Source: Octopus sinensis (lineage: Eukaryota). Taken from it: 64,000 nt of DNA. How positions within the stretch are numbered: position 1 is the first letter of the stretch; every line of letters starts with the position of its first letter. Of the stretch, positions 1-64,000 are shown in pieces. Location: positions 38,998,001 through 39,062,000 of the forward strand of contig NC_043013.1 in assembly GCF_006345805.1 (NCBI RefSeq), read 5' to 3'. A program made the position numbers and the translations under genes. Below the pieces are notes generated by a model, which ran no database searches, was not told the origin of the DNA, and saw only the letters and a list, made by a program, of their open reading frames with translations.

Positions 1-294
1 CCTACTCTCCTGACATTGCACCCTCTGATTTTCACCTCTTCCCAGCCATGAAGTTGCTTTTGAAAGGAAAGCGTTTCCCAGATGATGCAGCCTTGATTTC
101 TGAAGTCACGTCGCGGTTGGAGGACTAGACTGGGGTCTTCTACAAAAACGGTCTCCAGAGCTGCATCAAACGATGGGAGAAATGCGTAACTCTGGGTGGT
201 TCCTATGTAAAAAAAGACTAATAACTGTGCCAAGTTTCGTTGCTCTACTACCATGGGAAGTGGGTCAGGGGCATTACTTATTGAACGCCCCTCG
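1..294 (+). mobile_element. mariner transposon 3' end: decayed transposase plus right TIR
   Basis: The frame from nt 3 reads YSPDIAPSDFHLFPAMK...KGKRF...RWEKCV (mariner YSPDLAP motif) with an internal stop. It ends in ...TTATTGAACGCCCCTCG followed by TA. Confidence 0.9.
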
Positions 295-480
295 TACATA
301 AACATTAATAGTGCATGTGCCATTATTCCTACAAGATTGATACATAAAGATATTATTCTTGGGCTGAAGCCATGGGGTAGCTCCACACTTTATTGAATGC
401 ATGTCTTCCAGGTAATAATGTTAGTCCCATGTTGGCGAGGTCAGTCACCCTCCCATTCTATCTAGTAGAAAATATAACCA

Positions 481-787
481 GGCGGCGAGCTGGCAGAAAC
501 GTTAGAAAAAGCAGCGAGCTGGCAGAAACGTTAGAAAAGGCAGCGAGCTGGCAGAAACGTTAGCACGACGGTTGAAATGCTTAGCAGTTTTTCGTGTCTT
601 TACATTCTGAGTCCAAACTCCACCGAGGTTGACTTTGCCTTTCATCCTTTCGGGGTCGATAGATTAAGTACCAGTTACGCACTGGGGTCGATGTAATCGA
701 CTTAATCCCTCTGTCTGTCCTTGTTTGTCTCCTTTATGTTTGAAATCGTTGGGTCAAATCGTATTGTGGGCAATAAAGAAATAAGAA
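481..787 (+). mobile_element. tRNA-related SINE (my family B: GGCGGCGAGCTGGCAGAAACGTTAGC... head) with the head repeated three times
   Basis: Near-identical copies occur throughout the window. A ~30-bp head segment is repeated three times at 481-565. Confidence 0.8.
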
Positions 788-983
788 AATTTAGCCATTT
801 TCTAGAAAACTAGACACAGCAAGTTTTGTTGCACTCAAAGCTGCAATATCAATATCTAGTCGTGTTGCTTCTTTATCTATTCGACATTCAAGTATGTTTG
901 TACCATGCTGTAGGGTACGAATATCCCATGATGCAATGTTCATTATAATGTGCTACCTTCTACAAAAAGTTTTTTTTCTTGAC

Positions 984-1016
<33 letters not shown>

Positions 1017-1734
1017 TTCATTGGCTTTATTTTCGGTCATTAAACTTGGATGCCATGTTGATAGCAGTTAGGAACAAAGTAACTCAAGACTTGTTAAAAG
1101 AAACTTATCTATCTCTTTCCTCTGATTAAAAGAAATAAGTCCTACATGCAAAGGGTTACTTCGTCAAAAGGGCAAAACTGACGTGGACCATAATCCTCCT
1201 AGTCCGCAGCAACCATCACATCTTTGTTACTATCATGTGTGCTTATGACTGAGAGCTTCCACTAATATCCTCTACCTGCTCCTGTCGTTACTTTCCTTTC
1301 ACTGATGGACTTCTGGCGGGAGTGGATTGTTGTCTGTTTGAGGGACATTTGCAAGAGAATAAATTAAAATGAAGTTGGTTTGTGATTAACCATCTCCATT
1401 TTCCGTTCCTTAATTCTGCTAATCCGTTGGCATAGGGACCATGATGAGTAGGACAATAAAACTGTCTAAGAGACCAGCTTTGAAACAGAATATCAGTTGA
1501 CTTGAGATAAGATCTTTTTCCAATGAGGCTACTCCGTCACTACTGCTTAATGGCTTATAAAACCTCATCCTTATTGTGGTCTGTCTTGTTTTTGGTCCTG
1601 TAGAGTGTCCACCACACTCCTTCCAAATGACAAATCAGTTGAGGAACAGTTTTAGTTGTCGATCACTTGACCACGTGATAAATAATGCTGGATGCTATGT
1701 TGTCAGGTATGGGTTATACCTAACCTGATAAATT

Positions 1735-1950
1735 ATTGCCAAGATGCTGCTGAAACGATTCAATGAGCGCCTTTCTAAACAGATTCTCGTCCGAGAAAGT
1801 CTATATGGTTTTCTATAGAACTTGGAACAGACAGCTAGTACAGTTTCCAGTCTTTGTCAACTTCGGGAAAGGGCCAGGACAATTTCTTCGTGATTTTCGT
1901 TGATCTTACCAAAGTATTTGACAGAGTTAATCCTAAGGGCCAATGAAAGC
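1735..1950 (+). mobile_element. Decayed RTE-like LINE reverse transcriptase fragment
   Basis: Translates with frameshifts to AKMLLKRFNERL...SLYGF...FVIFVDLTKVFDRVN. Confidence 0.6.
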
Positions 1951-2595
1951 GCTCTCTCTCCCTCTTTCTCTCTCTCCACTTCATTCTCTTTCGCTGGAAG
2001 AAATCGGCACTATCTTCAGAACTGGAGAAAGATAAATTAAGTAGCGTGGATGGTGGGGATCGGTGAAGTGGGGCGCAGGTGATCAGCGGACGAGAGGGAG
2101 TAGGAGGAGCAGTCCGCTCCAGCTGACGCTTTCGTGGGGTGACACTTTTGGGTTTGCTGTATAAACAAAGCGGCAAACTCAAGGGCTGCCCTATGTGGTA
2201 TGTACTCTAGTTACACCGCTAGAGAGACTCCAGGATATACTGTATTTCACGAACGACTTCATCATGAAAGAAATAAAAAGACAAATATATGTTTATGTGT
2301 ATACGTTTTTGATTTTGTTTACATACCTTGAGTTGCTTCTGATTAATATTTGAATTTTTTCGGTGGTATGAAACGATGAGACATGCCAGCAGATGGTGTT
2401 TAAACCATTAAGAATATCCTCTAAGGCGTCGGTATGGCTGGCAGCAGGCCTTGCACGGTATACGGCATTGATACTCGTAGGTCAAAGCAATGACGAAACA
2501 TCGATGTCTGTCATTCAGAGAAGGGACCTAATGTGAGTTGTTGAGCTTGACTATGACTTACTTTCAGGTATTTTTTATACCAGGTGCATAGGGAA

Positions 2596-2988
2596 TATAT
2601 TCTTTTCTACTCTAGGCACAAGGCCCGCAATTTTTTGGGAGGGGGTCAATCAATTAGGTAAACCCCTTGGTACTTAATTTATCGACCCCGAAAGGATGAA
2701 AGGCAAAGTAGACCTCGGCACAATTTGAACTCAGAACGTAAAGACAGACGAAATACCTATTTCTTTACTATCCACAAGGGGCTAAACACAGAGGGGACAA
2801 ACAAGGACAGACAAACGGATTAAGTCGATTATATCTACCCCAGTGCGTAACTGGTACTTAATTTATCGACCCCGAAAGGATGAAAGGCAAAGTCGACCTC
2901 GGCGGAATTTGAACTCAGAACGTAGCGGCGGACGAGATACCGCTAAGCATTTCGCCCGACGTGCTAACGTTTCTGGCAGCTCGCCGCC
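2596..2988 (-). mobile_element. Family B SINE, dimeric body
   Basis: Two tandem body copies joined at ...GACGAAATAC|CTATTTCTTTA... (+ strand). Confidence 0.85.
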
Positions 2989-4069
2989 TTGTATAGAGAA
3001 TATATTCTCTTATACCTAAAAACCGCAGCCGACCCACGAACTAACAGCACACATACATTGTGTATGCGTGTTCGATTTTGTTAATATACCTAAAAACCGC
3101 TTCTAATTCATATTTGAAATATATGTTTAGTTTCAAATCTAGATCGCGATGGGTCAAAATTGTTAATAAAAAGAGAGAGAGAAAGAGAAAGAAAAAAAGG
3201 GGGTGGGAGAAACCCATAACTAACACGAAAAGCAACCGTCTTTTCCGTTTAATCAAGCATTCGTAATTTATAAAGGAACTTAAGATTTTTGCCGTCATAT
3301 TGTCATATTCTTTTTATTGGTTATCTTTGTTGTACACTGAGCTGACACGATAGCACGACATGCAAGGCGGAGCTAGATAAGCAGGTTTAAACAAATGACA
3401 AGACAAGATGACTACGAGAAACTTCAAACTATCAATGAGAATGGGAAAAAACCGAAATAGGGAAGACTTGTTGACATTATTTTGGTGTTGATCAGATCGA
3501 ATTAACAACGTGATATCCAATTTGTTTGATGCAAGGAGGAGAGGTAGTGAGTGTCGGGTTTAAATGAAAGCGAAGATTTTTGGTTGGGGTGATATGATAG
3601 CAGTGGATATGTAATGTTAGGGGGTGGTGGCGAAGACGGATGTTGAGGTGGGGGAGGAGTGGAGACGGTGCTCGTCAGCGCGATAATAGAGATAAATGTG
3701 TTTGTAGTCATGAAGGCGTGGTGCCGGTGTAACGTGTTACAGTAGGAGGAGGAGGTGGTGTAGCTGCTATTGATAGCAGTAATTGTCATGGTGGTAGTGG
3801 TGGTTATGATTGAGGGGTGGTAAGAGGTGTTTGATTAAGGCAGCGCAGGTAGTGGTGGTGGTGTTGACGGCGGCGGTGGTGTCTTTTGTTGCAGCAAAGG
3901 TATTTGCTATTATGATGCGTGTAATAGTGCAGTTAGCAGTAAGTCCTACAAATATATAGACACACACACAAACATACATACGTACATACATACATACATA
4001 CATACATACATACACACATACATACACACATACATACATACATACATACATACATACATACATACACAT

Positions 4070-4209
4070 AAAGTAGCTTACTTATCAACCACATGGTTCT
4101 GGGTTCAGTCCTACTCTGTGGAACCTTGGGCAAGTATCTACTACTAAAGCCTAGGGCCGACCAAAGCCTTGTGAGTGGATTTGGTAGACGGAAACTGAAA
4201 CTGTGTGTT

Positions 4210-4259
<50 letters not shown>

Positions 4260-4480
4260 TGTGTATGTGTGTTTGTGTGTGTGTGTCTGTGTTTGTCCCC
4301 CACCATCGCTTGACAACCGATGCTGGTGTATTTACGTCCCCGTAACCTAGCGGTTCGGCAAAAGAGACCGATAGAATAAGTAGTAGGCTTACAAAGAGTA
4401 AGTCCTGGGATCGATTTGGTCGACCAAAGGTGGTGCTCCGGTATGGCCGCAGTCAAATGACTGAACAAGTAAAAGAATAA
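4070..4480 (+). mobile_element. tRNA-related SINE (my family A: ...GTAAGTAGCTTGCTTACCAACCAC... head, internal microsatellite, ...GACTGAAACAAGTAAAAGA tail)
   Basis: The same sequence recurs more than 10 times in the window. Confidence 0.85.
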
Positions 4481-4562
4481 AGAAATAAAAGAAAAGAACA
4501 CACACACATATACATACATATACATACATACACACACACACACACATATATACACATATATA

Positions 4563-4595
<33 letters not shown>

Positions 4596-5216
4596 AACAT
4601 ATGCATATCTATAATATAAATTGTTGTAGTCTTGTATCCTTTCTTCTCTTGAGGTTCACAGCCAAACGGCTGGGTGGATTCGCGTGAAAAATGGCACACA
4701 GGTGTAAACGGGTCCATACATTGTGCTGTCATTTGTATTTTTTCCTAGCCCCCACAGTTACCGAGAAAATCGATTAAAACTTTTTCTAAAGGAATTCCCC
4801 ATTCAAAGGTGATTGCGCCTGCCATTTAGCCGTGTTTTGGGCGATTTTGATCAAACCAATTTTGTGAAATAGAGCGATTTTTTCTACATATAGTGGGGAG
4901 GGTTCGCTTTTCAAAACTTTCAGTACAAGGAGGAAGAAAAAATTAGGATTCAATTTTTTTTTACTATTTTGCTCAAAGCTGAGCGTAAAAGCGCAGAAGG
5001 ATTAATGCAGCGAGAAGTTAGCAATGTATGCAAGCTGCTTCATGTCAAAAGATGTCAATCGATTTCTATCTCAAAAATTGCTTGATCTAAAGTTCGAATA
5101 CCAGCAAGCTCATATGCATTTTTGAGCTTATAGGAATTGTAGACTAAAATCAATGTGGGAAAACTAATGAAAAATATTTATGCAACTATTTATGTTCTAC
5201 ATTGTCTAAAGGCATA

Positions 5217-5610
5217 TCTATATAAATAAAACTGTAGTTGTGTGAGTGTCTGTCCCCTTCGATTTAGATTCCTAACTACTCCCACATTTTGCGGTGCAGT
5301 TTAACCAAAACCGGGTATCTTATAGTCGTGATTCATATCGAGCCCTTCTGGGTATTAGCGCGCGTCTACGATGAGTCTACGATTTTAAAAATAATTTACC
5401 ATCATTTTTTTCCATTTTCATGCATATTTTTTTTAAAGGGAAGTAACTCTCTAAAAATGTCTACGATTAGTCAACGATTTTTAAAAAAAATTACCATCAT
5501 ATTTTTTCCATTTTTAATGCATTTTTTGCTATTTTTTGGCTATAACTCTCTAAAAATGCTGTATAGTTATTTCCCTTACAAACCCGAGCAACGCCGGGTG
5601 ATACTGCTAG
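5217..5610 (+). mobile_element. Non-autonomous Helitron-like element
   Basis: 5' TC start, subterminal hairpin CCCGAGCAACGCCGGG, 3' CTAG end, inserted between A and T. A related copy lies inverted at 37295-37661. Confidence 0.7.
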
Positions 5611-6625
5611 TCTTATATAAATTGGACATGGGCGATCGTTGTATTCTCGTCTAATATATAAATCCCGTTCTGTCTGTCTGTTTGTGCGCTTATAACTCGA
5701 GTATTGTTCATCTGATCACGCTGAAATTTTGAACATGGATACATGAAAGAGCGGGGCGTTCTGTAATCTAAAAAGATTTTCAAAATTGTCGCTATTTTTG
5801 TAATTTTTTGCATCCTATTTCTTACGTCATACTGTTCATTAAAAGCAACGAGTTGCTCAGACAGCCGGCACATACCATTTCGCTGGCAACAAGGAAAGTA
5901 CAGGATGACAGTCAACCAAAACTGTCGCTATCTGTCTCACTTCTTTCCTCTCTCAGTCCCCCTCTCTCAATACGTAGAGTGCTCAATATGATTATTTAAC
6001 TTAAAGCAACAGTCGTCAAATGCAAAAAGCCTAAGAAATGTTAATACATACATATATACATACATAAGACAGTAAGGTGTGATTTGAGGGAGATTTGGCT
6101 GTTATTTCTACCATGTGTGGCTACCATGTAGAAGTCTCCCTCATTGGCTCATCTAATATATAATCCCGTTCTGTCTGTCTGGGTTTTTTTTTTCGTTTAT
6201 ATCTCGAGTATTGTTCATCCGATCGCGCTGAAAGGACAAAGACAAAGACAGGTGTACGAACAACAAGCAGGTGTATTAGTTTGACGCTCGGGAAAGAGAG
6301 AAAGTCTTTTACGTTTCGAGCCTACGCTCTTAAACACAAAGGAATATAAGGAAAGAAATAGAGAAAGAATTTTTAAAATCTTGTGGATTTAGCGGTCAAG
6401 CATGGCGAATATATATATATATATTCTTTTATTTTTTATTTGCTTCAGTCATTAGACTGTGACCATCCTGGAGCACCGCCTTGAGGAGTTTTATTCGAAC
6501 AAATCGCCCCCAGGACTTATTTTTTGAAGCCTAGTACTTATCCCATTGTACCCTTTTGCTGAACCGCTAAGTTACGAGGACGTAATGTTGGGATTAATTT
6601 TCACAGCTTCATGGGCATGTTATTA

Positions 6626-6626
<1 letters not shown>

Positions 6627-6716
<90 letters not shown>

Positions 6717-6728
6717 GTGTGTGTGTGT

Positions 6729-6810
<82 letters not shown>
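6627..6810. repeat. (GT)n microsatellite, about 185 bp
   Basis: Direct reading; accounts for the six overlapping HT/CV ORFs. Confidence 0.98.
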
Positions 6811-6811
<1 letters not shown>

Positions 6812-7124
6812 CGCGCGCATTTGATATATACATACATGTACGTATATATACATGTATATAGTGAATCAACGTGGTCTGCTTTTTAAAATGCTGTATTTGA
6901 GTCACCTTGTGAAGCACTCGGGTATGCTAAGAGAAAGCACCAAGATTGGTTCGTCTCAAATGATCCAGACATTTTCCTCTTTTGGACAATGTGCATAAGT
7001 GCCACTGTCAATGGATGTCAAACAAAAATAATGCCACAAAACGCAAGGTTAAAAAGGCCGTCAATCCCAACTAAGGCGAATGAAACAGACATGGAGACGA
7101 AACAAGGCACAAGGCTATGGAACA

Positions 7125-7830
7125 GCTACGTTGAAAGTGAAAGTTGATGTATATCAGTCGGTGGTTTTGACATCATTAATTTATGGTGCTGAATCTTGGA
7201 CTTTGTACCGAAAGCACATCAACCAACTTGACGCTTTTCATATGCGATACTTGTGTAATATCACCAACATAAAACTGAGTGACTATATTCATAACAGTGA
7301 GGTGCTAAAAAAATGCAATATATCAGGTATTGAAACCATCCTCATCAAAATACACCTTAGATGGTCAGGTCATTTCTCACCTATAAGTGATGTCAGAATT
7401 TCGAAGCAACTTCCCTTTGGCTAATTCCCAACAGGAAGGTCAGTTGGAAGGTCACTCTTGCGCTTCAAAGACAAACTAAAAGATAATCTGAAGCGATGCA
7501 ACGTTCTCTTTTCTTCCTGGGAAAACAAAGCATCAGAATGCAGAACCTGGCGCCAGTCTTGTTTCTCCTCAGTTCGAGTATCGAGACCAATTTCAGGCAA
7601 ACATTAAGGCACGCTAGCAAAATGCTGTTCTTCTAAATGGAAACCTTGCCTGTCGTTATAGTTTTGTGACACGAAGCAGAGCAGGCCCAGTCGTTCACTC
7701 AAGAAAACACAGTAAATTATCCACAATCACTCGAGCAAACTGAGTCCTCAACTTGTTCCCTTTGCCAAAATGTTTGCAAGGCACCAGCAGACCTCAAGAG
7801 ACACATTCGTGTCCATAGACCGCTTATTTT
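7125..7830 (+). mobile_element. RTE-clade LINE 3' fragment
   Basis: KVDVYQSVVLTSLIYGAESWTLY...LRWSGH...LRFKDKLKDNLK, ending in a C2H2-like CQNVCK..DLKRHIRVH. Contains stops and frameshifts. Confidence 0.88.
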
Positions 7831-7932
7831 ACTAAACCATTATTTGTTGTTCACAAGAGAATCCATCAGATGTGTGTGTATATATATATATATATATATA
7901 CATACATATCAAACACACACACACACACACAC

Positions 7933-7983
<51 letters not shown>

Positions 7984-9259
7984 ACATCAAATATTGATGT
8001 ATATCAAAACGTATAACTCTTATTGCTACGGACTTACAAATAGAGTAATGTTGATGGTTTTTCATGTGCCCAAAGATATCAGCCAAAGCCCGCTCAGATC
8101 ACACGCTACTTCTTTGTGCTTGATGAGGACACATTGGATGTAATCTACGGTACCCTGAAAATATATAATCTCACTGGAATTAATTTTATAGAAGTTGAGA
8201 GAATGCTAAGTACAGTGGCAGTTTATACGCAAATATTCAAAATTGATAAATACTAATTCTCTGGCCGAAATTATCTCATACATTACCTTTCAATACCTTT
8301 CAGAATCACTCTCATATACATTTTATCTCTCAAGTATTTTGTTACATAAAATAATCAGTTAATAAAATGGACATACTTTAAATTACTCATATTTTTTACT
8401 GCTTAGTGCGAGATAAAATAGAAGCCCTTAACATACTATCGTACTCGATGACATAAGATATACAGCGGAAACACACACAGAAACACCAACAATTTTTTAA
8501 TCCTTGTTCTCTGACGGAAATTACTTCATACATGATCTTTCATTAATCTTTGCTAATGACTCTTGTATATATTTTATCTCTCAAGTATTAAGTTACATGA
8601 GACAAAATGTCAGTAAAATAAACATAATTTAAACAAGAACATTCGAAGAGCGCAAACCTCCACCAAGGCAACACCAACGTCCTATCAACGATCAGCTGGA
8701 GATGATTTTTAAAATAGAATATCTTAAATAAACTCAACTGCTCTCACAAACGATAATACTAAAAATGAACCCGAACGCTCTCAAAAATTAAGTAAAAAAA
8801 ACACGAAAAATAAACCAGAATCATTTCCGGTACCTGATCGATCCCAAAATCTAATCTGTTCGTGCCAGTCACGAGGTCAAACATTCCTGGAAGTTTCAGC
8901 CGAAACCATCCGGCAGTTCTTTAGATATCTTCTCCACGGACAAACAAGCAAACACCACTGAAAGCAATACTCCTAGCTTCGCTAAGACGGATGTAATTAC
9001 TTATATTTTTACAGCTTAGTAGAAGGGGAAATAGCAGCTCTTATTGTATTACCCTATCCGATGGTATAAAAGATGCACAGACATGTGAGACGCACTTTTA
9101 ATTTCAGCAGCGCATGTTCAGGGAAATGTGCTTTTAGTGCATTAAAAATTATGGGAGATCAAGATTGGTCCCACTGGAGATCAAAGATGCTTCTATTGTC
9201 TATCTTTATAATCACGAAGGCAAAAAATGTGAATGTGACGACATAAAGGTATCTCCTTT

Positions 9260-9480
9260 TGTGTGTTATCGGGAAGATCCTTGGAAAGGTTATCTTAAAC
9301 AGACTAAATGATGCCCTTGACAGCTTAGTGTGGCCTTAATATTAGTTTGGATTTCGGGCTTGTAGAGGCACAGTGGACATAATTTTTAGTCAAAGGCAGC
9401 TGCAGGAAAAGGCACTTGAGCACAACCGAAACCTTTTTCTCACTTTTGTAGATCTAACTAAAACTTTCGACACTACATCT
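9260..9480 (+). mobile_element. RTE-like LINE RT fragment
   Basis: GKVILNRL...FGFRACRGTVDIIFSQRQLQEKALEHNRNLFLTFVDLTKTFDT, with stops. Confidence 0.8.
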
Positions 9481-9842
9481 AACTTCGTGTATAGGGTCCG
9501 GTATGAGATTTTTTTAATGTCATATATATCATCAAATACAGTATATTTTTAAGCGGTTCCGAGACAGTTGTAAATTAGCGGGTGAGTTATTATCATTCCA
9601 AAGATATTGCTCGAATACTTGAAGCAATAACCTCCACATTAATAAGAGGCATCCGTGGATGAGGTAGGAGAGGTAGCGATGTTAAATTAGAGAATGGATT
9701 AAGCCCACCACGCAACACCTCGGGACTAAAACAGCTGGAGTACATTCCACAGGACATTTCATCCGACATCTTAACAATCCCTTTAATTTACTGATCTGGA
9801 GTGATGCTTTATTTATTGACCGGGAAAGGGAAAAACAATAAC

Positions 9843-9936
9843 TCCTTTGCCGAACCGCTAAGTTACGGGGACGTAAACACACCAGCATCGGTCGTCAAGC
9901 CATGTTGGCGGGACAAACACAGACACATACAAACGT

Positions 9937-9980
<44 letters not shown>

Positions 9981-10004
9981 TCATATATATATATATATAT
10001 ATAG

Positions 10005-10090
<86 letters not shown>

Positions 10091-11133
10091 GACTTCTTTC
10101 AGTTTCCATCTACTAAATCCACACACAAGGCTCTGGTCGGCCCGAGGCTATAGTAGAAGACACTTGCCCAAGGTGCCACGCAGAGGGACTGAACCCGGAA
10201 CCATGTGGTTGGTAAGCAAGCTACTTTATTTCATAAAATTTGTCATCATAGACAGTACACAGAGTGTGTAGCTTTGCGGGCTGAACAAACACATTAATGA
10301 ATGAAAATGAAATAGAATGAATAAATGAGAGACGAAACCCAACACCCGCCGATTGGATTTTTCTCGAAAACATATTTTCTTTTTTTAAAAATCAATATGA
10401 GGTTTCAAACCTCTTACAAGAAGGAGGCACTAAAACCTCTTACTTAACAGGGTTTTTTTTTAAACACACAATTAAGGTTATAAACCACTACAAATAATAC
10501 AATAAGATGAGGTTTCAAACCCTATAACGAGGGTCTTTCACCTCCTACTCTTCGATATATCCATCGATATAGTCATCATTATCTTCAATGCCGCTTGAGT
10601 TCCTGTATCCCGCCATTTCCCATGCCTCACTCATGTAGGACATGTCAGTCGTGAAAGGGCCACCCGGCCATATGCGACACTCCTCCCCAAATCCTTTAAG
10701 CCTTTCCCACAAGGGAAATCTTATGACCTCCACAGCTATCTGCGGAGGCCATTTGGGATCCCGTGTGAAGGGCATATCTACTGTCTCTTTATGTTCTTCT
10801 ACTATTTTTTCCACATCCCCGCCCTTATAGAAAATGATAATTAACTGATCATCTTTAAGGGTGGGGGTGGTTTCTTCCACCGTGGGTGGCACAACTTCGG
10901 GACATGCAGATGGCACATCATCTCCCCGCTGAGATGACCCGTTCTTCTTCCTTCTTTTTTTCTTTTCTTCCTGACTTCGGGAGAGTGGAGCTCTTCCGCT
11001 TTGTCCGGAGACTCTCCCTCGCCTCCCGAAGCTTAGATCTGTTGCGGCCGATGGGGTCCACAGGGTCAAAATCGCTTTTGACCCTTCCCAATCGACCGCC
11101 GCAAGCTACTTACCTCACAGCCACTCCTACGCC
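9843..11133 (-). mobile_element. Family A SINE split by the 874-bp insertion (body 9843-10226, head 11101-11133)
   Basis: Intact copies (e.g. about 30715-30755) read GGTAAGCAAGCTACTTACCACACAGCCACTCCTACGCC. Here GCAAGCTACTT is duplicated and the two halves are 874 bp apart. Confidence 0.9.
10227..11100 (-). mobile_element. 874-bp TSD-flanked retro-insertion with an unidentified 184-codon ORF (11099-10545) and an AT-rich 3' UTR
   Basis: 11-bp direct repeat GCAAGCTACTT at 10216-10226 and 11101-11111. The frame is open from the 5' junction to TAG, and the coding part is visibly more GC-rich than the flanks. Confidence 0.8.
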
Positions 11134-11366
11134 AATAGTAATTTTAAATGAAATATATTTCCTACTCCACCATAAATGTTTTAATATATTCCATCTTATA
11201 TAAGTATCGATATTATATTATAAAACGGCCAGTGATTATTTTCGATTAAATATTTTTCGATAAATATTATTGGAGATCCATAAGAACATCTTCTGACCGT
11301 TTTAAATTTTCTTTACGTAATTATTTTATCCATTTGAATTTTATTGTTCTTTTTATTCTATGTGGA

Positions 11367-11746
11367 AGCACTCCGTCGGTTACGACGACGAGGGTTCCGG
11401 TTGATCCGAATCAACGGAACAGCCTGCTCGTGAAATTAACGTGTAAGTGGCTGAGCACTCCACAGACACGTGTACCCTTAACGTAGTTCTCGGGGATATT
11501 CAGCATGACACAGAGAGTTACAAGGCCGGCCCCTTGAAATTCAGGTACAACAGAAACAGGAAGTAAGAGTGAGAGAAAGTTGTGGTGAAAGAGTACAGCA
11601 GGGATCACCACCATCCCCTGCCGGAGCCTCGTGGAGCTTTTAGGTGTTTTCGCTCAATAAACACTCACAACGCCCGGTCTGGGAATCGAAACCGCGATCC
11701 TATGACCGCGAGTCCGCTGCCCTAACCACTGGGCCATTGCGCCTCC
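11367..11746. mobile_element. Adjacent SINE fragments (GCACTCCGTCGGTTACGACG... family, plus my family D on the minus strand at 11570-11746)
   Basis: Matches copies at about 15125-15460, 36870-37170, 50990-51300, 51865-52163 and 55935-56213. Confidence 0.7.
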
Positions 11747-11922
11747 CATTCCTACATATACATCGTTCAGGCATATGAGTATGTCTGAATATGTACAAAT
11801 GTATGCATTTCAGTGCACATGTGTATATAGTACCTATGACTGGGGAATGCAACAGCAAAATCTCTATATGGGTTTGATTATTAATTTTTATGAACGTGTG
11901 TGTATGTGTGAATATATATATA

Positions 11923-12519
11923 TTTCTTTACTGCCCACAAGGGGCTAAACACAAAGAGGACAAACAAGGACAGACAAATAGATTAAGTCGATTACATCGA
12001 CCCCAGTGCGAAACTGGTACTTTATTTATCGACCCCGAAAGGATGAAAGGCAAAGTCGACCTCGACGGAATTTGAACTCAGAACGTAACGACAGACGAAA
12101 TACCTATTTCTTTATTACCCACAAGGGGCTAAACATAGAGTGGACAAACAAGGACAGACATAGGTATTAAGTCGATTACATCGACACCGGTGCGTAACTG
12201 GTTCTTAATTTATCGACCCCGAAAGGATGAAAGGCAAAGTCGACCTCGGCGGAATTTGAACTCAGAACGTAACGACAGACGAAATACCTATTTCTTTATT
12301 ACCCACAAGGGGCTAAACATAGAGGGGACAAACAAGGACAGACATAGGTATTAAGTCGATTACATCGACCCCAGTGCGTAACTGGTACTTTATTTATCGA
12401 CGCCGAAAGGATGAAAGGCAAAGTCGACCTCGGCGGAATTTGAACTCAGAACGTAACGGCAGACGAAATGCGGCTACGCATTTCGCCCGGCGCGCTAACG
12501 TCTCTGCCAGCTCGCCGCC
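11923..12519 (-). mobile_element. Family B SINE with three tandem body copies
   Basis: Units of about 180 bp joined twice by the same GACGAAATAC|CTATTTCTTTA junction. Confidence 0.88.
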
Positions 12520-12705
12520 TTATGTATGTGTGAATATATACATAAGACGGACTGTTAGGCGTAACAGGATGTGAGCGTATAAATACGTAAATAATATTAG
12601 TGTGTATAAATGTATCTATGTGTAGATGTGCTTGCGTGTGTGTGTAGGAGCATGTTTAACACGGTACATATAGCAAAATGTGATACGTTTGTATATTAAT
12701 TGTGT

Positions 12706-13037
12706 GAGTGGCTGTGTGGTAAGTAGCTTGCTAACCAACCACATGGTTCAGGGTTCAGTCTCACTGCGTTGCATCTTGGGCGAGTGTCTTCTACTATAGC
12801 CTCGTCGTATATATGTATATATATATGCGTGTGTGTGTTTGTGTGTCTGTGTTTTCCCCCCTAGCATTGCTTGACAACCGATGCTGGTGTGTTTACGTCC
12901 CCGTCACTTAGCGGTTCGGCAAAAAGAGACCAATAGAATAAGTACTGGGCTTACAAAGAATAAGTCCCGGGGTCGATGTGCTCGACTAAAGGCGGTGCTC
13001 CAGCATGGCCACAGTCAAATGACTGAAACAAGTAAGA
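12706..13037 (+). mobile_element. Family A SINE
   Basis: Matches the 4070-4480 copy. Confidence 0.85.
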
Positions 13038-13989
13038 GTATATGTGTATGTTTATGTGTACATATGCATTTATGGTTTAGTTGCTGTTTAACCCTGGGTT
13101 AACAATGATAAAGCAGACCTATGATCAAAAGCCTTCTGGCTATGACTATGTCTTTTTTTCAAACACATTGATCTAATGTCTCCTGTTTTTGTAACAGAAT
13201 AGTGTAATGTGAGGGAGATTTGGTTGCTATTTCTAGCAAGCTGAATGTCGACAAAGATACTTTACCCGTAGGCTTGCATGTTTTTAGACATGCATTAGGG
13301 GATAGGCTTAATCCATCAGTCGGTTTAATCCTTTTGATACACCCCCCAATGTATATATCTACTATAATGCCCTTATCTATTTATCTACCTATCATTCTCA
13401 CACAGCCACGTAGCCAGGCGATTGCAACTGGGGGTGCTATCTTGATAGCTGGGGGTGCTGAACAAGGGTACGGACAAAACCCCTACTTAAAGTGTGAAAG
13501 TGGACAAAAGCCCCATGCTTATATTTTTGGGGTTTTTTTTCTTTTTCACATTTGTTGGCGCCTAGCCTGGTCAAAACTTCTGAAATATTTCGTTTTTATT
13601 TTCATTTTATTTGTTGCAATCATTAAACAGAGGCCTTGCTGGGGCATCACCTCGAAAAATTTTGAAATACGATGCTCTAATAGAAGCGATATCCCAGAAA
13701 CAGCTGTCAGAGACTATTTTTTTACCATTCGTTATGTAGCTAAATTAGATTGAATTAAATTAAATTAAATGTCCGTCATGCCTTTCTTAATTTTTTGCCT
13801 TTCCTCACTACTCTAATCTACACCTACTGACTCAAAGGGAAGCCACTTTTAGCCGTTTTGAACAAGACAACCACATAATCACAACTTCAACTGCTTTCCA
13901 AACTGGAATTCTGATGACACACCTATTTGAGCACTCAGAGCACATACCTATTAGTTCGAGTCATCCTGACGAAAACTCATCACATCCAT

Positions 13990-14022
<33 letters not shown>

Positions 14023-15751
14023 ATTTGGTAGACAGTAACTGAAAGAAGCCCGTCGTGTACATATATATATATATATATAGGGAGAGTTTACGAAAAAAAC
14101 AAAAGACGAAGACGGGTGGTGTACAAAACAAACAGGAATAGAAAAAGTCTTTTACATTTCGAGCCTACGCTCTTCCACAGAAAGGGACACAGAAAAAACA
14201 AGGACAGAAAAAAATGTGTGTAGTGGCTAACGATCTATCATATATATATATATATATATATATTATATTATATTATATTATATTATATTTATGTGTGTGT
14301 CTTTATGTGTGTTTGTCCTCCACCATCGCAAGACAACTGATGTTGGTATGTTTACGTCCCCGCAACTTAGCGGTTCGGCAAAAGATAGCAATAGAATAAA
14401 TACTAGGCTTAGAAAGAACAAGTCCTGGGATCGATTTCTTCGATTAAAAGGCTGTGCTCCAGCATGGCCACAATCAAACGACTAAAACAAAAGAATATAT
14501 TTATTTATTTGTTTCAACTGGAGCACTGCCTTAAATGGTGTCTTTTGCCGAACTGTTAAGTTACAGGAATGCAAACACACCAGCATCGGTTGTCAAGCGA
14601 TAGTGGGGGACAAAACAGACACACATAAATATATATATATGTATTTTATATATTATACTGGAATTCATATAGAATAGAAACTGGTGGGTTCACGCATATA
14701 CATACTGACACACATCACATACATATATACATACAAAAGCAAACTTAAAATTTCAAAGAGAATTCTATCCTTATGTATGTATGCGTACTCACCATTTTTC
14801 ATTTCATGCCATATTTCAATATAATCGTAATTTACACTCATTTAAAAATACTCATTTTTCGGTAAGTTATGAGGAAATAAAGCCAACTCGTGTGAATTTT
14901 TTGAAACTCATCTCCCTACACCTGGAATTTTTTTTTTTTTTCACAACAAACTCTGATAAGCATACTTGTAAATGATTTCGTTAAAAAATATCCATTTTTT
15001 TCTGGAAATCATGAGGAAACTAAGTTGGGCTGGGGAATACTTGTATAAGTATGTTCGTTGCTTTAACAATGGTAACTATATTTACAATATTTTTTCACCA
15101 TAAGTAATACTAAAATTAATAACTGGCACTCCGTCGGTTACAATGACAAGGGTTCCAGTTGAACTGATCAATGGAACAGCCTACGCATGAAAGGAACATG
15201 CATATAGGTGAGCACTACACAGACCCTTAACGTAGATCTTAATGTACCCTTAACGTAGTTCTTAGGGAGATTCAGCATGACACAGAGTGTGACAAGGTCG
15301 GTCCTTTGAAATACAGGTACTACTCACTTTTGGCAGCTGAGCAGACTAGAGTAACGTGAAATAAAATGTTTTGCTCAAGGACACAACGTGTCGCTAGGAA
15401 TTGAACTCATGACCTTGTGATTATGAGTCGAATCCCCTAACCACTAAGCCATGTACCTTCACAATACTAAGATTATATTGCTATTAAATATCTACATTTC
15501 AGCTTGCTTTGCTTCACTTTCATTTCGTATGTAACATTATCTGATTATATAACTGAATGTTATATATAAACAAACAATGCATTCCTTTCATATGGTTTGC
15601 ATCATTAGAGGGATAATAATGTGAATGAGATTGGCTCAATTTTCCACTACACATAAATGTAGATAGGATAACAGTATTTACAATATTATGTTTGGTAAAC
15701 AAAACTAACTGTATTGAAAATCAATCAAAATGTATGCGTGTATATATAAAA

Positions 15752-15757
15752 TTTATT
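15752..15757 (-). terminator. Candidate polyadenylation signal (AATAAA) for MsrA
   Basis: TTTATT on the + strand, about 365 nt past the stop codon in unique AT-rich sequence. No transcript evidence. Confidence 0.3.
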
Positions 15758-16120
15758 AGCAATATTTAGCTAGTTATTTTTCATTGCTTTATAAATGCAC
15801 ATTCTTTCAACATAATTGCAATTCATTGGATATGTCTATTTTACGTTTTCCACGGTTGACCTTTGAGCTTCCTTCATGTTGCCATGTTGCATTTCTTGCC
15901 AGTGTTCTTTTCATATGCATGCCATATGTATAATTATGTATATACATCATAGGAATATCAGATACAATGATGTCAAACCAATGTAAAACATGCTATCTTA
16001 AAGATAGCATGTTCACACTAGTATGCATGTATGTATGTGTGTGCATATGTGAAAGTATGAGCTCACAATATCTTCCAGATTACAACCTATAAAAGAACAT
16101 CTCAGCTATCTCTAGTGGCT

Positions 16121-16420
16121 TCACAGTTCTTCTCGTGGACAAGAGACACCTGTACCCCCCAGGCCACAATAACCTGAGGGGTTTTTATGCAGGTATTGCT
16201 GGTGGTAATCTTCGGCATAGTAAAACTGTGTTGCTGGACGTATTTCAGTGGTTATAGCTGGGAAGCCTTTTTCTTTTAGAGCTGCCTCATACTTTTCTTT
16301 TGTCTCTTGTGCTTCCTTCAACTGCTGCTCACCATAGCAATAGATGGCTGACCGATATGTGGTACCAATGTCATTTCCTTGTCGCATTCCCTGGGTTGGG
16401 TTGTGACTCTCCCAGAATAT
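16121..16420 (-). CDS. MsrA: MsrA terminal coding exon ([27 protein letters not shown]...[33 protein letters not shown])
   Basis: TTACAG acceptor; 300 nt to TGA. Carries the RQGNDxGTxYRSAIY, AEDYHQQYL and [12 protein letters not shown] motifs (Cys197 and Cys206, the presumed resolving cysteines). Corresponds to track ORF 16121..16438. Confidence 0.97.
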
Positions 16421-16423
16421 CTG

Positions 16424-16461
16424 TAATAATGATAACAAAAATAATAATAATAATAATAATG

Positions 16462-16498
<37 letters not shown>

Positions 16499-16525
16499 TG
16501 ATGATGATGATAATAATAATAATCA
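16424..16525. repeat. (AAT/GAT)n trinucleotide repeat abutting the last MsrA acceptor
   Basis: Direct reading. Confidence 0.95.
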
Positions 16526-16704
16526 AGCAGGATGTGCAAAAGATTGTCTTAACAGGAATGTCTTTGATTTTTTCTTTGTCTTTTTTCCCCATATTTTATT
16601 CTGTCACATCACTTTGTAAGTGAACAATCTGGTGTCTTTATTTTAATGGCCTACCAATGTATACAATGAGTTTCTTTGCCCTAGGTGTGAGGAAGACACT
16701 TGGC

Positions 16705-16830
16705 AAGAAGAAGAAGGTGAAGGGGGAGGAGGAGGAGGGGAGGAGGAGGAGGAGGAGGAGGAGGAGGAGGAGGAGAAGAAGAAGAAGAAGAGAAGAAGAA
16801 GAAGAAGAAGAAGAAGAAGAAGAGGAGGAG
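16705..16830. repeat. (GAG)n/(GAA)n polypurine repeat
   Basis: Direct reading. Confidence 0.95.
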
Positions 16831-17365
16831 ACTCCTTTTTAGTTAAAGTTGCAGTTTTAAGTTGGCCCAGAGTTATCTTTCTTTGGTACTTCCCAGAATG
16901 TTATTAAGAGTTAATGTGAGGGTAGGTACCCTGAATGATAAATGCAAACCAGAGAAGATGAAGGGATAATTAAGTGTTAATATATTTAACATTATATGCT
17001 GATAGGGTGAAGTAGGAACCCAGAAGGATAAATATAGACCAGAGAGTGCACATATAAAATAGATCAGAAAAGACCAGAGATAACTAACTTTAACCCTATT
17101 ATGCTATGATCCTGGTATACAAGAATAGCATAAACGAAACCTCTACTGGGTTCCCAGCAAAGAGATAATGAACAACTCACACAGAAAAAGAAGGTAAATT
17201 ACTAAAAATTGACAATTGGTCACTTTCCAGCTTTTTAGTCAAGTGTGTTTATGACTCATTGTTAAAGGTGTTCGCCACAGTTGCTGTTTATTTTTGTTTT
17301 TCATTTAAAAAAAAAAAGAAGACAATTTTGCAATGAAACGAGCGGTTGATGAACCCAGCACTTCA

Positions 17366-18845
17366 TCTTAGTTAGTTAGTTAGTTAGTTAATTTGGCTCA
17401 AAAGCAAATAGCAAGGCCATGTAGGGGGACATGGAGTTAAGTACAGGGTGGTGTTCATGTAAAGAGTTCAGGCCACTTGAGGTCCAGGGAGGCTTTGAAC
17501 AAAGCGGTCGTCGGCATCTTCACCATCTCGTCTGGCAGCTTGTTCCACGGATCCGCAACCCGGACAGAGAACACTCCTCTCCTTCGATTGAGATGAAATC
17601 GTCGCAGGTAGAGCTTTTCGGAATGACCCCGCAGCCGACGCTCCGGAGCAGGAGTGAAGAACAGCTCTTTCGAGAGGTTACACTTGCCGCTTATGATGTT
17701 GTGGGCGAGAATGAGATCACCACGGTGGCGGCGTTTTTCAAGAGAATAAAGGTCGAGCGTCCTCAGCCTTTCTTCGTAGGACAAATTTTTGAGACCATGA
17801 ACCATGCGGGTAGCCAGCCTCTGGACTCTTTCGAGATGCTGTATGTCTTTGAGGAGATAAGGAGAAGAGGCTTGAATCCCATACTACAATATGGGTCTCA
17901 CCAGCGTGACATAGAGTGGCAGGAATATGGCTGCTGTGAGCATTCCGAATGACCGTCGAATCAAAAACAGAATTCCGCGCGCTTTGTTGGCAGCATGGAC
18001 GCACTGGGCCGAAGGCGAAAAGGTGGAATCCACCAAGATACCCAGGTCCTTTACCTGATCGGTCCTCTCCAGCAGCAGACGACCCGGCTCGAAATCAAGT
18101 TGAGTTGCAGGAGTAGAGCCGACAGGCAGATGACAGCACTTTGACACGTTCAGACACAGGTCCCAATCGTTAGACCACTTCCAAATTTGGTGGAGGCATC
18201 AACGAAGATCCTCTATACTACCGCGAGGAGCAACCAGTTTGATATCGTCAGCAAATAGAAGGGTATGTTGCGTGAGGTCGTCGGGCAAGTCATTTATGAA
18301 GACTAAGAACAACAAGGGCCCAAGCACTGAACCTTGAGGCACGCCACTGCTCGCACTGGAGACGTCGGACCGCGAACCATTAACTTGAACTTGGAAGGAG
18401 CGATCTGAGAGGAAGGCACCAACCCATCGTACAATATCCGGATGGAAACTATATGCTTGAAGCTTGACAAGTAGTAGGCGGTGGTTTACCGAGTCAAAAG
18501 CTTTGGCAAAGTCCAATAAAACGATGTCAACAGCATCACTATCATCGAGGATGCGCGTCACCAATTCTTCCATTACTAGTAAGTTGGTCAAGCATGATCT
18601 CTTCGGCACGAAGCCGTGTTGGGAATCAGTGATCAAGCTGTGTTTAGGAGGTGGAGCATCATACTTTTCTTAAGGATGGTTTCGAACATCTTGCTGATTA
18701 TTGATGTAAGGGAAACCGGTCGGTAGTTAAGCGAGTCTTCGCGGCTCCCTTTCTTGAAAATTGGGCAGATTATCGCTGTTCTCCAGTCTGCAGGTATAAC
18801 ACCCGTCGCCAATGACATATTGAATAGTCGTGTAAATGAGCAAGG
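17366..18845 (-). mobile_element. 5'-truncated CR1-clade LINE (RT plus C-terminus, frameshifted) with a (TAAC)n tail, in MsrA intron 4
   Basis: Track ORFs 18633..18818, 18199..18636, 17884..18147 and 17455..17805 give NYRPVSLTS, QHGF..SCLTNL, LDFAKAFDSV, SGVPQGSVLGP, LFADD and RRGVFSVRVADPWNKLP. (GTTA)n lies at about 17366-17390 on the + strand. Confidence 0.95.
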
Positions 18846-18974
18846 CCTGGACTCTTTGCAGCTGAAGAAATTATTGATATTTGCACTTATGCAGGCAATG
18901 AGAATGTTGAAAGTGAAAGTGATGAGGGAAATAACAATTCAAGAGAACAAATACAATTGCTGAAAATAGGCTTC

Positions 18975-19400
18975 ATCATCATCGTTTAACGTCCGTTTTC
19001 CGTGCTAGCATGGGTTGGACAGTTCGACCGGGTTTTGGGAAGCCAGGAGGCCACACCAGGCTCCAGTCTGATCTGGCAGTGTTTCTACAGATAGATGCCC
19101 TTCCTAACGCCAACCACTCCATGAGTGTAGTGGGTGCTTTTTACATGCCACCAGCACAGGTGCCAGGGGAGGCTGGCAGCGGCCATGATTGGTTGGTGCT
19201 TTTTACGTGCCACCGGCACAGGTATCACAACTACAATTTCCATTTGATATTTATTTTGATGTTGATGTACTTGACTCAATAGGTCTCCTCAAGCACAGCA
19301 GGTCACCCTACGATCCAAGGTAAGCACAGCAATCCAAGGTACTTACGATGGGCTGGGGCTATGCAAAACTGGTGCGGGAAACAGCCATGAGCTCACATTA
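18975..19400 (-). mobile_element. SINE/LINE-tail family ending in ...GGACGTTAAACGATGATGATG
   Basis: The same tail occurs at about 25070-25205 and 42330-42465. Confidence 0.6.
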
Positions 19401-20595
19401 TTTGTCAGCTTATCTATTTTTTCTATTTGTGATTCTGTGCATCAGTTTGTCTGCAATGAACCCCTATGGTAGTTGAGAGACCTATTACTGTCATTCTCCT
19501 GATACCTTTTGGTGATTACTTTGCTTGTAGCTATTTATATGCAGCTATTTATTTTCTTGCTCAGGAGACCAAGTGGTGGATAAAGTCAGACACAGGAGCC
19601 CAGATCTGAGAGGGTTAATGCTAATGTTTTTAACGATGTTTGAAACTAGTTAAAGAAGAAAAAGTTAAGAGGTTTTAAGTGGTGGTTATTTTTATAAGTT
19701 TACTGTAGTTGAGAACTAAATAAACTGTTTCTCATTTGTTATCACTGGCCTTTTAAATATTCTGTTTTAATGCAGACGTCAAGTTTCTTTCAGCAAACAA
19801 GAAATAGTTTGGCTGCTGTTGTAATAGTTTGTTGCTAGGATACACTATCTGTAAGGTGAATTTTGGATTATATTTTTAAATTAATATAGCTGAACTTATA
19901 AAATTTGAGGCATTCTCCCAGCACATCAAATACCTGAAAAATGCATACATTTCTGTATGTTTATAAATCTGATAAGCAAATGAATGATTATATTTTGCTG
20001 AGGAAAACAATAAAGCTGAAACTTATTTCAAGTTGTCTCCTTATCTACCAAAAATCAGATTATTTTTTATCCTTATTACGTTTCTAATTTATATTTATAA
20101 TAAAAAGGGAGCTGTGAGTCACGTAATTTCAAAACCTGTTTTGCATTGTTCTGTTAATTTCGAGTTGTCTCCCTGAGACTTGTTAGGGTTATTTAAATAT
20201 TGTTCAGCAATGTTTATCATTCCTCTATACACGTTGCTGTGCCCAGTGAAGGTGTACTCAGAATCCACCTTCTGTACCATGGCCATGTGCTACAGCTTCA
20301 GGCCCCACAGGTTTGCCCATACACAAGTCTCTGGCCTACAGTCATACACATATACAAGCCTTTGTCTTACAGGAATGCTCACACTCCAACTACTGTCACA
20401 CAGACATGTTCATTGTCACTCTTTAGTCGAAAGGCATCCTCAAGCTCATGCTTGTGGGCCACAAGTTGGAGTATAAGTTTGCCCATGAGTCAGAGATTAG
20501 AATCTGAGTACACCAGTCCCCAAGCTCACTGGCACACTCACAATCCAGCCTCAGTCCCACAAGTGTGCTCATGTACTAGTATAAACATGCCGGAG

Positions 20596-20955
20596 CCATG
20601 CTCATATTTCCGCATCTTCTGCATCACAAGCACACTTGCGTATCTTTCTCTGTTGCACAACCATGTTCGTACTTCAGCCTCTAGTTCCCAAGCACACATG
20701 AGCACTAGCCCCAGGCCCAGAGCCATGCTAATATTTCAGCCTCTTGCACACAAGCACACTTGCACACCAGCCCCTGACTCAAAGCTATATTCATACTTCA
20801 GACTCTGGCCCACACAAATCTGTGCACCAGTTCCTGGCCCAGAGCCATGCTCATACTTCAGCCTCTGGATCACAGGCACACTAGTGTACCTTCCTCTGTT
20901 GCAGAACCATATTCACACTTCAGCCTCTAGCCCACAAACATACTTGAGCACATGA
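20596..20955. repeat. Degenerate ~62-bp minisatellite (6 units: 65/62/62/60/62/partial)
   Basis: Units start CCATGCTCATAYTTCAGCCTCT-like at 20596, 20661, 20723, 20785, 20845 and 20907. Confidence 0.8.
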
Positions 20956-21384
20956 ATAAATAAGCATTACATTTAACAGTAATTTGAATTCTAAAGCAAT
21001 GAGAAATAAAGTGTCTTGCTCAAGGACAGAACACGATGTTGGGAATCAAACTCACAACCTTACGATTGTGATCTGAATACCCCTAGCCATTAAGCCATGT
21101 GCCTTCTCATGGAGATCAAAGAGCTAATAATCCTTTTCCTCTCTGCTATAGGCACAAGGCCTGAAATTTTGGTGGGAGGGGACTAGTTGATTACATCGGC
21201 CCCAGTGTTTTACTGGTACTTATTTCATCAGCCCCGAAAGGATGAAAGGCAAAGTTGACCTCAGCAAAATTTGAACTCAGAACATAGTGATGGGTGAAAT
21301 ACTGAGTATTTTATCCAGCATGCTAACGATTCTGCCAGCTCACCGCCTTAAACAAAGAGCTAATAATGACAATAGATAAAAAAT

Positions 21385-21870
21385 AAACGCGCCCTTTTAA
21401 AGCCTCCAGTTTCCTGGTTTCTATGGCATATGTGTCTCGCAGCTGGAAAGGACGCCAGTCCATCGCAGCGTTACTCACTTTTGCCAGCTGAGTGGACTGG
21501 AGCAATGTGAAATGAAGTGTTTTGCTCAAGAACACAATGCGTCGCCCAGTCCAGGAATCAAAACCACAATCTTACGATCCTGATGCTGACACCCTAACCA
21601 CTAAGCCACGCACCTCCACGAAATGCACCCTTTTAAAGCCTAGACAGTCTCATGGACCCGGTTTCCTGGTTTCTATGGCATATGTGTTCCCCAGCTGGAC
21701 AGGACGCCAGTCCATTGCAGCGTTACTCATTTTTGCCAGCTGAGTGAACTGGAGCAAAGTGAAATGAAGTGTTTTGCTCAAGAACATAACACGTCGCCCG
21801 GTCCAGGAATCAAAACCACAATCTTATGATCATGATGCTGACACCCTAACCACTAAGCCACATGCCTCCA
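21385..21870 (-). mobile_element. Tandem duplication of a ~250-bp SINE
   Basis: Two consecutive copies of ...TTTCCTGGTTTCTATGGCATATGTG...CCCTAACCACTAAGCCAC. Confidence 0.75.
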
Positions 21871-21954
21871 CAATAAGGAAAAGCAAAAAAAAAAAGAGAG
21901 AGAGTTGGGGAGGAGGAGATGAAAAAGTAAGAGAAAGAGGAGTCAGATATTAAT

Positions 21955-22240
21955 GAAGTGATGATCCCAGCTGTGGTAAATAAGAAACCGCTTCATAAGG
22001 TAAGGGCCAAACAACTGAATTTCTTGGTTGTGTGATGAGGAAAGAAGGCCTGAAGAATTTAGCAATGACTGGAAGGATTGAAGGCAAAAGAAGCAGGGGA
22101 AGAAAAAGTAAGTAGGATGATATGGCTATCAATCTTGACAAACAGGTTGAAAGAAAGGGGCATTAAACGTCAGGAACTATTACAGAAAACAAAGAATAGT
22201 GAATTGTGGCTGGACATGATCACCATTGTGGATATGGCAC
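21955..22240 (+). mobile_element. RTE-like LINE C-terminal fragment
   Basis: KQLNFLGCVMRKEGLKNLAMTGRIEGKRSRGR...W pattern typical of RTE ORF ends. Confidence 0.65.
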
Positions 22241-22288
22241 CTAAAAAGAAAGGAAGGGAGAAAGAAAGATCCAACCCAAATTACTGAC

Positions 22289-22417
22289 CTTGAGTAGTTC
22301 CACGTATTTCACCTCACTAGGGTTGAACTGCATACGTACAACTTCCGCGTGACTTGTTTTCCCTGAACACACTTCTTTATATGTTGGGTTCTCTGTATGG
22401 CCCCCAGAATATCCAAC
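22289..22417 (-). CDS. MsrA: MsrA coding exon 4 ([43 protein letters not shown])
   Basis: CGACAG acceptor and GTCAGT donor; 129 nt, phase 0-0. Matches the MsrA GYxGG..NPTYxEVC..TxHAEVV motif. Confidence 0.96.
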
Positions 22418-22563
22418 CTGTCGGAGAAAATTTTGCTTCGTTTTAGAATAATACAGTTCTATATTTAAGATATGAGGAATTATTTACATTATTTACATTT
22501 GGTGTGGTGGTTAAGAGCGCAGGCTACTAACCCCAAGATTCTAAGTTCGATTCCAGGTAGTAA

Positions 22564-22613
<50 letters not shown>

Positions 22614-23389
22614 TAATAATAATAACAACGATGATGACAATGCTAACACTGACGCTGCCAACGCCGCCGACAAAAAATACCTTAGGAATGAGAACCCAAA
22701 TTTGAAATTTCACGACACCTGATGAAGGTTGGAGGGTATATAAGCCGAAGCATTGTGTTAAGAATAAATAAGATGAGGACAAATATCCGTCAAGTGTAAA
22801 TAATGTAAATAACAGAATAATAGTTTGAAATTTTAGCATTTAAGCCAGCAGTAAGCTGGAAGAAATACCACTAAGAATAATGTTGTGGCAAGAGTCATTG
22901 ACACCCCTGGCAGATTGGAGAATGGACTGGTCGAACTCTTATAAAGAGTAGAGATCAGTAGTAGAGAGAGAGTTCTGGTAGTCTTGAGAAGTACACCATG
23001 TGAACACATTGGTTAAACCTCTGCCACACAATTTATTTACATCAATCTGTGGCAGGATATAAAATATAATAATAATAATTTTCTTTCTACCATAGCCACA
23101 AGGCTTGAAATTTTGGGGGATCGGGGGTGGGTAGTTGATTACATCAACCTCCAGTCCTCAAGTGGTACATATTTTATCGATCTAAAATGATGAAAAGCAA
23201 AATCAATCTCTTTTACTACCATAAGAAAAGTGCTGTCAGGGAGATTTTCTTATGGTAGTAAAAGAGTAGTTTAACTGCTATTTCTAAATTTCGGTATGTG
23301 GTGAAGCAAATTTTGCTAAACCCTAATTATAATTATACTCATAATCATAGAATTTTTGCGTGTATACATATATATATATATATACATAC

Positions 23390-23419
<30 letters not shown>

Positions 23420-23423
<4 letters not shown>

Positions 23424-23649
23424 TTCTTTACTACCCACAAGGGGCTAAACACAGAGAGGACAAACAAGGACAGACAAAGGGATTAAGTCGATTACATCGA
23501 CCCCAGTGTGCAACTGGTACTTAATTTATCGACCCCGAAAGGATGAAAGGCAAAGTCGACCTCGGTGGAATTTGAACTCAGAACATAACGGCAGATGAAA
23601 TACGGCTACGCATTTCGCCCGGCATGCTAACGTTTCTGCCAGCTCGCCG
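23420..23649 (-). mobile_element. Family B SINE
   Basis: Matches the other family B copies. Confidence 0.85.
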
Positions 23650-23670
23650 TGTGTATATATATATATATAT

Positions 23671-24036
23671 ATTAACAATTAAGGAACGGCCATAATAGGC
23701 CATTCACCCACTAGAAATAACAGCCAAAGCTTCTACCGCAAATAAAGATTAATTCCGTAAACAGGAGAAAATTAAAAAAACATTTACCCTGTAATTTCTT
23801 GTACGGTATACCGTTTCATCCGCTGTTTAATGGTAAACCAACCTGATTAAATTTAATTAATCAGGTTGGTTTACCATTAAACAGCGGATGAAACGGTATA
23901 CCGTACAAGAAATTACAGGGTAAATGTTTTTTTAATTTTCTCCTGTTTACGGAATTAATCTTTATTTGCGGTAGAAGCTTTGGCTGTTATTTCTAGTGGG
24001 TGAATGGCCTATTATGGCCGTTCCTTAATTGTTAAT
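23671..24036. repeat. Perfect inverted repeat: 180-bp arms with a 6-nt loop
   Basis: Checked base by base: 23671-23850 is the exact reverse complement of 23857-24036; the loop is ATTTAA. Confidence 0.97.
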
Positions 24037-24139
24037 GTTGAACTTAAAAATGGTCTATGACTATTTAATTTTTTCCCACTGGGCCGCTGGTGGCAATAAA
24101 ATTCTACAAAATTTTCCTTGCCACCCTATATTGATTAAT

Positions 24140-24175
<36 letters not shown>

Positions 24176-24317
24176 TACAAACATACACATATACACATGC
24201 ACACACACACATATATATGCATGTGTGTGTTTTTAGTAAGAGAGAGAGAGAGAAAATTATATGAGTATTTGAATATATATGTGTGCTTACATAATAAAAT
24301 AAGTTTCAAATCCGTGC

Positions 24318-24358
<41 letters not shown>

Positions 24359-26125
24359 CATATGAGTATATGAATACATATATAAATGTATGTGTATTTC
24401 TATTATTCATTTAATGGTTTCAGTCAATGAACTGTAGCCATAATGGCTTTTTAAGTACTTTGAATAAGTACTTCAAGTACCTATTTCAATCTCATTGTTC
24501 GCCCAACCCATGTAAGCATGGAAAGCGGATGGTAAAATGGTGATGGTGGTGGTGGTGGTGGTGCTGTTGCTGCTGTGTGCGTGTGTGTTTGCACACATTT
24601 ACTTTAACACTGACTTGAAACTGGTCTTGTATATGTTTTGCTTTGGCCCCCGTAATGCCTTGTAAGTTATTGGTCAGACAAGGATAAGGGTGAAAGAATA
24701 TATCTCCTTTAATTGTCCCTTTAATATATCTCCTTTAATTGTCCCTTTAATTGTACAAAATCTGTGATAAATTTTCAATCCTTTCCGTTGATAATTCATA
24801 CCTAGTTCTAGGATGTGTGTGTGTGTGTATGTATGTGTGTATGTGTATGTGTTTGTAACTAAAATACAAGTATGATATAAGTTTTTATGTATGTATGCAT
24901 AGGTATATATAGGCACAGGCATGGCTGTGTGGTAAGAAGCTTGCTTTCCAACCACATGATTCTGGATTCAGTCCCAATGGATGGCAGTGTCTTCTGCTAT
25001 AGCCTTGGGCTGTCCAAAGCCTTGTGAGTAGATTTGGTAGACAGAAACTGAAAGAAGCCTTTCATCATCATCATCATCATCATCATTTAACGTCTGCTTT
25101 CCGTGCTCGCATGGGTTGGACGATTTGACTGAGGACTGGTGAGCCAGAGGCTGCACCAGGCTCCAATCTGATCTGGCAAAATTTCTACAGCTGGATGTCC
25201 TTCCTAAAAAGAGTAACAGCAGTGAATTTGCCTTTAGAAAAATATTTCAACTGACCTATTCCTAATCATTGCTCGGTGCTGATACTGTTTTTTTTTTTTT
25301 TAATTCTGACCAGGCAGTCCATTGGCACAACTCACTCACTGATGTTGACCATGTTTAGATAAAGGTATGGATTTGAATCTGCCCAGAGTTATCTCTCTTC
25401 CGTATTTCCCAATGAGGAAGACTGAACAACCAGAAACATGTATCTGGGAATCTGATATTGGGAACCACTGAGCAAATGGGCAGATATGGTGTTTTTACAC
25501 CTTTTACCACAAAAGAGATTTTTTTCTCCACAGTAACTGCAGTGAATTTGCCTCTCAAAATATATCACAAATATATTTTAACCTAAAGTTCCTTTTTTAT
25601 ATATTTATTTATTTATTTATTTATTTATTTATAGATAGATAGAGAGATGGATGGATGGATATATAAATTACTATTAATTGTATATATTGTTATATATTAA
25701 AGATAAAGATAAATTCAATTGTTCAAAACATGAGTTATTGCCCCTTATATAATAATAATAATAATACATAAAGAGAAGTTTTTTTTTTGGGGGGGGGGGG
25801 TCTTTCACTTACACTTCATTATATAAGCTATTCATATCCTCCAGAAAATTATACCTAGCTTGATTTCTAAATTAATCTCATTCAGTATAACAAAATGCAC
25901 TCATGATTTAACACACTCACCGGTAAAATTTCCACTTATTTCTTATTTTTATTTTCCTAAAATTTTCGTTGTGTCTTATAATCTTTTCGATAGGAAAATA
26001 AAAATAAGAAATAATTGGAAATTTTACTGGTGAGTGTGTTAAATTATTAGGCACAAAAAGAAAATGACTCTCCCCAGACACAACAGAATATGCTTCAACA
26101 CACGAACTCATATAAAGAATCTTGC

Positions 26126-26193
<68 letters not shown>

Positions 26194-26205
26194 TGTGTGT
26201 GTGTC

Positions 26206-26242
<37 letters not shown>

Positions 26243-26475
26243 CATTATCTAGACATCACATGATGGTTGCAAACGAGCATCATCATACAAGTGAGGTTAT
26301 TCATCTCCAGCTTTCTGTGAAAAACATGTCTAGTGATGAGAAAATATTACCTTGCTTGGTAACAGGCAATGCTTGGCAACAAGAAAGGCGTCTGTCTATG
26401 TATAAGAAATGTACTTCAATAAATTCCATCTGACCCATGCAAGCACGGTAAAGTGGATGTTAAACAATGACTTAC

Positions 26476-26540
26476 TTGTGTAGAAAAAACACCAGGCACA
26501 TTCCAGAACCTTTTCTCAGCACCCCAGAAACAACCCATAC
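26476..26540 (-). CDS. MsrA: MsrA coding exon 3 ([22 protein letters not shown]), catalytic Cys51
   Basis: TTTCAG acceptor and GTAAGT donor; 65 nt, phase 1-0. Contains the diagnostic GCFWG motif; the Cys codon is TGT. Confidence 0.97.
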
Positions 26541-26910
26541 CTGAAACAAAGATTTCATTCTGCATTATACACACATGAGAGATAAATATCATTTAATGCA
26601 CAGAGTATAAAGATACGAGCCTAAAGATGCTTGAAGACACAAGGCATGTTATGAAAAATTGTCTAGACCCCGTGTCTCCAAAGCATGAAACCATTGGTAG
26701 CTCATATCTTTATATTATGTACATTAAAGGATATACAATAGTGCCTTGATATATGAGTTAATTTGTTCTTGGAGACCACTCATAAATGAAAACTCATAAA
26801 GCAGAGTGATAATTTCCCCTAGTAGCAATGTTATAAATTGTAATTCATTCCCAGAAAAATATTTTACTTATAAAATTTATAATACTCGTAAATAAATGGC
26901 AAATAAACAG

Positions 26911-27603
26911 AATGTAAAGAATATTTAGGCAAAATTTTTTAAAATGTCAAAATTATTTATAATGTAAAGAATATTTTAGGCAAAATAAAAAAATGTCAAA
27001 ATTATTTATAATGTAAAGAATATTTAAGGCAAAATAAAAAAAATGTCAAAATTATTTATAATGTAAAGAATATTTTAGGCAAAATAAAAAAATGTCAAAA
27101 TTATTTATAATGTAAAGAATATTTTAGGCAAAATAAAAAAATGTCAAAATTATTTATAATGTAAATAATATTTTAGGCAAAATAAAAAAATGTCAAAATT
27201 ATTTATAATGTAAAGAATATTTAAGGCAAAATAAAAAAATGTCAATTATTTATAATGTAAGAATATTTTAGGCAAAATAAAAAAATGTCAAAATTATTTA
27301 TAATGTAAAGAATATTTTAGGCAAAATTTAAAAATGTCAAAATATTTATAATGTAAAGAATATTTTAGGCAAAATAAAAAAATGTCAAAATTATTATAAT
27401 GTAAAGAAATTTAGGCAAAATAAAAAAATGTCAAAATTATTTATAATGTAAAGAATATTTTAGGCAAAATAAAAAAATGTCAAAATTATTTATAATGTAA
27501 AGAATATTTTAGGCAAAATAAAAAAAATGTCAAAATTATTTATAATGTAAAGAATATTTTAGGCAAAATAAAAAAAATGTCAAAATTATTTATAATGTAA
27601 AGT
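26911..27603. repeat. ~49-bp AT-rich minisatellite, about 14 copies, in MsrA intron 2
   Basis: Unit TGTAAAGAATATTTTAGGCAAAATAAAAAAATGTCAAAATTATTTATAA. Confidence 0.95.
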
Positions 27604-27784
27604 ATATTATCATTATTATCGTTTTCTGAATCACTTTCTCATGTTGCATTTGGTGTACAGTGACTGTCTGTAGATGTTGTACTGGGTGTAGACTGACAGT
27701 GTGTATATATTGTGTTCAGTGTTGTGTAGATGGCAAAACTGCATTATTATTATTGATATTCTGAAGAGATATTCTGGAACTTAC

Positions 27785-27880
27785 CAAACATTGCATTCTC
27801 AAGATGTTCTGGAAATGGCTCGACTGTGGTCCTTTTATGGACAGCATGTGTTGACGAAACATCCATTTTATCAGCTCTTC
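27785..27880 (-). CDS. MsrA: MsrA coding exon 2 (G-RADKMDVSSTHAVHKRTTVEPFPEHLENAMF-G)
   Basis: TCCACAG acceptor and GTAAGT donor; 96 nt, phase 1-1. TVEPFPE matches the conserved MsrA segment before the active site. Confidence 0.93.
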
Positions 27881-28099
27881 CTGTGGACAGAACATACAGG
27901 TATACATTAGCAATATATCACATTGTATATCATGTGTGTGTGTGTGTGTGTGTGTGTTATAGAGTGGGGAAGCAAAACTTGCCTTAAAAGTTAGACTAAT
28001 ATTTCCCAACGACCACTACACCAAATGTTATGAAACCTAATGCAGAACAAAGAATACATTGTCAGTTAATAATAAACATTTTTTTTGCAGGAAGAGTTG

Positions 28100-28420
28100 A
28101 GAATATGACTGCGTAGGAAGACAAATGCCAAAGAGTATGTGATTTGGTCCATGCACAAGTCAATCCGAAGAGGATCCCAAGCATAGTTGGAGTATTCTTA
28201 GGCACAGTTTATAAAGTTGAGAAGAGAATGGACATGGGCAACAGCATTCAGAGGAAGTCTGGCAGCAGTGGGGCCAACAAAAAGCAGAATCAAGACTTCA
28301 TCAACACCCTCATGGTCCAAAATTTCAATGAACCACATCCATGAGGAAGCTGGTTTCTAAACTTGACCATCAGACCAGCTGTGAATGATGACTTGGGCCT
28401 CAAGCCCTACACCAGGACAT
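28100..28420 (+). mobile_element. Decayed Tc1/mariner-like N-terminal (HTH) fragment
   Basis: LVHAQVNPKRIPSIVGVFLGTVYKVEKRM...IQRKSGSSGANKK...AVNDDLGLKPY resembles the paired-HTH region of Tc1/mariner transposases. Confidence 0.45.
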
Positions 28421-28820
28421 TCTAAGGACTGGATGTATTTTACCTCTCTCTTCTATCTTTTCGTTTGTCCAAGAAAATATTTCTCCACATTTCCTATTTT
28501 ACCCTCATTCTGGTCTAACAACCCTCCATGCTTGTTTTAGTTCGGTTTCCTTGTATGTCTCCACTGTCCTCTTTTTGTTCCCAACTTTGACCCTCCATAA
28601 ATCCAAAATTTTATTTTGGTACTTATGGGAGCAACTGTCTTCGAAGACTCATACCATTGTTCAATGTTCGAAATGAGGAGTAGATAGACAGCTGACAATT
28701 GATGAAGCGTCGTTCTTTATGTTACTTGTCCTGTCTTCCATTTGTTTCTTTTGTTGTTTGCGTATTGAACTCATTTGTTTTTGTATTTCATGTTGTTTAT
28801 TGTTGGTGACATCCTATACC

Positions 28821-28872
<52 letters not shown>

Positions 28873-29338
28873 TATATTATTATTTGATTGAATGCCACGC
28901 ATCCATTTCCAAGTAAGCTTATCTTCATCTTTTTGATATGACTGTACTCTATACTGTTTACTCCCTTATCTTTTTCTACCCTTCACTGCTTTCTATCTGT
29001 CTCTCTCTCTCTCTTCCTCTCCCTTTTTCTCGCTCTCGTTACTCACATGTGACCATCATCCATCTTTCTTTTCCTCACATGAACTTCTTTCTTTTCCTTC
29101 AGGACTGTCCTAAGGACTGGATGTATTCTACCTCATTCTTCTATCTTTACTCTTTTCAAAGAAAATATTTCTCCAGCATTCGCTATTTTATCCTCATTGC
29201 AATCTAACGAGTAGACAAGCAGCTAGCAACTGATGAAGGATCGTTCTTTATGTTACTTGTCTTGGTTTCCATTTGTTTCTTTCATTGTTGGTGTATTGAA
29301 CTTATATATATATGTATATATATATATTATATATATAT

Positions 29339-29375
<37 letters not shown>

Positions 29376-29509
29376 CGTATATATGTACATATATATATAT
29401 ATATTACACACACACATACATATATACATATATACACATACTTATATGCACATATATATATATATACACACACACGTATATATATATACACATATATAAT
29501 ATATATTGC

Positions 29510-29544
<35 letters not shown>

Positions 29545-30300
29545 TACATACATACATACATATATATGAAGATGTAGGTGGAAATATCTCATAATTAAGT
29601 CTAAGAAATTTCAGTTTAAGAGGGAATTTACTAAAAGATTATATAAAGAAAAATATTAATAGTACATCATGTAATATTACAAAACATTTTATAAAAATTA
29701 TAAAAATTTGAAGTAAAAACAGTCTGTCTTCTGTCTGGTGGTGAAGAACATGTTTTGAGATTGGTTGTAGAATTCAAAGTGTTAGAGAATGAAAGCAAGG
29801 GTGTCTATTGTCTAATCTAAAAGAAATCTTTGAGTGTTCCTGTCAAAGGAGTGGCTAAAAAGCCTTTGTTGAATGGGTTTTATGTCCACCTGTGCCTCTG
29901 TGTGTGTGTGGAGGGGGTGTATTGTGTTGAGTGAGCTTTCAATATGTTTTGAAAAATGACCAGCTGTGAGTTGATGGGTGAGTATGTTCTGAAAAATTTC
30001 TTGTTGAGTAAAAGAATTAGGATTTTTGTTTGGGTTGGATGTATTCTTTTGAGTGTCTCCACCTGTGAGTATGTGTGTGTGGCCACCAGCTGTGTGTATG
30101 TTTGTTTTTGTGATGTTTTCATTTTTGTGTATGTGTGTGTGTTTGTGCAATATTTTACTTTTTCTGCATGTGTATATGTTTGTGTGTGTGTGTGTGTGTG
30201 TTCATGATGTTTTCTATTGTATGTGTAAGTGTCTGTTTTTTTTGTGTATGTGTGTATGTTTGTGTGTGTGTGCATGTGTTTGTGTGTGCAGGCATATATA

Positions 30301-30506
30301 CTCTTTTACTTGTTTCAGTCATTTGACTGTGGTCATGCTGGAGCACCACCTTTAGTAGAGCAAATCGACCCCAGGACTTATTCTTTCCAAGCCTAGTACT
30401 TATTCTGTCAGTCTCTTTTGCCGAACCGCTAAGTTACGGGGGATGTAAACACACCAGCATCGGTTGTCAAGTGATGTTGGGGAGACAAACACAGACACAC
30501 AAACAA

Positions 30507-30584
<78 letters not shown>

Positions 30585-30755
30585 CATATATATGACGGGC
30601 TTCTTTTAGTTTCCGTCTACCAAATCCATTCACAAGGCTTTGGTCGCCCAGAGGCTATAGTAGAAGACACTTGCCCAAAGTGCCATGCAGTGGGACTGAA
30701 CCCGGAACCACGTGGTTGGTAAGCAAGCTACTTACCACACAGCCACTCCTACGCC
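30301..30755 (-). mobile_element. Family A SINE, full length
   Basis: Head GGCGTAGGAGTGGCTGTGTGGTAAGTAGC through to the tail. Confidence 0.88.
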
Positions 30756-30877
30756 TATGTTTATTGTGTATATATGTATATTGAAAAATGATTTAGGTCA
30801 TGGAAAGTATTTTTTTAAATGATAATATGTATAAAATTGTTTAAATTTTTTTTTTTATATGTGCCTGTCCTTATATC

Positions 30878-31214
30878 CAGTGGTGGACTGGGTCTAAAAA
30901 TATTGGTTTGCCAGGAGACTAAGGGAGCCCACCTGAGACTACAAGGAGGGGAGGCCCACCCTCAACTCTGATGCTATCATTTATTTTATTTTATTTATTT
31001 TTTGTTATTTTTTGTTAAAAGTAATCTTTTCCACTGTCTACAAACACAGCCAGGCTGAAATAATTAATGCATTCTTCTGGGAGTGAATAAAAAATTCTTG
31101 TACTTGAGGGGATGGGCCCCTTAGATACTAACATAGGTTCCCATATATGGATGCTATTGGCGCAGGGGCCCACTTGCCATCAGGCAAGCTGACAACCTGG
31201 CCAGTCTGCCACTG
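30878..31214. mobile_element. hAT-like MITE, 337 bp
   Basis: 14-bp TIRs CAGTGGTGGACTGG / CCAGTCTGCCACTG (12/14 match). Flanks CTTATATC / TTTATATA are a plausible decayed 8-bp TSD. Confidence 0.65.
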
Positions 31215-31459
31215 TTTATATATTGGTTGTGGCTGGGTCTATTCATTTGCCATTACATTCTGAGTTCAAATTCCGCGGAGGTCACCTTTGCCTTTCATCC
31301 TTTCGGGGGGGGGGGGGTCGATTAAAAAAGTACCAGTTACACACTGGGGTCGATGTAATCGATTTAATCCCTTTGTCCCCTCTGTGTTTAACCCCTTGTG
31401 GGCAATAAAGAAATATATATCTAATTGTGGTTTCTCCTTGTGGAGCAAATCCGCCACCC

Positions 31460-31690
31460 ACAATACAGACAGTTAAAGGTGAGTGAACACATAGAAAGGT
31501 GTGCCAGGAATCTTAATCCCAATTTCCAAATCTTCCCCTTCTATCAATATTCACAGAACACCACAATGCAACAAAGGTTGAATAAAGAGGCATTTTTCAT
31601 CAATAAATATCTCCCCCAACTAAATATGAACACACAACTCAATACAGAACACCACTAACCCCTATACACTCCCTACATCATTCACATTTC
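31460..31690 (+). mobile_element. Penelope-like element C-terminal (GIY-YIG end) fragment
   Basis: VSEHIERCARNLNPNFQIFPFYQ...QRLNKEAFFINKYLPQLN fits the R..KE..FI....P.LN ending of PLE endonucleases. Confidence 0.7.
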
Positions 31691-32306
31691 TAAATCCAGA
31701 ACTACTTACCTCCCTTACAAATAATCCAGAACTATTTACCTCCCTTACAAATAATCTTTTTTCTCAGGAACTATTAGACCTGACACCATGTATTAGCCGG
31801 TGTATACGAAGCAATGAATAGCTTTGCAGAAACCATGGTATGCTTTGTTTTCTGACTTTATAATCACGTCAATAATAATGACTTTTATGACTTCCTCAGT
31901 CCATCTAAATGTATATATTTGTCGTTACCTTTCATAAAAAGCCCTTTTTTTAATTTACAATGTGCATTTTCGTTGATTTTTCATATTTTACCTTTACATT
32001 TCCACGTGTATTTTATATTTTCTTTTTATAATATATTTCTACTATCTATATATATATATATATATATATATACATGAAATATGAATTAGAGATAAAACCA
32101 CTATTAGGCAACTCAAAAAAAAATTTTATTATATTTATATTATTTGTTATTTATGTATTGGTTTATGTCTATCACTGTTTGAGTTGCCTAATAGCGGTTT
32201 TATCTCTAATTCATATTTTATATATTTATACTGAGAAATTTGATTTAATCCTAAATCTAATTTTTCCCTGTAAGTTTGGAGACATACTCCCTAATATTAT
32301 TATTAT

Positions 32307-32339
<33 letters not shown>

Positions 32340-32384
32340 CAAACCAAGACTTATCTCCGCCATACTGAATTAATTCGACTTTGT

Positions 32385-32760
32385 CCCTTAAAATAAGTAT
32401 ATATACATTTGGAAAATCCTGGAGGGTCTTGTCCCAAACTTTGGCATTCAAAGTTACCCCAACCGCAGAATGGGGCGCCACTGCATGGTGCCAAAGATTC
32501 CAACATCATTATCAAAATACAGGACCAGATACTGCAACAGCTTGGGTTTCAGAGGACCACAGCTCTTCAACATCCTCCCTAAATGCCCGAGAGACTTGCA
32601 TGGTGTGGATGTGGGTTTCTTTAAAACTAAACTGGACCTCTTCTTGTCAGGGGTCCCAGATGAACCTACCTCTTGGCAGGAGACACAGATGCGGGCAGCG
32701 GCATTGAACTCCCTTGTTGACCAAGTGCCACGTATCAGAAGTGGATTCACATACTAGTGT
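32385..32760 (+). mobile_element. LINE (L2/CR1 group) 3' fragment
   Basis: GRHCMVPKIP...YCNSLGFRGPQLFNILPK...FKTKLDLFLSGVPDEP...RAAALNSL. Confidence 0.75.
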
Positions 32761-32898
32761 AGCTCATTCAACGGTGGTGCCCCAGCATGGCCGCGGCCAT
32801 CGGGCTGAAACATTTTTAAGGATTGAAGGATTTTATATAAATATATATATATATATATATATAAATACATATATAATGATTATAAATTTAATATATAT

Positions 32899-32953
<55 letters not shown>

Positions 32954-33332
32954 TTTCTTTCTTCCCTGAGCATCTGCTAATACTTTACATGTATCATCTT
33001 TACGCTGTTGCTTTTTTTGGTGTGCTTATTCTTTGCTTTTGGGATTTACTCTCTCCCTATACATATATACACATATATAAACACACACATACATATATAT
33101 ATATACATACATATATATATAAATACATATATACATACATACACATATATACATATATATATATACATACATACACATATATACATATATATATATACAT
33201 ACATATATACATACATACACATATATACATATATATATATATACATATATATATACATACATGTATATACATATATATATCTATCTATCTATCATCATCA
33301 TTTAGCGTCCGTTTTCCATGCTAGCATGGGTT

Positions 33333-33373
<41 letters not shown>

Positions 33374-33468
33374 TACACACATATAATAATAATATAAGGG
33401 AAAATTATTCCAAACTTGCAGGGAAAAATTCAATTTATTGAATTGATAAAAGGTGTTTTTTTCTAATG

Positions 33469-33508
<40 letters not shown>

Positions 33509-33529
33509 CACACACACATATGCCACAAA

Positions 33530-34308
33530 CACCAAACTCTACAGTTAAAACTCTCAATGAAGAGACTCTTAAGGAACTAAAAGAGACCAACACGAATTTG
33601 AGACTTCTAATTAGCAAGATCGATTAACTCACTCACTTTGCACAAGAGGCAAAAGAAAAAGAAGAGAAAGAACAATCTCTGGAACAACTCAATCAACATT
33701 TGTCTGAATTCTGCACCACTCTTCATTCTTTATCTCATAATAATTATTTAAATGAAAATCCATCTACAGATGATACACAAGACAGAGCCACCTCCAGGCT
33801 TACACTATCTATTAAAAACAGCATTATCGACATATGGAATGAAGAACTTAAAGCCAGAAGATTTTCATTCTGGAATATGATTAAAAATAACCACAAGGCA
33901 GAAATTTATGAATGCTGGTTAAATTCTACACCAATAATTTTGCCTCATAAATTCCAAATTAAACGTATTCCAAATGAGCAGGACCTGCAAAGACAATTAA
34001 GGGAGAAACTAACACTGGAAAAAATGAAGACAGAAATAGAACCCCTTAAGCTTAGAGCGCTAAGCAATGAACAAAAATTTAAAAACATAGATAAGGAAAT
34101 CTACAACGAATTCAAGAAACATTCAGATGGTCAAAGCTTGGAAAGTGTTATTAAACTGGGAAAGACAAGCCAATTTCTTTTTTTTAATTACGAAACACAG
34201 TTCAACATAGAAAACACATCGGATAACCCCTTCCTGAAGAAAAATAAACCAAAAAATATCACAGAAATGATCCCACGCTTATCTAACACAAAACTACAGA
34301 CGATCTAA
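33530..34308 (+). pseudogene. Decayed coiled-coil ORF, probably retroelement-derived (unassigned)
   Basis: The 202-aa track ORF has no ATG start and extends upstream through one stop. It has no flanking splice signals and sits antisense within MsrA intron 1. Confidence 0.4.
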
Positions 34309-34809
34309 GGGACACAACTCCACCGACTTAACCACGCTTACACCCCAAAATAACTTTTAAACAACGATCAGGAATTGAGCCCATAATAGAAAAGCTGGGC
34401 GTAATCCTCAAGACATCCCACATACAAATCAAAGGTCCCATCGAAACCTCCAGACCAACCTAAACTTTTGGGAACCAATACCTACAAATACACCCCCATC
34501 ATCTCACAATCAATGGAAGAATTTACCTCCGAGATTTAACCCTCAATATGGTTACTTCAATCATTCAACTAAACACAACCTAACTAGACGACATAACGTC
34601 TCCCTCCAACCATGCTACAATAGTAAAAATAAATTTAACCCAAACCACATCGACCATAGACAATATAACAACCCTCGTTACAACCATAATCTAGTCCGCT
34701 ACAAGATGTATTTCAAAACATGTGTAGACGTGTCAACTTTTGTATTGAAAATGAAGGACGACACTTTCAACACTTCTTATAAAGTCTTTTAAAGTCTAAT
34801 ATATTCTTT

Positions 34810-35113
34810 TGTAAATAATAATAATAATAATGAAATTATTGTATACAGTGCTCAGGTGCACCACAACTTGTCAGAGTATAGTACAAATGTCTGGAAAGCA
34901 AACAATGCATGAGTCAGATACATGCTTGTGTATGTATGGAGGGGAGAAAATCAGGTGTAGTGTTGGCGAATCTCAGAAAGCATGGAAGTTTTGAAGGATG
35001 CAGTGCTCCGACAACTAACAACCGATGCCGGCAGTCTGTTCCATGCTTCAGCAACTCTCAGCGTGAAAAAATGTTTCCTGAAGTCATGGGAGCTGTGCTG
35101 TTTTCTGACTTTG

Positions 35114-35115
<2 letters not shown>
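34810..35115 (-). mobile_element. CR1-like LINE 3' end with an (ATT)n tail
   Basis: YKVRKQHSSHDFRKHFFTLRVAEAWNRLPASVVSCRSTASFK. Confidence 0.8.
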
Positions 35116-35148
<33 letters not shown>

Positions 35149-35777
35149 TCACATGTGGGATGTTGACAATTTTTTTCCCTCCATCTTCCTCTTCTCTTGG
35201 ACTTTCCTCTGTCTCCTGTTTCTGAAGAAGAGCTTTCCTCGAAATGTAAAACAACTTTTTTCTTTCTTCCCTGAGTGTCTGTTTATACTTTGCAAGTACC
35301 ATGTCCTCGCAGTGTTGTTTTTTGCTTCTTATGCTTTTTCTTCGGTTTTTTTTTTTTTGAATTATATAAACAAACAGACATACATACTTATATATATAGG
35401 TGCAGGTGTGGCTGTGGGGTAAGAAGTTTGCTTTCCAACCACATACTTCCAGGTTCAGTTCCACTGCATGACACCTTGGGCAAGTGTCTTGTACAATTGC
35501 CTTCAGCTGACCAAAGCCTTGTGAGTGGATTTCATAGACTAAAACTGAAGGAAGCTCCACGCGTGTGTGTGTGTGTTGCATGTATGCATGTGTGTGTGTG
35601 TGTGTGCATATGTATATGTGTGTGTGTGTATGTATATATATATATATATATATATTCATGAAATAAGGATAAAAATAATGTTAATGACAATTATCAGGTA
35701 GTCAGCAAGGAAAAAAGCAATGTATAGCAATTTATATATTAAATTAATAATTACATATATATTTTTTTTTTTTTTTT

Positions 35778-36144
35778 TTACTTGTTTCAGTCATTTGACT
35801 GCGGCCATGCTGGAGCACCGCCTTTAGTCGAGCAAATCGACCCCGGGACTTATTCTTTGTAAGCCCAGTACTTATTCTATCGGTCTGTTTTGCCGAACCG
35901 CTAAGTGACGGGGATGTAAACACACCAGCATCGGTTGTCAAGCAATGCTAGGGGGACAAACACAGACACACAAATACACATATATATACATATATACGAC
36001 AGGCTTCTTTCAGTTTCCGTCTACCAAATCCACTCACAAGGCATTGGTCGGCCCGGGGCTATAGCAGAAGACATTTGCCCAAGATGCCACGCAGTGGGAT
36101 TGAACCCGGAACCATGTAGTTGGTTAGCAAGCTACTTACCACAC
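35778..36144 (-). mobile_element. Family A SINE
   Basis: Matches the other copies; a + strand partial copy lies at about 35395-35560. Confidence 0.85.
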
Positions 36145-36212
36145 AAGGAAGAAAGTCAAACCAAGGCTTATCTCTGCCATACTGAATTAATTTGACTTTC
36201 TCCCTTAAAATG

Positions 36213-36248
<36 letters not shown>

Positions 36249-37254
36249 TATTAATTTTATATATATCTATATACACACACACACACCACACACACACACG
36301 CCTATGAGTATATATATATATATCATATATATATATATATATATATATATAATGTACTGATCCGTGGTAGAAAATTCAACAAAAAATGTACTCCATCTGG
36401 TGAGAGATAAATATAATTTATATAAAGGTTACAATACATGTATTAAAGTGCTATTAATAGTTTCATATGTTGAAAAAACTCAAACATATTCTTCAGATGC
36501 AAACCACATATCATAACAAACTAAAGAAATTGAGTAATAAAAGAAACATGAAAAAACTATCTGCATTTTCTATATGCTGCCTCCTCAGTTTTTTTCACAT
36601 CTCTTCTATAATTCAATTTCTTTAGTTCATTATGATATGTGGTTTGCATCTGATGAATATGTTTGAGTTTCCTCAACATACAAAACTATTAGTAGTGCTT
36701 TGATATATGTATTGTAACCTTTATATAAATTATATATATAAGTATATAAGGGGCAAAGATATGAAACTAACCACCTTTATTTTTGTGACTCTTCCATGGC
36801 ACAGAAGTATTTTTGACTTCTACTTTTAGTGATGCAGGTGCATCACAGTACCCTTGTATGTATATATATATATCACGTGATCACGTGACCGACCAGTCCA
36901 TCAGATGTAGTTACACATCGCTGGTCACAATGTGTTCGCATTGTTTTTAGCCTTCGAATGACGCCACCCCACCCCCGCTGACTAAGCGAGCAGGCCAACA
37001 GAAAAGAGTGGTGAAAGAGTACAGCAGGATCACCACCCCCCGCAGGAGCCTCGTGGAGCTTTTAGGTGTTTTCGCTCAATAAACACTCACAACGCCTGGT
37101 CTGGGAATCGAAACGCAATCCTACGACTGCGAGTCCGCTGCCCTAACCACTGGGCCATTGCGCCTCCACGCACACACACCACACACACATATTATAATAT
37201 ATGCATGTATGCATGTATGTGTATGTATGTATATGTATGTATATATACATACAT

Positions 37255-37294
<40 letters not shown>

Positions 37295-37661
37295 CTAGCA
37301 GTATCGCGCCAGCGTTGCTCAGGTTTGTAAGGGAAATAACTATAAAGCATTTTTAGAGAGTTATAGCCAAAAAATGGAAAAAATGATGGTAAATTTTTTT
37401 GAGAGTTACAAAGGTGGAGTTGCGTCCCCTAGACAGTTGCGGTTTGTGTTTCGATTCTCGACCCCATGTCGAATTTATCGATTTTTTCAGAACTGGGGGA
37501 ACTTTTCAAAATTTTCACTGCTGCGTTAGTTTTTGAATTATGACATTGGGCTAGTGTGTGTCAAGTTTCATCAGAATCGGTTGAAAGCCGTGGTCAGGGT
37601 GAGGGTACAAGCAAACAGACACACAGAAACACGCACAGACAAACTGCCGTTTATATAGAGA
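37295..37661 (-). mobile_element. Non-autonomous Helitron-like element (relative of 5217-5610)
   Basis: Minus-strand end ...CTGAGCAACGCTGGCGCGATACTGCTAG; shares body sequence with the 5217-5610 copy. Confidence 0.65.
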
Positions 37662-37951
37662 GAGATATATATTATTATTAATTTTGCCAGTACGGCTGAT
37701 ATTCACTGCCACTAGTGATGGTATTTTGATAGTACTATCACTCTTATATTTATTTATAAATACACACACAAACACTCATTATATCCATATATGTATCAAA
37801 ATCTACATGGGACATTTATCAATATGAACCAATAAAGAAAAAAAACAATCTACCTCTTCTCTCCATGTCTCCCCTCTCCCCTACTAATAGAGTTTAATTC
37901 ATAGTCTTCCCTTCCTCACTGCCTCATTCTCTGTGGTCGCTTACGTTACAT

Positions 37952-37998
<47 letters not shown>

Positions 37999-39245
37999 CC
38001 TCTCCTCTCTATCCCTCACACACACACAGTACATCTGTCCTGATTCAATCCCAGTCTAAAAACTTGATGACAACTAAAGATCAAACAAACAGAATGTAGT
38101 ATAGAGATAAATAATTTTTAATCTCTTAATATGAAAGCAATAACAAGAAAATGATTAATCTTAATCTTAATCCTATAATGCCTGTAGCTCATAATCCTTG
38201 ATGCTTCAAATGCAAAATGTTTTAGAGAGAAAATGACAAGAACCTGAAACCTTGGACAATCTCTAAGGATTCATTTACATATAAACATTATTGCATGCAA
38301 TAAATTATATCTGGCAGTTGTTGCACCTTTTACAGTCATGTTTTTCGATGTGACAAAATTATCTTTTTGTTTTTGCCCCCACCCGTACGTTGTTTAGCTT
38401 CAGCTCAACCCTCAGTGAATAGCCCTACAATTAAAGGATTTTCAACTATCTCCAGTTCATACTTATCGTTTTGTATATTTGGATTCACACTGTCCAAAAT
38501 GATAATATATATCACTTTTGTCATTATTTGTACTTTGTTTGAGTATAATTCAGCCAATGAAAGTTCCAGCGCACCCACATATAAGAGCAATATTTTCAAC
38601 CTGTGCTTTTTACATTTTGATATTTTCATTTGATAAGATGGTTAGTTCTGTTAAGATCCTCAAAACAAATGTAATGAAAAACTCAAAAAATAAATAACTT
38701 GTTTTCTGAAATTATTTCAACAATATGAAACTCTTTTTGATGTTACAGCTTGAATCCAAATTTGTGCCACTTTATGCAATATAATTTAAAACAGAAAAGA
38801 AAAAAGGCAGCAAACAGTTTGGCAAGGACTGCCAAACTGTTTTCCTTTTCCTTTCTGCCTTAGTAGTTACCTAGTGGCTCAAGGGGAAGCCACTTCTAGC
38901 TACTTTAGAAAGGCAGTCACAAAATCACATGTTCAAGTGCAGTTCAAACCAGAATTTTAGTGACATACCAATTTGAGCATTCAGAGTGCATACCTATTTA
39001 TTTGAGTCACCCTTTGAGTCACCCTTTGAGTCACTCTTTGTATCTTTTATACAATATAATTTATCATACAGAGGAGTTATCATACAATAACTCTTGTATT
39101 TTAGATGGTAGATAAAAATTTGAATAAAATTTGGCCACAATTTCCAACAGACATGTCAACCATGAAAATACTCTCTTATTTGAAGTTGAAGGGTTAGAAT
39201 GAGAAATGTTATTGTTTTGAAAAAAAAAATGGCATAAAATTTGAC

Positions 39246-39291
39246 CTGGTAATGCATCTTCTTTTGAGATAATTGTCATAGCTTGTCCCAT
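39246..39291 (-). CDS. MsrA: MsrA coding exon 1 (MGQAMTIISKEDALP-G); the exon probably begins at the acceptor at 39318
   Basis: Resembles the MGNSASNIVSPQEALPG N-terminus of mammalian cytosolic MsrA. 46 nt, ending in phase 1 at CCAG|GTCAAA (weak donor). An upstream pyrimidine tract plus TTCAG acceptor lies at 39319-39321. Confidence 0.8.
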
Positions 39292-39819
39292 GACTGAGGT
39301 GAGAGTAAATCCACTGCGCTGAATAGGTAGAAGTAAGGAATAAAGTGGCAAAAGGAGGGTCCTGGCGTTAGGAAACCTGGTAGAAGAGAAACAAAAGAAC
39401 TATTTACAACAAAGCAGGAAAAGACAAAACAGCCTCAGCTCTTTGTCATTATCTTTATTTAATTAACGACAACTGAACTAACAAACAAGACTCTACACAA
39501 TTGATTCCCAAACTTATTCTATTATGGAATCTGTTATGTCTTCAGGGGATTGAATATCTCATTGCTAATAATGTAATGACAATGTTGAGGTGTGCACAAG
39601 GGTGTACGAATAGTATTAACCAAATAAATATTTGGATATGGTTATCTAGGATAACCTTTTGCAGAATATATATATATATAATATCAATAATAATAAAGGG
39701 TAAAATTAATTAATTAGTGAAATAGTAGTTTAACTGCTATTTCTAAATTTCAGTATGTGGTGAAGCAAATTTTGCTGAACCCTAATTATAACTATACTCA
39801 TGATTATAGAATTTATATA

Positions 39820-39850
<31 letters not shown>

Positions 39851-40124
39851 TCTACCAATTGTTATTCTACCAATTATATACGTTTTTATTATTTTTTTTT
39901 TGCAATTTACTTAATCATTGATATTTTATTATTTTAATTTTAATACTTCTATTATATGTAATTTTCTAGATGGTGTAATTTAATTGTTCATTTTGAATTG
40001 ATAAAAGGGGGGGGGGGGTTCTAATTTTTATATATATATATATATTATATGTATGAAATTTGATTTAGTATTTCTAAATTGAATTTTTTTCCCCTGTAAG
40101 TTTGGATTTATATCCCTCAAATAA

Positions 40125-40211
<87 letters not shown>

Positions 40212-40214
40212 GTC

Positions 40215-40257
<43 letters not shown>

Positions 40258-40269
40258 TATATATATATC

Positions 40270-40347
<78 letters not shown>

Positions 40348-40449
40348 ACATATATATATTATCTATATATATATATATATACATTATATATATATATATA
40401 TATAACATATATATATATATATATATATACATATCTATATTATATATAT

Positions 40450-40488
<39 letters not shown>

Positions 40489-40593
40489 ACTGAGATCTCC
40501 CTTTTAGTAGAAGAAATAGCATAACTCTTGACTGCTATTCTAATTCGGTATGTGTAGGTAATAATTCGTTGCTAAACCCTTTATTGCTAGTAT

Positions 40594-40691
<98 letters not shown>

Positions 40692-41334
40692 TATATATAT
40701 ATATATACATATAATATACACATATATATATATACACACACACACACATATATATATATTTGAAACAAATGAATAATAATAGATGAGTGTACAGGTACTA
40801 ATGCCTTGCAGTTGTTTCTGCCATGAGGCAACAAAAACTTCCATGTTATCTTCATCCCGTCAGTGATATACAGGGCTGAACAGACATTGGACAGGGTTTG
40901 GATAATGGATGTGCCCCAGGCTTCTTCAGAGGGTCCAAATGTTAGGGAACTAACATGTGTGAAAGTCAGTTAAAAGATAGAGTAGGGTAAAATAAAATAA
41001 AATGAAATAATGTGATAGACATAGTAAGGAAAGGTAAGGACTGCAATTAAGGTGTTAATATAATCCATGGTATTCCATCCTGTAGTAAGTAGGTGAAGTC
41101 ACACTCAGGAGGAAATTTCCACAGGTTGCAGTTCACATCATGTTTCCATCATACTGGGAGAAATAGTGAGGGTAGTATGTTATGTGTTGGGTTTAATGGT
41201 TTGGTCCATGTTACAGGGGTTAGAGGTTAGATGCTAATCACTATTTAGTAGATATAGCATTATAAAAGGAATTAGTTTAATATATGAGTATATCATTAAT
41301 GAAAAAAATTGGATGAAATTCTTACAAATAGACA

Positions 41335-41975
41335 TATAAAACTATTACTCTTCAATTAACCCTACTATTTTAAACAGTGCTCTTAATTTTGCCAGGAAAT
41401 TCACTAGTTTAAACACAAGGAAAATAAATATTGTACTTACAGCCCGAAAATCTGTTATCGAATTTGACAACAAACTATGGGCAAGAAATGATGCACCTAA
41501 TCTATTCGATATCACAATGGGCTCAGCAGATTCAGCAGAAGTGACTGACTTAGTAGGAATCTACCTTTAAGACAACATAAACAAGGAATTCTCAGAATTA
41601 AGAGGAGGTCTGTATAGGGACGATGCACTCTTTATAGTTAGAAATCACTTGAATAGACGCCTAGAATTATTAAAGAAACTACTAAGTCCTTCAGTAGATT
41701 TGGTCTTTCTATAACCATAGAAAACGAAAATTACTCAACTACTCAGACATAAACTGCAACTTGAACACCGGACTGCATGAACCGTATAAGAAACAGAACT
41801 CCAACTTAAGGTATATAAATAATTTTAGTAACCATCCTCAACAAATAAAAAGAGCCCTTTTAAGAATTATAAGCAAAACAAACTGAAATCTATCCTCAAA
41901 TGAAAAGATTTTTCATAAGTATAATACAGCACTAAAAACTGCAGAGTATAAGGATAAAATTAAATACTTTCCCCA
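41335..41975 (+). mobile_element. Penelope-like element reverse transcriptase fragment (Naiad/Chlamys-like motifs)
   Basis: NLFDITMGSADSAEVTDLVGIYL*...GGLYRDDALF...PYKKQNSNLRYIN..SNHP, with stops and frameshifts. Confidence 0.8.
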
Positions 41976-41993
41976 TAATAATAGTAGTAGTTA

Positions 41994-42037
<44 letters not shown>

Positions 42038-42217
42038 ATAATAATAATAATAATAATAATAATGATAATAATAACAATGAGAATAATGTGAATACCTATG
42101 ATAATGGAATAAAAATAATGGAATAAAAAACAAATTTATAAATTCTAGTAGCAAAAGCAGATGTAAGAAAGAAAGAAAGAAAGAATAACATAAGAATTTC
42201 TAAGCAGGCACACATCA

Positions 42218-42295
42218 TCAATGTGGTCTAGTGGTTAGTGGTTAGGATTCCTGGCTTTCATCTAGGTGGCCGAAGCTCGATTCCCCGCATGGGAA
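42218..42295 (+). pseudogene. Degenerate tRNA-Glu(TTC)-derived sequence, acting as the head of a SINE-like element running to about 42465
   Basis: TGTGGTCTAGTGGTTA(GTGGTTA)GGATTCCTGGCTTTCATCTAGGTGGCCGAAGCTCGATTCCCCGCATGGGAA closely follows eukaryotic tRNA-Glu, but has a 7-nt duplication and broken stems. Confidence 0.75.
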
Positions 42296-42685
42296 TGGCA
42301 TTACTGTGTCCTCTCTGCTGTGTGGTTGGTGTTAGGAAGGGCATCCAACTGTAAAAACCATGCCAAAACAGACACAGAAGTCTGGTGTAGGCTCAAACCT
42401 GGCCAGCTCATGTCAAACCATCCAACCCATGCCAGCATGGAAGGCGGACGTTAAACAACGATGATGAATGTGAATAAATAAGCATTACATTTGAGAGAAT
42501 AATCTGAAGACTAAAAGATTAAGAAAAGATTAATCTGTATTTCCAAAGATTAGTCAGTCGGCCATGAGATGGAAAAAGCCAACGTAATGGATAAAGAATT
42601 GTTAAAAGCAAAGTTTTAAAATAAATGGAAAGAACTCAAAAGAAATTTACTGTTTGAAGGCCAAAGTTACAAAAATTCTTAAATA

Positions 42686-42997
42686 GGCGTAAGAGTGGCT
42701 GTGTGGTAAGTAGCTTGCTTACGAACCACATAGTTCTGGGTTCAGTCCCACTGCCTGGCACCTTGGGCAAGTGTCTTCTACTATAGCCTTGGGCTGACCA
42801 AAGCCTTGTGAGTGGATTTGGAAGATAGAAACTGAAAGAAGCCCGTTGTATATATGTATATACATATGTGTGCATGTGTATATGTTTGTGTCTGTCTTTG
42901 TCTCCCAACATCGCTTGACAACCAATGCTGGAGTGTTTACTTCTCCGTAACTTAGCAGTTCGGCCATGCTCCAGCATGACTGAAACAAATAAAAGAG
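42686..42997 (+). mobile_element. Family A SINE with an internal deletion
   Basis: Head and tail match the other copies. Confidence 0.8.
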
Positions 42998-43574
42998 TAA
43001 AAGAGAAACAGTAAAGACCAAAATTCAAATGATTTTTAAAAGGTAGGTAGAGTAATATTTGATGTATGGAGTGCAATGCAATTCTAGATTTTGATTTAAA
43101 AAAAAAAAGACCATCAATAGACAGCCATTCATTATAATATCAATTCATGGATCATCCAGTTAAGTTGTGTGATTGAGAAACTTGCTTCACACATGTGGTT
43201 AGAGTTTCTATCTCACTGCATAGCAAACACATACATGGGAGATGAAAATCAAGGGCTGTTCATCCACCACATACGTTTGCTTTCTCGTTGGTAATGCTTT
43301 TTCCTGTGTATATGCATAAAATGTAATTCTTTTCCCAAATAGATTGCACTTCAAATTCTAGGCTCTGATGAAGCTATAAGGTGTCACCCAGACACTCAAT
43401 TATGAGTCCACTATATCTTATAGCAGAAACAGCTGTAACCTAATGAAGTTCATATGATAATCATTTATTCTCTTTTCTCATTTTCTTACATGTATGTATG
43501 TGTGAGTGTGTGTATACATAAATGCATATACATACACACATATGCACACATACATACATACATATATACATACA

Positions 43575-43653
<79 letters not shown>

Positions 43654-44317
43654 AGATAGATAGATAGATAGATATAAACAGGCTTCTTTCAGTTTCCATC
43701 TACAAAATACACTCACATGGATTTAGTTACCCTGTATATATAGTAGAAGACACTTGAGCCCAAGGTTCCTCACAGTGGGACTGAAACCAAACCACTTATT
43801 AACCACATAACCATATCTATGTATGTACTTGGAAATGAGAAATTGCAGAACAGAGATAGGCAGAAATACAGATTTACAGTAAAAACAATACATACAGTGT
43901 ATCTTCCCAAGATGCAAGCAAAGAGCTGGAACTGTAAAGGAAACTAAAATAAAATAGACATACAGCGTGAAATGAACTTTCCTCCACGGCTTAAACAGAC
44001 GAAGCAGCTTGGATTGCTTACTATCAACTTTTTGCTATCAGATGACACTTTCTGACACTTAGCAATTTTATATACATGATACATGTAATTTTATCATCAC
44101 TCTTGTTTTTTATCATCATTGTTGATTTTTATTATCTCGTCACAATCATCGTTGGTCAGCATATTTGCCAAAGTAGAGTGGGGTGAGGAGAGGGAAGAGA
44201 AAGTGGTATGAACAGAATCATTATTGTTATGTAAGAGAACTAAAGCTTACGTAATGTTCTTATTAAGTTTTTTTGTAGGGTAGCAGAATTGTTAGGGCAT
44301 TAGACAAACAAGTTTAA

Positions 44318-44696
44318 CCCTTTCGTTACATATAATTTAGTAAAATAATTTAGTTATCATTCAGCTAGGGTTTAGGAACATGAATTGTGACTAAGGTTTG
44401 ATGGAAGATTTTAATTCAAAACTTATGGAAACAAGGTATTTGTATTACAGGGCCAAAGGTGGTTTCAGTCAGGTTAGTATCAAAAGGGTTAACTTTTTCA
44501 TTACTGTATTTATTTTGAGATACTCTGTGTTTCTTTCAATTAATTTTAAATATAACAAAGAATTTAGTAAAACAACTTAGTTATCGTTCAGCTACTGACT
44601 AAGGCTTGGTGGAAGATTTTAATTCAGAACTTATGAAAACAAGACATTTGTACTACAGAGCCAGAAACAGTTTCAGCCGGGTTGGTAACGAAAGGG
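44318..44696. mobile_element. Tandem pair of piggyBac-type MITEs
   Basis: TTAA|CCCTTTCGTTAC ... GTAACGAAAGGG|TTAA, with an internal GGG|TTAA junction at 44486-44492 separating two similar halves. Confidence 0.75.
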
Positions 44697-45094
44697 TTAA
44701 TGGCTTCAATTCTAACTCTTTACATTCTGATTTCAAATTCTGCCAAGGACAACTTTGCCTTTCATACTTTTGGTGTCAATAAAATAAGTACCAAATGAAC
44801 ATTGGGGGAGGGGGTCAATGTAATCAACTTTTCCCCTCCTCTCAAAACAGCTGACCTTGGTACCTAAATCAGAAATAATAAAGGCTGTGATTTGGCAGTA
44901 TCATTGTTACACTGGAGGAAATACTTAGTGGCATTTCTTACAGTTCGTTCCGAGTTCAAATCCTGCTAGGGTTGACTTTGTCATTCAATCCTTTCAGGGT
45001 CGATAAAATAAGTACCAGTTGAACTCTGGGGTCAATGTAATCGACTTATCACACTCCTTAAAATTGCTGCCCTTGTATCAAAACTAGAAAGTTA

Positions 45095-45104
45095 TTATTA
45101 TTAT

Positions 45105-45151
<47 letters not shown>

Positions 45152-45432
45152 TCATTATTATCATCATAATCATCATCATCATCATCATTATTATTATTAG
45201 TATTATTATTATTATCATTATTATTATCATTATTATCATTATTATTATCATCATTATCATCATTATCATCATCATCATCATTATTATTAGTAGTATTATT
45301 ATTATTATCATTATTATTATCATTATTATCATTATTATTATCATCATTATCATCATTATAATCATCATCATCATTATTATTATTATCATTATTATTATTA
45401 TTATTATCATTATTATTATTATTATTATTATT
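45095..45432. repeat. Compound (ATT/AGT/ATC)n trinucleotide repeat
   Basis: Direct reading; source of the poly-N/D/I ORFs. Confidence 0.97.
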
Positions 45433-45697
45433 GAGTGAGGTACACCAGGAACATGCATCACAAACATGTGCGTGACATGGTGGTGATCCATACATATATG
45501 TAAATAAATACATATGTATATGTGTGTATGTGTCTGTGTTTGTCTTTCACCCACCACTTGACAACTAGTGTTGGTTTGTTTACATCCTCGTAACTAAGCT
45601 GTCAAGCAAAGGAGACTGAAAGCATAAGTACAGCGACCAACTTGATTGTGGTGCCCCAGCATGGCTGCAGTCCAATGACTGAAACAAATAAAAGATT

Positions 45698-45739
<42 letters not shown>

Positions 45740-48489
45740 CCACGCTAATAGCTTAGGAGTGAAATTTAGGATTTCTCGGACATCTATCAATCGATTTTGA
45801 TAAAACTTTTCCAAGCTGGTCTGCACACTATGACAATACCATTGTTATGTCTTCATTATTCCATGTAACATCCTTTCTTTTTTATTTCAGATTCTTCAGT
45901 TTTTGGGTGAACCACGCTAATAGCTTTTGAATGAAAATAGCCCGTCTAGACATCTGTTTTTTCAGAAAATGAAGGGTGATGATGCATATTAAGCATACAT
46001 TGAGTATATATTTAACAGAAAAACATTATAACATTTATTGACGTGAATATGAGTTATTTAGCCACACAAGCACCAAGGAAGAACTGATCCGATTGTGGGA
46101 CCTCCAAGACTGTGACAGCTAGGGATTTAAGGAATATTGACCACAAGTTATGCGGGCAACCTGGACAAACAAGCAATGCCATTTCCATCACCTTTGGACT
46201 TCCACATGTACTGAAAACCATCAGAAATTGCTTCTGTGCGAGAACCCCTGAAACTGCCTCCTTACGGGAGTTTGATGCTTCAATGAATTAAAACTGAATA
46301 ATGACACACACATGCACACCCTCGTTCACCATTCACCATATTCACCCCTCACTGTCATCTCTAACCATCTCTCCCTCTCCTCATACACTCTTGCAACCTT
46401 TACCTATCTTTCCTGATCTGTTGTCCCCATTCTCTCTACCATTCACCTTCTTATAACTTGAAGGTATGCTTTGAGTTCTCATCGCTATTATCTTTATCTT
46501 TCTATCTAGCTCCTTCCCAATTACTCCAACCCACACTTAAATAATCCTTTCTGATTTTGGCACATGGCCAGCAGTTTTGAAGGCAGAGAACGAGTCAATT
46601 ACATTGACCCCAGTACTAGATTGGGACTTTATTTTATCAACCCTGAAAAGAACACAAAGTCAACCTTGGAAATGCAAAGCTGACATTGTATTTTAGCCCC
46701 TGTTTAAATAATGCAGCAACAAATCTGACCCTGTCCCTTTATTATTCCACATCTAGCATAAACCCACCTCTCTCTCTACTATATTCTTTAGAGCCAAAAC
46801 TAAAATAAAAATTCTATACTTCTTGCCATGTCTAATGTGGTCCTTCATATCATTTCTAGGTGACCTTTCACTCTGAGTATTTGGGGTTCATTTTCTACAT
46901 TATATGTGTACATGATCTGTTTGCTTCAGGGACACTTAACCCCAGTAACATAAAATGGAATATTTTACACTTGTTTCGTTATGTTTTATGAGACAGGGGA
47001 GAATAGGAACCCCAACAAAACCGATAACAATACAACTTATAATTATATAGTGTACGAGCAAAACGCCTCCCGTCCAATGGACAGTGCTGAGTTGTCAAAC
47101 ATTTAAACCAAATTTTCTCAAAACAACTTGTCCGACCGTCCCCTTTGAGAAACACTGATTTAACCTAAATTTGAGACACCAGCAAAAGAAGAAATAACGA
47201 TAGACTTTTTTTCTATTCCAAAGAAAAACGATTTTATTCTCACAAATATGCAACCGAAGAGTTTAAAGTACCGGTAATGATAAGGCTGTTGACTGGGAGG
47301 ACACAAACATAGTTTAAATAGTAAGCTTGGCAGGCTTTATCGATCACATTCTCACCTAGAATCAATTTTTGTAATTTTATCAAGACATATACACGCCATG
47401 ATACCATCGGTATCTACATATCAAATTTTAGCGCAATCAGATGGAGGATGCCTAAGATCCTAGAAGACACACAGACAGACAGATTTTATATAATAGATAC
47501 GTGGGATGTAATCTAGAGTAACATGGAAAGAGACAGTGAATGACATAAATGATGTAAGTTATTGCTGTTTAGCCCCAGTACAGTATAGATTGAGAAGATA
47601 TATCATCAAAAGCAATCCAACCATGACCATCCAACATGCAATGAACCAGCGCCACACTATCAAATGTATCTTTTTGTAAAGCAGCAAAGTGTGATTTTGA
47701 GGCAGAATTTGTTGCCATTTGAGGTGGTGAGCTGGTGGAATTGTTAGCACACCAGCATTTCATCTGTTTGCACATTTTGGGTTCAAATTCTGCCGAGGTC
47801 AACTTTGCCTTTCACCTTTTCAGGATCAATAAAATAAGTACCAACTGAACACTGGGGTCAATGTAATCAACTTTCCTCTCCCTTAAAATTGCTGGCCTTG
47901 TACCAGAACTTGAAACCATGTTTAAGCTGGTCAAGCAGAGCACATAGAGGGCACCCACATTGGTTTTGAAGTAGGGTTTGTTATATATATTGCAAGATTT
48001 GATTAAGGTGCTGGCCTTATTGTCACTAAATTTACCATAACAGCTCAGTCATAGGTGAGGATGTCTTCAGCAAGCCCAATACCCTGGCCCCTATCACTAC
48101 AACATGAAGATAATTCCCACCCTTTCTCTCGCCTGTTACCAGAGCTGTCTTTCAACCCCCTAGGAAAGCTATTTAAAGATATGGACACACATACACAGAT
48201 ATATATAAACACATATACATACACACGTGTGAATAAAAAGTAGTTTTTGCTTTCTCTTCTTGATTGTATAGAGAAAGTGTATAGATTTGACAGTCTAAAT
48301 CAGCAGTTCTCAACTGCAGCTGCCAGGGACACATGCAGCTCTCAAGCATCTTTCCAGCAGCCCCTGACAGTCTTCACTCTATAAATATAATATATTTTTC
48401 TATAGCTGACTTGTGTTATACTTTTTGGGGGCAGAACTCTAAAAATATCCATGTTTTGGACCTGGCCCAGATATTCTTTCCTACTCTAT

Positions 48490-48870
48490 GCACAAGTCCC
48501 AAAATTTTTGTGGAGGGGGGGGCAGTCGATTAGATCGCCCACAGTACACAATTGGTATTTATTGACCCCAAAAGGATGAATAGCAAAGTCAACCTCAAAG
48601 TCGGAATTTGAACTCAGAATATGAAGACAGACGAAATACCTAATTCTTTACTACCCACAAGGGGCTAAACACAGAGGGGACAAACAAGGACAGACAAACG
48701 GATTAAGTCAATTACATCGAACCCAGTGCGTAACTGGTACTTAATTTATCGACCCCAAAAGGATGAAAGGCAAAGTCAACCTCAGCGGAATTGGAACTCA
48801 GAATGTGAAGACAGACAAAATACTGCTAAGCATTTCACCCGGTGTGCTAACATTTCTGCCAGCTTGCTGC
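48490..48870 (-). mobile_element. Family B SINE, dimeric body
   Basis: Junction GACGAAATAC|CTAATTCTTTA at about 48630-48650. Confidence 0.82.
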
Positions 48871-49445
48871 CTATCTGGCCCAGATATTAAAAAGGTTGCA
48901 GGCCTCTAAAAACACCCAGGTTTTGGATCTGGTCTGGATATTAAAATGGTTGTGAACCAATGGTCTAAATAGTCTGTAAGTGTAGATTAGATACAGACAA
49001 GTGTACAATTGAAAAAAGTGTGTGTGTGTGTGTGTTTGCATGAGATGTTGAGGTGAGTAAAGTAACATTAGTACCATTTTTTACAGTATTGTAGATATAA
49101 CATTAGAAAGAAGAATAAAGATGTTATGTGAATAGTATGGATCAGGAAGAGGAGGGAGAGGTAGGGAAGGAAGGAGGCAGGGAGGGAGGAAGCTGGAGAA
49201 AGAAAGAAAGAAAGAAGTAAAGAGAAAGGGAGGAAGAAAAAGAGGCAACTTTTATAAAAAAAAAAGGATTTCACAATCACAACATAACTTGAAACTCAAT
49301 CAAATCACAAATTTAAAAATATGGCAAAATGAAAACAGATTCAAATATAAAGTAAAATTCAATGGTTTGAAAGTAAAACAAGTGAATAAGAATATTTGTG
49401 AAAGCAAATTATATAAGTGCACACACACATATGTATAATATATAT

Positions 49446-50717
49446 ATGTGTGTTGGACAAAATAATGGAAACACCTAGCATCATACCATCATAATTTTGA
49501 AATATCTATAAAACCATGAAAAGCTTGTTTATTTTTGTGTTTTTTTGATTTATTATTAGTGCTGCTTTATATGTTTTGCTAAAATTGCAGTTTCTTTGCA
49601 GATATCATCAGAAACAGGTAAGTAAAATTCATTAAAATGACAGATCTATCAGACTTTCAAAGAGGTCAAATTGTCGGTGCTCATATGGCAAGTGCTAGTA
49701 TAATGAAAACAGCTGAAATGTTTGGTGTATCAAGAAGTACTATCTTGAAAGTAATGACAGCCTTTGAGAAAGAGGGAAAAACCTCCTCATTGAAATAAAA
49801 CACTGGAAGGAAACAAAAATTTTCAGATAGGGAAAGTTGGACTCTTACGCAAATTGTTAGGAAGGATCACAAAAGTACAGCTCCCAAAATTACTGCAGAG
49901 CTTAATGACCACCTCGAGAACCCAGTTTCCACAAAAACTGTTTACTGGGAGCCGCACAAAGCTGGATTTCATGGGAGGGCTACAATCAGAAAACCACTAC
50001 TTTCAAAAACAAACGTTGCAAAGCATTTAGAGTGGAATAAAAACATACAGAATTTGTCCCTAGAGCAGTGAAAGAATGTTATTTTCTTGGACAAGTCATC
50101 CTTTACATTATTTCCGACCATTGGCCGAGTATATGTGTGGAGACAGCCAAAAGAAGCATTTGACCCAGACTACCTTCTTCCAACTGTTAAACATGGAGGT
50201 GAATCTGTAATGATCTGAAGGGCTATAGCTTGGAAATCCACCAGCCTAACACTTTCCCTTCAGAGCAAAATTAATAGTCAAAACAATTTAAACATTTTAT
50301 CTGATCAAATTCATCCTAAGGTTGCAAAACTGTTTCTGGAGGGAAATGCAATCTTTCAGGATGATAATGCACCAATTCACACAGCTAAAGTTGTTACTGA
50401 ATGGCACAAGGAACACTCTAATGAAGTTGAACATCTCTAGCCGCGGCAGTCCCCAGATCTCAAAATTATTGAACATTTACGGTGCATTTTAGAAAAATAA
50501 GTAAGGAGTCGATATCCTCCAACATCATCACTACAAGAACTGGAGACTGTTTTAGTTGAAGAATGGACAAAAATTCCTTTGGAAACAATTCAAACTTTGT
50601 ATGAGTCCATACCTCATAGAATTCAAGCTGTAATTACTGCCAAAGGCGATCCTACCCCATATTAAAATAAATATGTTTGAAATTTTAAGGTGTTTCCATT
50701 ATTTTGTCCAACCCCTG
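49446..50717 (+). mobile_element. Near-full-length Tc1-family (DD34E-type) transposon; transposase pseudogene at 49637-50665
   Basis: TIR (CAGGG)GTTGGACAAAATAATGGAAACACCT at both ends, with TA after the right end. Protein reads MTDLSDFQRGQIVGA...IFLDKSSF...TVKHGG...IFQDDNAPIH...QSPDLKIIEHL, with several stops. Confidence 0.93.
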
Positions 50718-50989
50718 TATGTATATGTATGTATGTGTTTGTATGTATATACATGTATATGAGTATATACACACATACATATATATTTATATATATGTAT
50801 GTATGTATGTATGTATATACATGTATATGAGTATATACATACATATATATGTATATATATGTATGTATGTATGTATGCATGCATGTATGTATGTATATAC
50901 ATGTATATGAGTATATACACACATACATACATATATATGTATATATATATATATATATGTATAGATATATATATATGTATATATATATT

Positions 50990-51300
50990 ACTGTGATCAC
51001 CATGACCGACCAGGCTATCAGATGTTGCTACACATCGCTGGTCACAATGCACTTAGCATTGTTTTAGCCTTCGAATGATGCCACCCCACTGGCTAAGCGA
51101 GCAGGCCAACAGAAGAAAGAGTGAGAGAAAGTTGTGGTGAAAGAGTACAGCAGGGATCGCCACCACCCACTGCTGGAGCCTCGTGGAGCTTTAGGTGTTT
51201 TCGCTCAATAAACACTCACAACGCCCAGTCTGAGAATCGAAACCGTGATCCTACGACCGCAAGTCCGCTACTCTAACCACTGGGCCATTGTGCCTCCACA
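50990..51300 (-). mobile_element. Family D SINE (head GGAGGCGCAATGGCCCAGTGGTTAGGGCAGCGG)
   Basis: tRNA-like A/B-box head; several copies in the window. Confidence 0.85.
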
Positions 51301-51406
51301 TGTATATATATGTATGTAATATATATATATGTTGTGTATATATATTATATATATATACATATTATATATATATATACATATATATATACACATACAACAC
51401 ACACAC

Positions 51407-51438
<32 letters not shown>

Positions 51439-51455
51439 GTATATATATATATATA

Positions 51456-51486
<31 letters not shown>

Positions 51487-51508
51487 GTAGATTTATATAT
51501 ATATATTA

Positions 51509-51543
<35 letters not shown>

Positions 51544-51562
51544 GTAGATTTATATATATATA

Positions 51563-51606
<44 letters not shown>

Positions 51607-51611
51607 GATAT

Positions 51612-51653
<42 letters not shown>

Positions 51654-51659
51654 ATATGT

Positions 51660-51750
<91 letters not shown>

Positions 51751-51799
51751 GATATATATATATATATATATAATATATATTATATATATATATATATAT

Positions 51800-51864
<65 letters not shown>

Positions 51865-52163
51865 GTGGAGGCGCAATGGCCTAGTGGTTAGGGCAGCGGA
51901 CCCGCGGTCGTAGGATTGCGGTTTCGATTCTCAGACCAGGCGTTGTGAGTGTTTATTGAGCGAAAACACCTAAAAGCTCCACGAGGCTCCAGCAGGGGGT
52001 GGTGATCTCTGCTGTACTCTTTCCACAACTTTCTCTCACTCTTTCTTCTGTTGGCCTGCTCGCTTAGCCAGCGGGGTGGCGTCATTCGAAGGCTAAAACA
52101 ATGCGAACGCATTGTGACCAGCGATGGGTAGCAACATCTGATGGTCTGGTCGGTCACGTGATC
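51865..52163 (+). mobile_element. Family D SINE, inverted relative to 50990-51300
   Basis: Reverse-complement match to the preceding copy. Confidence 0.85.
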
Positions 52164-52168
52164 ATGCG

Positions 52169-52202
<34 letters not shown>

Positions 52203-54069
52203 CTATATATATCTATATATATATATATATACATATATAGTCCAGTACTATCCGTACAGCTCTAATACTTGGAATCCTTGTTACTTATTTGCTTTATATA
52301 TATATATATATATATATTACCACACACACACAAAAACATGAATCTATATACATAGACGTATAAACAAATATAACTAAACATATATGTGTGTGTATATATA
52401 TATACACAAACACATATTAAAAATATGACACGCATATTAAAAATACCTTACTTTAAGAGCTAAGAAGGAGTGTATTATTACTTTAGCGGTCATGCTCTGA
52501 TTGTGATGCATGACCTAATATATTTAGGTAGGGAACGCTAAAAGGTTCGATTACTTGAAACTGTCCAACACAGAATTTCTGTGCATGAGTGCACGTGTGT
52601 GTGTGTTGTGTATGTGTTTGTGTGAGGGGTGGGGCTGAATAATCTTCATTACTGCCCTGTCTTTGTGTTTTGTGCAACTGACAAATACAAATAAACAGAA
52701 TCTCATGTATTGAGTACTTTTTAGTATGTATTTATTGGTTTTAACAATACTTCATATCCTTTTACTCATTTATTCTGTTACAGGCTTTTTTCAGTTCTCA
52801 TCTACTAAATCCATTCTCAAAGATTTGCTTACCTTGAGGCTACAGTAGATGACACCTGCTCTAGATTCTCTGCAGCAAGACTGAATCCGAAAGTATGAGG
52901 CCATGAAGCAAGTTTCTTACCCTATAGCCACGCCTAGACACACAACAAGCCTCCAAAATTTCCATTTACCAAATTCACTCACACACCATTGGTCACCTGG
53001 TATATATAGTAGGAAACACTTGTCTAAAATGCTGGCAGTGGAACAGAACCCAAAATCATGCAAATGCAAAATGAGCATTATGCACTCTCATAGCAAACAC
53101 CATGGGTCTATTAACTGCTACTAAATTCAAACCATGATGAACAAAGAAGATAGCCTTGAAGTCGGTGATTTTAAACTTATGGAGACAACACTCATATGCC
53201 ACCTGAGGAAATGTAACTAGATCTTGTCATGCAAACAAACAGTTGCATAATCAAATACCTGTATTCTTGAAGTGTTACGTTGCATCAAAACAACTGTAGT
53301 GAATAATAAATAAATGCCCAACTGTTCTCCTTCTTCTTGACTCCATTTTCTTCAATTATATACACATATGTGTGTGTAATGGTCAGTTCTTCATTGAAAT
53401 TGAGGGTCACCAATTGTAACGGTTGTTGTTAAGGCGTTGGTTGCCGGTGTGCAAGATGGAACAAGGACAGTGATCGAAGATGTAAAGAAATATTTATTTA
53501 CCGTTACTTTGTATAATGCCTTGCCTGGACGAGCAAGTGTGTGTATCGTATAAAAACAATAGAGTTATCTTTTCTTGTATGTTGTCGCTGTTTATGTTTG
53601 GTCAACTGCTAGCTGCCCAAGTAAGAATTAGACGAAGATAGAGTGAATGTTAAGCATAGGCAGTCAATAAAATGATACCTTCACGGTGCCTGACATTTAA
53701 ACAGCAGTGGTGTTGTGATAAGACACTGTATCATAGTTGACATTCTCACTGTAAGCCTTCTGTGGTCACCTCTGTGTCATCTCTTTTTTGCCAGCTAACT
53801 TTTTCCTACAGTGTTTTAGTATTTATTAATTACCCAAACTAGTTAGAAGGAGAGACATATTGTTGAGAACAATAGATATCATTGGCGGTCTGCTATCTCT
53901 ATTCTAGCTTTTGGTGGCCTAGAAGAGGTTAGAAAGGTCAAGTGGCATTATTCTGCTTAGTGAAGGCATCTGGCAAATGTAACTGCTGGCACTCACAGAA
54001 AAACTATTCTTCTACCGTGAGAAAAGTGCTGTTGAACTGTTAGGTGAAATTTGGTTATTGAGGGCCTGC

Positions 54070-54098
54070 ATGAACCACTACATTATATATATATATAC

Positions 54099-54162
<64 letters not shown>

Positions 54163-54189
54163 TATATATGTATATATATAATATATATA

Positions 54190-54238
<49 letters not shown>

Positions 54239-54765
54239 TATATATATATGTATATATGTATATATATATATATGTATGTATATATGTTATATATATATGT
54301 ATGGATATATGTATATATATAATATATATGTATGTATAATATGTATATATTATATTATATATATATATATATATGTATGTATATATATATATAATATATG
54401 TAGTATTATATATATATATATATGTATATATGTATTATATATAATATATGTATATATATATATATATCTATGTATATATGTATATATATATTATATATAT
54501 ATATATGTATGTATATAATATATATATATGTATGTATATATTAATATATATATGTATTATATATATATATATATATGTATGTATATATGGTATATATATT
54601 ATATATATATATATATATTATATATATATATATATATATATGTTATATATACTATATATTATGATGTATAATATATTATATATGTATGTATATATATATA
54701 TATGTTATGTATTATATATATATATATATGTATGATTATATATGTGTATGTATATATATATATAT

Positions 54766-54796
<31 letters not shown>

Positions 54797-54818
54797 ATAT
54801 ATATATATATATTAGGTA

Positions 54819-54856
<38 letters not shown>

Positions 54857-54904
54857 ATTATATATATGTATATAATGTATGTATATATATATATATATTA
54901 TGTA

Positions 54905-54942
<38 letters not shown>

Positions 54943-54984
54943 TGTATGTATATTATATATATATATATATGTATGTATATATTG

Positions 54985-55028
<44 letters not shown>

Positions 55029-55082
55029 ATATTAATATATATATATATATAATATGTATGTATATATATATATATATGTATG

Positions 55083-55142
<60 letters not shown>

Positions 55143-55220
55143 GTATATATATTATATATAATATATATATATAGATATATATATATATATAGATATATAT
55201 GTATATAATAATATATATAT

Positions 55221-55252
<32 letters not shown>

Positions 55253-55276
55253 GGTATATATGTTATAATATATATG

Positions 55277-55315
<39 letters not shown>

Positions 55316-55330
55316 TATATATATATATCA
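54070..55330. repeat. Very long interrupted (TA)n/(TATG)n tract, about 1.26 kb
   Basis: Direct reading. Similar tracts lie at about 40030-40490, 51300-51860 and 29300-29570. Confidence 0.97.
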
Positions 55331-55450
55331 TATAGAGAGGGGAAAACAAGGAGAAGAAAATGGCAGATAAATGGATGTCCCCACATCTTTACCAGAAATA
55401 ATGTGTCTTTGACAATACCTGTATTCTTAAGAATACAGGTACCCTATTAT

Positions 55451-55519
<69 letters not shown>

Positions 55520-55820
55520 CTGACACCCCCTTCGGTCATGGCTGACCATGGGATTGCGCCTAGAATGTTACCCTCCAAGGCACAAGTCCGGGCAAGGTTG
55601 TTTATGGAATGCTGGCCTCCCCTCTCCACGTCACCAGTGTTATCCAAGGGAGAGGCAGAGGGAGATACAGCTTGGCACCTACAGCTGAGTGAACTGGAGC
55701 AATGTGAAATAAAGTGTCTTGCTCAAGAACACAACACGCAGCCCGGTCCGGGATTCGAACTCACAACCTCACGATCGTCAGTTCAATGCTCTAACCACTG
55801 AGCCATGCATCGTCACACAT

Positions 55821-55864
<44 letters not shown>

Positions 55865-55884
55865 TATGTATGTATGTATGTATG

Positions 55885-55939
<55 letters not shown>

Positions 55940-56275
55940 CGTGATCACCGTGACCGACCAGGTTATCAGATGTGCTACTCATCGCTGGCCACAATGCGCT
56001 TCGCATTGTTTTAGCCTTCAAATGACGCCACCCCGATGGCTAAGCGAGCAGGCCAACAGAAGAAAGGGTGAGAGGAAGTTGTGGGATCGCAAGGATCGCC
56101 ACCATCCCCTGCCAGAGCGTTGTGGAGCTTTAGATGTTTTCGCTCAATTAACACAACGCCCGGTCTGGGAATCGAAACTGCGATCCTACAACCACTGGGC
56201 CATTGCGCCTCCACACACACACACATATATATATTATATAATATATAATATATATATATATATAATATATATATA

Positions 56276-56318
<43 letters not shown>

Positions 56319-57783
56319 TCAATAGCACAAACATCTCAATGAACTGATTCTAGAAGGAAGTTTACGATCATTTAAATAGGTCGCACTCCTTGGCCGGTGG
56401 TTTATTGCGGTATAGTAAGTGTAAAACAACTTGCTCTAAACGAATATGAAAAAAAAAAGGCGCTCTTGCGAAAGGGGGTGGGTGGGGGAGGGGACTCGGA
56501 ACATTCATGATGTGAATGTTCCGAGTCGCCTCACCAGAGCCAAGAAACAAAAGAAAAATAGAGTAATAGGTGTAAAACAACTCATCGAATGGCAACATCT
56601 ATATACTAAAAATAACAACAAAAAATCCCTCTTAAAACAAACATATACACTCACACACCATCCGATTGTCTTAGTGATATGCGACGAGACTAGATAATTT
56701 TGTCTAAGACACACTATTTCTGATGAAGATCACAGCCGGGATAGTTTAGTTGGTGTCAAAATAATGACATTGCGATCGAGCAAGTCTTAATGACACCGTT
56801 GCTTTAAAACAAATTGCCAAAAATTGTATTATAAAAAAGTATTATAAAATTGAGAAAATCTGAGGGTACTTCTGTATTTAGTTGAGTGTTAAAAATAGTA
56901 CAGTAAACAGAAATGATAATCCAAAAAGATGATAATGTAAAAATGCGGCCGTACTTACATAACAGCGGAATCGGTCCGATCTGGTCTGCTTGCGCAAAAT
57001 AATGTAAATGTTAAGGGAGGTAACTCTAAATTCAACTTCTGGAGACTACTCCTTTATCACCGTTTACAAAGAGTTCTGGGTTTTTAATACATTTATTTAC
57101 TTTATTTGTCTTATCATTTATATTGCACTTGTTTCAGTCATTTGACGGCGCCGATGCGGGGAAAACCAGCTTGATGGGTTTCAGTCGAACGAATCGAGCC
57201 CCCCCCCACCACCACCACCACCACCAACTACGTCTCTTTTTGATAATTGTTCAGTTTAGCTATTTTTAGAAAAGTATATAAAATTTATTTCTTTATTGCC
57301 CACAAGGGGCTAAACATAGAGGGGACAAACAAAGACAGACAAAGGGATTAAGTCAACTACATCGACCCCAGTGCGCAACTGGTACTTTATTTATCGACCC
57401 CGAAAGGATGAAAGGCAAAGTCGACCTCGGCGGTGTTTGAACCCAGAACGTAACGACAGATGAAATACTGCTGAGCATTTTGCCCGGCGTGCTAACGATT
57501 CTGTCAGCTCGCCAGTATATAAAATTAAGGAGAGATAAGTAGTAAAAGAAGCAGCTTTTTATACAGCATAAAGACTGTCTCCGGATCTTTTCCTTTTGAA
57601 CGGCAGTTTTCAACACAATTTCTAGTTAACTAAACACTTTTGAACTTCGTATACTGGTAGAATATGTCAAAATAAAACATTTTTTTCTCTTGGCTTTCTT
57701 GAGAAAATTGTAATTTGTAAATTTAACATAGTTTAATTTTTCGAATTTTAACCAATCCTATGCCCTCTATTTAGCTAAAATCA

Positions 57784-59083
57784 TGTAAGAAATAGGATCA
57801 CGCTTGGTCATATCGTGTAGTAAATACGATTGCACGCGGTTCTACTCTTAACGAATTATTCAAAGCCATAAACTACATACAAACGACAATAGTACATAAG
57901 TGAATTGACACAAGTCTTCTGTCGGTAGATAAATATTATTTATTTTACGTATTTTACAATCATGTGAATTTTAAGAGTTCGTAAGCGTTAGCATGTTTTG
58001 TGTCTGTGTGTTCGTGAGGCATAAAAGGTACTGACCAGAGAAATAACAATGGAATTTGGTTCACAGTTCATGTTGTTGGTATCAGCCTAGCAACAGGTAG
58101 TAGCAGATGGCTTAAGGTAGTTCTTAGAAGAACTAGAACTCAAGACAGATAATTGATTTACCGTTTATGAGGTACACGGAGGGTAAGAGTTCCATATCAA
58201 GATGTTGCGTCTCGTAGTTGAGATTAATTGAATCACTTGTTGTGTTTATCTTCCTCTTGATATGAATATACTTCCAGATGTGTTAACTGTAGCCGTTTTT
58301 CCCGTGGTGAGATTTTTACCTAACCGCTATAGTTGAATCTGTAGTTGTCTTGTATACAAATTAAACCTTAGTAGATAGAGACGATGTTTGACGATGAGTT
58401 GTGTCTGTCGCTTGGTTTTTGCTGCGTCTTCATTATATATTCTGCTTAGTTATTTTTCTCTGGTTATAGATATCCTGTAACCGTTCTTTTCATGGTGATA
58501 TTTTCACACTAACAGTATGAGAGGTATCTGTAACATCTTGTATTAATGGTGGTCGCCTGCCTTTCGAACTGGAACATGGTCGAGTATGCTCTGTGTGGTC
58601 AGAGGTTTAGCTCTGAGAAGGACTAGAACCAAAGACGAGCTTTGTGGTCAGAGGTTTAGCTCTGAAAAGAACTAAAAACCTAAGACGAACTCTGTGTGGT
58701 CAGAGGTTTAGCTCTGAAAAGAACTAAAAACCTAAGATGAACTTTGTGTGGTCAGAGGTTCGCCCTGAGAAGGACTAAAAACCTAAGACGAACTTTGTGT
58801 GGTCAGAGGTTCGCCCTGAGAAGGACTTAAAACCTAAGACGAATATTTGTCTGAGAACCCTTCTTTATATAAGGTTTATGTGGCTCAAAATGAACTTCAG
58901 AAATGGAAAGCTGTGATTGGCTGCTTGGAACAATGGCGCGAAAATAAGCGGAGGCAAATCGCGTCACATGACAACCAGCGGCGCGAACGTAGTAGAGACC
59001 ACGTATCAGCCAATCGAACGAGATTATTCTTAATACTCTTCTTAAACAGTGAAGATAGCAATGAGTGTGACGATATTGCTACA
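57784..59083 (-). mobile_element. Solo LTR-like element, 1300 bp
   Basis: TGTA...TACA termini with a 4-bp TSD ATCA (57780-57783 and 59084-59087). The MITE arm sequence resumes exactly after it. On the minus strand, CCAAT (58920-58916) precedes TATATAAA (about 58871-58864). Confidence 0.8.
58592..58843. repeat. ~51-bp tandem repeat x5 inside the solo LTR
   Basis: Unit TGTGTGGTCAGAGGTTTAGCTCTGARAAGRACTAAAAACCTAAGACGAACT. Confidence 0.9.
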
Positions 59084-59651
59084 ATCATTTGCTACGTCTA
59101 AAACTGAGACAACATCCTGTTACTAACCCTTTCCCTAACCCTAACCCTAAATTTTAGCCTTTCGGTTTTTTTTCTTAATTGTTAAATTTATTTAATTGTT
59201 ACGCGTGTGTCTAAAATTATTCGCTTTGTTTTTGTTTTGAGTTTTTGCTTTCGTTTTAGCCTTTCGTTTTTTTTTTCTTAATTGTTAAATTAAAATTATT
59301 TTCCATTGCTTTCGTTTTAGCCTTTCGTTTTTTTTTCTTAATTGTTATCCTTAAATTAATTTAACAATTAAGAAAAAAAAACGAAAGGCTAAAATTTAGA
59401 GTTAGAGTTAGGGTTAGTGACAGGATGTTGTCTGTTTTGGACGCAGCAAATGATTTTAGCTCAACAGAGGCGATAGGATTGGTTAAAATTCGAAAAATTA
59501 AACTACGTTAAACTTACAAATTACAGTTTTGTCAAGAAAGCCAAGAGAAAAAAATGTTTTATTTTGACACATTCTACCAGTATACGAAGTTTAAAAGTGT
59601 ATAGTTAACTAGAAATTGTGTTGAAAACTGCCGTTCAAAAGGAAAAGATCC

Positions 59652-59994
59652 CTGTCTCCTTTTTCTCAGTGGAATTACCCCAGAGAAACTCATGCAGGTA
59701 TGAAACAAACAATTGGTCCAATGTCCCAAACTGTCGTCTCAACTTCCGTTTCACCAGCATCCAGATATTTTCCACATTTTCTGTGTGGACGTCTTGATCA
59801 TGAGGATCAACAAAATGTTGTTGGTGTATAATCACCCTCTTGTGTGTAGGCACCACCATTGAGGATACCAATGTTATTATATGCTCACCATCTATCGCTG
59901 ACTGTGTGAGACCCAGGCAAAATCCAACTTTGTATCAGCTCAATTAAAGTTTCTTCTGTGTGGTCAGGAACTTTGACCCAAAAAACAATTCCTT
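59652..59994 (-). mobile_element. Decayed Merlin (ISXO2/IS1595-like) transposase fragment
   Basis: VPDHTEETLIELIQSWILPGSHTVSDRW*AY...HQQHFVDPHDQDVHTENVENIWMLVKRKLRRQFGT...SYLHEFLW. Confidence 0.88.
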
Positions 59995-60013
59995 GAGACT
60001 CTCTCTCTCTCTC

Positions 60014-60045
<32 letters not shown>

Positions 60046-60049
60046 CCTC

Positions 60050-60082
<33 letters not shown>

Positions 60083-60113
60083 GCTGCTTTTACTACTTAT
60101 CTCCCCCTTGCTA

Positions 60114-60513
60114 TTTTACTTGTTTCAGTCAGTTGACTGTGGCCATGCTGGAGCACCGTCTTTAGTCGACCAAATCGACCCCAGGACTTATTCTTTGTAA
60201 GCCTAGTACTTATTCTATTGATCTCATTTGCCGAACCGCTAAGTTACGGGGACGTAAACATATCAGCATAGGTTGCCAAGCGATGTTGGGGGGACAAACA
60301 CAGACACACAAGCACATACACACACATACATACATACATATACATATATACGACGGGATTCTTTCAGTTTCCGTCTACCAAATCCACTCACAAGGCTTTG
60401 GTCGGCTCGAGGCTATAGTAGAAGACACTTGCCTAAGGTGCCACGCAGTGGGACTGAACCCGGAACCACGTTGTTCGTTAGCAAGCTACTTACCACACAG
60501 CAGCTCTTACGCC
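60114..60513 (-). mobile_element. Family A SINE, full length
   Basis: Matches the other copies. Confidence 0.87.
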
Positions 60514-60632
60514 TTTATTATTATTATTATTATTTACTTTTTTATTATATCACCAAATTGAACAATTACCCCCTTTTTATTGTTAAAACCTGGTACTTAC
60601 ACTATTGGGTTTTTTGTTACCGAACAGCAAAA

Positions 60633-61070
60633 GGATCTTTACCTTTTGACCGGCAGATTTAGAAAATAATTTTTTGTAATTAAATACTTTCAAACTTCGT
60701 ATACTGGTAGAATGTGTCATATAAAATATTTTTTACTCTTAGCGTTTTTGAGAAAAGTTTATATTTACGAAGTTATTTCATGTTAAAGTTGTTGTATTTC
60801 GGTAATTTCAACCAATCAATGACGTGTATTCAGCTGAATAAAATTACTGCCGTTGTTTGTCAACAACAACTTTCGGCGGAGTATTTTTCGTTTGTCACTG
60901 TTATTTATGACATCGTTCGTGCGTTTGTACTGGTTTTAGCTTTAAGGTTTTAGGGTTAGGGCTAGGGTGTTAGGGTTAGGGTTTTAGAGTTAGTTTTAGG
61001 GTTAGGGTTGGGGGTTTTAGGGTTAGAGTTACGGAAAAAATGAAAAATGAAGCACGAACGATTGTGGTGG
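60633..61070 (+). mobile_element. Diverged Merlin-type MITE arm with a TTAGGG-like tract at about 60945-61030
   Basis: Begins GGATCTTTTACCTTTTGACCGGCAG and shares AACTTCGTATACTGGTAGAAT with the 57583 element. Confidence 0.65.
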
Positions 61071-61719
61071 TGCCATGAAGTAAACATGTTTCTGATACAC
61101 TCGTTTATTCATACGAACGTAACTGAGATGAAATATGTCATAAATAACATTGACAAGCGAAATATACAACGCCTGAAGTTGTTGTTGGCAAACAACAGGA
61201 GCAAATTTTATTCTTTACTACCCACAAGGGGCTAAACACAGAGAGGACAAACAAGTACAGACAAACAAGGACAGACAAACGGATTAAGTCGATTATTTAA
61301 TCGACCCCGAAAAGATGAAAAGCAAAGTCGACCTCGGCGGAATTTGAACTCAGAATATAGTGACAGACGAAATACTGCTAAGCAGTTTGTCCAACGCAAT
61401 GACGATTCTACCGGTCTGACGGTTAGTATTCCAGGTTTAACCCAGGTGTTCCGGGTTCCGTTCTTTGGCATGGGAACCTATTTATGTTTTTATTTTATTG
61501 CCCCTTTTTCATTAATGATAAAATAGCATACAGTTTTCCTCCGTATATTTCCTCTTTCTTCGTGTCCGCTTTTTAATCCTCACATCCACTCAGTGGGTGG
61601 TTCTCCCAATAAGAAATACCGTTTTATGTGTAAGGAATCAATTGAAAGCCGGAACATATCACAAGAGAATAAGAATGAAGACATTTCTCATTCAACATTC
61701 CAGTCTGTTCTTCCAACGA

Positions 61720-62020
61720 CCCACATTTACTATCACAAGGACACTTGACTAACGTAGTTCGTGATTTGAATGTATTTAAAAGCTAAGATAAAATTTCAAG
61801 TTCAAGAAAGAGATGGAATATATGTTACCCTGACGCTGACATTTGTGTTTTCAGCAGTCGCCATGATGAATTCAAAATATAGTTCGCCCACGAAGATGGT
61901 GGACTTGTGTATTGAAAAGGTTTAGTTCACTCATGAATTCTGATGGTTATAAATAAAACGTGGATGAATGGTGATAGTTCAATAAAAGTCTGTTTGAAAA
62001 CAGTTCTTCTTCATAATCAA
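61720..62020 (+). mobile_element. Decayed DNA transposase fragment, probably CMC/Chapaev-3 type
   Basis: DPHLLSQGHLTNVVRDLNV...RWNI..DADICVFSSRHDEF...EDGGLVY...DSSIKVCLKTVLLHNQG. The superfamily assignment is from memory of this motif set and needs a Dfam/Repbase check. Confidence 0.6.
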
Positions 62021-62187
62021 GGGCTTTGTTTCAGGAGAATACCAAGGGACAATTCTCCCCCACACACACTTTTCAGGGACAGAGGACAAACCATCTTTTG
62101 TTCCCCCTACTTTTTCCCAATTTAAAAAACCAAAAACAATCCCACTAACATGTTGTACATATGTATAATACATATTTTTACATGTAA

Positions 62188-62400
62188 GGATCTTTTCGGT
62201 TTAAACGGCAGTTTTTAACATAATTTCTAGGTAACTAAAAAATTTTAAACTTCCTATACTGGTGGAATGTGTTTATAAAACATCATTTTCTCTTGGCTTT
62301 CTTGAGAAACTTCTGTAGTTTGTAACATATTTGGTCTTTAATTTCTTGCATTTCGGCAATTTTAAGATTTTAAGATTTACCTACGACAAATCTCTAAAAT
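62188..62400 (+). mobile_element. Third Merlin-type MITE arm
   Basis: Starts GGATCTTTTCGGTTTAAACGGCAGTTTT. Confidence 0.7.
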
Positions 62401-62504
62401 TGCGATGTCTGTTTTATATTATGAAGACAATATTTATATTAAGTCTTAAAATGTCCTAAATGTAAAATAATCCCAGTAAAAGTAGTAATGTGTGTGTGTG
62501 TATG

Positions 62505-62537
<33 letters not shown>

Positions 62538-62561
62538 TATTGTGTGTGTGTGGTGTGTGTG

Positions 62562-62623
<62 letters not shown>

Positions 62624-62940
62624 AAAAAGCTCATTTGAAAAAGGTGGTGGTTTTTATAAGTGCTGTGATCAATGAAAATATTGTCTGAGACGTTAACAAT
62701 TGCGGATGTTATTATACTACGGAAAAATGGAAGCAGCTGAAATTCTAGAGCAGAAAATAAAATTATTTGCATTTCCATTGTGAGTTTGATAAATAATGTA
62801 TTGTTTATTTATTTGTATTCACTGTAGGAGACAAAGTACTAGGCTTACAAAGAATAAGTCCTGGGGGCGATTTGCTCGACTAAAGGCGGTACTCCAGCAT
62901 GGCCAAAGTCAAATGACTGAAACAAGTAAAAGAGAAAGGC

Positions 62941-63566
62941 AATTGATCATGTTGTTTCTGGCTGCCTTGTCCTCACTGAAAAGGAGTACCTCATGAGACA
63001 TGACAGACGAGGGCAGTACATCCACTGGAATGATTGTAAATACTACAAAATTAAATCCCATGATAAGTGGTACAGGCACCATCCTTTGGAACTTCCCAAT
63101 ACAAACAGACAGAAAAATAGACTCCACTCGATTAGACATTGTGATCGAGGACTACAACAGAGGAACTTGTCTGTTAATAGATATGTCAGTCCCACAAGAT
63201 CAAAATGTCTGAAGAAAAGAATACGAAAAGTTTTCTCAATATAACGATCTGCAAACTGAAATCACAAAAATGTGGAAGCTTAGTACTACGATAGTACCAG
63301 TGGTAATTGGTGCATTGGGAATGATAAAGAAAGGAGCTAGAAGTATATTCAGCAACTGTCTGGTAACTGCAATTTCCATGAACTGCAAAAGATAACTTTG
63401 ACGGGTACAGCCCATATACTGCGGAAAGCACTCGCCATCTAAAATGGAATAAATGCGGTGATAATTTTAGCATGCATTGCAAGACAAAAGTGCCCTCGAT
63501 ACTCTTGGCCTCTGGAGGATGCCCGGTACTAAGGCAGCTGAAATAAAGTTATAATGGAAAGAAACT

Positions 63567-63611
<45 letters not shown>

Positions 63612-63612
63612 T
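62941..63612 (+). mobile_element. R4/Dong-clade LINE 3' end (restriction-like endonuclease) with a (TAA)n tail
   Basis: DHVVSGC...EYLMRHD..GQYIHW...ILWNFPIQTDRKI..RLDIVI...LLIDMSVP...EITKMW....VPVVIGALG, frameshifted, stop at about 63442; (TAA)n at 63568-63610. Confidence 0.88.
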
Positions 63613-63989
63613 TCTACTGAAAGCACAAGGCCTCAAATTGGGGGAAAGGATAGGGTCGATTACATCGACCCAGTACTCAACTGTACTTAATTATCAATGC
63701 CGAAAGGCAAAGTCGACCTCGACGGAATTTGAACTAGTGGCAGACAAAATAACTATTTCTTTACTGCCCACAAGGGGCTAAACACAGAGAGGACAAACAA
63801 GACAAGGTCAGACAAATGGATTAAGTCGATTATATCGACCCCAGTGCGTAACTGGTACTTATTTAATCGACCCCGAAAGGATGAAAGGCAAAGTCGACCT
63901 CGACGGAATTTGAACTCAGAACGTAACGGCAGACGAAATACCGCTAAGCATTTCGCCCGGCGCGCTAACGTTTCTGCCAGCTCGCCGCC
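63612..63989 (-). mobile_element. Family B SINE, dimeric body
   Basis: Junction GACAAAATAA|CTATTTCTTTA at about 63745-63762. Confidence 0.85.
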
Positions 63990-64000
63990 TGAAGAAGAAG

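What the first reader, a model, noticed from the sequence alone, without database searches (positions are those of the whole stretch)
10227..11100. Orphan-ORF retro-insertion with an 11-bp TSD planted in the head of a SINE
Seen: an 874-bp segment flanked by GCAAGCTACTT direct repeats splits a family A SINE. Its minus strand is open from the 5' junction for 184 codons (AVDWEGSKAILTLWTPS...EEKKKRRKKNG...RDPKWPPQIAVEVIRFPLWERLKGFGEECRIWPGGPF...acidic tail). A ~320-nt AT-rich 3' UTR follows, with AATAAA formed across the junction. The insert also has a 9-bp hairpin (GGGTCAAAA-TCGC-TTTTGACCC, 11063-11084) and a twice-repeated ATGAGGTTTCAAACC. The protein has a basic NLS-like patch and no RT or endonuclease motif that I recognise. 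Inference: a young, 5'-truncated target-primed insertion. It could be the end of an undescribed LINE (possibly SINE- or tRNA-head-targeting, as some Tx1-group elements are target-specific), a retrocopy of an unknown gene, or a captured viral mRNA. The target lies in the hairpin GGTAAG-CAAGCTA-CTTACC.
Basis: partly seen in the sequence, partly recalled or inferred. Interest (0 to 1): 0.8.

Follow-up and report, generated by a model that had tools for sequence, protein, structure and literature searches.

The report
Orphan-ORF retro-insertion splitting an old SINE
An 874-bp piece of foreign DNA with an unrecognisable reading frame really was pasted into an older short repeat of this cephalopod-like genome, most likely by ordinary RNA-copying retrotransposition, and its family could not be named because no host-genome data were available.

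Summary
Window 10227-11100 (874 bp) is flanked by an exact 11-bp direct repeat, GCAAGCTACTT. It interrupts a tRNA-derived SINE that other copies in the window carry uninterrupted, so this is a true target-site duplication. The minus strand is open for 184 codons from the junction, followed by a 318-nt AT-rich tail with no poly(A).

There are no terminal inverted repeats, no LTRs, no RT, endonuclease or ribozyme signal, and no second copy in the window. The protein matches nothing in Pfam, PDB, 1.84 billion representative proteins, or the viral, metagenome and prokaryote collections. A control search showed that the host genome is absent from those databases, so "orphan" is a weak statement.

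Two features are new. The 5' end of the insert coincides, to within 1 nt, with the base of a 56-nt hairpin (z -5.7), and the whole GC-rich part is unusually hairpin-rich. Codons 1-61 show no coding periodicity, whereas codons 62-184 do. "5'-truncated" is therefore unproven, and the copy may be a complete short element.

With only 2 Cys and 1 His, no CCHC motif and no poly(A), a Tx1-like identity is not supported. The most likely reading is an inert, target-primed retro-insertion from an uncatalogued LINE-dependent family. Interest is modest.

The parts
10081..10226 (-). Body-side piece of the interrupted tRNA-derived SINE. The SINE sense strand is the minus strand. The piece ends with the left copy of the duplicated target.
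   Evidence: It is 90-92% identical to intact copies at 42708-42853, 60359-60491, 30600-30733 and 36004-36137.
10216..10226 (.). Left copy of the target-site duplication, GCAAGCTACTT. The last two bases are ambiguous between target and insert, so the duplication is 9-11 bp.
   Evidence: Exact repeat. The overlap of the two SINE pieces on intact copies is exactly 11 bp.
10227..11100 (-). The 874-bp insert. Its sense strand is taken to be the minus strand, on the evidence of the reading frame alone.
   Evidence: It is the only copy in the window. It has no TIRs and no Rfam family.
10227..10544 (-). AT-rich 3' untranslated tail of 318 nt, with no poly(A) or microsatellite tail. It contains a degenerate internal duplication.
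   Evidence: GC is 33%. Folding is only weakly better than shuffles, z -1.8. Repeats D1 and D3 and a 51-nt pair at about 70% identity.
10397..10411 (+). First copy of ATGAGGTTTCAAACC. It forms one arm of a small stem-loop in the tail.
10507..10521 (+). Second copy of ATGAGGTTTCAAACC, just 3' of the stop codon in the element's sense.
10545..11099 (-). Open frame of 184 codons plus the TAG stop, open to the 5' junction. It has no internal stop or frameshift and no in-frame ATG in its first half. The product is an orphan: residues 1-61 are basic (pI 10.9, with a KKKRRKK patch), residues 62-160 look like a mixed alpha/beta domain, and residues 161-184 are acidic.
   Evidence: No homologue found.
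11044..11099 (-). Hairpin 1. It begins at the second nucleotide of the insert and has a perfect 10-bp core at 11062-11085.
   Evidence: dG -34.4 kcal/mol, z -5.7, 0 of 200 shuffles. It is the fourth most stable 61-nt window of about 32,000 scanned on both strands.
10969..11037 (-). Hairpin 2, the second strong stem-loop of the 5' region.
   Evidence: The first 201 nt have dG -84.1, z -5.3. Inverted repeat I10.
10942..10972 (-). 31-nt polypurine run in the element's sense strand. It encodes the EEKKKRRKK patch.
   Evidence: Read directly from the sequence.
11101..11111 (.). Right copy of the target-site duplication, GCAAGCTACTT.
11101..11133 (-). Head-side piece of the interrupted SINE, its first 33 nt in sense orientation.
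   Evidence: It is 94-97% identical to 30723-30755 and 42686-42718 and aligns with them.

Best explanation
This is a single, inert retro-insertion. An RNA of about 0.87 kb, whose sense is the window's minus strand, was copied into the genome by the machinery of a non-LTR retrotransposon. The target was cut with a 9-11-bp stagger inside the palindromic arm of an older SINE head. The free 3' end of the window's plus strand (...CTACTT) primed reverse transcription directly at the end of the RNA's 3' UTR, without a poly(A) tail. Repair of the stagger produced the duplication.

Because there is no A-tail, the enzyme probably recognised this 3' UTR itself, in the 'stringent' mode of LINE/partner recognition. 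I therefore take the RNA to be a member of an uncatalogued LINE-dependent family. It could be the 3' module of an autonomous element, or a short non-autonomous and possibly internally deleted derivative whose natural 5' end is the hairpin at 11044-11099. I judge it less likely to be an ordinary mRNA.

The copy encodes no RT or endonuclease, cannot move by itself, and most likely does nothing beyond splitting the SINE.

Shown here: the insertion, the duplication, the absence of TIRs, LTRs and a tail, and the open frame. Inferred: an RNA intermediate, the strand assignment and the family.
For: - An exact 11-bp duplication, with the SINE continuing in register on both sides.
- No terminal inverted repeats; the alignment score is below the shuffled mean. 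No LTR-type ends and no second copy nearby.
- A 184-codon frame on one strand, ending where GC drops from 50% to 33%. It is reached by 6 of 5000 shuffles. Three-base periodicity, with 39% G at codon position 1, is present in codons 62-184 (p 0.018).
- No A-run at the 3' junction.
- The duplication length lies in the range I recall for endonuclease-plus-TPRT insertions.
- Several LINE clades (RTE, Dong-R4, CR1, L1-Tx1, Hero) and 58 'unknown' families are reported as recently active in Octopus vulgaris (PMC13282606). Both the enzymes and uncatalogued passengers are therefore plausible, if the window is from an octopus.
Against: - There is no RT, endonuclease or conserved LINE C-terminal signature in the last 184 codons. 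The frame has no similarity to the C-terminal piece of the LINE fragment in the same window.
- No relative was found among 1.84 billion representative proteins. A word-index search of the related 5.8-billion-cluster collection with this window's RT fragment returned 4253 hits, so LINE fragments are abundant in these protein collections. That argues against a conserved ORF2 terminus.
- No other copy was seen, so membership of a 'family' is assumed.
- The strand assignment rests on the frame alone. The hairpins are equally good on both strands, with 10 versus 11 pairs lost.
- The first 61 codons show no periodicity (p 0.91), and a second frame is open across the first 60.
Confidence: 0.5

Rival explanations
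1. One reading: the insert is the ordinary, randomly 5'-truncated 3' end of an undescribed autonomous LINE. The 184 codons would be the C-terminus of its polymerase frame, or a third frame. It might be site-specific for the SINE head, like Tx1-group elements.
For: The frame is open right up to the 5' junction with no early ATG, as in truncated LINE copies. The duplication and lack of TIRs fit. L1-Tx1 families are reported as recently active in O. vulgaris.
Against: - With 2 Cys and 1 His, the CCHC knuckle of L1/Tx1 and of R2/R4/Dong/Hero C-termini cannot be present.
- There is no poly(A).
- There is no similarity to any LINE fragment in the protein libraries, although such fragments are abundant there.
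- The 5' end coincides with a hairpin base. I estimate about a 3% chance of that under random truncation, given about six hairpins in 553 nt.
- All 5 other copies of the 11-mer target in the window are empty.
Confidence: 0.2
2. The insert is a retrocopy of the 3' part of a host or viral messenger RNA, made in trans by a resident LINE. The orphan frame would be the end of a lineage-specific gene.
For: The layout is a coding-like frame followed by an AT-rich UTR. AATAAA can be read at the very 3' end if the two ambiguous A belong to the RNA. The host proteome is absent from the searched databases: the best hit to this window's own RT fragment is only 64% identical. A host parent gene would therefore have been missed.
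Against: - There is no poly(A) tail, which trans-mobilised mRNAs normally carry.
- The insert would have to be primed inside the poly(A) signal.
- No viral relative was found.
- The coding part is far more hairpin-rich (z -5.4; -3.9 without the leader) than the host msrA exon (z +0.3) or the RT fragment (z +2.1) in the same window.
Confidence: 0.15
3. The RNA sense is the opposite (plus) strand. The insert would be a non-coding, 5'-truncated retroelement tail whose 3' end is the terminal stem-loop at 11044-11099, as in LINE or SINE tails recognised by their reverse transcriptase. The 184-codon antisense frame would be a by-product of purine-rich, stop-poor composition.
For: A strong stem-loop lies within 1 nt of that end. 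The plus-sense fold is just as exceptional, z -6.2. The hairpins show no strand preference. Shuffles of this composition already average 100 open codons. Codons 1-61 lack periodicity.
Against: 184 open codons are still reached in only 0.12% of shuffles. Codons 62-184 show coding periodicity. The frame ends exactly at the GC-to-AT transition. A non-coding tail longer than 870 nt would be unusually long.
Confidence: 0.08
4. The insertion was DNA-mediated. It could be a Mutator-like or Pack-MULE-type element carrying a captured gene fragment, or a DNA fragment captured during repair of a staggered break.
For: A 9-11-bp duplication is the Mutator range, from my knowledge of the superfamily. Read as 9 bp, the stagger is symmetric about the dyad of the 19-bp target palindrome. 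Mutator families are reported as recently active in O. vulgaris.
Against: There are no terminal inverted repeats at all: local alignment score 11 against a shuffled mean of 13. There is no transposase trace. The symmetry argument has about a 1-in-5 chance expectation once the three possible duplication lengths are allowed for.
Confidence: 0.05
5. The feature is an assembly artefact, that is, a chimeric join.
For: None specific. Reads were not available.
Against: A mis-join would not recreate an exact 11-bp duplication with the SINE continuing in register on both sides.
Confidence: 0.02

Closest known systems
5'-truncated ('dead-on-arrival') copies of non-LTR retrotransposons (LINEs)
   Same: A variable-length target-site duplication, no TIRs or LTRs, a frame that runs into the 5' junction without a start codon, a 3' UTR at the other end, and insertion into another repeat.
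   Different: There is no RT, endonuclease, CCHC or conserved C-terminal signature. There is no poly(A) or microsatellite tail. The 5' end coincides with a strong hairpin rather than an arbitrary point. No relative was found among the abundant LINE fragments in the protein libraries.
Non-autonomous, internally deleted LINE derivatives (for example the R2 'SIDE' elements and ORF1-only 'HAL1'-type elements; from my knowledge of the literature, not tested here)
   Same: A short unit that would keep a structured 5' end and the 3' UTR of a parent element, with a remnant frame lacking its own start. It would be mobilised in trans by recognition of the 3' UTR, without an A-tail.
   Different: No parent element is known. 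No ribozyme was detected in the 5' region (Rfam). My own inspection of the predicted fold, which is not a tool test, found no HDV-like arrangement. Only one copy has been seen.
Processed retrocopies (retropseudogenes) of cellular mRNAs
   Same: Coding sequence followed by a UTR, flanked by a duplication of about 11 bp, with no introns visible.
   Different: There is no poly(A) tail, the parent gene is unknown, and the RNA secondary structure is exceptional.
Pack-MULE / Mutator-like elements
   Same: A duplication of 9-11 bp, and carriage of an unrelated open frame.
   Different: There are no terminal inverted repeats.

Membership tests
Non-LTR (target-primed) retro-insertion | Target-site duplication of variable length flanking the copy | tested here: met
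   An exact 11-bp repeat (9-11 bp allowing for two ambiguous bases). Intact SINE copies show a single copy of the site.
Non-LTR (target-primed) retro-insertion | No terminal inverted or long terminal direct repeats | tested here: met
   Local alignment of the two ends scores 11 against a shuffled mean of 13. No direct terminal repeats were found.
Non-LTR (target-primed) retro-insertion | A 3' tail: poly(A), A-rich or short tandem repeats | tested here: not met
   The sense strand ends ...TTTTATGAAATA directly at the duplication. No tandem repeat lies inside the insert.
Non-LTR (target-primed) retro-insertion | Sequence belongs to a LINE (RT or endonuclease upstream in longer copies) or shares a LINE's 3' end | not testable with these tools
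   The host genome is absent from every searchable collection. The best match to the window's own RT fragment is 64% identical. No other copy is in the window.
   The 184 residues contain 2 Cys and 1 His. There is no Pfam hit.
L1 / Tx1 group | Poly(A) or A-rich 3' end | tested here: not met
L1 / Tx1 group | Repeated use of the same target sequence | tested here: inconclusive
   There is one event only. The 5 other copies of the 11-mer in the window are unoccupied. A genome-wide census was not possible.
LINEs with a restriction-like endonuclease (R2, R4/Dong, Hero, NeSL) | C-terminal CCHC knuckle plus a PD-(D/E)XK nuclease domain | tested here: not met
   There are too few Cys and His residues. 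No family hit was found in Pfam or the PDB sequences.
CR1 / L2-type LINEs | Conserved ORF2 C-terminal domain and a microsatellite-like 3' end | tested here: not met
   There is no similarity to the C-terminal piece of the LINE fragment at 17458-17805 (E 7.6). Assigning that fragment to the CR1 type rests on my memory only. There are no terminal repeats.
Penelope-like elements | GIY-YIG endonuclease at the C-terminus; hammerhead ribozymes in the terminal repeats | tested here: not met
   No Pfam hit. No ribozyme family at E up to 10.
Processed retrocopy of an mRNA | Poly(A) tail downstream of a poly(A) signal | tested here: not met
   AATAAA exists only across the junction, and no A-run follows it.
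Processed retrocopy of an mRNA | An intron-bearing parent gene elsewhere in the genome | not testable with these tools
   No host genome or proteome is in the collections.
Mutator-like / Pack-MULE DNA transposon | 9-11-bp target-site duplication | tested here: met
Mutator-like / Pack-MULE DNA transposon | Terminal inverted repeats | tested here: not met
Endogenous non-retroviral viral element | Detectable similarity of the frame to a viral protein | tested here: not met
   No match in phage records, IMG/VR contigs, PHROGs or 1.84 billion representative proteins that include metagenomes. A structure comparison was not possible because model pLDDT was 37-47.

The most novel reading that the evidence does not exclude
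The insert is a full-length member of an undescribed cephalopod retroelement family. Such an element would be short, start with a strongly structured two-hairpin leader, carry an orphan non-RT protein, have no A-tail, and have a preference for the palindromic arm of the tRNA-like SINE head, which it would cut symmetrically with a 9-bp stagger.
Probability: 0.08. Interest if true: 0.6.

Novelty: new member of a known kind. Interest (0 to 1): 0.3.

Why it matters
If the insert is only a lone dead retrocopy, it matters little. It would be one more nested insertion in a repeat-rich genome, useful at most as a presence/absence marker.

It would matter more if a genome-wide census showed a family whose copies all start at the hairpin, carry this orphan protein and repeatedly hit the same SINE position. 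That would add a new kind of LINE-dependent passenger with target preference to the poorly catalogued cephalopod mobilome. The latest O. vulgaris annotation still lists 58 recently active 'unknown' families (PMC13282606).

The unusual density of hairpins inside an apparently coding stretch is also worth a look in animals known for structure-dependent RNA editing. That link is my own speculation.

Tried and rejected
**Homology searches, all empty**
- The 184-aa product: Pfam gave only a low-complexity sub-threshold hit, DUF612 at E 0.035. PDB sequences, NCBIfam and PHROGs gave nothing.
- The word-index search of 5.8 billion clusters found nothing for the whole protein or for the C-terminal 106 aa. 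The HMMER search of 1.84 billion representatives found nothing.
- tblastn against phage records found nothing. Back-translated pattern scans of viral, prokaryotic-genome and metagenome contigs found nothing. An exact-product look-up found nothing.
- The alternative 60-codon frame and the plus-strand frames had no family hit.

**Control**
- The window's own RT fragment finds 4253 relatives, but the best is only 64% identical. The contigs behind the top hits are unrelated at the DNA level. The host genome is therefore not in these databases, and the negatives say less than they seem to.

**Structure**
- Two single-sequence AlphaFold2 runs gave pLDDT 37 and 47. That is too poor for a fold search, so none was run.

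**RNA families**
- Rfam at E up to 10 returned no ribozyme or known RNA.
- I considered an HDV-like 5' ribozyme, as in some LINEs. I rejected it on my own inspection of the predicted fold (a simple nested hairpin with a 4-nt loop), not on a tool test.

**Other checks**
- The hairpin pattern in metagenomes matched only 24-30-nt bacterial terminator-like hairpins. It had no match in viral contigs.
- Vector contamination was considered because AGATCT and AAGCTT are adjacent in the insert. There was no match in PLSDB plasmids.
- TIR search: none.
- I first thought G.U pairs favoured the minus strand. A proper count is symmetric, so that argument was withdrawn.
- Literature and supplement search for the sequence in the truncated octopus transcriptome file found nothing. 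No paper text holds the SINE motif.

Full report
**1. The observation**

The 11-mer GCAAGCTACTT lies at 10216-10226 and again at 11101-11111. It belongs to a tRNA-derived SINE that is present many times in the window. I compared the two pieces separately with intact copies.

The left piece (10081-10226) matches 42708-42853, 60359-60491, 30600-30733 and 36004-36137 at 90-92% identity. The right piece (11101-11133) matches 30723-30755 and 42686-42718 at 94-97%. On the intact copies the two matches overlap by exactly the 11 bases, and a multiple alignment shows those 11 columns as the only shared ones. This is therefore a true target-site duplication around an 874-bp insert, 10227-11100.

The two T at 10225-10226 (AA in the element's sense) could equally be the last bases of the insert, so the duplication is 9-11 bp. 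A mis-assembly would not produce an in-register duplication.

**2. Anatomy of the insert**

- *Reading frame.* The minus strand is open for 184 codons from 11099 to 10548, with stop TAG at 10545-10547 and no stop or frameshift in between. Dinucleotide shuffles of that stretch average 100 open codons, because the composition is stop-poor. Only 6 of 5000 reach 184.
- *Composition.* GC is 50% in the frame, 33% in the following 318-nt tail and 36% in the window.
- *3' end.* The sense strand ends ...TTTTATGAAATA directly at the duplication, with no A-run and no microsatellite. AATAAA exists only by borrowing the two ambiguous A.
- *Quoted motifs.* The hairpin and the doubled ATGAGGTTTCAAACC are both real.
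- *Copies and ends.* There is no other copy or fragment of the insert in the 64 kb, even at low stringency. There are no terminal inverted repeats.

**3.

*(a) The quoted 9-bp hairpin is part of a much larger structure.* It is the core of a 56-nt stem-loop that starts at the second nucleotide of the insert (11044-11099). Its dG is -34.4 kcal/mol, z is -5.7, and 0 of 200 shuffles fold as well. It is the fourth most stable 61-nt window among about 32,000 scanned on both strands of the whole window. A second strong stem-loop follows at 10969-11037, and the first 201 nt have z -5.3. A 31-nt polypurine run then follows at 10942-10972.

*(b) The whole GC-rich 553 nt is hairpin-rich.*

| Stretch | z-score |
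|---|---|
| Insert 10548-11100, minus sense | -5.4 |
| Insert 10548-11100, plus sense | -6.2 |
| Same, minus sense, without the first 131 nt | -3.9 |
| RT fragment 18202-18636 | +2.1 |
| Host msrA exon 16124-16438 | +0.3 |
| Seven ordinary background windows | -1.3 to +1.4 |

Three further background windows scored -5.8 to -12.8; I attribute these to the TA-type simple repeats and the large palindrome near 23.8 kb that are common in this window. Three of the nine most stable local structures in the window lie inside the insert. G.U pairs do not favour either strand, with 10 versus 11 pairs lost on the complement. The structure therefore does not tell the sense.

*(c) Coding signal is uneven.* Codons 62-184 show three-base periodicity (p 0.018; G is 39% at position 1 and 18% at position 2). 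Codons 1-61 show none (p 0.91). A second frame is open across the first 60 codons as well. The 5' ~180 nt may therefore be a structured non-coding leader that happens to be open.

Together these points weaken the '5'-truncated' reading. With about six hairpins in 553 nt, I estimate a random truncation point would fall within 2 nt of a hairpin base about 3% of the time. This is a rough, after-the-fact figure.

**4. The protein**

The product has 184 aa. Residues 1-61 are basic (pI 10.9, with KKKRRKK). Residues 62-160 are mildly acidic, with a predicted beta-alpha pattern. Residues 161-184 form an acidic tail. The whole sequence has only 2 Cys and 1 His.

No family or relative was found anywhere:
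- Pfam, PDB sequences, NCBIfam and PHROGs.
- The 5.8-billion-cluster word search, for the whole protein and for the C-terminal domain.
- The exhaustive HMMER search of 1.84 billion representatives.
- Phage records, and viral, prokaryote and metagenome contigs.
- Single-sequence structure models were too poor to use, at pLDDT 37 and 47.

A control matters here. The RT fragment at 18202-18636 of this same window finds 4253 relatives, but the best is only 64% identical and comes from an unrelated, highly fragmented assembly. The host genome and its repeats are therefore simply not in these databases.

The negatives show that the frame is not a widely conserved LINE, viral or cellular domain. They do not show that it is unique in its own genome.

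**5. What it most likely is**

A staggered cut with fill-in, no TIRs, no LTRs, and a frame plus UTR layout together point to target-primed reverse transcription by a resident non-LTR element. The plus-strand end ...CTACTT-3' would have primed cDNA synthesis at the RNA's 3' end.

The absence of any A-tail argues against the L1-type route that copies ordinary mRNAs. It favours an enzyme that recognises the 3' UTR itself. This is an inference from general knowledge of 'stringent' LINE/partner pairs. I therefore favour a LINE-dependent family: either the 3' module of an autonomous element, or a short and possibly internally deleted non-autonomous derivative whose natural 5' end is hairpin 1.

The copy has no enzymatic domain and is best regarded as inert.

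RTE, Dong-R4, CR1, L1-Tx1 and Hero LINEs and 58 unclassified families are reported as recently active in O. vulgaris (PMC13282606). RTE and Dong elements with complete frames are reported in O. bimaculoides (PMC9115989).

**6. Specific identities tested**

- *Tx1/L1 and the nuclease-bearing R2/R4/Dong/Hero group.* These need a CCHC motif near the C-terminus, which is impossible with 2 Cys and 1 His. There is also no poly(A).
- *CR1/L2-type.* There is no similarity to the C-terminal piece of the in-window LINE fragment and no terminal repeats.
- *Penelope-like.* No GIY-YIG domain and no hammerhead ribozyme.
- *Mutator/Pack-MULE.* The duplication length fits but TIRs are absent.
- *Viral capture.* No support.
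- *Target specificity.* This is untestable from one event. The five other copies of the 11-mer in the window are unoccupied.
- *Symmetric cut.* Read as 9 bp, the stagger is symmetric about the dyad of the target palindrome. That is a curiosity with roughly a 1-in-5 chance expectation.

**7. Age**

The perfect duplication (22 bases in total) is weak evidence for youth. An intact 552-nt frame is better evidence that little time has passed, or that the frame is constrained. The host SINE copy differs by 8-10% from its relatives, and the insert must be younger than that SINE.

**8. Verdict**

This is a real and cleanly delimited insertion. The mechanism is ordinary, and the family is unknown mainly for want of host data. 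Two unexplained details remain: the hairpin at the boundary and the hairpin-rich coding-like region. The Tx1-like, SINE-targeting and viral readings are not supported. A genome-wide census of copies would settle the question quickly.

Noticed in passing
window 16124-16438 (-): This is a host coding exon, the C-terminal part of a peptide methionine sulfoxide reductase (PF01625, E 7e-30). The insert lies about 5 kb downstream on the same strand.
   Followed up: partly
window 17458-18818 (-): A decayed LINE fragment with an RVT_1 reverse-transcriptase domain (E 2e-21). Its frame is broken by 2 in-frame stops and at least 1 frameshift. From memory only, its C-terminal piece looks CR1/L2-like. It is unrelated to the insert.
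   Followed up: partly
window 33700-34308 (+): A 202-codon open frame, lysine- and glutamate-rich and AT-rich, with no Pfam family. It may be an ORF1-like frame of another retroelement. Its RNA fold z-score is -3.3.
   Followed up: no
window 56481-56541 and 23824-23884: These are the two most stable local palindromes in the window (dG -41 and -40 kcal/mol over 61 nt). They are probably foldback or MITE-type inverted repeats.
   Followed up: no
window 12460-12520 and 63928-63988 (-): Two copies of another repeat family share a GC-rich, strongly folding segment (dG -35 and -31). The same family appears to lie just right of the split SINE, around 11360-11600.
   Followed up: no
window 10548-11100: There is an excess of hairpins throughout an apparently coding stretch (z -5.4; three of the nine strongest local folds of the 64 kb). 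It is unexplained. It could reflect RNA-level signals of the element, or, speculatively, the structure-rich transcripts of animals with heavy RNA editing.
   Followed up: partly
window 11030-11041 (-): AGATCT and AAGCTT are adjacent in the insert and look like a cloning-site remnant. A search of 72,556 plasmid records found no match, so I take this to be chance.
   Followed up: yes
window 9939-10085, and many other sites such as 45058-45557 and 51310-51711: Long (AC)n and (AT)n microsatellites sit inside or next to the SINE copies, and there are long AAT-type simple repeats. Both generate spurious long 'ORFs' in the mechanical ORF list.
   Followed up: no
loci L001, L002 (assembly GCA_052426985.1): The closest database relatives of the window's RT fragment (59-60% identity) come from a very fragmented NCBI assembly with millions of short contigs. 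At the DNA level they match this window only over a 78-79-nt stretch of the RT fragment, at 73-75% identity.
   Followed up: partly
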